Below are positions 1 through 64,000 of a stretch of 64,000 nt of DNA, one piece after another. The stretch spans positions 23,470 to 87,469 of the forward strand of contig MCFE01000359.1 in the NCBI GenBank assembly GCA_002104905.1, written 5' to 3'. Position 1 is the stretch's first letter; the number at the start of each line of letters is the position of its first letter. The DNA comes from Basidiobolus meristosporus CBS 931.73. Its lineage: Eukaryota > Fungi > Basidiobolomycota. A program made the translations under genes and the position numbers. The notes beneath the pieces were generated by a model, which saw nothing but the letters and a program-made list of their open reading frames with translations, was not told where the DNA came from and did no database searches.

Positions 1-2588
1 ACACCTGAGACTAGACGAGAGTATATTCACCGGGGGGTATCACGAGGTACAGAAGTACACTTCTAACGAGCCATATGAAGCCAATGGTAAGCAAACGAAA
101 ATCCCCGTTGTTATGTGACTGCTAGCGACCGCCCATTAATTTTGCCTCTGGAAAGGGAACCTCGTCTCCTCCGGCTATCTGTACTTCGGAAGCAGCGTCG
201 TCCAAGGAAAAGGTCAGTCCAGTTGGTATGGAAATCCCCCGGGGCGTCATGTGATAACGTCGATAACAACTAGGGGTCCTGATAGTGACCGCCACTGGAA
301 AACATACTCGCTTGGCCAATGTCAAGAGCTCCACGATCTACGAAGACAAAAAGACCCCGCTGCAAGCGCTGACAAGAAATGTCACCCTTTGTTTGGCTCT
401 CTTGGCATTGCTCGTATCCAGCGTCTTGCCGGTGGTCGGTTTGCTGAACGGGATCGACTGGCACGATGCACTGCTGACCGGAATGGGAATGGCCTTCGTG
501 TTGATCCCCAGCAAGCTCCCTTCATTGGTCAACGCCATCCTGATCGTGTCGGCGCACCGGCTGTCGCAAAGACGGCTTCTTTTACGTAGATTGGATGCCA
601 CGGAGGCCTTGGGCTCCGTCTCGGCCATTGTGACGGACAAAACGGGAACTCTGACTTGCAATGAGCTGAAAGTGGCCTCGGCGATAGTCCTCACCCGACC
701 GGACCGCCAATCCCCTGAGAGCTTTCAGATCAACTGTCGAAGAATCCCCGTCACCTCCAGCAAGGACATTGCCCAGTACCTACTGCCCCTTACCATCACA
801 TGGACCCTCTCGATGGACCAATTCGCGAGCGACATGTTGTTCCAAATGGTCCAAGAAGGCCATGGAGCTGGACCTGCGCATTCCTCACCATTACCGTTGG
901 CAAGGGGGATCGACAAGGATGTGTTTGACTCGGCGATCTTCGATTTCTTTAGCTCGGCCGAGATCCCGGTGGAGGTGCAGCGCTATCTGATCCAATCCGC
1001 GCTACTCGTCTTCTCCAAATTCCCGGTGCCCATTTCTGAGGAGCCGTTTGACGTGGTCAACCGGGTATCCTTCAGGACTCGCGGGTCCACGCGCAACCGG
1101 ACGAGCGGGAGCAGGATCACCGTGGTCAGGGGTGCTCCGGAATCCATCCTGGACCTTTGCAATCGCATCTGGGTGAGTGGGTATGAGCGGGAATGCTCGG
1201 AATTTGACGAGAACCATCCCCCTCAGATTGACCCCGACATGCTGAACGATGTGGAGGTCCTGACGGGGTATATCACTTCAAAGCTGACGGAGTCTATCAA
1301 CGACGTCGCTCGAAAAGGCAGCCGGATTTTCGGCTACGCTTACTCGACCTCGGCTCACACCGAAGGCGAGGAGCTTCCTCGAGACTTCATCTTCGTCGGA
1401 GCCTATGTTTTCACGGACCCCATCCGGAAGGAAGTCCCTCACGCAGTTTCAGAATGCCAGGGGGCCGGGATCAAAGTTGTCATGGCCACGGGTGATTACC
1501 CGGGGACTGCGTTGGCGATTGCATCCAAGGTTGGCATCAACCAGGTCGCTTCTACTGAGCAAGCACCGGTTCTCCTTGGAAGACACCTCGACGAGATGTC
1601 TAGCGGGGCGTTGCTTGGGGAAGCGATTGAAAGAACCGATGTCTTCGCCAGGGTCACTCCGGCCCATAAGCTTCGGATCGTCCAGGCTTTGCAATCGCAA
1701 GGCCACGTGGTCGCCTTCATCGGGGACGGGATCAAGGACGCCACAGCGTTGTATGCGGCCGACGTGGGTATTACAATCGGAGGGGCGGCCGCCACGGCAG
1801 ATATGGCTTCGGACCATGCCTCGTTGGTCGTTCTTGGAAACCACTTCGACGCAGTGGTTTACTGCCTCCGAGAAGGACGGCATATGTTCGACAACATGAA
1901 CAAAGTGGTCACCTTCTATCTGGCGTGCAAGCTAGGCCTCGCATCCTTGTTCACGCTCGCCATCATATTGCGCGCCAGCTTCCCGTTGAACCTGGTGCAA
2001 ATCATACTGCTCGAAATGTTCGTCAACCTGGGGTCTGCCATCACGTTCGTGGTGGAGAGGGCGGAAATCGACATCATGAGGATCCCGCCGACTCTGGTGA
2101 ACCAGCGTGGGGTCCGGAAAGGCCACCTGGGCTCTGCCATTGGTCGCCAAATCGTCTTCTATGCCGCTCTACTGCTTTTGTCGACTGGCAGCTCCTACTT
2201 CTATGGGGCCATGTACAGCGCCCAAGAGGAGTCCGCAGCAACCATGCTCTTTGTGTCCTACCTTATCAATCACATCACCTTAGGCCTGGCCATCCGGTCC
2301 CGCAGGACACCCATCAGAAAGCAAGGTCTCTTTAGCAATGGAAACTTTCTGATGTGGTTCGCGCTGGTGGTGAGTTGTATACTGGCCTACATATTTCTTC
2401 CCACCCTCCGAGCCACCCTTGATCTCACCACTCTGAACCAATGCGAATGGTTGATGATCCTGACAGGCGCCCTATGCTTACTGATCGTATCGGAAGTATG
2501 TAAAGAGCTGTGTTGGCACTACGCGAAGCGTGAGAAGGAACGGCGCGATGACCATCGAAGCTCCGAACGAGCACCGCTCCTGATTTAA
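1..2588 (+). CDS. P-type (type II-like) cation-transporting ATPase, 5'-partial, with atypical catalytic and ion-binding motifs
   Basis: ORF 285-2588 has DKTGT, ATGD, FARVTP and GDGIKD plus a C-terminal TM bundle. Upstream exons (2-84 LRLDESIFTGGY; ~126-212 YFGSSVVQGK) are joined by GT-AG introns, so the gene begins before the window. Confidence 0.9.
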
Positions 2589-2699
2589 TTCAATGGCACT
2601 TGTTCCTGGCAAAAGAATGTACAGATCCCACACTATCTACAAGTGTATCCAAATAGAACAAAACGTATCAATAAAATTCTGTGGGGATTAACATTGGAA

Positions 2700-3833
2700 C
2701 TACGCAGGACTAGATGCCCTACGGTATATATAAAATTTATGAAGGACCGGGTGGTTCCGGCCAGAGTCCTGGTTGTCCTGGTCGACGGCATCGGGCTGGT
2801 TCCTCCAGTCGACGATCTCCATATGGATTAGTTCGAACTTCGCCTCCCGCATCTCCTCCTCGAACAGCTCGATTTCGGTCAGGTAGCGGTTTCGCAACGG
2901 AAGCACGAAATAGATCCGGGAGCTAGTGGCCCGGCTGAGGAACTGCTCCAGAACGATGGGGATTGCCCGCGCCTGCCAGGCATCATAGATAGCGTCAGTG
3001 GCGATGATGTTTTCGAATTGGTCTTGATACAACTCCTCGCCACGGTCCGCACTGATGGGGATGTTTCGGTTGATGTTGTCTATGTTCTTGGCGCTGTCTT
3101 TGAAGTACTCCCACCAGTCAAGCTTCTGCACCTGACATATCTCTTCGCATTCGTTGCGATTGACATTGATCCGGACGTTGTCGAGGACACTAGGATGGTA
3201 ATCGGTAAGCATCACATGGGACGCACCCAGCTTGGCACACATCAATCCAGCCAATCCAGTGCCGCATCCCAACTCCAGTATTCTTTGTCCGGACAGATCC
3301 AACACGTAGCCAGCTTCCCCGACCACCACCTCACGCTCGTACCCCTTGGTGTGGCCGCATAACAACTTTCCCATCACAATGCTAGCAGACCAGGTTCGAC
3401 AGCCCAGATCGGCCTCCGCAAAGGTAGGCTCCCGAATATCCAGCCGAACGCTCTCCATACCTTTACGTTGACACTCGAATATCCAGAGTTGAGAGACTGG
3501 TCCGGTAGCAGCTCTACCACAACGGTTTGCTATCATGGAAGTCAACCGCTCCATAAGCGGATCCTCGTCGAACATGTCCTTTGACCGACGCTTCAACACC
3601 CTGATCACCCAGTCGTTGCACATATTTCTGACCATGGTGGAGTTTGTGGAGGGGTCGGAGGTGGTGTCTTCGACCTTGGGGGGCTCTGGCCGGTCCCAGA
3701 TCTTTATGTCGACGTTTTTCTCGCCGAAATGTTTGTCTATGGTGTCCAGTATCGAGGTCACCTCCGCCTCGTCCATAGGATCGCAGCGCTTCAGTCGTAG
3801 CAGCAACTCGAGATGCTCTTCGTTGGTCCCCAT
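2700..3833 (-). CDS. SAM-dependent protein-lysine methyltransferase (family 16, METTL21/EFM-like)
   Basis: Motifs GCRTWSAS, ILELGCGTGLAG, LTDYH, LDW and IIATDAIY. Confidence 0.85.
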   Translation of the reverse strand: MGTNEEHLELLLRLKRCDPMDEAEVTSILDTIDKHFGEKNVDIKIWDRPEPPKVEDTTSDPSTNSTMVRNMCNDWVIRVLKRRSKDMFDEDPLMERLTSMIANRCGRAATGPVSQLWIFECQRKGMESVRLDIREPTFAEADLGCRTWSASIVMGKLLCGHTKGYEREVVVGEAGYVLDLSGQRILELGCGTGLAGLMCAKLGASHVMLTDYHPSVLDNVRINVNRNECEEICQVQKLDWWEYFKDSAKNIDNINRNIPISADRGEELYQDQFENIIATDAIYDAWQARAIPIVLEQFLSRATSSRIYFVLPLRNRYLTEIELFEEEMREAKFELIHMEIVDWRNQPDAVDQDNQDSGRNHPVLHKFYIYRRASSPA

Positions 3834-4090
3834 GATCGGAATATCTGCAGTGTGGTGCTAAAAAGAAGGAGCCCAGAACTGCACGAACTCAAGCGACAAG
3901 CCTCGAATCTGAAAAAAAATCAACGGATATTTATTCAAGTTCGATTTAAACTTCGCTAAACTACGGATAAGTCTGCCTCAAGAATCCAGATTGTTTGATG
4001 TACATCAACTGGCTAGCATCAGAACACCCCCGACACGCGAGGTGCGTGCCCAGTGGAGATACGACCTGCGCGCGGATTGCTTTCGGATGT

Positions 4091-4763
4091 TCATTGCAAC
4101 TGAGGCTTTGGCACGCTATCAGTTACCCAATTCATGTATTCTTTGCTTCCATCGTCGATCTTGCAACATAACAACCTCGATTTTAGCCGTCGGAAGGTTC
4201 GAGTAAAGTTTCAACGACATACCTTGATCGAAATAACCTCCGGAACGTCATACGGGTGGTTCTCGTTCACGTGTTGAATGACGTTCTCCACTTTGTCGGC
4301 GGCGGTTTTCATCATCAACAGGACCTCGGTGGACTCCTCGATCTCCCCGTCCCACCCTAGCGATAGAAAAAAACGTTTACTAACCGGACCTATGGCCAGG
4401 AGAAACCAAGACTAGAAGGCACGAACAATACATGGAGGTCACCTTGGGGATGACGTTGATGCATGCCACCAACTTCTCGGTAAGCAACCCCCGGGAAAGC
4501 TTCTTGGCTATTTCCTCGTTTGGGCAGGTGACGAATATGGCCCGAATATCAGGCACGCATTTGGACATGTTGGTAAGGGTTCGATAGCAAAGGCGGGATA
4601 AAGGTCTTCCTCTCGGCCAAGCGGTTCGTCGGCAAGTGTGGTTAAAGACAGGAGTGTGGATTCCGGGCAGTGGCCGAAACGGGTTACAGACTGAGTTGTT
4701 CGAGAACCTTTTAATCAAACCCAAGTTCAAGGCGAGTGGCTTCAGAATGGTCACTTGCCTCAT
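4091..4763 (-). CDS. CUTA: CutA divalent-cation tolerance protein (spliced; possible N-terminal targeting extension)
   Basis: Exons read FVTCPNEEIAKKLSRGLLTEKLVACINVIP / YWWDGEIEESTEVLLMMKT...HPYDVPEVISIK / IDDGSKEYMNWV*. Two GT-AG introns inferred. Confidence 0.85.
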
Positions 4764-5376
4764 GGAAATATCATCAATGATTCTGAGAATGGAGTACTGA
4801 TCGTTCAGGCGTTCAAGTGGACTTGGCTAAAACCCGAAACCTGCATCATTCATGTTGGGGAGCTGATTAATCGTTAGTCGATCCGGCGGGTAGCAGGCGG
4901 GTAAGGTAAGGAACCAGGTAAAGGGAGGGAAAGGCGGTAGGAACGCCGAATGCAGTAAAAAAGTATAAAATGTAAGTATACAGTGTAAGTAAACATTGTT
5001 CGTGACTGCAGCCGTGGTTCGGTCGGGAGAATGTATTCGAGAATGAGCAAATTAAGGTGATATTTGTGTAATTGCCTATTATGGTGCAGCCAAACCGAGA
5101 AATTGAGAAATTTCGAAACATCACTTTTGGTTATCTGAGGAAGCTGTATGGCGATGTATGGTGATGGTGATGGAAATCAACAATGGGAATTTACGGATAT
5201 ATCACTCATTTGCATACCGCGTGGAATACTAGATTTGTACGTATTCTTGAACCTGATTTGCACGTATTCTTGAACCTGATTTGTGCTCGCCATAGCCAGG
5301 CGATCAGAATCCGTATTTAAACAGGGCCAGCACCCCGTCAGAGGCCAGCACTCCAGCCAATTCAATATCCTCCTTA

Positions 5377-6504
5377 ATGGTTCTTGTAAGATTACAATCC
5401 ACCGACCCAAGTAAGGGAGTCCCCATCCCCTTCCATAAGGTGGACCTGATGGATGTTAGCCACGTCGAGCCATTCTCGGATTTCTCATCCAGCTCAAGTA
5501 GCTCCACCGAAACCTTATCAGGCTCGCCAATCCCACCTCGCTTCGTCTTCAAAGCCCCCAAACCATCACCACAGAAAAAGAGCCGCCCCGCAAAAAAAGA
5601 GGCCTGCCACCGGGGTACCCTCTGCGAGATTCCCCTTCTTGCGGCCCTCAAGAAACGTAAGAGCAACCTGTCCTTCAAGGAGCTCTACGGAAACATCACC
5701 AACGCATTCTGTATGGGTTCTGGCGGGGAAGTCTACATGGCAACCTCCCCCAAGACGGGCAAGAAGTATGCCATCAAGTCGTTCCGCCCGCGTTTTTCGT
5801 ACGAAACCCCCGCCGAGTACTGCATGAACATCAGCAACGAGATCTACATCGCCGCCTCCCTAGATCACGAAAACATCGTCCGCACTGTTGATGTGTTGGA
5901 GGAAAATGGCAAGATCTACGAGGTCATGGAGTATTGCCCGCGCGATCTGTTCTCGGTGTTTGAGACCTCAAACCCCACCGAGAGCGAAGTCAACAAATAC
6001 TTCGTCGAGCTGGTCCATGGCATTGCTCATCTCCATAGCCGTGGCATCGCCCATCGCGACCTCAAGCTGGAGAATGTGTGCATTGGCGAAGACGGCCACC
6101 TGAAGATCATCGATTTCGGGTTTGCCACCAACTTCTACAGCCCTTACCACCTCGAGTATATCCCGGCCAGCGGGGTGATCGGTTCAAGCACGTTTATCGC
6201 GCCTGAGGTGTGGACAGCAGAGAGCTACGACCCATCGAAGGACGACATATGGGCCTTGGGCGTTCTCTATATCTGCATGCTAACGCGACTCTTCCCATGG
6301 GAGAAGGCCACCGCGGACGACAAAAATTTCGCCCTCTTCATGAACTCCTGGGACTCAGTCCCCCTACTCAAGAAATGCCCAGCCGAGGCGCTCCCCCTGC
6401 TTAAGCGAATGCTCGCGATCGACCCCAGCCAGCGTGCTAGTATCAAAGACGTCATGCAAGATCCTTGGTTTCAATCGCTTGAGGCCCAAGTCAAGGGCAA
6501 CTGA
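5377..6504 (+). CDS. Ser/Thr protein kinase (fungal HAL/NPR-like)
   Basis: GxGxxGxV, AIK, HRDLKLEN, DFG, APE and DIWALG motifs in one ORF. Confidence 0.9.
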   Translation: MVLVRLQSTDPSKGVPIPFHKVDLMDVSHVEPFSDFSSSSSSSTETLSGSPIPPRFVFKAPKPSPQKKSRPAKKEACHRGTLCEIPLLAALKKRKSNLSFKELYGNITNAFCMGSGGEVYMATSPKTGKKYAIKSFRPRFSYETPAEYCMNISNEIYIAASLDHENIVRTVDVLEENGKIYEVMEYCPRDLFSVFETSNPTESEVNKYFVELVHGIAHLHSRGIAHRDLKLENVCIGEDGHLKIIDFGFATNFYSPYHLEYIPASGVIGSSTFIAPEVWTAESYDPSKDDIWALGVLYICMLTRLFPWEKATADDKNFALFMNSWDSVPLLKKCPAEALPLLKRMLAIDPSQRASIKDVMQDPWFQSLEAQVKGN

Positions 6505-7746
6505 GATTCAGCGCCCCACTTAACGAATTGTACATTACCTAGATCTAATTTTAATGGCAGTAACTGTAATTACGCAACCTTCATAATGGCACTACTAGCA
6601 TGTTGATAAAATCCCTGAACCACAACCCAAACCGCACCATGTAATTCTAGCCTTATCGTCCAAGTAAATCCACCCTGTTATCGATTCTCGCAATCGGGGC
6701 TTTCAGGAAAGAAAAATTCCAAGATTACCCAAAAAGGGAATGGAGAAATCCCGTTTTTGCCTCCTGCCCACGTCTGATTTGGAAAGTAGAACTCCCATAA
6801 CGACACCTATGGAAGTTGAGAGTTCGTTCGGGAAGGCGAGTTGACTTGATGAAAACATGAGGCTTGCCTTATTCACCACTCAAGGATACTTGCTCCGACA
6901 CAACTTGCCGACCCACATGATTGTCAAGCCTTGATGTAGTAATGTAATATAGGCCTCTTTTGGCGAGCAATGTAGAATAAAGCCATGTAGAATAAATCCC
7001 ATTTGATGAGCCATATGGAATCAATCCTTTTGAAGCGCAGCCTGAAAATTTAACCTACCCTTGCGGTGGATGCAGTGTGTTTCTATTCCAAGATTAATTC
7101 AAGGTTCTAGCACCTAACAGTTGGGTTGAAAAGCGTTTTCATTAGCCAAATAAAAATAGGCTTATTTGTAGACATTGCTAAAAATCGCTCATATCTAAGC
7201 CTGATTTGGAAGCTAGGGTCATGCTAAAATATATCCCGAAATATTGATTATCAATCCACTGCTGGGTATTCTACCAGCGGATCCTGGAAGATACCGGATC
7301 ACCGGGTACCATCATTGTTCGACGACGGATATCGGGAATATTTGACCGCATGCGCATTTTCCAAGTTGAGTCCTGGATGCTTAGGCATCGCGGTGAGGTA
7401 ATGAAGAGCAGCAATGGTAGCAGTGTGAGTGGAAGTAGCAGTGGGGATCTCCTCTGGTAAATGGTGCAGTGTTGGTGAACATTTTTATTTACTTGGGCTA
7501 CAGCTTCCTCGCCAGTAGGGGCGTAATCGTCATTACATTACAAAGAGTATCGCCTTGAGAATAGATGAATAGCGCTATTGAAAACCTAATAAATAACCCC
7601 ACTGGTTCTTGATTCAGTACGGTCAAAACGAGCGGTAGCGACCGGCATATGGTCAACCTAAGTGGAGCACAAACTACACAACAGCAACGCCTTCCTCTCA
7701 ATCATGGCTAAATTCGCGGCACACTGATCAGCAGCATGGCTGGCCT

Positions 7747-8956
7747 TCAATGTAGAGTGAATTCGGGGTTTGGATCGTCGTTGGATAACTCCAGCATGCT
7801 CTCTTCATTGGCCATCTCGGAGACGAGCAGAGACCGATGTCCCGTTAGCCACTGCAGGTGAGCATCCCGAAGTTGGTGGAACTCCGCTTGCATCGACGCC
7901 AGCACGTTTCTTTCATCCTCCACCAGCAGCTTCTCCGTCAGGACTTTGTGAGCCTTGGAGCATCTTTGCTAGGATTCCCACGCGGTAAGCAAGTGGCCAC
8001 GTAGACGCATGAATGAACGAAATGCAGTACCTTGGAATCGTTTTCGATGAAGTCGTTCAATCGTTTGTAGAGGCGGTTTTTCTTGGATACTAGCTGAATG
8101 GCAATGGCGCCTGCTATGAAATTAAACATCAGGAACTTCCCCGTGGTAAGGTGCTTGACGCGCTCATCGTAAGTGCGGATGGAGATACGGGAAAGCAATA
8201 CACACCTTCGGTTTTGCTGATCTTGTCGTTATTCGAAAGATCCGAATCAGGATACTGATATATATGGTAGGGCAATAACCGATTCACCGCATCATCTAGG
8301 GAGTTGAAGGGGGTGGTGTAGTCCGGCTGGTTAGTAGCGTGCTGGTCGGACGTAATCACCTCGTGAAATCTAAACGCGTGTCAGTTGGGCGAGAAAGAGA
8401 GAGAAACATGCCCTTCGAACCTTGCTCTAACGAATTCGTGGTGTGAAAGTTGCTCCGGTAGCTTTTCAGCGGTCAGCTGTCTATTCGATGCGCTTGGCGA
8501 AGAGAGCTGCGGCTTGGCTTGCGGGATTTGCGCGCTAAATAACCCGTGTTGTGGTTGCTGCTGCTGCTGCTGCTGCTGTTGCTGAAGTTGCTGCTGCTGT
8601 TGCAAGATCCGTTTTTTGGAGTATTTCCCGGTTTTGTTGTATTTACGAGTGGTTTTGACGGAGCCATTGGGGGTGCCGGTCGGTGTTTGAGGCAAAGATT
8701 GTGGAGTAGAGCCGGTGGTGGTGGGTAGCTTTGCTGAGCGTGAGGATTGGGTTGCTGAGGGTAGAATCGGCACTTTGACTGGCGTGATGGATTGGATTTC
8801 CGAGTGGGTGTATTGAGATTTGCTGGGAGTGCTCTGAGACTGGCTGATTGCGCTTCCAAGTGAGGAGTGGAAATCCAACTGCGATAGGATGGGGTGAGTT
8901 AAACTGGAAGCTTGTAGATCGTGTAGCTCGTTTTGCGTTAACTCCAGGTTGTCCAT
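7747..8956 (-). CDS. GLTSCR1/BICRA-domain protein with polyQ tract (multi-exon)
   Basis: PDYTTPFNSLDDAVNRLLPYHIYQYP matches the GLTSCR1 domain signature. Downstream exons read ...KAHKVLTEKLLVEDER...EFTLH*. Confidence 0.7.
8554..8603 (-). repeat. (CAG/CAA)n coding microsatellite (polyQ)
   Basis: Run of ctg/ttg triplets on + strand encoding QQQQQLQQQQQQQQQQ. Confidence 0.9.
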
Positions 8957-9413
8957 TTTAGCCTTATCCGAATCGTCAAGAGTGAGCTCTCTAATCTGGT
9001 GATGAGAATTACCCTGAAATCGCCAGTATTTTTTCAGCCTCAGGAATCCACGTGTTTCTGGAGAAATGAAGGGTTGGTGGGCTAATCATGTTGGTTGCAG
9101 TTGAGGTGTTTGATGTTTTTGATTTCCAAAAATATGAATGTATCCAGTTGTAGAGAATAGATTGTATTGGCGCTTATTGGCGCTTATTGTTAGTATAAAG
9201 TTGATTATTCGTTGTGTGCGTATTTACCAACAAAATCTCCACTCCGGTTTGTGACTGACACTGGCTAACCTTGATTTTCTTATTCAACCCAGAAGAGAAT
9301 AACATCCCAAGCTTCTACCAAGCGGTATTGTCTTTTGGTAATCTTCCTTTTATACCTTCTTCCCTCAAGCCCCAGTAACTATCAAGAGGATAGTTTCTTT
9401 TGCAAAGGTTAAC

Positions 9414-12400
9414 ATGGATTCGGCACACAACCAGGCCGATACTGTATGTAAAATTTTTCTGCCCAGCGTTCAATTTCTGCCGCTCATTTTCTTCTCTTTA
9501 GCCATCGAGATGCAATGAATTTTCTGAAGACTGCAACGCACTTCTTGACGAGGATCTCTCGAAAAGCCGGTGCGTGGAGACCGCTTGCATTGTGGATTTC
9601 AGCTCAGAAACAAACCTGGAGAATTATTCGCAGCAGGGGGATTTTCAGCCCATCGTTTCGAAAATCCTGAATTCCCCACGCTGCGCGGAGGAGGTTCTTA
9701 CAGAAAAGAACTCGCTCACCAACAGCCAGGCGAACAAGTAGGTGTGATGCGTCGTTGATGAAAGACCTTTCGCTAACCTCTGACCAAGAATCCTACTAGA
9801 CACACTCACCGAGTTGATCAACACTTATTCAGACACCCTTGAGCGGAAAACTTGTAAGCACAACACCTAACCTCCGATTATTACCGAGGCCCGTGCTAAC
9901 CTGGCGGTTCGTTAGACATCGTGGAGTACATCAAAAAACCAATATCGCTCTTTGCGTTGTTGTGTGGGCTACTTTTGATAGGGTTCTACATCTATGCGAC
10001 TATAGTTACTTCGCCGTACCAGTGGCGAGTCACTGGTGTACTGATTGAAGGGATTCTGGTTCTAGCGCTGTATGTATGGAACGGATATTTATACCAACGA
10101 GAGAAATACCTCACTGCCACTGAAGTGCGTGACCGAACCCAAGCCATATACGAGCAGATCGAGGAGATTGGAACGAATCTAGCTCAGCCGGTAGCGTATC
10201 TTTTGACCATCTGGCTTGATGCGTACAGATCATTAACAGCCTGCTAGATGCTGCGAATTCCAGGGATACCGTCGGTGTCTACGGCGAAGGTTATTCGGGA
10301 CCGTGTTCATAAAATCCTGCCCGACAACCTGCTCGTCAAGGGGGATATTGTGGAGATGAGATACGGGGACGTAGCGCCATGCAAAATGGTTTACGTATAT
10401 CATGACGACGCCGGGTCGCATGAATCTGCACTCGAGTATACTTTGGAGAGGAACCAGGTATTCAAGCCGACCCTGTTCGGGATACCTCCGCAGGTTCCAA
10501 TTTCCAAAAAGAACATCCAGTATCAAGGCAGATTTTGGTTCATTCTCCAAGCAACCCCGATATCCTACAACCTCCCACCGGCTTTTGTTCAAACCCGACC
10601 CGATACGATCATCCACAACCAGCTCAAGATCCTTAACCAACAGCTGCTAAAGCGGCTGCTCTGCGTGGTCCTGGTGGCATCGATGATAGTCAACATTGCG
10701 CGCTATGTTTTCCAGGACGTGGTCCAGGAGCACCAGCCTGAAGACGGGTTTGAGGCAATCGTTCTTCTCCAAGTGTACGTTGTTCTCCCGTTTCTTCCTT
10801 TGTCCTTTCCCACGCTGTGGCTATTGGCCCGATCCTACGGAAACGCCAAGATCTTGTCATTGTTTGAGGCATTACAGATATCGAAAACCGACTTTGAGGA
10901 CGAAGAGGATGAGTTCGACGCCGAGGCTCCACCTCCCACCAAGGATGTGGAGTTGAGTCGAGGTACAGTATTATGCCCTTCTGGAACGTTGTTGTCCAGC
11001 TTTTCTCACGCTTGTCAACCTAGCCGCCGTGTGGAATCGGTTTTGGTCCCTGCTGACCAAATGGGATCGTACATCCCTGGCTCGCTCGACCAACCTCCTC
11101 GAATCGCTGGGCTCGACAACGGTGATTTGCTCAATCGACAAAGAGGGCACGATTACTTCGGTACGTAGGCATGGCTTACACTGCATATAGGACGCGCCAT
11201 GCTGACCGCCATCACAGCCCTACCCATCAGTGGAACAGGTCCTTTTCCCAACCGACGGCGATGAGCTGACCGCGCTGGATTTGACAGAAAACGAGTACAA
11301 TGTCAATGGGATGCAGTTCGAGGACAGAGACTGGCAGAAGTATCTCCCGTAGGTGTCACCGGCCCCGAAACCATGCTTCTATTGCTGACGTGCAGTTGTT
11401 AGGTCGCTCAAGCCACTGGGGTTGAACCTGTTGCTCAACACCGATTGTGGGGTGCGTCAAGGGCGGCGTCGTGCAGACCACCACCGGAAGTTCTCATCGA
11501 TCCACAAGCATGCACGGCTGCTTCCATCGCGGCAATGTAGGTTTTCTTTACGCCGAGTCGTGCTCGATTTGAGTCTCATCCCCGCAACAGCGTGTCTTTG
11601 TCGATTAGGAAAAGAGATAGGCTTCTCCGACGGTGCGCTGGCATCCTTCTCCAAAAAGAAGGATATTGGGACTTTCTCGCCCTACCGGCCTTCGCTGTTG
11701 CATTCGCTTAGACATCACCAGTACGAGGTCCCCAGCGTCCTGTCCACCATATACGAAGAGATGAATTCAGGTAATTCCCCCGAACCAGCGCGCCACCGCC
11801 TCCCTGGTTACTGACGGCTACTGTGTAGGCAGCTACCAGCTTCTGTGCGACGGAAACATCGAGCTCATCCTGGACTTCTGCTCGGATTACTGGAACGGCG
11901 AGCAACTCAACGTCCTTGATGATGGGGTAATTCCGGTTCACCGATCGAGACTGTGTGTCGATGCTTACCCAACGTTTTCCTTTTTGAAAGATGGTGGACA
12001 AAATCCTTGATTTCTACGAGACGTCCGTGGTCAATGATATGCAGTGCATTGGATTCTCCTACCGTCCAATCAACATCGACAACGATGGAAAGATTCCATT
12101 CTTGAAGGGCAGAGCCGACGCGGACTTCGTCTACATGGACATTCCATGGTCTCAGGAGCAGCCCGCCCTATCCGACGACGACGAAGCCAAGCAGTGGAAG
12201 CGCCGCACCCGAAAGATATCCGTCTCGGTGGACAATGACGACGGGTTCCACTTCAGTGGACAGGTCAGCAAGGAGGAGGAGGCGCTGTTCTTCAAAGAGG
12301 TCGTCAAGGGGCAGATCTTTCTGGGAATGGCCACTCTGTCACACCAACCCAAAGCGGTAAGCCACACCTCACTGCGCATGGAGCCCAGGCCCCGTTTCTC

Positions 12401-14199
12401 AACCGCAAGTTTTCTTTCAGGATGTCTGCAACTCCATCGAGGATTTTGGACTGGCGGGGATTCGATTCGTGTACTTCTCTTCCTCCGCTGAGCGAGAAAG
12501 CAAAGGTTCGTGGTTCGCCGGCGGTGTAGTATGGTGCTCCATCTGACCTTCTTTGTAGCGTTCGCCGAGAGGCTAGGACTGGAAACGGACTGGAACTCTT
12601 GTATTCTGTTGTCCTCGCCTGATGACGACGAGGGGGCTGGCTCCGGTTACCTGGAAACCCATGATATCAAGGCTCGACTCCCGCGTGGCATCGAGAACAT
12701 CCGTCCCCACCTGGAAAACGTGGACGATATCCCGTTGCACGTGTCTCTTTTTGCAGAGTGCAACCCCGATGCCGTTCGGGAGATGATCAAGATTTTCCAG
12801 GAATACGGCGAAGTGGTCTGTTGTGTCGGCAGCGCACTGAACTCCAATCACACCGGGGCATTTGCCAGTGTAAGTTCCCTGTCTTCAGCTGGAATTGAAC
12901 ATCGGACTGACCGAACACCAACATCCGTGGTTGTAGGCTGATATCAGTGTTGCCATCGAGCCGATGCATACTCGTTTTCAATCCCGCTCGCGCTCCTCCG
13001 AATCCAGACAGGTCCAATCCCCCTTCTCCATTGGCGCCGCCCTCACTAGCCTTCCATGTGCTTTGTTTTTACAACACGACACAAGTCTGTATGCCCTGGC
13101 TCAGGTCATCAGAGAGGCACGGCATCTGCTGAATGGGATTCGCCAGGTTGGACTCTTCTTGTCTCAAGTGCTGCTCCACGCGTGTCTAACCCTTGTCACA
13201 GGGGCTTGCCTTCGCGGCCTCCGCCCATCTAGCCATATCCCTATCGTTGCTCTTGTCTTATTGCTTCCTACAGCCACTGCTGTTCACTGGCTACCAAATC
13301 CTCTGGGTTCTGTGGATCATCTGCCCGATACTTGCCATATCGCTGCTGTTTTCGCCCCATGAGGCGAACACCATGACGCTTATGACAGGTAAGCTTCCCC
13401 GTGGGTGGCCAACATCGCTAGCGCCAAGGCTAACCGGTTTTCTAGGGAAAAACATAGAGCACCTGAAAGATTACTGGCGATATTTCTTCTACGCCATATC
13501 CCGGTTCCTGCTGACCGTGATACTCACCGTGTTGGTGTATATTTTGTAAGTAGCGATGAAACCAAGCACCGCGGTACCACTCGAGACTGACCATTTATGC
13601 CATGCCGGATCAGGTCACTGTATTATTTCGGGAACCGCACGAAGTCCGTCTTCAACTTCACCGATCGCACTAGCTGGACTCGTCTAGGACACGCGCAGCA
13701 GTGGGAACTGCAATACGCACAGAACTGCGCGCTGTTTGTTTTCGTTTGGAACACAGGTAGGATTCACGATGCGGGACGCTCGAACCCTTGGCTGACATGA
13801 ACCATTGATGTATAGTATGGATCTCGTCCACCTTCGTGAACCGTACGTCCTCCTTGAGGAAGTTCCCGCCCTACAAAAACGTAGTCTGGTTGATCTCGGC
13901 GGTGGTTTGGTAAGGATTCGGCAGTAGGCGGTACCTTGCATGCATACTTACCTGTTGCCATTCCTGTCACGAATAGTGTGATCCTCCAGGTGGTGTTCTG
14001 CGCGTTGTCTCTCCTCCGTGGGCCCATCAAACTCTCGGTGCTACCTTGGTTTGTGTACTTGATTGGCCTAGCGTCCCCATTGGTGGTGGTCCCGATTCAG
14101 GAGATAGTCAAGATGCACGACCGCAAGCAATTCGTTCGTTTCCAGAAGCGATCCAAACTGGAGTTCAACACGAAATTGGGCCTCCACTCGCCGCTGTAG
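9414..14199 (+). CDS. TMEM94: TMEM94/KIAA0195-like P-type-ATPase-related membrane protein (multi-exon; start uncertain)
   Basis: Segments LLVKGDIVEMRYGDVAPC, YGNAKILSLFE, CIGFSYRP, LPRGIENIRPHLENVDDIPLHVSLF..C.P....EMIKIFQEYGEVVCCVGS and C-terminal FNTKLGLHSPL match TMEM94 as I recall it. Confidence 0.8.
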
Positions 14200-14596
14200 A
14201 GCCTACATATATACCACACCCCTCTTGTAGTATTCATAGATATCTCCGAACGCACCTACTCTACCTTCCTCTATTCTAATCTTAATCTCGGAGCATGGGA
14301 TGGGATGGGATGCGGTGTGATGTAATGTATGGAAGAACAAATTCTCATCTCTTCCAAGAATAGGTAAATAAAAGCAGCTTGGCCATGGCGGACTCTCGTA
14401 CCACCTTTCGCGATACATTTCGGGCGGGGACAGTGATCTTGGCTGATGAAGGATGTTTTTTATTTTATCAAGTTGACATGAACTCTAGTGCTATAGGGTA
14501 ATGTAGAAAAAATGCCGAGACTTCGCGAATTGATATGCGTAACTTCAGTTATGTTATGAGGATGGTTTACCCCGGGAATTGGGAGTGAGTGGGGAT

Positions 14597-16252
14597 TTAC
14601 AAAAGCAACTTCAAGGGGTTCTCGAGGTAGCCCTTGAAGGACTTCAACCATTGGGCACCGACGGCACCATCAACGACACGGTGGTCGCAGGAGAGGGTGA
14701 CGTTCATCACATTGCCAACGGCGAATCCGGATTCTTTGCCAGCATCAGGGATGACCTTCTTTTGGGTGGCACCGACGGCAAGGATGCAGGATTGGGGTGG
14801 GTTAATGATGGCGGTGAAGGAGTCGATACCGAACATGCCCAAGTTGGAGATGGTGAAGGAACCACCTTGGTATTCTTGGGGCTTCAACTCGTTGTTTCTG
14901 GCCTTGGTGGCCAACTCCTTGACGGTCTTGGAGATGGAGACCAATCCTCTGGTGTCGGCGCCTTGGACAATGGGGGTGATCAAACCGGATGGAGTGGCGG
15001 TGGCGATCGAGATATCGGCGCTCTTGAATTGTCTGATGAAGTCACCATACCAGGCGCTGTTGACCTCGGGAACATCCTTGAGGGCGGCAGCAGAAGCCTT
15101 GACAACGAAGTCGTTGACGGAGAGCTTGTATTGGTCGTTGGCTTGGCTGTTGAGGACTTCACGCAACTTGAGAACCTTGTCCATGTTAACCTCGCTAGAC
15201 AAGTAGTAGTGAGGGATGGTTTGCTTAGATTCGGACAATCTGCCAGCAATGACTCTCCTCATGTTGGAAACAGGGATATCGCTGTAGTTACCGGTGGCGA
15301 CAGCGGCATCGGCGGCTTGAGGAGCAGCGGCGGGAACGAATCCTTCGACGTCGGCCTTGAGGATTCTTCCGTTGGGTCCGCTGCCTTGAATTTGGGACAA
15401 TTCGATGGAGCCCTCCTTGGCCAACTTCTTGGCGATGGGGCTGGCGAAGATACGGTCGGTGGAGGGAGCAGAGGCAGCAGGGGCAGAGCTGGTGGGGGCA
15501 GCGGCGGCGGGCTTCTCCTGGGCCTTGGGCTCCTCAGGCTTGGACTCGGCGGCAGCGGCGGGGGCAGAGGAATCCTCAAGAACATAGTCCTTGAACTTCT
15601 CGACATCCTCCTTGTTCTCGACCATGATGGCAATGGGGGTGTTGATGGAGACATCCTTAGCACCACTCTCGATGAAGATCTTGGCAAGATAACCCTCATC
15701 TTGGCACTCGAAGTCCATTTGAGCCTTATCAGTCTCAATCTCCACCAAAACGTCACCGGGAACGATTTCGTCCCCGATTTGCTTGCGCCAGGTACCGATG
15801 TTACCAGCAGTCATGGTAGGAGAAAGAGCGGGCATGTTGATCTTGGTGTGGGGAGGGAAAGCTAGAAAATAGTACGGGGCTCAGTATGGTCGTGCGAATA
15901 CTAAGCAACCCTTGGGCATTCTTACCATCGGAGCTGTAGGCACGGGCCAAGACCGAACGAACAGAGGTAGGAACAGCAGAACGCAAAATGTGGGTGGTTT
16001 GACTACAGTGAAGGTCAGAAAGAGACAACTGTTACTACGAGTCACTTGGAGCTTGGGGGCTTGGTCGGTTGTGTACGGGAAAAGAATGGAGGAACGCTGG
16101 TCAAGAAAAACCACTTACGTCACAGTAGACAAATATCTAGCAGACTTGAGAACAGTCTTGGTAGCGTGAATAGCGGGAACAACACGAGCGACGTTCAAAC
16201 CGCTTCTGGGGCAAGCTCTCAATAATACAGGGACTCTTCTAATAGCAGACAT
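14597..16252 (-). CDS. LAT1: Pyruvate dehydrogenase E2, dihydrolipoamide acetyltransferase
   Basis: Lipoyl domain MPALSPTM...IETDKAQMDFE, E3-binding FASPIAKKLA...GSGPNGRI and catalytic DHRVVDGA. Mitochondrial presequence exon starts at ATG 16252. Confidence 0.95.
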
Positions 16253-17468
16253 ATTGTGGGGAAGGTACGAAATAAAGAAATTCAGGACAATGACACCGCT
16301 AAGTTCGCAGCGAAACGTAATTTTTTTTGCGGATATTTATAAGATCGGGTGGTCAGATATGCTGGATTAATCTTTCCTACTGGATTTTAGCAAATCAGCG
16401 CCCCACTTTTGGGACCAATTTGTTCATGGAAAATACCGGGGTACAAACTACCGTCACCCAACTTAGCAATGTGGCTCAAAAGTCCCTCTGCCCAGCAATG
16501 CCTGTAGTCTAACCTCGCTCGTTTCGGGGCTCGGTTAATCCTCGCTGAAGATCAAGATGCGATGCTGATGTTGATGCTGATGGCGATAGTGATTGATCAA
16601 CTGATGGTCAGAAGCAGAAGCATCACCCGCCATGTGTGACGATTGAAGATTATCGCACTCTCCTGGCCTCAACATCCTCACTTCTACTCCTTTGGTGAAT
16701 GGAACAAGCCTCCTGGTGGGCGAGGATCGGAAGAGATCAGAACCCTCATGCTTCCTTCTTTGGCCCCCAGTATGTGCACAATGTATATAACACTTTCACG
16801 TCGGAGATCATGATTTGCCACGATTGCCTCTTATGATTGGCCCAATCAAATGGCCTTGTCGCGGTAATTACCAGTGTGATGTGGCGTACCCCCTTCCTAC
16901 TGGCTCCGCATGCACAAGATAATCAAGAATGAAGCGTACCACAACTGATAGCTTGCGCGGATAGCTTGCACACATACAAAGCGATCGATTGGATTTGAAG
17001 GGCCAGCCTACTGAGCAGCCTTATTACCAGATAATCAAGGTTGCGAAACTAATGCTCCCCTAGCAGACGTAAACTGATAAGCACTTGGGGCACTCATTTC
17101 AAATCCTAATCACATTTGGATTCCCGATGAGTTTTTCTTCAAGCCATCCAGTTGCCTTATATGTGGATGGTTTCGGTGACACAACGAGACATTGGTTTAC
17201 TGAGGTGTACAGCGATAGATTAGACGAGTGAATTCGCCACACAAACGTGTTTGTGTATCACCCGCCCCTATGTGAAAACCACGGTTAAGCCCCGTCCATT
17301 GCCAGTCACCTCAGTGTGGCATAACGGCAAATCGCAGCAAAATTAACATTTTATTAGAATCGTATTCGTAATAATGATCGCTATTACGGAGGGTGATGAT
17401 TTTCGAGTTTATACACAGAAATGCCTTTTGGATAGAGATCGGATATATATATATACAAGGCAGCACGT

Positions 17469-19006
17469 TTAACGGATGGTCATTCCTGAATAACCAAAGG
17501 ATTCCGAGGGCTTCTCCTTGCGAGCGGACTTCGTCCCCTTGCCTGAGCTCTCGAAAATCTTCCAGAACTTGAGGTTCTCATCACTGGCCACACTGGCTAC
17601 AGTTTGACCATCGGGGCTAAGTGCGGTGTGCAATACGCGAGTCTCGTGGGCTGGAATATCAATCACCTTGGAAAGTGAGGGATAGTTCCATATGGAGATG
17701 TGATTGTCTGGGAATCCATGCGAGGACATGATTTCTTTGTATTCGGGGGACCAGATCAATGAAGTAACCTGGGATCCAGTATCAATGGAGTTCAATCGAG
17801 CAGCAGTCGTGGTGTTCCAGAAGTGGATGTTACGATCGTTGGAGCCTCCTCCGGTGGCGAGCAGATTGGGCTGCCAGGGGCACCAGGCGAGCGCTTTCAC
17901 CGCTGCAGTGTGATTGTTCTTGGTGAACTTCGGCACGCTTGATCGCGCATCCCAGATGTTCACCAAATTGTCGTTACCGCCGCTAGCAAGCTGTGTACCA
18001 TCCGATCTCCACTTGAGACCACACACCTCGGAGGTGTGAGCAAGTAACTCGGCGACCTTGTGGTTGGCAATTCTCACATCATGATTCCAGATGCTTCCGT
18101 CGCGACAGCCCGAGGACAAAATGTGCTTGTCCCAGGAGAGTACACCAACTCTCGCAAGGTGGCCGGGCATCGACCGGATCTTGGTGCTGGATTCGATATC
18201 CCAGATTTGAGTGTCACCCTCGTCAGTTCCAACCGCGAGGTAAGCACCGTCATTAGACCATGACAGAGAGGTGATCAAGTCTGAGGATTCAGTTTCACAC
18301 AAACAGTTCACATCACCAGTGTCAGCATTCCACAAATAAATATTCTTGTCCAGACCAATGGCTACAATATTGGCGCACGACCAGTCCAACAGATTCAGGT
18401 AGTAATCATCGACCAGCCCTGGGGCATCTAGGACTCGCTCAGGGGAGTTCAAGATCTTCCGCTTGGTTAGTTGTGTGATGGCCGTCTTCAATGGACGGTT
18501 GTATATTTTGCGCAAGTCCTCCTTGTCATTGGTCGGTGGGGCCCCTTTGAAAGCTAGGATCCGCTTATCAAGGGCAATACCGCATGCTTTGGCCACCTGC
18601 TCTTGGTATGCCAGAGCCGCGCTATCGAGCATCTGCTCTTTGGTCATATCTTTGTGTGCGATATGGAATTGCGAGTTCGACAGGTCCATGGCCTCTCGGT
18701 TTGGAATAAACCTGTCATACTAAAGGAACGTCAGCTATTGCTCCATGCCATCAATATGAAGGGTGACTTACGTGTGCTTGGATTTTCTTGCCCTTCTTGG
18801 GGGTTGTTCCGGTAGCAAGCCAATCTTTGGCAACTACCTCGAAGGAGGATGTACGATAAAGAGACTTGGGGGTCTTTCCTCTGGGGGAACGAGACTTTGG
18901 CGAGCGTGTCTTCTTTCTGCCAGAGTTTAGATAGTTAATGAGAGGCTGTGCCTGCTTGGGAGTCAATGGACTGAAGGGGGCGGTCTTGACGGGTGTCCCA
19001 GGCATA
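17469..19006 (-). CDS. CDC20: APC/C activator Cdc20/fizzy WD40 protein
   Basis: C-box DRFIP, LDAPGLVDDYYLNLLDW, seven WD40 repeats and C-terminal IR tail (MTIR). Confidence 0.93.
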
Positions 19007-19412
19007 TTACAATGTGAGGCGAGCTGAAGGAAAATGATACGTTGGCCATTGGAATGATACACCGCACTTAAGTGTTTTTAGTTGCCCCTGCTACACTCCC
19101 ATGTCGAATCTTCCGCCAATCATAAGCGGGCTACGGTTGCATTTGTAAACATCCCAAAACAAAAACGGTTGGCTTCACTGCATTTCGATTAAATTTATCG
19201 CGTCACGCTCGAATATAAACAACACATATATCGCGCGATCAGCTTTCAACGGATTTTTTTCACCTATCATTGTGACTACGAGATATTCATTCCATCAGAC
19301 TTCATCACCACCATTGATGGGCACAATTACTGGGGGTAGGTGATGTGATCCAGGTAAAATGGCTATTAAGACCGAGCAACAATAACTATTAACTTTCTAG
19401 CCCGCAACCACC

Positions 19413-19769
19413 ATGTCACTAGCAAAGGCTTTTACTTATTATCACAACCCAGCCTGCAGTAAATCTTGCGCTGGTCTCAAACTCCTCCAACAACGGATAA
19501 ATAACTTTGATGAGCAGGTTGACTTGGTGGAGTATCTGAATTCACCTCCTTCCGCCGCAACTGTTCGGAAACTTGCCGAGGGACTTGGGCTTCAAGAGGA
19601 TTATTCTTCCATCATCCGGGAAGAGGTGGCAGACAAACAAAACATTGACCATATCGTTAGCATGATTGTTGAACAGCCAAAACTCTTGCAAAGGCCTATT
19701 TTGGTAAACAATCTGACTGGTAAAGCGGCCATCGGAAGGCCACTCGAAAATTTCGAGGGGCTTTTCTAA
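19413..19769 (+). CDS. ArsC-family (glutaredoxin-dependent arsenate reductase-like) protein
   Basis: YHNPACSKS, IIR, PKLLQRPI and IGRP correspond to the Cys12/Arg60/Arg94/Arg107 motifs of bacterial ArsC. Intronless, 118 aa. Confidence 0.8.
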   Translation: MSLAKAFTYYHNPACSKSCAGLKLLQQRINNFDEQVDLVEYLNSPPSAATVRKLAEGLGLQEDYSSIIREEVADKQNIDHIVSMIVEQPKLLQRPILVNNLTGKAAIGRPLENFEGLF

Positions 19770-20031
19770 GAAAACTCTCTGCTTTTATACCCTTGTAAAG
19801 TGCCTTGAATAAACCTTGCCCAGCAGCGCGGTGGTTTAACTGGTATTGGTTTACTATTTTTGCTAGCACCTACTCATTTGGTCGGTTCCCTCGCAACGTA
19901 TCATACAATCAATTAGACAAACAGAGGAATAATGTATATGCACAAAAAATCCAAAACAGGACGGGGTCGATACTGCGGTGGTACAGAAGATATCAGATAG
20001 CACTCAGGGTGGGCTGGTTTCTTTTGTCTTT

Positions 20032-22252
20032 TCAACCTGCTCTGGGGGTCTCCCTATTGTTACGTAGCTCGTTCTCAAATTCAAGATCATCCTTCGTGAT
20101 CTTCGACATCCGCTTAGAGAGGAGAGCAACCCCACTGAAGATAACCAGTACTCCTAGGAAGAACATGCCGTATTGGAATGCGGAGAAGTCTTTGAACTCG
20201 TTGTAATAAATGCCTAAATTCAATAGAGATGGGGTTACTGCAAATCCAACAATCACTTCTTTGTTCATTCACTTGCCTCCGCCAATAATATCGAAAACGG
20301 ACCAGATAACATAGAAGACTGGAACTTGCAACATGGCATCGTATCTCTTCAATCCCATGTTGATCCAGTAGACCTGGGAGAATGCTGTAATGATAGTAAC
20401 AATCAAAATCACCCAAGCAAGTGCACTGGTAAATTGGTTTTCCTTCTGAATAATGGACACCGATAGCAAATTAATCAGCGATTTAGCAAACAATGTGGTC
20501 ATGGTGGCCATCATTGCTCCAATCGCTGCATATGATAAAGGCAATACATATCGGACTAATGGTGATGTTCGTGGAATCGTTCTTGGTAATGTCGGGATCC
20601 ATACTATCTTCTTATATAGCCGTTTCACAAAGTCCCATTTGGTTACCGATTGTGTGGGAGTCACGGATTCTTTCGGGGCTGAATCGCAGTTACTATCAGG
20701 TTCATCAAGTGACTCCATACTGGACTCTCGTTTTTCCTTGTCGCTCTCCTTCAGAGTGTTGTGTGTGTTTTGGATTTCAACATTAGTGAGTGTCTCCGAG
20801 GATGTCAGCGTGCTGTCTCGGTTGTCTGTTGGGTTGCGGGGTACTTCCAGTGTCGCTGGAGAGTGGGTAGGGTTAACCGCCATGGGAATATCGGAGGTTT
20901 CCGGGGCCATGTTCTTCTCCATAATTTTAATATAAAAGAAAGCCCAGACAATGAAGCCAAATATCACGACTAGATATACGATTGTTGCAGTTTGCCTGAA
21001 CAAATTCAAGAGCACGCAAAGTCGATAATCTAGAGGTAGGCAGCCAGTCAGCCATGTGAATCGTTGAGAATGAAAGTCACATCGCTACGAACCTTGAACT
21101 ACTACGCCAGAGAAAACTACAACCAGAACACATCCACCAATGATCACCATTACACCCAAGATATCAAACTTTCCAAGCGATTCTTTGTTCATCAAGGGTG
21201 CGATTACCACATTGGTCACTAAGGAGATGGCTCCTAGAGGTGCTACTAGTGATTGTGGCGCAAATTGTAATGCGACGAAGTTGAGCAGACTGGCTGCTAC
21301 ATAGATAGCAAATCCAACCACCCAGACCTATCAATTGGAATTGCTCACCTTAACAAATGGGTTCAGACGCTGTCGTTACGGTTACATACCAGGTTAGATT
21401 TTGTTAGTGAATGTGATGCTTTGCTCAGTAGCGAGTGATGCTGATTCGTATGATCCGCGCTGGTATCGTGCTGTGTAACTTCGCTGTGCTGTTCTGCGAT
21501 TTTCTTCTTTTCCTGGTTCTTTCTTAAAGCAAACTTTTGTAGGTTCAGGCCTATGTTTAATGTTGTGCCGCCCAGGAGCACAAGCACTACACCAACCCAT
21601 ATGGAATTCTTTTCATTGACATCGTGGCATATCCCCGACTCCGAAACTCCCCTCTGCTGAGTGAAACCAGGCTTATCAATATGGCACCAAGAGCCGGAAC
21701 TACAAGAGTTCACCTCTCCGGATAACAAGGTGCATTTTTGGTTCATTGAAACTCCCCCACAGCAGGAGCCACTATTCAGGTTGTTTGGAGAATATGGCAA
21801 AGTCCAGGCACCATCACACGTCGACTGAATGGTACAGTAATTTGGGGAACATAAATTTGCTGGTGGAGTCACGTTACTGCGAAGATAGCTTTGATATGAG
21901 GCGCATTCCTCAGGAACACGGCATAATTCACCTTGTTGAGTTGGTTAATTAGTAACGGTTAAAATGCCAACAGTAGTGAGTATTTCTTCTTTTCTTAATT
22001 ACCGACTGACACGACATATTGGCATTTGTTTTGTACGCATATGTAATCTCCAATACGAGAAGATTTGAACTGTGTTGCGTCCGAAGGACTACTCAAACCA
22101 AGACTTGGTTCAACGCAATCCTTATCAACAGTACATGTGGAGGGTGGTTGAAAGGCAGCCGCAAGCCCACAGTATATGCTCAAGGCCGTAAATATACTCG
22201 TAACCTGGGAATTGAGGAAGGGTATCCGCATTCTTTCTGGGCTTGTTGCCAA
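20032..22252 (-). CDS. NIPA-family Mg2+ transporter with N-terminal cysteine-rich ectodomain (multi-exon)
   Basis: GLNLQKFA, WVVGFAIY..ASLLNFVALQFAPQSLVAPLGAISLV, TTLFAKS and QVYWINMGLKRYDA...VPVFYV motifs. Signal-peptide-like first exon splices into Cys-rich exon 21363-21950. Confidence 0.8.
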
Positions 22253-23035
22253 AAGAGTGATAACAATATACTTGGTTGCCTCTGGAGATTATTTCCAGAG
22301 AATGAGGTGTGCGCAGGAAAGTAAAGCGAGCTTTAGGGAGCAAATGTGGTCTTGGCGATAGATTAGTATCTAAATATAGCCGGCATTTAAAATGACAGTC
22401 AACAGCAGCATCAAAAACAACACCGATTTTAATATATAATGGATTAAGCCACAAATTCATCAAATTGAGCAAACAATCACCATTCCAAATCAAGGAGGAT
22501 ATAATTTCTTGGCTTCATATAATCGGTAGACGTTCCTTCAACAATGAACTATGTGTATGTTTCAAACAATGTATGCAGCGATCAAGAGCGTACACCAAGA
22601 GGGTTGAAGCCGCAGCACCCGCATCATTAAAATATATGCATCATTGAACTGTATTGACTTCAAGACAGGATTTCAATATGCTTTATGTAACGAGGACCTT
22701 ATTGGCCAATATAAAGACCGGTATTGATAGATGCGTATATTACATTTTATTTGGGTCGTAGAATGGTACTGTACAAATATAGAGGTGAGTTAAAGCTGGA
22801 AATCGCCACAGCAATAGAATAAACAACACTGTTGATGACGGTGCTACTATATGGAAGAATGGCCGAATCCCGATCATCCAACTCCTTTGCACCCCCTAAA
22901 CCTTAATATATAGCACTTGTTCATTGGGAAAAGGGTAGATTGCAGCGTGGTGATGGTGGTAATGCTAGCAGATGTGCTCGCAGCGTCAACATGTGGATAT
23001 GGCCTTCAAAATAGTGAATGGTTGGATCAGGTAAC

Positions 23036-23779
23036 CTAGCGACAGGGTGATTCGTCCGGATTTTGTGACTTCCTTTCTTCTTCGGCAGTAGGGAGAAACG
23101 CCCAGAGTAGTGGTTGGGAATCTTGAAGAGTTTGCATAAGCATCAGTTTCCGCCAATGGGCTATGCTATCTTACCTTTGGGATTGATCCTTTCTGATGCT
23201 GCCACTGCGCTGGAGTAGAACATCCAGTAGTGGCCATTGTTACAATCAGCTAGGCACGAGAAACACGCAGTAGTGACATTGTATCCGAGAACATTTCCGC
23301 TGTAAATTCCACGTCAGGAAGTCAGTCTACGCTGGAGTTGTCATATCTGAATTGTATTTACCAGCCCAAGCAAGCGACATCTCGTATCTTACAATGGCAG
23401 TTATTCGTTGTGTACTCTGGACCAATGCGCTGCACCCTAAGGTAATTACCAGCCATAGGTGAGTGGGAAAACCAAAGTAAAGGCCAGCTTACTCGTGGAA
23501 CAATACATACCCTGACGGGACAGAATCAGTGGAGAACAGTTCAACTCTTGTGTCTGCTAGTAGTATGGCATTCATTCCTCGCTGGCAAACGGTTGTATGG
23601 CATGAGCGGCAGGACAAAATGCACACGGTTTTGCTTCGGAATTGGGGATGAACATTTTGACTGCCCATAAGAGAACTATTGTTGCCTGTATTTCCCAGAT
23701 GAATGCCCCGTGAATTCAGATATTCCCCTTGACTCGAAATGCGGTGGCTTCTTCGAGGAGAATGATGCAATGGGGCCAT
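23036..23779 (-). CDS. FAM72-family zinc-binding protein (multi-exon)
   Basis: VCILSCRSCHTTVCQRGMNAILLADTRVELFSTD / NCHCKIRDVACL / [28 protein letters not shown]. Confidence 0.8.
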
Positions 23780-24658
23780 TTGAAAGCTACTTTGAGAAGC
23801 AGACTTCTCGAAATTTCCGGAAGGTTGGAGATAGTGAGTCCACTGGTTGGAAAGAAGAAATATGGCCTGGGAGGAGTTCCGGTCGTTCCGTTGAGTCAGC
23901 CTTATTAAACGCGATTTGTGGTAAAGCAAAAATAGCCCGGTCCTAATGGAGTCGCAGGAATTCCGGTTGATAAAGCAAGAGGGGAATCCACAAGATTATC
24001 GGTGAGATTTGGGCAAGAGGACACTAGAAGTGCGTTAGAGTAGAAGCAGAATTTGTGGGCTACCTTCAGTGACTACTGTTTTGTGGGGGCCCCCTATTTT
24101 TCGATTGCAATTTATTCAATCGAATTCACCATCCATCAATCCATGGTTGAAGAATATTTCGCCAGCTGTAGAGCCAACCATAATATATATGTTGGCTAAC
24201 AATCATTTATATTTAATTACTAAAAGGAGTTTTTCATAATTATGGGGCAAATTGCATTGGCAAGCATGTATTAACTATTTTCGAGATACTTCCAAGGCGT
24301 AAGCTAGACGAGGCTAGCATCGACTATTGGTTCATTTCTAGCTGCTGATTCAGTGATGTACATTGATATTTTACCATTCGGTCTTTTCCGCGCTCGATTT
24401 TTTGTCACCATTACTCTTGGCACCTAATAAGGTTCAGCTGGTAGGGTAATGAATGGCTTTGGTATCCATGATGTAACCGCTGTCAAAGTTTCATGCACTT
24501 GTTGAATATTGTTGGTGGACATTTGGCGGTTTTTATTGATTAAAAGGCTCACAACTACTTGCTGCTCATGTGACCGTCTGATGTATCGATCCGTAAGGGC
24601 AATGGTGTTCCAAAACTGCTATAGGTTTCGTGTGATGGCGTTTTGTGTATTGTGCTTG

Positions 24659-31470
<6,812 letters not shown>

Positions 31471-32129
31471 ACTTGCCTTTCTCGAAAGTATGGTCAACCA
31501 CGTCAATATCGATGCGGGCCAAAATTCCTTGGGATTATGATTTAATTGGAATTAAGCTAAACCGAATAGATTAAGATGTTGAAAGGGAATCGAGTCACAG
31601 CAATTGTTGACTGATTTCTGAACCAACGGCACGTGTTTTATGTACAAATCATCGAATGTGTAGCACCTTTGATCAACACAGCTTTTTATATGCGGACACC
31701 AGTTCGGTGATTGCATAGACTTGAGAGACAATGTCGCACCAACCTGCCCATCGCTGCATATGTATTATTGAGTGGTAAACGCAATCAAGTTAGTACAAAG
31801 CCATGCTACTGGAGTTGGCAGTGGTTAAGGTTTCGGGGTTCGTCTATATTTTATATTGTACTTGGCACCCCTTACAGGTGCAATTTTGAAGGTACAGTCC
31901 CACTACAGGGATGGATACTAGAAGATATATCAGCATCAGACAGGATGTATCCACTTTTCATTAACTTGTTGATCCTCAGCTACTAGTCTGTCTCTGACAA
32001 CTCTAAAGAATATTTAGTACTTTAACCTTTCATTTGATAATTTTGTTAACTCTTTGGACTCTCTTGTTCTGCACCTACACTATCTCTTTGAAAATAAGCC
32101 GGTCATTTCTGTCTTGACATATAACCCCA

Positions 32130-35028
32130 ATGATGACCAACGTTGATAACAAACCCTCCTTGAGACCACCCTTGAGCCTCACGAAGGTAAGCTTTCCCAT
32201 GAACACCGCTGCGGTAGTCGGGCGATATCGCTAACAAATACTTTCCTACCACAACCTCAACAACTACTTTTATTCCAATCTAGCCTTCAAGCTCCCGGTT
32301 TGCTAAAAGTCAACAAGCTAACGAAGAGCTGAATACCAGCAATGCTGGGTATGGCGATGCTGAAGGCTTGGAGGTCGGAAAACCAGGCAACATTGAAAGC
32401 GGCCTAAACAAACTCGGTGGTAACCTCAATACACTGCGCCCTGCACGCAGTAGACTAGGGCTACCTCCACCTTCAACCACTTTCAAATCGGGTGGTAAAC
32501 CAAATGAAGAGGAGTTAAGCAATTCGGAGGCACTGAACATACAGAACCTGACGATCACTACGAAAGAAACACCCCCTAAAGCCAAATTCCTTGATGCAGC
32601 AGCCAACGTTCAAGTTGGTGGCACTGGTACCCCAAAATCTGTGCCGCCCCCAGGAAAGCGAGAATTCAGTCCAGCGCAAAAGTCCCCAGCTTTGAACCGG
32701 AATAAGGTCAACGTGAATCCCTCCAAAACTGCAGTGGCGATAGACAAGATGAAGCAGGAGAGAGAGGAGAGAAGGAAACGATTCGCAGAAGCAAGGGTAC
32801 AAAAGCAGCAACAACAAGGAGAAGCTTTTGAGGTAGCCAAATACATGGAGATGATAGGGGAAATTCGCTCCGAGTTGGATACCAAAATAGTGCGATCTAG
32901 ACGCAAATCTATTGGTAACTGTGGTATCTCTGGTACTGGTAAAGACGTATCCATTCAGGTATGCGTAAGGAAGAGGCCCTTGAGCAGCAAAGGTCAGTAG
33001 TAACTACATGAATCGCTTCACGTATGGCCAGTCCAGCTCATTTCCTCGATATAGAGAGCAACGCTTATGCATTCGATATTGCAACTTCGGCACCAAGCAA
33101 GCATAGAAACTCGTTGAGCAGAGTTTATATCCATGAGCCGAAATGCCGCCTGGATCTCACCAAGACCATTGATACGCAATGGTTTGATTTTGATGAGGTA
33201 TTTGATGAAAATAGTACCAATCTGCAGATCTACCAGGTGGTTGGAAAGCCATTGGTGGAAAAGCTCTTCGACGGAGGAAGCTCCACATTGTTCGCATACG
33301 GACAGACTGGAAGTGTAAGCCCGATCTCATCTGGTCAAGATCTATCGAAAGTTACTAATTGTTGTCGTTTAGGGAAAAACTCACACGATTTTTGGCTCTC
33401 CTGGTGGGCAGCACTCGACTCTTGGAGTCTACGAATACGTATGTAAAGATCTGTTCCTAATGAAGGAGGGCTACGGTGCAGGTGAATTGACAGTGTCGAT
33501 GTGCTTTTTCGAAATCTACGGAGGCAAAGTATTTGATCTTTTTGGAGACCGGGCATCAGTGAACATCCTAGAAGATGGATCCGGAAACGTACAGGTGGTT
33601 GGGTTGAATGAGATCTATGTTAATTCTTTAGACGAAATGCTACAATGCATAGATCGCGGAAACCAGTCACGATCAACTGCCAGTACGGAAGCCAATGCGA
33701 CATCGTCTCGGTCACATGCAATCTTCCAAATCGTCATCCACAGAGCAGACCAATCCACCCTCGGGAAGTTCTCGTTGATTGATTTGGCGGGCTCCGAGAG
33801 AGCCTCGGAAAGTGGCTCTGCAACCAAGCAATCCCAATTTGAAGGTGCCGAGATTAACAAGAGCCTGCTGGCTCTGAAAGAGTGTATCCGTGCATTAAGC
33901 ATTTATGGAGATTCCAAAAATGGACATGTGCCATTTAGAGCAAGCAAGCTGACTCAGATACTGCGAGACGCCTTGACCGGACCTCGCTCCAGTACAGTAG
34001 TCATTGCCAATATTTCCCCCAGCTCGCATAGTTGTGAGCACACGCTAAATACCTTGAGGTATGCTGGAAGAGTCAAGGATTTGAGAAGCGGCACCATTGC
34101 ATACACCCCTGGTAAGAAAACTGGGAATAAGCAAAATCTTGGCCCAGAGACGCCAACATCCATCAGTGAAGAAGAAGATAATCTACTGTCAAGTGAGGAG
34201 ACGGATTCTGACAGCCTTTCCAATGCAAAGGAGGATGAGCTGATAACACCCGTTTCAAGCGATGCTACCAACTCCTCAATCGAAAAGCTCCAACGCAACC
34301 TAACATCATCATCATCGAATCATGAAGATCCGATCCCTCCAAAGCAGAGTATTAAGAGAAACCAGGGTAGCGAAGAACAGCCGCTCTCTGCAAAAGCATT
34401 GGTCAACTCCAAAAATGCGCCCCTGCCTTCACCGGAATCCTCCTTGAATGCCTCCCCGTTGGCTGGCTTACCACGAAGAATGGTCAAAACACCAGAGCAG
34501 ATCCAGGGAATCAACACCACAAAAGGAATTTCTCATGAGGAGAACATCAAAGCGGTGAATACTGCAAACACCGCTGTAGCTTCTAGGTTCAACAAGACGA
34601 TTCGCACTCCCAGTACTACCAACACGGCTGCAAAGATTTCACCTGTGAACACACGGAACAACTTGCGAAAGCCAAGCAAAGAGGCTGATCCAGCTCCTAC
34701 GACACCAACCGTGTCTATTTCTCTGGAGCCAACTTCTCCATCGGTCGTCAATAATACGGAACTGCAAGAATCTTTGGACCGTTTACTCAAGCAGCAGGCA
34801 TATGCAATTGAAAGTGTGAATAAATTAAGCGACCAAGAAAACAGAATGTTCTCGGAGATTAACCATACGGATGTGACGGCAATAGTAGACTATCCAAGCA
34901 AATTGGAGGACATTCTAACCGAAAAGATTGCTGTACTCACCGCCTTTAAAGATCTGGTCACCGGGTTCAAGCAGAAATCGAGGCAAGCTGTCGCCTGGGA
35001 GAACCTGAAAAATGCTGGTCTGGAATGA
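32130..35028 (+). CDS. Kinesin-13 family microtubule depolymerase (multi-exon)
   Basis: Central motor domain with VCVRKRPL, KCRLDLTK loop-2, FAYGQTGSGKT, NATSSRSHA, LIDLAGSER and EINKSLLALKECIRAL. Confidence 0.9.
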
Positions 35029-35350
35029 CCTGATCGTACATTAAAGATATTCATGTTTTTTGCCTGACCACTCATAGCTAGAAAACTCCTATCCTTCGCC
35101 TATATCCAAATAGAATTAAGCCAATAAACCCAAACATAGCTGCAATGGGTCAATGCATGGCTTCCTGTGCTACTTTGGAGTGTCAATGTAATGTCTTCAA
35201 CAAATACCATACCACTGAAACTCTCTATCATAGGTGCGAGTGTTTGGATTTGGATTTGAGAAATTCTTTATTATCATTATTGAAAATATGTGGACTTGAA
35301 GCTAGTATTTTGATAGTATATATGGTGAATATCGGTGTGACCTGCAATGC

Positions 35351-35879
35351 TCACAAATACATTAAAGCTGCTCCAACAGCCATCATTCCCACAGCTAGAC
35401 ATGGCTTTCCTATAGCTGCAGAGTTCACCTTGGTTGTTCCCGTCGGCCTCATGCTGGAAGAGGCTGAGCTTGGACGTGCTGATCCCGAGCTGGTGCACAT
35501 AGAGTTAGTTGATATGTTGGAATATAGCCACATCTCTTGTCTATTACCTTGAACGGGCACTATTTGCCGGAGTTACTGAAATGAACGAATTTGAAACTGT
35601 GCTGCTACTCGTTGGTGTAGACGACATAGCTGAGCTAACGGATGGGCTGAACGGGAGAGCCGTGTTTCTAGAGCTACTGGCGACGGAAGATTGAAGGAAC
35701 GAGGGAGTTGGTATTGCCGATGAGGAATGGCTTGTGAGCGCTGAAGTCTCGCTAGTGCGTTCACTGCTACTAGTTGGCTCTGCACTTATATTGCTATCCT
35801 CAGGTCTGAAATCAACCTCGTTCATTTGAGCGACCACAGCAGTACTCAGAGCAAGCACGATGATTTGACGGAAATGCAT
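35351..35879 (-). CDS. Secreted Ser/Thr-rich, probably GPI-anchored cell-surface protein (one intron)
   Basis: Signal peptide MHFRQIIVLALSTAVVA, S/T-rich body and hydrophobic C-terminus NSAAIGKPCLAVGMMAVGAALMYL*. Confidence 0.65.
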
Positions 35880-36468
35880 GATTGAAAAGTTGATGTAAAT
35901 CTAGATGGAATGGAGTGAGCAATCTCGAACTTGACACTTGCTATTTATAGGGTATCCTCTTCCTTTTCAGCTCTCCCTGACCACTTCTACTACCCCTAGG
36001 GTGTCTCTGCACCTCAATTCAATCCCTACATCACACCAACAGTCTATTGAACATTTAAGGCCCACAAGCATTTCGGTGACGATAGAGATAGGAGAATGGA
36101 TCCACCCAGCTGGTAGGATCTACAGCAGTATGAAGGAGATGTAAACGATATTCATGACGATTTCACTTGGAGACAGGGCTGATGCAGCTCTCCCAGTATT
36201 TCTGTGCTATATCATATTTTTTTGACCAGTACTCTGCTTAAACTAGGCATATCCGATAGGCTTAATTAAACATGAATGTTTACACAAGATCAGTATTTTT
36301 CTTCCAGGAATTTGTGATTTTGCGAACGATAGTCATAAATGGCGATAGCCATCCAACCAAAATTTGGGCCTATCCATCATACCCTAAAGATTTTCCGATA
36401 TTTTCCAGTAGAGTAAACGATCCGTTATCAACGTTGCTCCCATCGCCTGGCCTTTCAGTATACTAAAG

Positions 36469-37149
36469 ATGGCTACTTCACAATTACTTCCACTTGGTAA
36501 GTACAGATTCCTCCGAGCAGATCGATATGTCCATATATTAGCCAATACACACTTGCGCAAGTAACACCCCACTAAAATTCCCTTACCAACGAAACCATTC
36601 TTTCGGCTATAGAACTCATTGATAAATGTATCGGATCTAAGATCTGGGTTGTTATGAAAAGCGAACGCGAGTTTACCGGGATCCTCTCTGGTTTTGACGA
36701 TTATGTCAGTATCCTTTTTGAGCGCTGATTGTTTGGTTTGGTGAAGATCGCAACCTTTTCAACATGGCCGTGCGATGTCGACCGTTATCGCTTTAACTCC
36801 ATCGATTCATAGATATGGTTTTGGAAGACGTGACTGAATAGTAGGTTTTTGTCTTCTAAGCTACACTGCGTGCACCTTAGTTAACTTGCTTCTGTTCGAA
36901 CCAGCGAAACCACGCCTGAAGGGGTCAAAAGCATGAAGTTGGATCAGATATTGCTGAACGGCAACAACATCTGCATGGTAAGTGAAGCGTTCGTTTTTGC
37001 CCTTGAGCGAAAGTTTACCTAGCGAGGCATTCACTAACTGCTTATTTACACAGCTTATTCCTGGTGGAGAGTAAGCAGCTTTTCTTCGCTTGATCATTTG
37101 TCAGACTATTTACCCGGTTGATTGTTATAGGGGACCTGTTCATCAATGA
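36469..37149 (+). CDS. LSM5: U6 snRNA-associated Sm-like protein Lsm5 (multi-exon)
   Basis: Exons MATSQLLPL / ELIDKCIGSKIWVVMKSEREFTGILSGFDDY / MVLEDVTE / LDQILLNGNNICM / LIPGGE. Confidence 0.9.
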
Positions 37150-38027
37150 TTTAACAATTTTGCAATGAATTAAAAATCGATTAATCACTTATCACAGCTG
37201 TGGCTTCCATAGTATGTGGTTGAATTTGGATATCAAGGGGAAAAGAATATTTCTAAATAGATGTAATAGCAGAGATCAGGATTAGGGTTGGTAGAGGTGC
37301 TATGCACTCAAGGCCACGGCTCGTTAATGTTGGAAAGAAAGGAGCCTTTTAAATGATGATAAGCCAAAGAAACTTAATGCACCAAAGTCAACACACTACT
37401 GACGTAATTTAGAGTTTCGCTTTGGGAACATTGTGAATGGCATCTCTGCCATCAGGATGGATCAACAATACCCCTTCAAGTAGCCTGCCTAGACTTTATC
37501 CGGCAGGCTTGAGGTGTTGAGCTTCGGTGGCATACAGGATGGCATTAACATTTCGTTTACACGCGGCAATACTCTCACGCTCGATGGCATTAACCCCTTA
37601 TAGAAAGCAAACAATTGGCTACTTTCTCACCATCCAATAACCCAGCGATCAACCAATCCAGGGAAATCTTATCGTTAAAGGGTGGACACTCACCTGACCA
37701 AAATGACTCATTCTCGAGTTGAGATGAAGTCCCGATCGGTGCCATATTTGTTTAGAACCCTTCTATCAACCAAAATTCAGCAACGTAAATACGAAGAGCC
37801 CCAACCGCATCACAAACCGAGGTTTGCCTTTTTCGGCCAAGGGGAAGCCAGATAATTGGGTGATGGGCGGATTTCGGATCAATCGGATTTCGAAAGAAAT
37901 GAACAATGGCAGGTGTATATCTTTATAAGGATCTGGTTTGTCACACTGGAATCAAAGCACCTACGCCTTCATCACCAAATAGAATCTCGGTTCATTCCCC
38001 CTCTAATAATTTCCTATTAATCTTAAT

Positions 38028-39421
38028 ATGGGTGGTAACAGTGGTTTGGAAGAGAAAGAACCTCCTCAGTTGGAGTACGACGACACATCGAACGACCCTC
38101 ATCGTACGCGCACTGGGTCCAGTGTGGGTGCATACTTCAACATCGTATGCGTCATTGCTGGCACAGGCACACTGCAGCTGCCGTTAGCTGTGAGCCAGGC
38201 CGGGTGGATCGGTGTTGGAATGATCATTCTTTCTGCCATCATCGCTATATACACCGGGGGCCTGCTGATTAAATGCTTGTATTATGATGGGTATGTTTCT
38301 GTGCGACTGCTGTGTACCAACCACACACTAAACGTTATTCCTTAGAGTTTCGAGGCTGCCAGACTATCCTTCAATTGGCCAAGCTGCTTTTGGAAGATTT
38401 GGCAAAGCGTTCATTCGAGCGTTTCATTACTCGATCCTTCTTGGCGCCGCCTGCATTTACATTCTGCTGGCTGGCCAAAACATCTACAACCTGGTGGGTC
38501 ACCTGGGTGTTCACTTCAGCCAGAAATACTGGATCATTATTGCCGCCTCGATCATTTGGTTTCCGTACGTCAGCCTCAAGACAGTCAAGGAGGTTGCCTG
38601 GCTCTCGTAAGTACTTTCCAGGTGAAATGCCTGCAATCAGGTCCGAAATTAACCATTCTTCGAATAGTATTTTCGGTGCTGTGACAACATTGATTGTGGT
38701 CGTTATCTCAGTGGCCGTCGGGTTTCTGGATACCAGCGTAAAGCACGAGCACATCGTCCACTCGTCGGCGAATCTGGATGGACTGCCACTCGCGCTTGCA
38801 TCCATCTGCTTCTCGTTCGGTGGAAATGTCATTTATCCTCATGTAGAGGAGGGCATGCGCTCACCAAAGTCTTGGAACAAAATCGTCACCTACGCTATTA
38901 TTACTATTCTTGGCATGTACCTCTTGATCAGTATCCCTGGATATATCGTGTACGGCAACATCGTACAGTCACCTATCTACAATTCGCTTCCAGACTGGCC
39001 TGCCACCAACGCTGCGATTATCTTGATCACCGTCCATATCATCATGGCCGCCCCCTTGTACCTTACCAGCTTTGCTAATGAGATGGAGGATCTCCTGAAA
39101 ATCTCTCGCAAATACCACTCACGCAGCAAGGAGTTTATATTGCGGGTTATCCTTAGAACGCTGATCGTGATTGCTATGACGTTGCTCGCAATGTATGTGC
39201 CGTATGTGGATACTCTCATGTCCCTTATTGGCGCCCTTTCCTACAGTATCATTGTATATATAGCACCAGTTGTACTGTATCTGAAATTGTATGGATGGAG
39301 GAGCGTCGGAATACTGGAGCTGCTATGGTGTCTCATCATCGTTGCCATTGGTATGATTGCGCTTGTGCTTGGCTCGAAAGATGCCGTCCAACAGCTGGTT
39401 CAACAGTTCAGAGACCATTAG
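38028..39421 (+). CDS. Amino acid transporter (Aa_trans/AVT-like), two introns
   Basis: AGTGTLQLPLAV...GW, FSFGGNVIYPHVEEGMRSPKSW and 10-11 TM segments. Introns at ~38291-38346 and ~38607-38668. Confidence 0.88.
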
Positions 39422-40545
39422 AAAATCCATCACCAACATAACCCCCTACATATTTTGTATAATAAACCTTATAGTTTGTCATATTTTATGAAACATTCGG
39501 CAGATTTAGGAATGTGACATTTCGCCTTACACTTTATTAATGGTCCGCTTTTGGAAGGACCAGCTGGCGAGCTTGTATAAGGAGCAAATTATGTCAAAAA
39601 AAAAGCAAAGTGGCACAAATAGATGTAATACAGAACATTGATGTCCGTGGGAACAAGAGGATTTCACACAACCCAAAATTCAGTGAATAACCACCAATTT
39701 AACAAACATGAAATTAAACTGGAATTTACTCATATTTGGTACCTTAACCAAATACGAAATAAGGTACGAATTGCGTAGTCACCGCGACATCTCACCCATT
39801 CTTATCAGCGTTATGAAGCATTTCCTCTAAAGGAAGCGACTGGACTAAATGTGGGGAGTGGAAGCACACCCAACAAATGAAGAAATACGTAGATATTCGG
39901 AAGCACTTTCGTTGGTGATCTAATTGAGTCCCATGTAAGGTGTATGGGTAAGCCAAACACTAGGAATACAAAATGAGGAATGAGTGGTGCATAATTGGCT
40001 ATCATTAGATGCATTGATCCATGTGGGTCACATGAATTCTGCAGATACGAGAGATAAGTTCTGTTGCGCGAGATATCGCAAGAAGAAGACACCACATCTA
40101 GGTAGGAGCCAAATCCTCCCTCGGCGTCGCCTATGTTCTTGCTTTTAATTGTGACATATGTACGAGGTGAAGCTTGTGCTCGTTAAAGTAACAACTCAGG
40201 TGACCATCAAACGAATAATTCGATACTTAATCTCGAGCTAAATTTGGGAAAAAGATCCAAGTAGAATGTCCCATGCCATAACGGCCACTCAGAAAATTTA
40301 TTGGTTGACAAATGGTTCTTCGAATGAAGTCTGGAATAAGATAATGTCAGCCAATTGAGTAACCGGTTCTTCTTCTAATCTAGTGGTTGTTGCATACAAT
40401 AATTGTTACTGGATCCAGAAATTTTCGGTCGGATATAAAAACTGGCCTTGTCTCCAAGAGACAACATAGATCTCGAGGTTTATTTCAGTTCCCTTCTGCC
40501 ATCCTTTCACCAAGTCGTACACTCATTGGATCTCCTCTATCAAGC

Positions 40546-41841
40546 ATGTCCGAGAAAATTTTTGAAGCGCCTGAGCAAAAGGAGGTTCACGAACTTGAAT
40601 ACGAAGTTGACACTGTCAATGAGAGAACTGGTTCTTCATATGGCGCCTACTACAACATCGTCTCCATCATTGCAGGTACCGGAACCCTTCAACTGCCCTT
40701 CGCTTTGAACCAAGCCGGCTGGATCGGTGCTTTGATCATCTTGATAGCCACGTTAATGGCCATTTACACCGGAAACCTACTCATCAAGTGTCTTTACTAC
40801 GATGGTGTCAACAGACTCCATGATATCCCCGCTGTGGGTGAGGCGGCCTTCGGAAAACCTGGCAAATACTTCCTTAGAGTGTTTCATTACTCCATCCTTC
40901 TGGGTGCTACCTGCATTTACATCATGCTAATCGGTCTCAACATCAACACGCTTCTGGAGATGGTCAACGTCAACATCGACAAGAAGATTTGGATTGCAAT
41001 TGGCGCTGTCGTCGTGTTGATCCCCTACCTCTTCCTTAAGACGGTCAAGGAAGTGGCGTGGCTTAGCGCTATGGGTGTGCTCACCACTGCCTGTGTCATT
41101 GTCATCTGCGTAGTTGCTGGCTTAGTTGAGTATTCCGTAGACAACGTCAGAAACGATCACGATATCGTTAGATGGGCCAATCTCCCAGTTGCCCTCGGCT
41201 CCATTTGCTTCTCATTCGGTGGAAATGTGATTTACCCACATGTTGAGGCTGGTATGCGTAATCCCAAATCCTGGAACAAGGTTTTAGGATGTGCGATCAT
41301 GACTGTATGCGTGATGTACCTCCTCATCAGTGTTTGCTGCTACTTCGTATTTGGCGTAAGCACCGTCAGTCCAATCTACGACAATTTGAAAGGTGGAGGT
41401 GCCAAGGTTTCTGCCATTCTTCTCATCACCATTCATATTATCATGGCATCACCATTGTACCTCACCAGCTTTGCCAACGAGATGGAGGAGCTTTTAAAGA
41501 TTAACAGACAGCACCACAGCAAAGCCAGAGAGTTTATTCTCCGTTCTATCCTGCGTACCATCATTCTCGGATCCTGCACTCTCGTCGCCATGTTCGTTCC
41601 ATTTGTCAGTGATTTCATGTCACTCATTGGTTCTTTGTCCTACTCCATCATCTTATTCATGGCCCCAGTCACCCTATACATCAAGCTCTACGGCTTCAAG
41701 AAGCTCGCATTCTGGGAGAAGATCGCATGTACCTTGATCATGATTATTGCCCTCTCTGCTTGCATTCTCGGCACCAAGGATGCGGTCATCCAATTCTCCA
41801 ATAGTGTTCACGGAGAAGGCAGCTCTGCACCGAAGCATTAA
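40546..41841 (+). CDS. Amino acid transporter (Aa_trans/AVT-like), intronless tandem paralogue
   Basis: Same motifs as the upstream paralogue (AGTGTLQLPFAL, FSFGGNVIYPHVEAGMRNPKSW) in one uninterrupted ORF. Confidence 0.9.
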   Translation: MSEKIFEAPEQKEVHELEYEVDTVNERTGSSYGAYYNIVSIIAGTGTLQLPFALNQAGWIGALIILIATLMAIYTGNLLIKCLYYDGVNRLHDIPAVGEAAFGKPGKYFLRVFHYSILLGATCIYIMLIGLNINTLLEMVNVNIDKKIWIAIGAVVVLIPYLFLKTVKEVAWLSAMGVLTTACVIVICVVAGLVEYSVDNVRNDHDIVRWANLPVALGSICFSFGGNVIYPHVEAGMRNPKSWNKVLGCAIMTVCVMYLLISVCCYFVFGVSTVSPIYDNLKGGGAKVSAILLITIHIIMASPLYLTSFANEMEELLKINRQHHSKAREFILRSILRTIILGSCTLVAMFVPFVSDFMSLIGSLSYSIILFMAPVTLYIKLYGFKKLAFWEKIACTLIMIIALSACILGTKDAVIQFSNSVHGEGSSAPKH

Positions 41842-42460
41842 ACTGCTGCATGCTTACTGGCCCAAAGCATGTTGACAAATTTGTAAATAATCATAATGAA
41901 TAAATTATTAATTTGACATATTTGGATCTACATTACCTAATTAGGGAAATGCTCGACATTCCATCCTTTCTGTTACACGGTGGAAGCCATTGGCTTATGT
42001 GGCTTGATTAACCAGCAGAGATTTTCGGGCTATTTGGAATGCGCAAGTGGATTTTCGCCAAATCGGCTTTTCCTCTCGCGGTTAAATCTGCCATGTTCTC
42101 AAGTCTCGTGGTTAAATATGCCATGTTCTTAAGCCTCTTACTGCGCGATCACCCTATTCGTCAATTAAATCAGGATTCTAATCACTGGTTTCTTCATGCA
42201 ACTGGTGACATTCGATAAATTGCTGAAGGTTGCGACGTAAACATGTTGAAACCTATTGTCGCATTGAACACTATGTGCTTGCCTCCGTCATCACCAGCTT
42301 GCTGGATTTATGGCTAAATGGCTAAATTATATAATCCGAGAGGTTGGCGAAGCATATGTAGGCGCTGCCATCATGGATGACTAATGGCATACCTGATTCA
42401 AATCGCATAACCTCCCACTATAAATGATTGCCATAGAACGCACGAATGCTTAAAACACAA

Positions 42461-43386
42461 ATGGAAAAGATTTACAGTAGGCGTTATTTACAATGAATAT
42501 ATGTCTTGTGCATTTGAACTGATTTTGCCTTTTAGTTATCGGTGCTACAGGTAACATAGGCCAACAAGTCGTAAAAACTCTGTTGTCTAAAGGGATTGAG
42601 ATAACGGTATTTGCTCGCAACGAGGAGAAAGTGAAAGGGCTGTTCGGGGAATCGAAGAATCTAACCTTTGTCCAAGGGGATTACGACAGCCTTGAAGGAT
42701 ATGCGAGCACTATCCAAGGCCATAGTCGGCTGTTTCTCGTCTTGTCAGATTTCAAAAAAATGGCCCAGGCTGCATCGAATTTCGCAAAGCTAGCTTACGA
42801 TGCGGGTGTGACTCAAATAGTGCACGTCTCCTCATTTTTAGTCAGTTTTCCCTGGCGGGCACATTCCATTGGTGCTATTCACCGACAGGCAGAGGAGGCT
42901 ATTTTCGGCATCCAAAACCGCGGCTCCTACGTGGCATTACGTCCCGCAGGGTTCTATACCAACCAATTCTGGGGAGATAACCATACAATCCAGAAAGAAA
43001 GCACGATCTTTGGCTCAGTTGGGAGGAATTTAAAATTAAGCTGGATTTCCATAGGAGACATCGCTGATCTGGCTACGGTGATCATGCAAGAGCCATTGGA
43101 GAAGCATTACGACGCTGTCTACGAGATGGCTAGTGAGGCCATCAGTGAGTCCGAGCGGGCCGATATCTTCAGCAAAGCTCTTGGTAAACCAATCACCTAT
43201 ACGAGGGTTGAGCCCGAAATCACATACAAGAAGTTCCTCTCCCTTGGTTTTCCGCATAATATTGCTTACAACCTTGCCTCATTTGAGGATGAATATAAAA
43301 CCACTCCAGGGCTGTCCATCTTACTCGGGAGAAAGCCGGAGTCATTCCAGGATTGGGTGGAGTTCAATAAATCCCGATTTATGTAA
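42461..43386 (+). CDS. NmrA-like NAD(P)-binding Rossmann-fold protein (one intron)
   Basis: MEKIYI/IGATGNIGQQVV glycine-rich motif, VALRPAGFYTN and WISIGDIADLA. Confidence 0.85.
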
Positions 43387-43583
43387 GCAATTCGGATGAA
43401 TATAGCCACGTCGATCCTTGCTCTTACGTATTTTACGTAAGAACCACATAATAAAATTCTGGGGTGTTTCTATTCCATAATACCTAACGTTACTTGGGGT
43501 GTTCTTGGCGCATGGCACGCTGGAATTTATTTGTGTAAATCAGCTATAATGGCATTACAACCGTCATTTCTTCAGCTTGCCGA

Positions 43584-43790
43584 TTACCAATTAGCTCCAC
43601 AGAAGTGCCTCCCCCAGTCACAGTTTCCATTGAAGTTCCATTTTAAGTTTTGATTATCGCAGGCATTGCGGCAGTCTTTATCCCTAATGCACACCCTAGT
43701 TTCTATACCACATCTTCTACAGATTGCGTGAGCAACTGCATAGAGATTTAGAAGTACGACAAGGACTATTATGAATCGTTGAGTCTTCAC
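43584..43790 (-). CDS. Small secreted cysteine-rich (defensin-like) peptide; GTG rather than ATG start
   Basis: Hydrophobic signal peptide ending AVAHA, then 7 Cys including C-x5-C-x3-C. Confidence 0.55.
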   Translation of the reverse strand: MKTQRFIIVLVVLLNLYAVAHAICRRCGIETRVCIRDKDCRNACDNQNLKWNFNGNCDWGRHFCGANW

Positions 43791-44643
43791 GAGGTATTTG
43801 GATTCCTCCTACCTCCCTTCTTTACGCCGACAATCCGATTAAGGTCCTGAGCTGTACATATGAGGGCCAAGTGATATATCCAGATTCTAATCCCCATGAG
43901 AACGCTTGACAATCAAGTTCTAATCTTGGCTTGTTTTTAATGCATTACTTATTCGGCCAGTAGTGTTAGAAGTGAGAAGGGTGTGATCCAATGTGGAGGC
44001 ACCATTTTCATTCGGGGTGAGTGTTGATTTCAATAAGTTATGTTACATCTGTCAACTCCAAGCCACTTGGTAAAGAAATGATCATGCCAAGTTGGATAGC
44101 TTGCGTGATTAATATGGAGGAGATGTAGGATTTTCCCACTCCTTGAAATATTCCTCAAATACGCAGGTGTGTTTTCCTCGGAGATTACATATGACTACTT
44201 TTAAGCACTCTTTGACCAAGTTGCCCAAATATCTAAATATGTACAAAGGCCTCACATAACACTTGAAGCTCCATGGCTTCTTTCTCAGGAAAGTCTTGCG
44301 CAAAGATATATACACTTTGATTCAATCCGATATAAGACATTCAGATTATATCTCTGTGCTCCCTCTTGTCTTAACCCTCTTGTTTGCAATATCCTTTTAG
44401 AATTGTATCAGGTGTGATTTGGTGGAATTTGTTAGGCCTAATCATAAGTTTCTTTACCAAAACACGCAGCCTAATTGTTATTATAATGTGAGCGAACCAA
44501 CCTGCTTGGTTTCGTTTCCATGATATTCTCTACTTATCAAGACACCTGAATTTAAAGGCGCGCCTTGCACAGGAAAGTGTTGGAGCCTCAAGAATAGTAG
44601 TGCAATATCACGAGTAAAAAGCGAGCAGATATGAGCGTTAAGG

Positions 44644-45420
44644 TTATTCAAAGACAATCACAGCTCGGAATCTAGGTTTGCCGCTCATCATATCTTCATA
44701 TGCCTGCTGAAATTGATCCAGTGTATAAGTCTGGATCAATGACTTGGTGTTAGTCAGAGCGCAGAAGTTCAAAGCATCCTCAGAATCCTGAAAAATATTC
44801 ATCAGTAATGCGATCGAATGTTCAGCAAGTACACATACGTACCGATTGAGTGCCACTTGGTCACCCATGAATTTTCGCTCTCTTGAGAATTAAACTTAGT
44901 GAGTCGATCTTCATTGGCTCGGGTAGCATGGAGACTGCAAGCATCGTACCGTCAAAAGCCAAACCTTCAGCTAGTTTTGATACGTCACCTCCGGGGCAGT
45001 TGCAATAAGCAGCTTGGCTCCACCTAATTTCTTTAGTTGCTCTACTGCATCTTGTTTGGATTGGTCAATGTATACATGTGTTCCCAACTCTTGGGTGAGG
45101 TCTTGGTTGCTTGATGGGCTGGCAAGGGCTACTGTCCGGTAGCCAAATTTGTTGGCGTATTGAATAGTAAGGTGGCCCAGGCCGCCAATACCAACAACAG
45201 CACAAACATCCCCGGGATGGAGTTGTAAACAGTAATTCCGGCACACAGCAATGGTGCAGCCTCAGTAGAGCTTAGTTCATCAGGAATTCTGCATAAGGCA
45301 CTTTGTCTGGCCACCATATATTACCCTCCGGCTTGTCTAACTCCGGTTACCAAAATATTTTCACGATGAGCCACGGCGACAAGTTTCACAGGTGCTGCAG
45401 TAACTAGCATTCCAACCAAC
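44644..45420 (-). pseudogene. Zinc-dependent (cinnamyl-type) alcohol dehydrogenase pseudogene
   Basis: EAAPLLCAGITVYNS / PGDVCAVVGIGGLGHL / GLAFDGT / YEDMMSGKPRFRAVI are split across frames by frameshifts, with in-frame stops. Confidence 0.85.
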
Positions 45421-46827
45421 ACCAATTCGCATGCCTTCTTTATAGAGAGAAGAAACATGGAATAAAAGTCAACATCTTTGGCATAGGATTTCACTGACCA
45501 ACGTCTTATACGTTCTCACGCAGCTTCTGAATTCTTCCCACAACTTCATGACCGGGGATCACTAGATAATTGATTCCAGGCATTGCGTTATATTGAAGAA
45601 CACAATCTTCATAGAGATTACTGTGAATAATATGACTTACTAGGTGTAGTGTTGTGGGACTATAAATTCGACATCCGTAGCTGTCTTGTCGAGCCGAGTT
45701 GCAGGAAATTCATCGAGATAGGCTGCCTAATTTGTAATCCTCGCAAACAACTCAGATTCCTGATTTGATCGATCAAAGTAACCCAGGAAGCCACATCGCC
45801 GCAAGGTAGAAAATGCTAATGGAGTGGGTCTGTCATCTAATACTATTGCGAGTCCAGCCCAACTACATCTATTATTATCGAGATTCAGACCCGGAGGACA
45901 GATACCCGTTATCGTTAACGTATTAGTAAATTATATACTAACAGAAGCTTTCAGATTCAAATCGCATATTGGTTCATGCATTGTAGTATACATAGTGCTG
46001 TTGGTGCGGATTCTGCTACCAGATATGAATACTTCACGTAAGTGTTCTTCTACTCTGCTATTGAACAATTCCAAAGCTCTAAGCTGAATCGTGACCTTGG
46101 TTTCGCTAGTACACTCGAGTATTATTTTGCTTTTGATATTTGCAGAAGTGCTTTGCTATGGAGTGTAGAGAGGTATAAACCCTGACTTGCCATACTTTCT
46201 AGTACCAACGGAATTTTCTTAGTTCTCAGTCAAGGTAGAGATTCAATTTCAATCCAATCCGAAGTTCCCATAACCATGATAGAGTTGATCAAGTTCCTAA
46301 TGTAGTGCCAGCATATATTCGGAGTATAATGCTGATTATTTTGTGAGGTCAGTTCTCTCCCATTATGGCAACTCCAATTACTTCTCAAATAGATCTTGCC
46401 GCTTTGAACTCAAGTCGAGGCGGAGGCCATACTATTGGTGCTCGGAGAAGCTGATATAGAGATCTGAGAAGAGCTTGGCGGAAAATTTGAAATCGTGCAC
46501 TGAAAGTCCGAGGCAGTCAATGCTTGGAACGTAATGCAGGAATACAGTAGCAAGTGTAGCACCAGGATGTGCCAGTTGTGTTCATAGTATAGATTTGCAT
46601 GTATGATAGATACTTCAATATCGTCGAACCACGTTCTAATTTATTTATAGAGCTTGATTTCACATGTAAAATATCCTTACAAGAATGAATGTAGCCGCGT
46701 TAGCCGCCAGCCCTCTATCTATATACCCCGAATATCGCGTAATGTACGCCATATCTTGAGTTTATAAGCAGGCCACTTTTACTCCCTTACAACATCAAGC
46801 TTATTTCTTTACTCAACAAACCCGATA

Positions 46828-47694
46828 ATGCATCTTATCTTTGCTGCAGCCACCCTCTTCATCTCTGCCACTACCGCTCACGCCTTTGACAAAATTATCG
46901 CCTATGCCGATAGCTACACTGACAACGGAAATGACTTCAGAGGAAGCAAATTTCCCCCAACTCCCTACTATGAAGGACGCTTTTCCAATGGTCGCACCTG
47001 GCTTGAAGAAGTGGCAATCCAATTGAAGGATGTACCAATCGTAAATAATGGCCACGGTGGAGCCACTACAAACAACAACCAAGTCAAATCGGTATTCAAC
47101 GGTTGGACTGTTCCTAGTCTGCTTGATCAGATTGACACGATTCCTGTGAATGGAACAGAAAAGGACCTGTACATCATCTACATTGGATACAACGACCTTA
47201 ACGGGATCTTGAACCCCAATCAATATACAGTTGTCAGGAACTACACCTACAAGAATGTCGCCGATAACGTTGTGAACGGCATTGAGAAAATTAAGGAGAA
47301 ATACAATGGCAAGGAGTTCCTTCTAATGCCTGTTCCTCCTTTTGACAGGTTCCCGGTAATCAAAGATTCAGATAAGCCTAGAGCCAAGAAGCTAATTAAT
47401 CGCTACAACCAGTTGATGATCGAAAAAGTGAAGGCTATTGGCGATATAAACGTCAATATTATGGATGACCATGCATGGTTTGAAACTGCACTCGATCATC
47501 CTGAGCTCTTTGGACTTCGTACGGATAATGGCCCCTGTATTCCTGGAATCGGTAATACTAATGAGTGCAGTGACTCTGATGCGCACTTCTATTGGGATAG
47601 CTACCATCCAAGTGCCAAGGTCCACAGAAACCTCGGCTACTGGGCCACTGAGCAGTTGAAATCCCTCTATCCTGACGAATTCAATGCTTACTGA
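46828..47694 (+). CDS. Secreted GDSL/SGNH lipase/esterase
   Basis: Signal peptide; blocks YADSYTDNGN, GRFSNG, GGAT, IGYND and WDSYHPS. Confidence 0.88.
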   Translation: MHLIFAAATLFISATTAHAFDKIIAYADSYTDNGNDFRGSKFPPTPYYEGRFSNGRTWLEEVAIQLKDVPIVNNGHGGATTNNNQVKSVFNGWTVPSLLDQIDTIPVNGTEKDLYIIYIGYNDLNGILNPNQYTVVRNYTYKNVADNVVNGIEKIKEKYNGKEFLLMPVPPFDRFPVIKDSDKPRAKKLINRYNQLMIEKVKAIGDINVNIMDDHAWFETALDHPELFGLRTDNGPCIPGIGNTNECSDSDAHFYWDSYHPSAKVHRNLGYWATEQLKSLYPDEFNAY

Positions 47695-48019
47695 GATTGT
47701 CCGCAATAAATATTGATTATTTCACTATTCACAGTTTTCCTGATTTTCCTATCCATCATTATCATGAGCTGGAAGAAGTAGGCCAGGGTTAGTGATCTTC
47801 TTGGAGTACTGAATCAAAGCACCGGAGTATATGTGGTTGTCGGGACATTGTGTGAGTTTGTTATAGGATGATGCAATACGAGCTTGCAGTTGATGCCATG
47901 AACTGTTGTGTTGCCAGTCCAATAAGTCAAATCTGATCTATCCACTTCGCAAAACTAGTAACTGATACAAGTCTAGACTCAAAAGCTGAGAATAGGACTA
48001 AGAGTTATGGGAGTATGGT

Positions 48020-48547
48020 TTTGGCGCCAATCCGATTGGAAGTAAATGCCTTAGGGTTGGTAGTGAGACCAGAGGGACCTGGGTCGCTGTAGCTGCTGAC
48101 AGTGTGAGCATCAAGTCTGGATTGGAAGGCCTTCTTGTGATGAAGACCACCGGCTCCCATTTCACCAATTTCCATCTTTGCGAGAACACCACCCTTCAGG
48201 ATGCTGATGACCGTATCTTCTTCTCCACGGCCAAAGCCCACTACAACATCGATACCTCAGTTAGTGTCGAGAATATTTCACATTCGACCGTATCTTTGAA
48301 GGAGCTCGCAAGACCATCCTGGATGTGCTCACTCAGACCACCATGTACCGCATGACCAAGTTGATCATGAAGTGCTTTCCTGAAGTCCAAGATGTTCTAT
48401 GCACTCCCCAACAGCCACCACTTCACCACCAACCTTGCACCCTCCAACCTTCCCAATGCTGGCCAGGAGACGACGATTTTCTTACCAGTGATTGACTTCT
48501 CCGGATACATTACTGCCACCATTGATCGTCGCGGCAACAAATTTTAA
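48020..48547 (+). pseudogene. Uricase (urate oxidase) pseudogene, C-terminal half
   Basis: SGLEGLLVMKTTGSHF..TTLQDADDRIF.ST, then frameshifted FDRIFEGARKTILDV...QTTMYRM...FPEVQDV and YALPNSHHF...IFLPV..SGYITATIDRRGNKF*. At least two frameshifts. Confidence 0.75.
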
Positions 48548-48860
48548 TCTACAATCGCATGCAAAATTTCTGAATAAATTCAACACCAACTTCCATTGAT
48601 ACAACTGGGTACTTTTCGACCTTCCGGAACAATTGATCTTCAAAAGCTATGGCATGCTCATTTATTTACTCATATCTTTCCACAACGTTGTTAGCTATCT
48701 GGTGGTTAGTCTCATGGAGTTAAAAGCCTTTCCTCGCAGTAATCTATGATCCAGGCGAAAGGCATTCCTTCGTCGTCAGCGCCAGAAGGATGGTGTAGGG
48801 GGGGGGAGACAGTCACCAACAGGTGAAATCTTTATTTCAGTTGAAACAAAGAAGCCAGCG

Positions 48861-51627
48861 CTACTGTTGTAGCTTTGATACAAGAGTGTGTAGCTGAGGG
48901 GAATTTGTAGGTAAGTTAATAAGAAGTGATGATAGTTCTTTGGTGCTCAAGACACTGTTCAGTGGGAAGGGGGGTAGCAAGAGAGGTAAGAATGACTTGT
49001 GAACAACATTAATGAGGGGAATGTGATAAGGATTGATATTCATCATAAAGGGAGTGTGCTGCTGCAGATATTGCTGCCAAAGGTGTGTCAAGTACTTCAG
49101 GTAGGCCAGCTTGGGTTTTTCTGATTGCAGAATATAATGAGCAAACTTCTTGACTTCAGGATCTCCAAGTATAGTTCTCCAGCAGGAGCCAGGTGTAGTG
49201 TGGTGTGTTCTCTTCCATGCCTTGATCAGTGGGTTGTTGCAGTGGTGAAGTCTGAGATATAATCTGGTTCTAAGGTTGAGAAGTCTGATCTTATAGGGCA
49301 TAAACCCAAAAGCACCAAGAATAGCATGTCTGTAGGGGCATTCAGGCAGATGAGGCACCAAGGAGGTAATGCACCATACTGCAAACTTGTCAAGTTTAGT
49401 GCAGTCTCTAGAAGTAAGAGAAAGAAGTGGTAAGCCAAATTCCAGGACAGGAAAGACAAACTGCTTGAGTAGAAGGAGGCAGCTGGGAGCTGAAGTTGCA
49501 GGAGGAGTAACAGCCAGTAGCTTGTGGAGTGCCTGTCTTGCCAGGATAATTCTCTTCTTCAGGTGTGCTCCAGAGTCTAGTCCAGTAGGAAGGAAAGGAA
49601 AGCCAAGATATGTAGCAGAAACCTGAGCAGGCAGAGTGGAGTTCTCCAAGTTGATGGGACAGCCCAAAGGTACTGTCTTTGCAATGGAAAGCTGGAGATT
49701 ATTCTTCTGCAGATACTGGTGGATGGTTGGGAGTCTTGTTGCACATTGGAGGAAGATATTCTGATGTCATCAGCAAAGAGAGTAACCAGGTAGTCAGCTG
49801 AGAGTCTTGGGAAATCATTCAAGAAGATGGCAGACAGTATAGGACCAAGCACAGAGCCTTGAACCACTCCATTAGGAACTGAGAACACAGCTGATTGCTC
49901 ACTTGGGTGCAGAATTCTTGCTTGTGGATCCAGAAACAGAGACCTGACAAGGAGGGTGAGAGAGGTACTGGTGAAGCATTGCAACTTGGACCAAAGCAGA
50001 TTTCTGTCAACTGAATCAAAGGCCTTAGTAATATCAAACAGAACAGAGGGATACTTGCACTGGAGAGAGTGATCTTGGCTAAGTATGACTGCATATTCCA
50101 AGGAGAGGCCAGGAACAAATCCAAATTGTGCAGGGTGAAACTTGAGGGAGTCAGAGTAGAGCTCCTGAGCAAGCAGAAGCTCAAACACCTTTCTGCAGGT
50201 GGGCAGCAGAGATATTGGCCTGTATGAGCTAGGATCCAGGTGCTTTCCTTTACCCTTGTATAGTGGCAGAACATTGGCAAAGGACCATTCCTCAGGAGTA
50301 GAAAGCTGGGCTGAGCATTGCTGAAACAGTGGAAGCAGAAGTGCAGACATGGCCTTGGTATTAGTCTTCAGAAGCTCATAGGAGATTGTGTCCACACCTG
50401 GGGCAGTAGAGTTTGGAAGCATCTTGAGCACATTATGGATTCTCTCTTGATCAAGTGCAACTGGGATGGGCAGAGTCTTGAAGTCAGGATGAAAGCCAGG
50501 AGTTGAGTACTGCTTTGTAGAGAAGAAGATATTAGCCAGCTGTTCTGTTGAAGGTAACTTCCTGGAAGAGGGCCTCATTGCCCTGTAGAGTCTTGACACT
50601 GTTCTTGTTATAGAGTTGGAAGATTGCAGAGGCAAAGAACTCATAATATGGTCCCAGAGCTGAGTATGCAGAGTGTGGTGAATTGCCTTGGAGTGGTGTA
50701 TGGCTGTCAGGAGGAGTTTCTCTGTTTTTGGGTTAGGGAAACTCAGGTAGCTTTGTTGCAGGGCTGAAACAATAGATTCCCATTTTCTTGAGGTAACAGC
50801 AGTAGTCTTGCATGGCAGTGAGAGGGAGGCAGAGACCAGAATCAGATGCTTCACAAAGAGCCAGGCATAGTTGAGATCATCTGGCAGAGAAAGTTGCAAG
50901 CTGGCAAGCTTCAAGTAATCCCAAAGTCTTTCTTCTGATTCTTGGTAGCTTTGTGGGTGAGCACAGTAAGTTTTGGCAGCTTCTTCTTCACAACTGGTTG
51001 CATAGAAAGGGACCAGGCTGGGTGATCAGAGGCTCTAAAGGATCCTAGCTCAGCTCCAGAGAATTGCTTGACTTCATTCACAAAGTAGAGGGCAGCAGCA
51101 GAAGGGCAGATCCAGTCAACACATCTTTTCTCAGATTGAGCACCTAGTGCTAGCAGATGGCTTTCTCTCAGGAAGTTCAGTAGGAATGTAGACCTTGGCT
51201 TCATTCTTGCAGTCAGAGTAGTCTTGTTCTCAGGATGGGGAATGTTGAGATCTCCAAGCAAGATGACAGGTGCTGATATAGATTGCTGGTATTGCTGAAC
51301 TTTCTGGCAAACAACTTGCACTTCCTGAAGGGGGAGACTTGGAGGCAGATAGCAGAGCACCAGACTGATAGTTGGCAACTGGAGAGCAGCACAGTAAGGG
51401 GAGTAAAGAGGAACACAGAGCTGAGGAGTATTGATGGTAGAAGAGATGAAGCTGATAGAGGAGGTATTCTTTGTTATAGGAGTAGAAAAGCAATGAAGAT
51501 TAGTCAAAAGTGTAGAGGGTAGCTGGACATCAATCAAACACAGGAGGGAAAATCTTGAAAGAAGTCTCTCTAGAGTTGTTCTTGATGGCTGTATGCTGTT
51601 GCTGTTAAGTAACAGAACTTCAGGTAG
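48861..51627 (-). pseudogene. ORF2 of A1: APE endonuclease + reverse transcriptase, two frameshifts (~50911-51025 and ~49735)
   Basis: APE motifs LLNSNS, YLPP, GDLN, VDWI and SDH. RT motifs APGVD, YRPISLL, QFGF, DITKAFDSV, QGSVLGP, FADD and YLG. Confidence 0.9.
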
Positions 51628-52093
51628 TCAGGCAGAGGTTGTAGCTTCTTCAGAGGCAGCATTGACAATGTGACCTGCAGAGTCCCAGAGCTCTTCAAAT
51701 GGTGCATCACTTAAGTCAGCAAGGAGGGAAATGGCATGATTCTTGAGGAAGTATGCCACATCATAGGAGGGGGCTTGTCTCTTGATGGCAGCAAAGAAAG
51801 ACAGAATGGCAACATGGGCTGGAGGCTTGTTGAACAGTAGAGAGTCAGAGGATTCAGATTCTTCAGGCACTATCTTGAAGTCAGTTTTCAGCCAGTTAAG
51901 GTTCTTCTCCACAAAGGCTACAAATGGATCAGCAATGTTTTGGTCTAGGATAACCTCCAGAATCTTCCCTTTTCTCCAGGCCAGGTTGACAATTCTTGAG
52001 AGCTGAATATTGCATGCCTTAAGTGCTTTCCTGATGTTAGAAATGGGAGTCCAGGGAACTTGCTTCAAGTACACCACAGTCCAGGTAGAAGCT
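51628..52093 (-). CDS. ORF1 (gag-like, putative RNA-binding) of element A1; open up to the telomeric junction
   Basis: STWTVVYLKQVPWTPISNIRKALKACNIQLSRIVNLAWRKGKILEVILD aligns by eye with ORF 57912-58640. Confidence 0.75.
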
Positions 52094-52129
52094 GGGTTAG
52101 GGGGGAGACAGTCACCAACAGGTGAAATC
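52094..52129 (-). mobile_element. 36-bp stub consisting only of the type-A 3' terminus
   Basis: GGGTTAGGGGGGAGACAGTCACCAACAGGTGAAATC is identical to the A2/A3 ends and is immediately followed by TTAGGG. Confidence 0.85.
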
Positions 52130-52355
52130 TTAGGGTGTAGGTGTTATAGTAAGGGCTAGGAAAAGGTTAGAAGAGCAGGGGGTCTGGGGGACGCAGTCCC
52201 CTAGAGAATAAAAAAGCAGGGGGTTTGGGGGATGCAATCCCCCATACTGCTCCCATACTCTTTAAATTCCCTTTGATTCACTTTTCTTTCATTCTTGGTT
52301 CTGTTCCCTTAGGGTTACAATTCCTCCTCCTAACCCTTATCACCCTAACCATAAA
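52130..52355. repeat. Degenerate interstitial telomere-like and G-rich sequence
   Basis: ttagggtgtaggtgttatagtaagggctagg...ggttag; two copies of GCAGGGGGTYTGGGGGAYGCARTCCC; cttagggtta and cctaaccc/ccctaacc around 52306-52355. Confidence 0.55.
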
Positions 52356-52749
52356 TAATTTTACCCTACAATTGGCACATTGGCTGGTCATATAGTGGGC
52401 ATGTCTGAGCCAATATTTGTCTCCCTGCACATTCTGTATGCTCTGTTTAAGTCTTGATGATTATTTATTTAATAAATTGTTACTTTTAATGTATCTCTAA
52501 TAATTAATGGGAATCATCCCAATCTGGCCACAATCCCATATTTTGATAAGCTTCGGGCACCATAAATTGCGCGGCCCTAATATGATAAAAAAACTCATGG
52601 CCAATGCAAATTTTCTGTAACCCGATTGCTTTTACCAAATACAAAGTGTATCCCAAAGTTCAATATATATTATGGCTATAATAGAAACTTTATTTGACAC
52701 CATTGCAACTACTACTTGTGTTCCATGCACACATGTATCCTGCGAGAAT

Positions 52750-53090
52750 TGTAAAAACTTAGCCACGCAGTACAAAAGTGCTTTTATTTTTCATCATGAT
52801 AGTTTTACATGAGTTCCTAACGCACTTTCATAGTGCACGGTAACCATACCCCAACAGGTTTTAAGGATACCCACTTGCTATGTTTGCTTGTGTCTAGCGG
52901 GAGTCATCAATCATCAGCCACGTGGTAATAAAATGCTTTTATTTTTCATCACAATAGTTTTACATGAGTTCTAACGCACTTTTATAGTGCACGGTAACCA
53001 TACCCCCAAAAAGTAGTGTGGATGCTTACTTTAAACGCTTGCTTGTGTATTGTAGGGACTATCAACAAACAGCCACATAGGAATAAAACA
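52750..53090 (+). repeat. Diverged tandem repeat, ~155-bp period, ~2.3 copies
   Basis: tgcttttatttttcatca...agttttacatgagtt...ctaacgcacttt.atagtgcacggtaaccatacccc occurs at ~52779 and ~52935. The agccac...aaaa motif recurs three times. Confidence 0.8.
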
Positions 53091-53465
53091 TCCTAGAAAA
53101 GCATTGCTTTGTTGTTAGCAAGTATTGATGCGCAAATAGTGGTACTAAGTGAATTATTGAGTAACTATATACTCAAGTTGGTTCCAAGATATTCCTAGAC
53201 AATATGCTCAAAATCAATATTAGCATCAATAGCTTGCTCTTTGATCACTAAACCACCGCACCCAATATGCGGTGGCCTTGGTTTTGTCTAGCCGTTGAGG
53301 AATGAAACCAGAGTACAGTCACAAGAGAGGCAAAAGTGAAATGTGATGAAGTAAGTGTATATGAAAGTAATATAAATCTACAGGACAGAACAAAACAACT
53401 AGTAGTCAAACAGCACTCACAGACACTCCACGGAGTAGAGCACCAACACGGACAATAAACAAGCC

Positions 53466-53927
53466 ATGAGGGGAAAGGTTAAGGACCGCTACTTGGGGAT
53501 CAAGACCAAAAGAGGAAGCTGCCTCTACCAGAGCAGTCCTCGCACTCCAAAGGAAGACCAAGAGTCTACTATAGACAAAGATTGCGGCAAGAAAAGCAGT
53601 ACAATTACCAGTTCTGGTAGTGGTACCTTTGGAAGTCCTGAATACCTGGAGAAAAGTCGGAAAAAATTGGCAGATGACTCAGTTGTCCTGAGGAGAAAAC
53701 GAACCAATGCGATTGAGCAGTTCCAAAACAAACTTCAGCTTAGTTCTTCTTTGCCTCATTATAAAGTACTCCAAGTGGCTTATTTGGATTATAAGCGTAT
53801 GAAGGAGAGTCAGGCAGAGACTGATAAATTAAGTGATAGTCAATTGCATCACTTCTTAGATCTGGTAGAGAAACAGTTGCACAGCCAAGAGACGGAACAA
53901 CAATTGATGATTACAGAAACCAAATAA
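53466..53927 (+). CDS. Hypothetical protein (153 aa)
   Basis: ATG-started ORF only, no recognisable motif. Confidence 0.35.
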   Translation: MRGKVKDRYLGIKTKRGSCLYQSSPRTPKEDQESTIDKDCGKKSSTITSSGSGTFGSPEYLEKSRKKLADDSVVLRRKRTNAIEQFQNKLQLSSSLPHYKVLQVAYLDYKRMKESQAETDKLSDSQLHHFLDLVEKQLHSQETEQQLMITETK

Positions 53928-54084
53928 TTTTGCCAATGTAGTTTTGCATTTTAATAAAATAAAAGGGTTTTAATAAGAACAGAATAAAGTTAACTTATGT
54001 GTACATCAAATGATTCAATTACTGGCTAGATGGATGTTACGTAGGAGCAAGAAGCTCAGTAACCTCAAAGTAAAGATATGATGA

Positions 54085-54945
54085 ATGGGCCACCGACATC
54101 ATCCAAGAATGAGTATAAAAGTGGAGAAAGTGGACATAATCCTTCATAAAACAAGAAGCATGGAAGCAGGCAGTAGCCGGGTAGATGCTAGGAGTGAAGG
54201 TAGAGAACAAAGAGAGCAAGGAAGGGGACAAGGATGTGGAAGAGGACGCGGAACCGGGCGCGGAAGAGGAAGAGGGCAAGGAGGTGGCCAGATCCAAGAG
54301 GAGCGTGAAGGAGGTGTTGCAGCAAACGTGAATGATGCTGAGCAAGTTGCTGTAGTCACTACCAGGCGGCCGGTCAACCAAGTTTCCCAAGCATTGTCAG
54401 AGGTTTGACAAGAGCTTCCGGAATATAGGACAACATCGCACCATGAGATATTGCGTTGTATGTGCCAGGAGATTAAACAGAGGAGGGGTAATGTTGTAAA
54501 GCTAAATTGGGATATTGCTGGACTTCAAGCCCAGATTGATTTCAGTTTCCACCATTCTACTGAGGCATTAGTGGCACAAATGGTGGAAAAGTTTGCCCGC
54601 ATCAGGGCAAGCAATGAGCAGGGTGCATCTTCAGACCCAGGTGTACTTGCAAGCAACATTATTGGAGGGGATACTACTTCCTCCCTTGAACCTACCACAA
54701 GCCAAGAGACAAGAGCAGAATCCTCCACAACAATGAGAATGGCCCCCACGCAGGTTGATATGGAAGTGTGCAAAGAAGACGTGGAGAAGCAGAGTGGGGA
54801 TACTATAGGCCAACCAGATACTGTAATGGAGGCGGAGAGACCAAGTCATATTGTCATCTTAAAAATACCACAGGTTGATTCATCGCTATCACTTCCCCCA
54901 TCATCACTATCTGTGCCCTCATCACCACCGCCATCCTCTGGCTAA
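54085..54945 (+). pseudogene. Hypothetical RG-rich protein interrupted by one in-frame TGA (54406-54408)
   Basis: ORFs 54085-54408 and 54451-54945 are in the same frame with only one stop between them. Contains a GRGRGTGRGRGRG tract. Confidence 0.45.
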
Positions 54946-55136
54946 CTTGAGTAAATAAAGAATATCCACCATCCCAAATCAATGAATTGACAAGTAATAA
55001 GTTAAACTGATAAGATTGACGATTTACAGACTAATATATGTAAAGTATGTAGTACTTAAGAGCTTTCAAGTTGTGGTGTATTATCAAGTATTCACCGTCA
55101 CATAAATCACACAGCAGTTGTTGTATCCCTATCCCA

Positions 55137-57255
55137 ATGGCATTAGAAGCCAGCAGTTACAAGGAGCATCGGAAAAATTTTGGCGTTTACCTGGCGACGG
55201 TGGCAGGTGTAACAAAACGCAGCTATTGCTTGATGACCATTACCCCGTCTATGAGATACTTGCTATTATATGGAGGGTATTCTGTTGAGCACTTTCAATA
55301 CAGCAAAATATCCTTGCCTTATGATGAGTGTAGAGCTGAAGAAACATCCGGCTGTGGAATACTCTATGAGCCCAGCTCAAAGGTTCAAATGATTTACCTT
55401 GCAGATCTACACGGTGATGAAGACATTGCAGTGACAGTTCTCCCGACTCCAGACAATATATCAACTACAGAGGCAGCCAAAGAGGTGATTTTAATTGGCA
55501 ACAGCTGTGCTAGTGACCACGAGAATCTCTACATATATGGTGGTTTTGAGCTGAGCCGTAGAGAATACTCAGGGCAACATGAAAGTGCCAAAACACGGGG
55601 GAAAAAAGCGATACGAAGCAAGAGTGGGGAGAGTATCAATAGAAGACTGAGCAAGCTGGAGGTAATCACGTACAAAGATGGCAATGGAAGCTCCAGAGTA
55701 TTGGAGACAAGGCCGTTCTTGAATAATCCGGCAAATATACCTTCAGCAAGAGGTTGGGCAGTTCTTACATACGCATTTGATTGCTTATTCTTGCTGGGCG
55801 GCTATCCTACACCATCGGAACCACCTTATACTCAACCAAATGGGTGTTTTTTAAACAAGTTCTACTGTTTAAAATTGCAAACTGGTGATTGGGAAAGACG
55901 ATATGTACACTCAGCAATACAGGAGCTTGGAGAAAACTTTATTGCTGTGGTAAACGAGTATGGCAACCAAATTCAATACATCAATAATGCAAATGTTACA
56001 TTCACCTATGATGTTGATAATCTGATCTGGATTTACCCTCCCGATCCAAGTCAGGAAGAAATGAGTACAAAGCAGCTACTAGGGTGCATTCTTAATGAAT
56101 TGGCAGCAATCTCTCAGCGGCACAAGAGGGAAGGCAAAGGAAGTGCTGAGACTGAAAATATCTTGCGGCATAGTGCCCATGGTCTTACTGTCCCACTTAA
56201 GAACCATCAAGCATTTGGCATACGATGGCTGATGTATACAGAGGCCATCCATAAAGGAGCATTGCTTGCCAATTCCATGGGACTTGGAAAGACATTGCAG
56301 ATATTAAGTCTCATATTGGAGACACCTGAGCAAAGGCCAAATCTTATTGTTGTCACGCTTGGAATACTTCTCAATTGGGTGATGGAGATAAAGACAAAAA
56401 CAAGGATATCCGATGAAGAGCTTCATGTATTTCATGGAGAATTCCAAGCTATCAAGAAGTCAGATATGGAGACTAAGAGGATTGTGCTCACCACCTACCA
56501 CACACTATGTGTTGAAGCAAAGAACCCTGATTTGCCTATATGGAATGTGAAATTTGGCCAAGTAGTGGCCAATGAGGCAGATACAATTAAGAACTACAAA
56601 GGCGGTAGCTTAAACGCAGTGAGTAAAATTGATGGAGAATCCTTGATACTTGTCACTGCCACCCCATTCCAAAATGAGATTATGGATCTTTATTCATATT
56701 TCACATTATTCAATCTATGGGAAGGCATTCCAAAGGATTTCCATCAACTCCTACTTGAGGAGGCCAATGCAAATAGGCTAGTTGAATGGGTTGTTGAAAG
56801 ACTTGGCCCATTAATATTGAGACGCGTTCCAAAGTCGCAAATATTTGGAGAACGCGCAGTATCCATGCCTAGTATTCAAGAGCAGATTGTCTTGTGCCAA
56901 TTCTTGCCGGAGGAGCTGCAGGAGTACAAACAACTGCAGGGAAGTCTTCCAGAGGAAGTTGGTCGGATGGGTGCAAATACCTATTTGCGTCTGTACTCAT
57001 GCCATCCATATATGTATACCTGGAGCAGGAAGAGGAATTGACTGAAAAAAGCGGCTGATGTTAGCATTGTCCAAGATGTTGAGATGAGTGAGGATGATTT
57101 TCTACCTGAGATTGATGAGGATCTTGAGGCGGTTGCGGTTGAGGTTGAGGAGCAGCTTCAAGAGATTAATAGCGAAGAGGTTGACAGCTCATCCAACGTT
57201 CCATCTACTTCTGCACCAACTGCCATACGCACCAAAGACACCCCTACAATTGCCC
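55137..57255 (+). pseudogene. Kelch-repeat + SNF2-like ATPase gene, degenerate and 3'-truncated by the telomeric array
   Basis: Kelch-like LLLYGG, LYIYGG and SARGW..LFLLGG..LNKFYCL..QTGDWE. SNF2 LKNHQAFGIRWL, LANSMGLGKT, IVLTTY, VVANEAD and LVTATPFQNEIMDLYS. In-frame TGA at 57039-57041, and the frame runs into SINE B1. Confidence 0.75.
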
Positions 57256-57780
57256 TTAGGGGGAGGAAAGTCACCAAGTGGTGAAATCTTTATTTACTTA
57301 TGACAAGTATTTAAAGAAGCCAAGTTAATCTGAAGTTGTTCCTAGAAAGCTAGGTCTGAGAGATATCTTCCTGGTAAGCCAGGTCTGAGAGTTGAGAAGC
57401 TGAGTGTTACTGTATTTCCTAGTTAGCTAGGTCTGAGAGAGGTTTCCTGGAAAGCCAGGCCTGAGAGGTGAGAATCTGAGTACTTCTAAGGTGAGTTGTA
57501 CTGATTTGCGGTAGCTGAATTGTGGCCCAGATGGCCAGAAGACTGGGGGAACTGAGGTGAATTTCTGGGCAATCACTGGCCAAATTTACTAGGCAAATCT
57601 GACCAATTAGCATTTCAAGGATTTTAGCCAATCAGAGCCTTTACTTTGCCCAATGGTTGATCAAGCCATCTCCCAATGAGCACACATCAATTTATTGATC
57701 AAATTTTGTTGGATCCAGGATTTGAACCCACAACCATGGGTATGGAAGGGTTAGGGATAACCACAAGGCTAAGTGTTCTT
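57256..57780 (-). mobile_element. Telomeric tRNA-derived SINE type B, full-length copy B1
   Basis: Non-coding ~525 bp. tRNA-like A/B boxes at its 5' (telomere-facing) end and the shared 3' signature. Confidence 0.85.
57718..57778 (-). promoter_or_regulatory. Internal Pol III type-2 promoter of SINE B1 (A box 57761-57771, B box 57718-57728)
   Basis: Minus strand reads GAACACT-TAGCCTTGTGG...GGTTCAAATCC with tRNA-like spacing. Repeated at 61631-61691 and 62158-62218. Confidence 0.75.
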
Positions 57781-58751
57781 GGTTAGGGGAGGGAAAGTCA
57801 CCAAGGTAGGTGAAATCTTTATTTGATTTCAGACAAGTCTAACTACAAATAAAGAAGCCAGCTGGGAATAGAAGATTCCCAAAGTAAACACTAAGTTGAA
57901 TATAAATAAATCTAAGCTAAAGTTAAAGCAGTATCCCAGAGGACACTGGAGTTCAGGTTCATGGGGGAGTGAAGTAGATAAGCTTGAGAGATGTAATAAT
58001 CTTTGAGGAAGTGGGTAACAGCAGGTGAAGGAGAGTTTTTGATAAGTGAAGTGAATCTTGAGAGCAGAGATTCCTCTAATGAGAAGGTCTTGTAAACTGG
58101 AGAATCAGGAAACTCTTTAAAGGCATGGTCAGTAGGTTCCCAGTAAAACTGGTCAGAGACATTTTGAGAGAATTGCTCAGCAATACTTTTGTCAAGTACT
58201 ACCTCCAGAGTGTGATGGTTGATAAATCTCATGTTAACAATCTTGGATAAATTGTAACCTTGTTGCTTGAGATACATCCTATGTTCAGATAGAGGAATAA
58301 ATTCCACATTGGCAAAATAGCAGACAGCCCAGTCAGTGGCAGGAGGCAAATTAGAGGTGGCAGGAAACTTTCTTTTAGTCTTGAGAGGAGCAGCAGGATG
58401 TCTTGAGGAAGCAGGAACAGGCTTTTTGACAGCTTCAGAGTAGGAAGAGTGAGCAGGAGCAGATGGTTCTTGGGGAGTCTTGTTGACAGGAAGAGTTGGC
58501 ACAGGGACAATAGATTCTTGCAGATCAGAGAACGCAGAAAACAGCTTTTGAACTTGTTTCTTGAGTAGAGCATTTTCAGCTTCAACAAGTGCAAGCCTTT
58601 CCTCAAGGAAAGAAATCTGAAGGGAATGGAGTGAAGGCATAAGAAATAAGAGGAAGAGAGTAGTATGGGGTGGGTGGGAGGGAAAATTAGCAGGGAGAAG
58701 AGAAGGAAGGAGAAAAATTCCAGAAGTCAGAATTTATAGATGGATGGACAA
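57781..58751 (-). mobile_element. Telomeric ORF1-only non-autonomous retroelement type C
   Basis: One 242-aa ORF, ~110-nt pyrimidine-rich leader and 130-nt 3' UTR ending in the shared 3' signature. No RT. Confidence 0.8.
57912..58640 (-). CDS. ORF1-like protein: N-terminal coiled coil + domain homologous to type-A ORF1
   Basis: LEERLALVEAENALLKKQVQKL heptads. WAVCYF...LSKIVN...LEVVLDKSIAEQF...SPSPAVTHFLKDYYIS parallels A1 WTVVYL...LSRIVN...LEVILDQNIADPF...APSYDVAYFLKNHAIS. Confidence 0.8.
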   Translation of the reverse strand: MPSLHSLQISFLEERLALVEAENALLKKQVQKLFSAFSDLQESIVPVPTLPVNKTPQEPSAPAHSSYSEAVKKPVPASSRHPAAPLKTKRKFPATSNLPPATDWAVCYFANVEFIPLSEHRMYLKQQGYNLSKIVNMRFINHHTLEVVLDKSIAEQFSQNVSDQFYWEPTDHAFKEFPDSPVYKTFSLEESLLSRFTSLIKNSPSPAVTHFLKDYYISQAYLLHSPMNLNSSVLWDTALTLA

Positions 58752-58756
58752 GGGTA

Positions 58757-60670
58757 GGGTTAGGGGGGGAGACAGTCACCAACAGGTGAAATCTTTATTT
58801 CAGTTGAAACAAAGAAGCCAGCGCTACTGTTGTAGCTTTGATACAAGAGTGTGTAGCTGAGGGGAATTTGTAGGTAAGTTAATAAGAAGTGATGATAGTT
58901 CTTCAGTGCTCAAGACACTGTTCAGTGGGAAGGGGGGGTAGCAAGAGAGGTAAGAATGACTTGTGAACAACATTAATGAGGGGAATGTGATAAGGATTGA
59001 TATTCATCATAAAGGGAGTGTGCTGCTGCAGATATTGCTGCCAAAGGTCTGTCAAGTACTTCAGGTAGGCCAGCTTGGGTTTTTCTGACTGCAGCATATA
59101 GTGAGCAAACTTCTTGACTTCAGGATCTCCAAGTATAGTTCTCCAGCAGGAGTCAGGTGTAGTGTGGAGTATTCTCTTCCAGGCCTTAATCAGTGGGTTG
59201 TTGCAGTTGTGAAGTCTGAGGTATAATCTGGTTCTAAGGTAGAGAAGTCTGATCTTATAGGGCATAAACCCAAAAGCACCAAGAATAGCATGTCTGTAGG
59301 GGCATTCAGGCAAATGAGGCACCAAGGAGGTAATGCACCATACTGCAAACTTGTCAAGCTTAGTGCAGTCTCTAGAAGTAAGAGAGAGAAGTGGTAAGCC
59401 AAATTCCAGGACAGGGAAGACAAACTGCTTGAGTAGAAGGAGGCAGCTGGGAGCTGAAGTTGTAGGAGGAGTAACAGCCAGTAGCTTGTGGAGTGCCTGT
59501 CTTGCCAGGATAATTCTCTTCTTCAGGTGTGCTCCAGAGTCTAGTCCATTGGGAAGGAAAGGAAAGCCAAGATATGTAGCAGAAACCTGAGCAGGTAGAG
59601 TGGAGTTCTCCAAGTTGATGGGAGAGCCCAAAGGCACTGTCTTTGCAATGGAAAGCTGGAGATTATTCTTCTGCAGATACTGGTGGATGGTCTGGGAGTC
59701 TTGTTGCACATTGGAGGAGGATATTCTGATGTCATCAGCAAAGAGAGTAACCAGGCAGTCAGCTGAGAGTCTTGGGAAATCATTCAGGAAGATGGCAAAC
59801 AGTATAGGACCAAGCACAGAGCCTTGAAACCACTCCATTAGGAACTGAGAACACAGCTGATTGCTCACTTGGGTGCAGAATTCTTGCTTGTGGATCCAGA
59901 AACAGAGACCTGACAAGGAGGGTAAGAGAGGTACTGGAGAAGCATTGCAACTTGGACCAAAGCAGATTTCTGTCAACTGAATCAAAGGCCTTAGTAATAT
60001 CAAACAGAACAGAGGGATACTTGCACTGGAGAGAGTGATCTTGGCTAAGTATGACTGCATATTCCAAGGAGAGGCCAGGAACAAAGCCAAACTGTGCAGG
60101 ATGAAACTTGAGGGAGTCAGAGTAGAGCTCCTGAGCAAGCAGAAGCTCAAACACCTTTCTGCAGGTGGGCAGCAGAGATATTGGCCTGTAGGAGCTAGGA
60201 TCCAGGTGCTTTCCTTTACCCTTGTACAGTGGCAGAACATTTGCAAAGGACCATTCCTCAGGAGTAGAAAGCTGGGCTGAGCATTGCTGAAACAGTGGAA
60301 GCAGAAGTGCAGACATGGCCTTGGTACTAGTTTTCAGAAGCTCATAGGAGATTGTGTCCACACCTGGAGCAGTAGAGTTGGGAAGCCTCTTGAGCACATT
60401 ATGGATTCTCCTTTGATCAAGTGCAAGTGGGATGGGCAGAGTCTTGAAGTCAGGATGAAAGCCAGGAGTTGAGTACTGCTTTGTAGAGAAGAAGATGTTA
60501 GCCAGCTGTTCTGTTGAAGGTAACTTCCTGGAAGAGGGCCTCATTGCCCTGTAGAGTCTTGATACTGTTCTTGTTATAGAGTTGGAAGATTGAAGAGGCA
60601 AAGAACTCATAATATGATCCCAGAGCTGAGTATGCAGAGTGTGGTGAATTGCCTTGGAGTGGTGTATTGC
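58757..60670 (-). mobile_element. Type-A retrotransposon copy A2 (5'-truncated, RT only, frameshifted at ~59826 and ~58935)
   Basis: Near-identical to A1/A3. RT split between ORFs 59780-60610 and 58903-60246. Confidence 0.92.
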
Positions 60671-60687
60671 TTAGGGTTAGGGTTTAG
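60671..60687 (+). repeat. Interstitial telomeric tract TTAGGG-TTAGGG-TTTAGGG
   Basis: Seen directly between A2 and B2. Confidence 0.9.
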
Positions 60688-61054
60688 GGGGGAGGAAAGT
60701 CACCAAGTGGTGAAATCTTTATTTACTTATGACAAGTATCTAAAGAAGCCAAGTTAATCTGAAGTTATTCCTAGAAAGCTAGGTCTGAGAGATATCTTCC
60801 TGGTAAGCCAGGTCTGAGAGTTGAGAAGCTGAGTGGTACTATATTTCCTAGTTAGCTAGGTCTGAGAGAGGTTTCCTGGAAAGCCAGGCCTGAGAAGTGA
60901 GAATCTGAATATATCTGAGCTAAGTTATACTGGTTTGCGGTAGCTGAATTGTGGCCGGAATGGCCAGTAGACTGGGGGAACTGAGAGGAATTTCTGGGCG
61001 ATCACTAGCCAAATTTACTAGGCAAATCTGGCCAATTAGCATTTCAAGGATTTC
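60685..61054 (-). mobile_element. SINE B2, 5'-truncated (~370 bp)
   Basis: Matches B1 from the 3' end up to ...caaggatttc, then TTAGGG. Confidence 0.88.
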
Positions 61055-61153
61055 TTAGGGGGAGGAAAGTCACCAAGTGGTGAAACCTTTATTTACTTAT
61101 GACAAGTATCTAAAGAAGCCAAGTTAATCTGAAGTTATTCCTAGAAAGCTAGG
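61055..61153 (-). mobile_element. SINE B3, 5'-truncated (~100 bp)
   Basis: 3' signature through the first hairpin (...aaagctagg), then telomeric repeats. Confidence 0.88.
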
Positions 61154-61172
61154 GTTAGGGTTAGGGTTAGGG
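61150..61172 (+). repeat. Interstitial telomeric tract (TAGGG)(TTAGGG)3
   Basis: Seen directly. Begins on the SINE's own TAGG. Confidence 0.9.
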
Positions 61173-61693
61173 GGGATGAAAGTCACCAAGTGGTGAAATC
61201 TTTATTTACTTATGACAAGTATCTAAAGAAGCCAAGTTAATCTGAAGTTATTCCTAGAAAGCTAGGTCTGAGAGATATCTTCCTGGTAAGCCAGGTCTGA
61301 GAGTTGAGAAGCTGAGTGGTACTATATTTCCTAGTTAGCTAGGTCTGAGAGAGGTTTCCTGGAAAGCCAGGCCTGAGAAGTGAGAATCTGAATATATCTG
61401 AGCTAAGTTATACTGGTTTGCAGTAGCTGAATTGTGGCCAGAATGGCCAGTAGACTGGGGGAACTGAGATGAATTTCTGGGCGATCACTGGCCAAATTTA
61501 CTAGGCAAATCTGGCCAATTAGCATTTCAAGGATTTCAGCCAATCAGAGCCTTTACTTTGCCCGATGGTTGATCAAGCCATCTCCCAATGAGCACACATC
61601 AATTTTATTAATCAAATTTTGCTGGATCCAGGATTTGAACCCACCACCATGGGTATGGAAGGGTTAGGGATAACCACAAGGCTAAGTGTTCTT
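61170..61693 (-). mobile_element. SINE B4, full length
   Basis: Complete from the 3' signature to the tRNA head ...ctaagtgttctt. Confidence 0.88.
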
Positions 61694-62220
61694 GGTTAGG
61701 GGGAGGAAAGTCACCAAGTGGTGAAATCTTTATTTACTTATGACAAGTATCTAAAGAAGCCAAGTTAATCTGAAGTAATTCCTAGAAAGCTAGGTCTGAG
61801 AGATATCTTCCTGGTAAGCCAGGTCTGAGAGTTGAGAAGCTGAGTGGTACTGTATTTCCTAGTAAGCTAGGTCTGAGAGAGGTTTCCTGGAAAGCCAGGC
61901 CTGAGAATTGAGAATCTGAGTATATCTGAGGTGAAGTGTACTGATTTGCAGTAGCTGATTTGTGGCCGGAATGGCCAGTAGACTGGGGGAACTGAGGGAA
62001 ATATCTGGGCGATCACTGGCCAAATTTACTAGGCAAATCTGACCAATTAGCATTTCAAGGATTTCAGCCAATCAGAGCCTTTACTTTGCCCGATGGTTGA
62101 TCAAGCCATCTCCCAATGAGCACACATCAATTTATTGATCAAATTTTGTTGGATCCAGGATTTGAACCCACAACCATGGGTATGGAAGGGTTAGGGATAA
62201 CCACAAGGCTAAGTGTTCTT
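61694..62220 (-). mobile_element. SINE B5, full length
   Basis: Complete copy. Internal variants differ from B4, so it is not a simple tandem duplicate. Confidence 0.88.
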
Positions 62221-63950
62221 GGTTAGGGGGGGAGACAGTCACCAACAGGTGAAATCTTTATTTCAGTTGAAACAAAGAAGCCAGCGCTACTGTTGTAGCT
62301 TTGATACAAGAGTGTGTAGCTGAGGGGAATTTGTAGGTAAGTTAATAAGAAGTGATGATAGTTCTTCAGTGCTCAAGACACTGTTCAGTGGGAAGGGGGG
62401 TAGCAAGAGAGGTAAGAATGACTTGTGAACAACATTAATGAGGGGAATGTGATAAGGATTGATATTCATCATAAAGGGAGTGTGCTGCTGCAGATATTGC
62501 TGCCAAAGGTCTGTCAAGTACTTCAGGTAGGCCAGCTTGGGTTTTTCTGACTGCAGAATATAGTGAGCAAACTTCTTGACTTCAGGATCTCCAAGTATAG
62601 TTCTCCAGCAGGAGTCAGGTGTAGTGTGGAGTATTCTCTTCCAGGCCTTAATCAGTGGGTTGTTGCAGTTGTGAAGTCTGAGGTATAATCTGGTTCTAAG
62701 GTAGAGAAGTCTGATCTTATAGGGCATAAACCCAAAAGCACCAAGAATAGCATGTCTGTAGGGGCATTCAGGCAAATGAGGCACCAAGGAGGTAATGCAC
62801 CATACTGCAAACTTGTCAAGCTTAGTGCAGTCTCTAGAAGTAAGAGAGAGAAGTGGTAAGCCAAATTCCAGGACAGGGAAGACAAACTGCTTGAGTAGAA
62901 GGAGGCAGCTGGGAGCTGAAGTTGTAGGAGGAGTAACAGCCAGTAGCTTGTGGAGTGCCTGTCTTGCCAGGATAATTCTCTTCCTCAGATGTGCTCCAGA
63001 GTCTAGTCCAGTAGGAAGGAAAGGAAAGCCAAGATATGTAGCAGAAACCTGAGCAGGTAGAGTGGAGTTCTCCAAGTTGATGGGAGTGCCCAAAGGTACT
63101 GTCTTTGCAATGGAAAGCTGGAGATTATTCTTCTGCAGATACTGGTGGATGGTCTGGGAGTCTTGTTGCACATTGGAGGAGGATATTCTGATGTCATCAG
63201 CAAAGAGAGTAACCAGGCAGTCAGCTGAGAGTCTTGGGAAATCATTCAGGAAGATGGCAAACAGTATAGGACCAAGCACAGAGTCTTGAACCACTCCATT
63301 AGGAACTGAGAACACAGCTGATTGCTCACTTGGGTGCAGAATTCTTGCTTGTGGATCCAGAAACAGAGACCTGACAAGGAGGGTGAGAGAGGTACTGGAG
63401 AAGCATTGCAACTTGGACCAAAGCAGATTTCTGTCAACTGAATCAAAGGCCTTAGTAATATCAAACAGAACAGAGGGATACTTGCACTGGAGAGAGTGAT
63501 CTTGGCTAAGTATGACTGCATATTCCAAGGAGAGGCCAGGAACAAAGCCAAACTGTGCAGGATGAAACTTGAGGGAGTCAGAGTAGAGCTCCTGAGCAAG
63601 CAGAAGCTCAAACACCTTTCTGCAGGTGGGCAGCAGAGATATTGGCCTGTAGGAGCTAGGATCCAGGTGCTTTCCTTTACCCTTGTACAGTGGCAGAACA
63701 TTTGCAAAGGACCATTCCTCAGGAGTAGAAAGCTGGGCTGAGCATTGCTGAAACAGTGGAAGCAGAAGTGCAGACATGGCCTTGGTACTAGTCTTCAGAA
63801 GCTCATAAGAGATTGTGTCCACACCTGGAGCAGTAGAGTTGGGAAGCCTCTTGAGCACATTATGGATTCTCTTTTGATCAAGTGCAAGTGGGATGGGCAG
63901 AGTCTTGAAGTCAGGATGAAAGCCAGGAGTTGAGTACTGCTTTGTAGAGA
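62221..63950 (-). mobile_element. Type-A retrotransposon copy A3 (terminal, 5'-truncated; RT frame open, QGS changed to QDS)
   Basis: ORF 62287-63858 is continuous through the RT core and abuts the terminal telomere tract. Confidence 0.92.
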
Positions 63951-64000
63951 GGGTTAGGGTTAGGGTTAGGGTTAGGTTAGGGTTAGGGTTAGGGTTAGGG
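63951..64000 (+). repeat. Terminal telomere (TTAGGG)n
   Basis: About 8 tandem TTAGGG units (one TTAGG variant) running to the end of the window with the G-strand 5'->3' outward. Confidence 0.95.

Follow-up and report, generated by a model that had tools for sequence, protein, structure and literature searches.

A short repeat at a chromosome end of Basidiobolus meristosporus CBS 931.73 is probably a non-autonomous SINE, copied in trans by a telomere-directed LINE that encodes an APE endonuclease and a reverse transcriptase (RT). Its head is taken to be derived from a tRNA-Gly(UCC) gene and its transcription to be putatively started by RNA polymerase III (Pol III). The window referred to throughout is the whole 64-kb stretch of DNA analysed.

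SINE copies in the terminal array

The window was searched by BLAST with one SINE copy as the query. Exactly five copies were found, every one of them minus-strand and within 57256-62222, and none in the remaining 57 kb. Three are full-length (527 to 529 nt, 95-96% mutual identity) and two are 5'-truncated, which bears out the copy number and strand given by an earlier sequence-only reading. S5 (61696..62222, 527 nt including a 5' CC) and S4 (61167..61695, 529 nt) are both full-length; the 5' end of S4 abuts the S5 tail directly, the two being chained tail-to-head with only CC between. S3 (61055..61153) comprises element positions 429-527 and has telomere repeats on its 5' side. S2 (60684..61054) comprises positions 158-527, and its 5' end abuts the S3 tail directly. 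The third full-length copy, S1 (57256..57782), is joined at its 3' end directly to unique DNA at 57255, where it caps the truncation point of an SNF2-like pseudogene without a telomere repeat between.

The right end of the window is capped by a (TTAGGG)n telomere tract (63951..64000, plus strand), and short interstitial telomere tracts were located at 61154-61166 and 60671-60683. SINE copies, a 5'-truncated APE+RT LINE and an ORF1-only element are arranged head-to-tail in a chromosome-end array, pointing one way with their 3' ends centromere-ward. The sense strand is the C-rich strand for every element of this array, and also for a buried LINE copy and a tail fragment. All five SINE copies in the window share one orientation and are found in its last 6.8 kb. 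Copies beyond the window were present in L002 and L080, adjoining CCCTAA repeats; the proposed specialisation for chromosome ends thus held for the window and for these copies. The L080 copy (L080:6622-7149, B. meristosporus assembly) is a fourth full-length one with an identical 5' end. Three 499-nt units were present in L001.

The element is short (below approximately 700 nt), multi-copy and non-coding, its longest ORF being 70 aa with a TTG start. The 5' end is invariant among full-length copies, and a transcript would be expected to begin there at CCAAGAAC/GAACACT. Copies are either full-length or 5'-truncated at differing points, with 3' ends always complete. No target-site duplications were found around the SINE, and poly(A) was absent from every copy.

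Partner LINE and shared 3' module

Two 5'-truncated copies of the partner LINE lie in the array on the minus strand. Copy B (62223..63950) retains the RT, the C-terminal part of ORF2 and the 3' module; copy A (58760..60680) is truncated at a different point and is 98-100% identical to copy B. The non-autonomous ORF1-only element (57783..58757, minus strand) has a 242-aa ORF and the same 3' module. An older, buried LINE copy (48802..52097, minus strand) contains an ORF1 remnant, APE and RT with frameshifts, and is followed by a 35-nt tail fragment (52097-52131). The LINE RT matched human L1 ORF2p best (E 6e-11), the APE domain had no PDB sequence match, and the LINE protein was recognised in Atlas and Pfam as generic APE+RT only. 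No homologue of the ORF1-only protein was found in the protein database. The 5' start of the ORF1-only element closely resembles the sequence directly after a LINE tail at the end of a relative's contig, L073.

The SINE has no RT or endonuclease of its own and is non-autonomous, like HeT-A and MoTeR2, and the neighbouring LINE encodes both activities. MoTeR1 and MoTeR2 of Magnaporthe oryzae are telomere-targeted non-LTR elements of the restriction-like-endonuclease (CRE/SLACS-type) group, with short telomere-repeat spacers and a non-autonomous companion derived from the autonomous element.

Two hairpins and CCUCCCCCUAA form a conserved 3' module common to the SINE, the LINE and the ORF1-only element. 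In S5 this module (61696..61760, minus strand) comprises hairpin 1 (CUUCUUU...AAAUAAAG), hairpin 2 (UCACC-N4-GGUGA) and a single-stranded CUUUCCUCCCCCUAA end. The last 40-53 nt of the SINE agree at 86-88% with the tails of the LINE and the ORF1-only element and have the same fold, in agreement with the LINE-type 3' end noted in the sequence-only reading; outside the tail no similarity to either element was found. The module folds better than shuffles (z -3.4 for the SINE, -4.2 for the LINE and -2.1 for the ORF1-only element). It is also found at the end of LINE families in other assemblies that have diverged to 52-79% protein identity, and LINE-dependent, telomere-directed retroposition of the SINE is therefore well supported. 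Beside the related LINEs of other assemblies (L072-L079) there were no full-length SINE heads, only tails.

An AAUAAA approximately 35 nt before the 3' end is present in all three element types. It is compatible with RNA polymerase II (Pol II); it also forms the base of hairpin 1 and therefore may be structural.

tRNA-Gly(UCC)-like head and transcription

The head of S5 occupies 62146..62218 on the minus strand (element positions 5-77), with equivalents on the same strand at approximately 57706-57778 in S1 and 61619-61691 in S4. The head sequence quoted in the sequence-only reading was present as written. The tRNA-Gly(UCC) motifs given there are real, since the head specifically resembles authentic tRNA-Gly(UCC) genes: the alignment begins at tRNA position 1, 4 nt from the SINE 5' end, in sense orientation, and 27-28 of 34 aligned columns in the 5' half are identical. 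Among 68 natural sequences matching two head 9-mers, 16 were tRNA-Gly(UCC) genes (called by ARAGORN), the comparison panel having been retrieved by pattern from the head itself and consisting of yeast-type genes. No match of the order of 80% or better to the yeast-type tRNA-Gly locus was found among contigs of this genome and its relatives.

A sequence-only profile was made from six tRNA-Gly(UCC) sequences. The three heads ranked first window-wide at 11.7-12.4 bits (E 0.007-0.013, calibration rough), the best chance hit lying just 2-3 bits lower; the next match in the window had E 0.056. Dinucleotide shuffles of the head scored as well in 5 of 20,000 cases (local) and 2 of 20,000 (glocal), corresponding to p ~0.005-0.01 after correction for ~45 isoacceptors. 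Other tRNA species in the panel gave lower head scores than tRNA-Gly(UCC).

The derivation from tRNA-Gly(UCC) proposed earlier thus stood as regards alignment, profile and shuffles, and did not stand as regards a recognisable tRNA. ARAGORN made no tRNA call in the window or in L001-L003. Covariance-model similarity to tRNA, which the sequence-only reading had expected, was not found: Rfam gave no tRNA match at E<=10 on 8 kb or on 131 nt, and a tRNA-Gly model with the cloverleaf imposed aligned to the head at E ~0.1 (not significant) with the T arm dropped. The head folded no better than shuffles (z -0.24). The head cannot form the cloverleaf of a functional tRNA gene, in which acceptor, D, anticodon and T stems are all paired. 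Homology of the 5' head to tRNA is partly supported, at modest significance, and, as judged from sequence comparison, the most likely source of the first ~75 nt is a tRNA-Gly(UCC) gene whose cloverleaf has been lost. Conservation of the head as a sign of constraint was rejected as an argument, because the copies are too few and body positions 90-210 are equally conserved.

The A-box-like TAGCCTTGTGG of S5 (62201..62211, minus strand, element positions 12-22) has one mismatch to TRGCNNAGTGG and starts at position 12 in all three full copies in the window. The B box GGTTCAAATCC (62158..62168, minus strand, positions 55-65) recurs at 57718-57728 and 61631-61641. The start-to-start distance of 43 nt equals tRNA spacing, as had been read from the letters, and both boxes are intact in all four full-length copies (window and L080). 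The B-box consensus alone is unremarkable, with 0.87 chance matches expected per window and one unrelated match present.

The earlier claim about TTTT was correct as an observation: there is none on the sense strand of the three full-length copies and there are 1-2 on the antisense strand. As an argument for Pol III it was rejected as non-discriminating. Between 3 and 5% of shuffles likewise have no TTTT, and the absence is weak evidence because the LINE is also TTTT-poor (one in 1728 nt). The sense strand is free of T4 terminators over the 2.4-2.9 kb that follow S4 and S5. The SINE body has Y-box-like motifs, which are compatible with Pol II, and its motifs CTGATTGGCTG and CTAATTGG are conserved among copies. 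Transcription of the SINE by Pol III from the head is putative.

Mechanism, alternatives and known systems

The LINE reverse transcriptase would bind the 3' module of the SINE RNA. The terminal CCCUAA would then pair with a TTAGGG 3'-OH, either at a natural G-strand end or at an APE nick, and the chromosome end would be extended by cDNA synthesis. The retained A-box-like sequence and perfect B box at tRNA spacing would let Pol III start at the invariant 5' end. A more far-reaching version is rather unlikely. It makes the SINE, beyond a parasite of the telomeric LINE, a routine building block of chromosome ends, added to free 3' ends without endonuclease cleavage and capable of healing broken chromosomes; it would then be a counterpart of HeT-A, driven by Pol III and coexisting with telomerase. 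Full-length chains would form through one end addition after another or through template jumping, and CCCTAACCC, arising within the tRNA-Gly anticodon-stem region, would give telomerase or the following priming event a new seed.

A LINE-dependent telomeric element whose tRNA likeness is functionless (chance or a dead relic) is possible, though distinctly less probable than a Pol III-type SINE. Its RNA would come from Pol II or from neighbour read-through, as with HeT-A, in which a promoter inside one element transcribes its neighbour. The head without tRNA call or cloverleaf fits this, but its sense match is specific to tRNA-Gly(UCC) and starts at tRNA position 1, 4 nt off an invariant 5' end. 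The conserved AAUAAA agrees with Pol II, but may be structural, and poly(A) is absent in every copy. The array without a terminator for kilobases, the conserved body motifs, the chance frequency of the B-box consensus and the TTTT paucity common to the LINE all remain in favour of a functionless head.

Copying by unequal recombination or segmental subtelomere duplication, which would make the repeat satellite-like and not a mobile SINE, is very improbable. Subtelomeres do duplicate, the block 52131-57255 has a 95.9% identical paralogue adjoining another SINE copy, and the three 499-nt units in L001 could be tandem duplicates; nevertheless the 5' truncation points differ while 3' ends are complete, the sequence adjoining each copy is a neighbour of its own or a run of telomere repeats, adjacent copies are 4-5% different, the tail matches that of the RT-encoding element, and the orientation is uniform. 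An internally deleted LINE (SIDE-type) instead of a composite SINE is hardly credible. The ORF1-only neighbour is of SIDE type, and its start resembles the sequence after the L073 LINE tail, but over its first ~475 nt the SINE showed no resemblance to the LINE, to the ORF1-only element or to L072-L079, the full-length relatives, and its 5' end CCAAGAACAC is unlike the ORF1-only-type start TGTCCATCC/TGCATCCATCC. A SIDE would have both ends derived from its parent LINE; in the SINE only the tail matches.

SINE-LINE partnerships and telomere-targeted LINEs are each already well known. To our knowledge TRAS1 and SART1 have no SINE partner, and none was found in the literature searched; nor was a published SINE restricted to chromosome ends found there, reviews included. 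If the preferred reading of a LINE-copied, tRNA-headed SINE is true, a target-specific LINE can hand telomere specificity to a Pol III-type passenger, and the recruited tRNA gene has an anticodon-stem region one or two changes from the telomere repeat.

In zebrafish and eel, tRNA-derived SINEs are paired with stringent-type LINEs whose ORF2p recognises a 3' stem-loop (PMC4176376). Like these, the present SINE is short and non-coding, with a tRNA-like A/B-box head, an unrelated body and a ~50-nt 3' tail copied from the partner LINE that contains a conserved hairpin. It differs from them in that the tail ends in the telomere-repeat complement CCCCCTAA, not in a microsatellite or poly(A), and in being confined to chromosome ends, without target-site duplications and in a usual context without a terminator. 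In crocodilians, SINEU-3 takes over the strict target specificity of Tx1-Mar, its partner LINE, and the present SINE would do likewise. The head of SINEU-3 comes from an snRNA and its target is a DNA transposon (PMC4494074), in contrast to the tRNA-like head and telomeric target here.

HeT-A with TART/TAHRE at Drosophila telomeres likewise forms head-to-tail terminal arrays with 3' ends centromere-ward, and its non-autonomous member relies on an RT-encoding member; these elements are added to chromosome ends, broken ends included (PMC5537684). HeT-A, a 6-kb element transcribed by Pol II and coding for Gag, takes the place of telomerase repeats (PMC5537684), whereas here repeats of the telomerase type occur alongside the elements and the SINE is 0.5 kb and non-coding. 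If the preferred reading holds, an early-diverging fungus makes mixed telomerase-plus-retroelement ends from three cooperating elements, and would provide a tractable system outside the insects in which to study how chromosome ends are shared between retroelements and telomerase.

TRAS1 and SART1 of Bombyx mori resemble the partner LINE in being APE-type LINEs with a fixed orientation in telomeric repeats; their RNA 3' ends interact with the target repeat, and they differ in having poly(A) tails (PMC7265360, PMC2868851). The FoTeRs of Fusarium oxysporum are a further fungal case of non-LTR elements that target telomeres, again with a non-autonomous companion and short telomere-repeat spacers (PMC12857005). 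They belong to the restriction-like-endonuclease (CRE/SLACS-type) group and their companion derives from the autonomous element (PMC12857005), whereas the LINE described here carries an APE endonuclease and its companion a foreign, tRNA-like head.

Layout of the terminal array

Basidiobolus is an early-diverging fungus. The window was found to be a chromosome end, the plus strand of which terminates in (TTAGGG)n at 63951-64000. Ordinary genes (P-type ATPase, kinase, CDC20, kinesin, amino-acid transporters) occupy it to ~48 kb, and an older, buried LINE copy lies at 48802-52097. The closest proteins to the local RT were gene models of Basidiobolus meristosporus CBS 931.73 (92-96% identity).

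Read from the tip inwards on the minus strand, the telomere repeats are followed by 5'-truncated LINE copy B (62223-63950), full-length SINEs S5 (61696-62222) and S4 (61167-61695), 2.5 telomere repeats, SINEs S3 (99 nt; 61055-61153) and S2 (372 nt; 60684-61054), 2 telomere repeats, LINE copy A (58760-60680; truncation point different from copy B), the ORF1-only element (57783-58757) and full-length SINE S1 (57256-57782), next to which is unique DNA. The count of five SINE copies, three full-length, made in the sequence-only reading was correct, and the head sequence quoted there was correct as written. The sense strand of every element is the C-rich strand, with its 3' end facing the centromere. 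Sense strands of all three element types (57256-63950, minus) are strongly G-poor (G 13-17%; plus-strand GC skew +0.25 to +0.30), which sets this interval apart from the rest of the window. The SINE body contains an internal ~76-nt duplication (61775-61921; S5 element positions about 302-448) with four short near-palindromic hairpins (CCTGG-N4-CCAGG / CCTAG-N4-CTAGG type) and CTCTCAGA ahead of each.

S1 abuts the unique DNA at 57255 without a telomere repeat. A paralogue of the adjoining block (52131-57255), 95.9% identical to it, lies in the B. meristosporus assembly (L080:7150-12154) and extends 33 nt beyond the S1 junction point, up to the end of its contig. Because the paralogue runs past the junction, S1 was taken to cap a truncation in an SNF2-like pseudogene, which is compatible with healing of a broken end. 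This pseudogene is SNF2-N-only and helicase-like (ORF 55071-57041); its in-frame stop occupies 57039-57041, and the frame is open as far as the SINE junction. The subtelomeric block has retroelement arrays on either side.

A tail shared with the partner LINE

The autonomous LINE codes for an APE-type endonuclease and a reverse transcriptase. Likeness of the SINE to this LINE and to the ORF1-only element is limited to the final 40-53 nt, in which all three have the same fold of two hairpins and a single-stranded end. The base of hairpin 1 comprises CUUCUUU paired with AAAUAAAG, and hairpin 2 is UCACC-N4-6-GGUGA, followed by a single-stranded pyrimidine stretch with the terminus CCCCCUAA. Folding z-scores of the module in the three element types were -3.4, -4.2 and -2.1. 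The same module was present at the 3' end of LINE families from other public assemblies with just 52-79% protein identity, and telomere repeats come after it in each of these diverged families. A module shared in this way typically marks a stringent LINE, the RT of which would recognise that LINE's 3' structure, together with a SINE copying the structure.

The SINE could alternatively have been an internally deleted LINE. This was rejected, as the 5' ~475 nt showed no relation to the LINE, the ORF1-only element or full-length relatives; because of this, the element is a composite SINE. More tail variants, having the same module with other hairpin-1 tips, were found outside the window (L001:15068-15142, L003:6111-6185, L072:452-526), which suggests that this RT recognition module is used by further element families.

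Insects and fungi both have telomere-targeted non-LTR elements (TRAS/SART, HeT-A/TART, MoTeR, FoTeR; PMC7265360, PMC5537684, PMC12857005), and SINEU-3 is a SINE with target specificity inherited from its LINE, Tx1-Mar (PMC4494074). Literature searches for a telomere-specific SINE found none, nor is one mentioned in a review that covers chromosome-end retrotransposons (PMC4700185). The SINE, a candidate Pol III element known from sequence, is of interest to transposon and telomere specialists.

The tRNA-Gly(UCC)-like head

The sequence-only reading had derived the head from tRNA-Gly(UCC) and had named a lack of covariance-model similarity to tRNA as refuting this; judged by that yardstick, the derivation fails. 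Rfam reported no tRNA at E<=10 (8 kb; also a 131-nt slice) and ARAGORN detected none. The 93-nt head folded no better than shuffles (z -0.24), its acceptor, D and anticodon stems were unable to pair on inspection, and the cloverleaf-imposed score gave E about 0.1 with the T arm deleted. Decayed SINE heads are frequently missed by general tRNA models, and real tRNA genes were therefore fetched for comparison. A metagenome scan with the two 9-mers given in that reading (GTGGTTATC, 3-6 nt gap, ACCCTTCCA), a pattern drawn from the head itself, returned 68 loci. ARAGORN called 16/68 as tRNA-Gly(UCC) genes, and in these the second 9-mer contains the TCC anticodon; on a rough estimate, the others approximate the chance number for the collection size.

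Alignment of the head to these tRNAs began at tRNA position 1 (element position 5), extended across the anticodon loop (27-28/34 aligned columns identical) and resumed at the T loop. In whole-window tiling, the three heads scored highest both locally (19; next 17) and glocally (13-15; next 10). With a calibrated profile (sequence only) of six distinct tRNA-Gly(UCC) genes they ranked first at 11.7-12.4 bits (E 0.007-0.013; E-values rough). The next match, at 12695-12732 (-), was weak (9.6 bits, E 0.056), had no tRNA call and is probably chance. When the 85-nt head was dinucleotide-shuffled 20,000 times, 5 shuffles reached the local score and 2 the glocal score, equivalent to p of about 0.005-0.01 once ~45 isoacceptors are allowed for; ten other tRNAs from the same loci scored lower. 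Alignment and profile rank make it probable that the head derives from tRNA-Gly(UCC), and the missing tRNA model match and cloverleaf are read as decay of the tRNA structure, with promoter-like elements alone retained. Inside the head, CCCTAACCC (62190-62198; element positions 25-33) amounts to 1.5 telomere repeats. The tRNA-Gly(UCC) genes have TCCCACCC or TCCAACCC at exactly this site, so that one or two changes would turn the tRNA sequence into a telomere repeat. The related LINEs L072-L079 contain CCCTAACCC too, as does LINE ORF2 (50730-50738).

An A-box-like element (one mismatch) begins at position 12 and a perfect B box at position 55, 43 nt apart start to start. Both are intact in 4/4 full-length copies, one of them in the B. 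meristosporus assembly (L080:6622-7149), and all four start with CCAAGAACAC immediately after ...CCCTAA. An invariant 5' end at this distance from the A box, which lies 11 nt further downstream, is compatible with initiation by Pol III. A number of features count against over-reading the fit: the B-box consensus alone has a chance expectation of 0.87 per window; 3-5% of shuffles lack TTTT as well, and TTTT is comparably scarce in the LINE (1 in 1728 nt); a putative Pol III transcript begun at S4 or S5 would run for 2.4-2.9 kb before reaching any T4; AAUAAA lies ~35 nt upstream of the 3' end, though it makes up the base of hairpin 1; and Y-box/CCAAT-like CTGATTGGCTG (62065-62075) and CTAATTGG (about 62042-62049), which recur in S1, S4 and L080 and lie where the SINE body is best conserved, may act as a Pol II promoter element or bind a protein.

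Insertion junctions

cDNA synthesis would be primed from a TTAGGG 3'-OH, which would suit the element orientation and the CCCCCTAA terminus; this 3'-OH would be supplied by an APE nick or a natural end. The junctions group into episodes. Direct joins within an episode comprise the tail ...CCCCCTAA, CC and then AAGAAC of the next SINE; one has no spacer whatever, and nine telomere-like bases (CCCTACCCT) separate the ORF1-only element from LINE copy A. Each episode closes with a 5'-truncated element and then telomere repeats. Such a pattern could have arisen as elements were added one after another to a free end, or else as the RT jumped between templates.

Outside the window, L001:11480-13292 carries a longer 5'-truncated LINE 3' end and then, in tandem, two ~499-nt 5'-truncated LINE 3' ends, which begin at one base (GATCAGAC) immediately after CCCTAACCCTAA. 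Since the LINE's own sequence ahead of this base is CCCTATAA, these may be microhomology-guided 5' joins or else tandem duplications.
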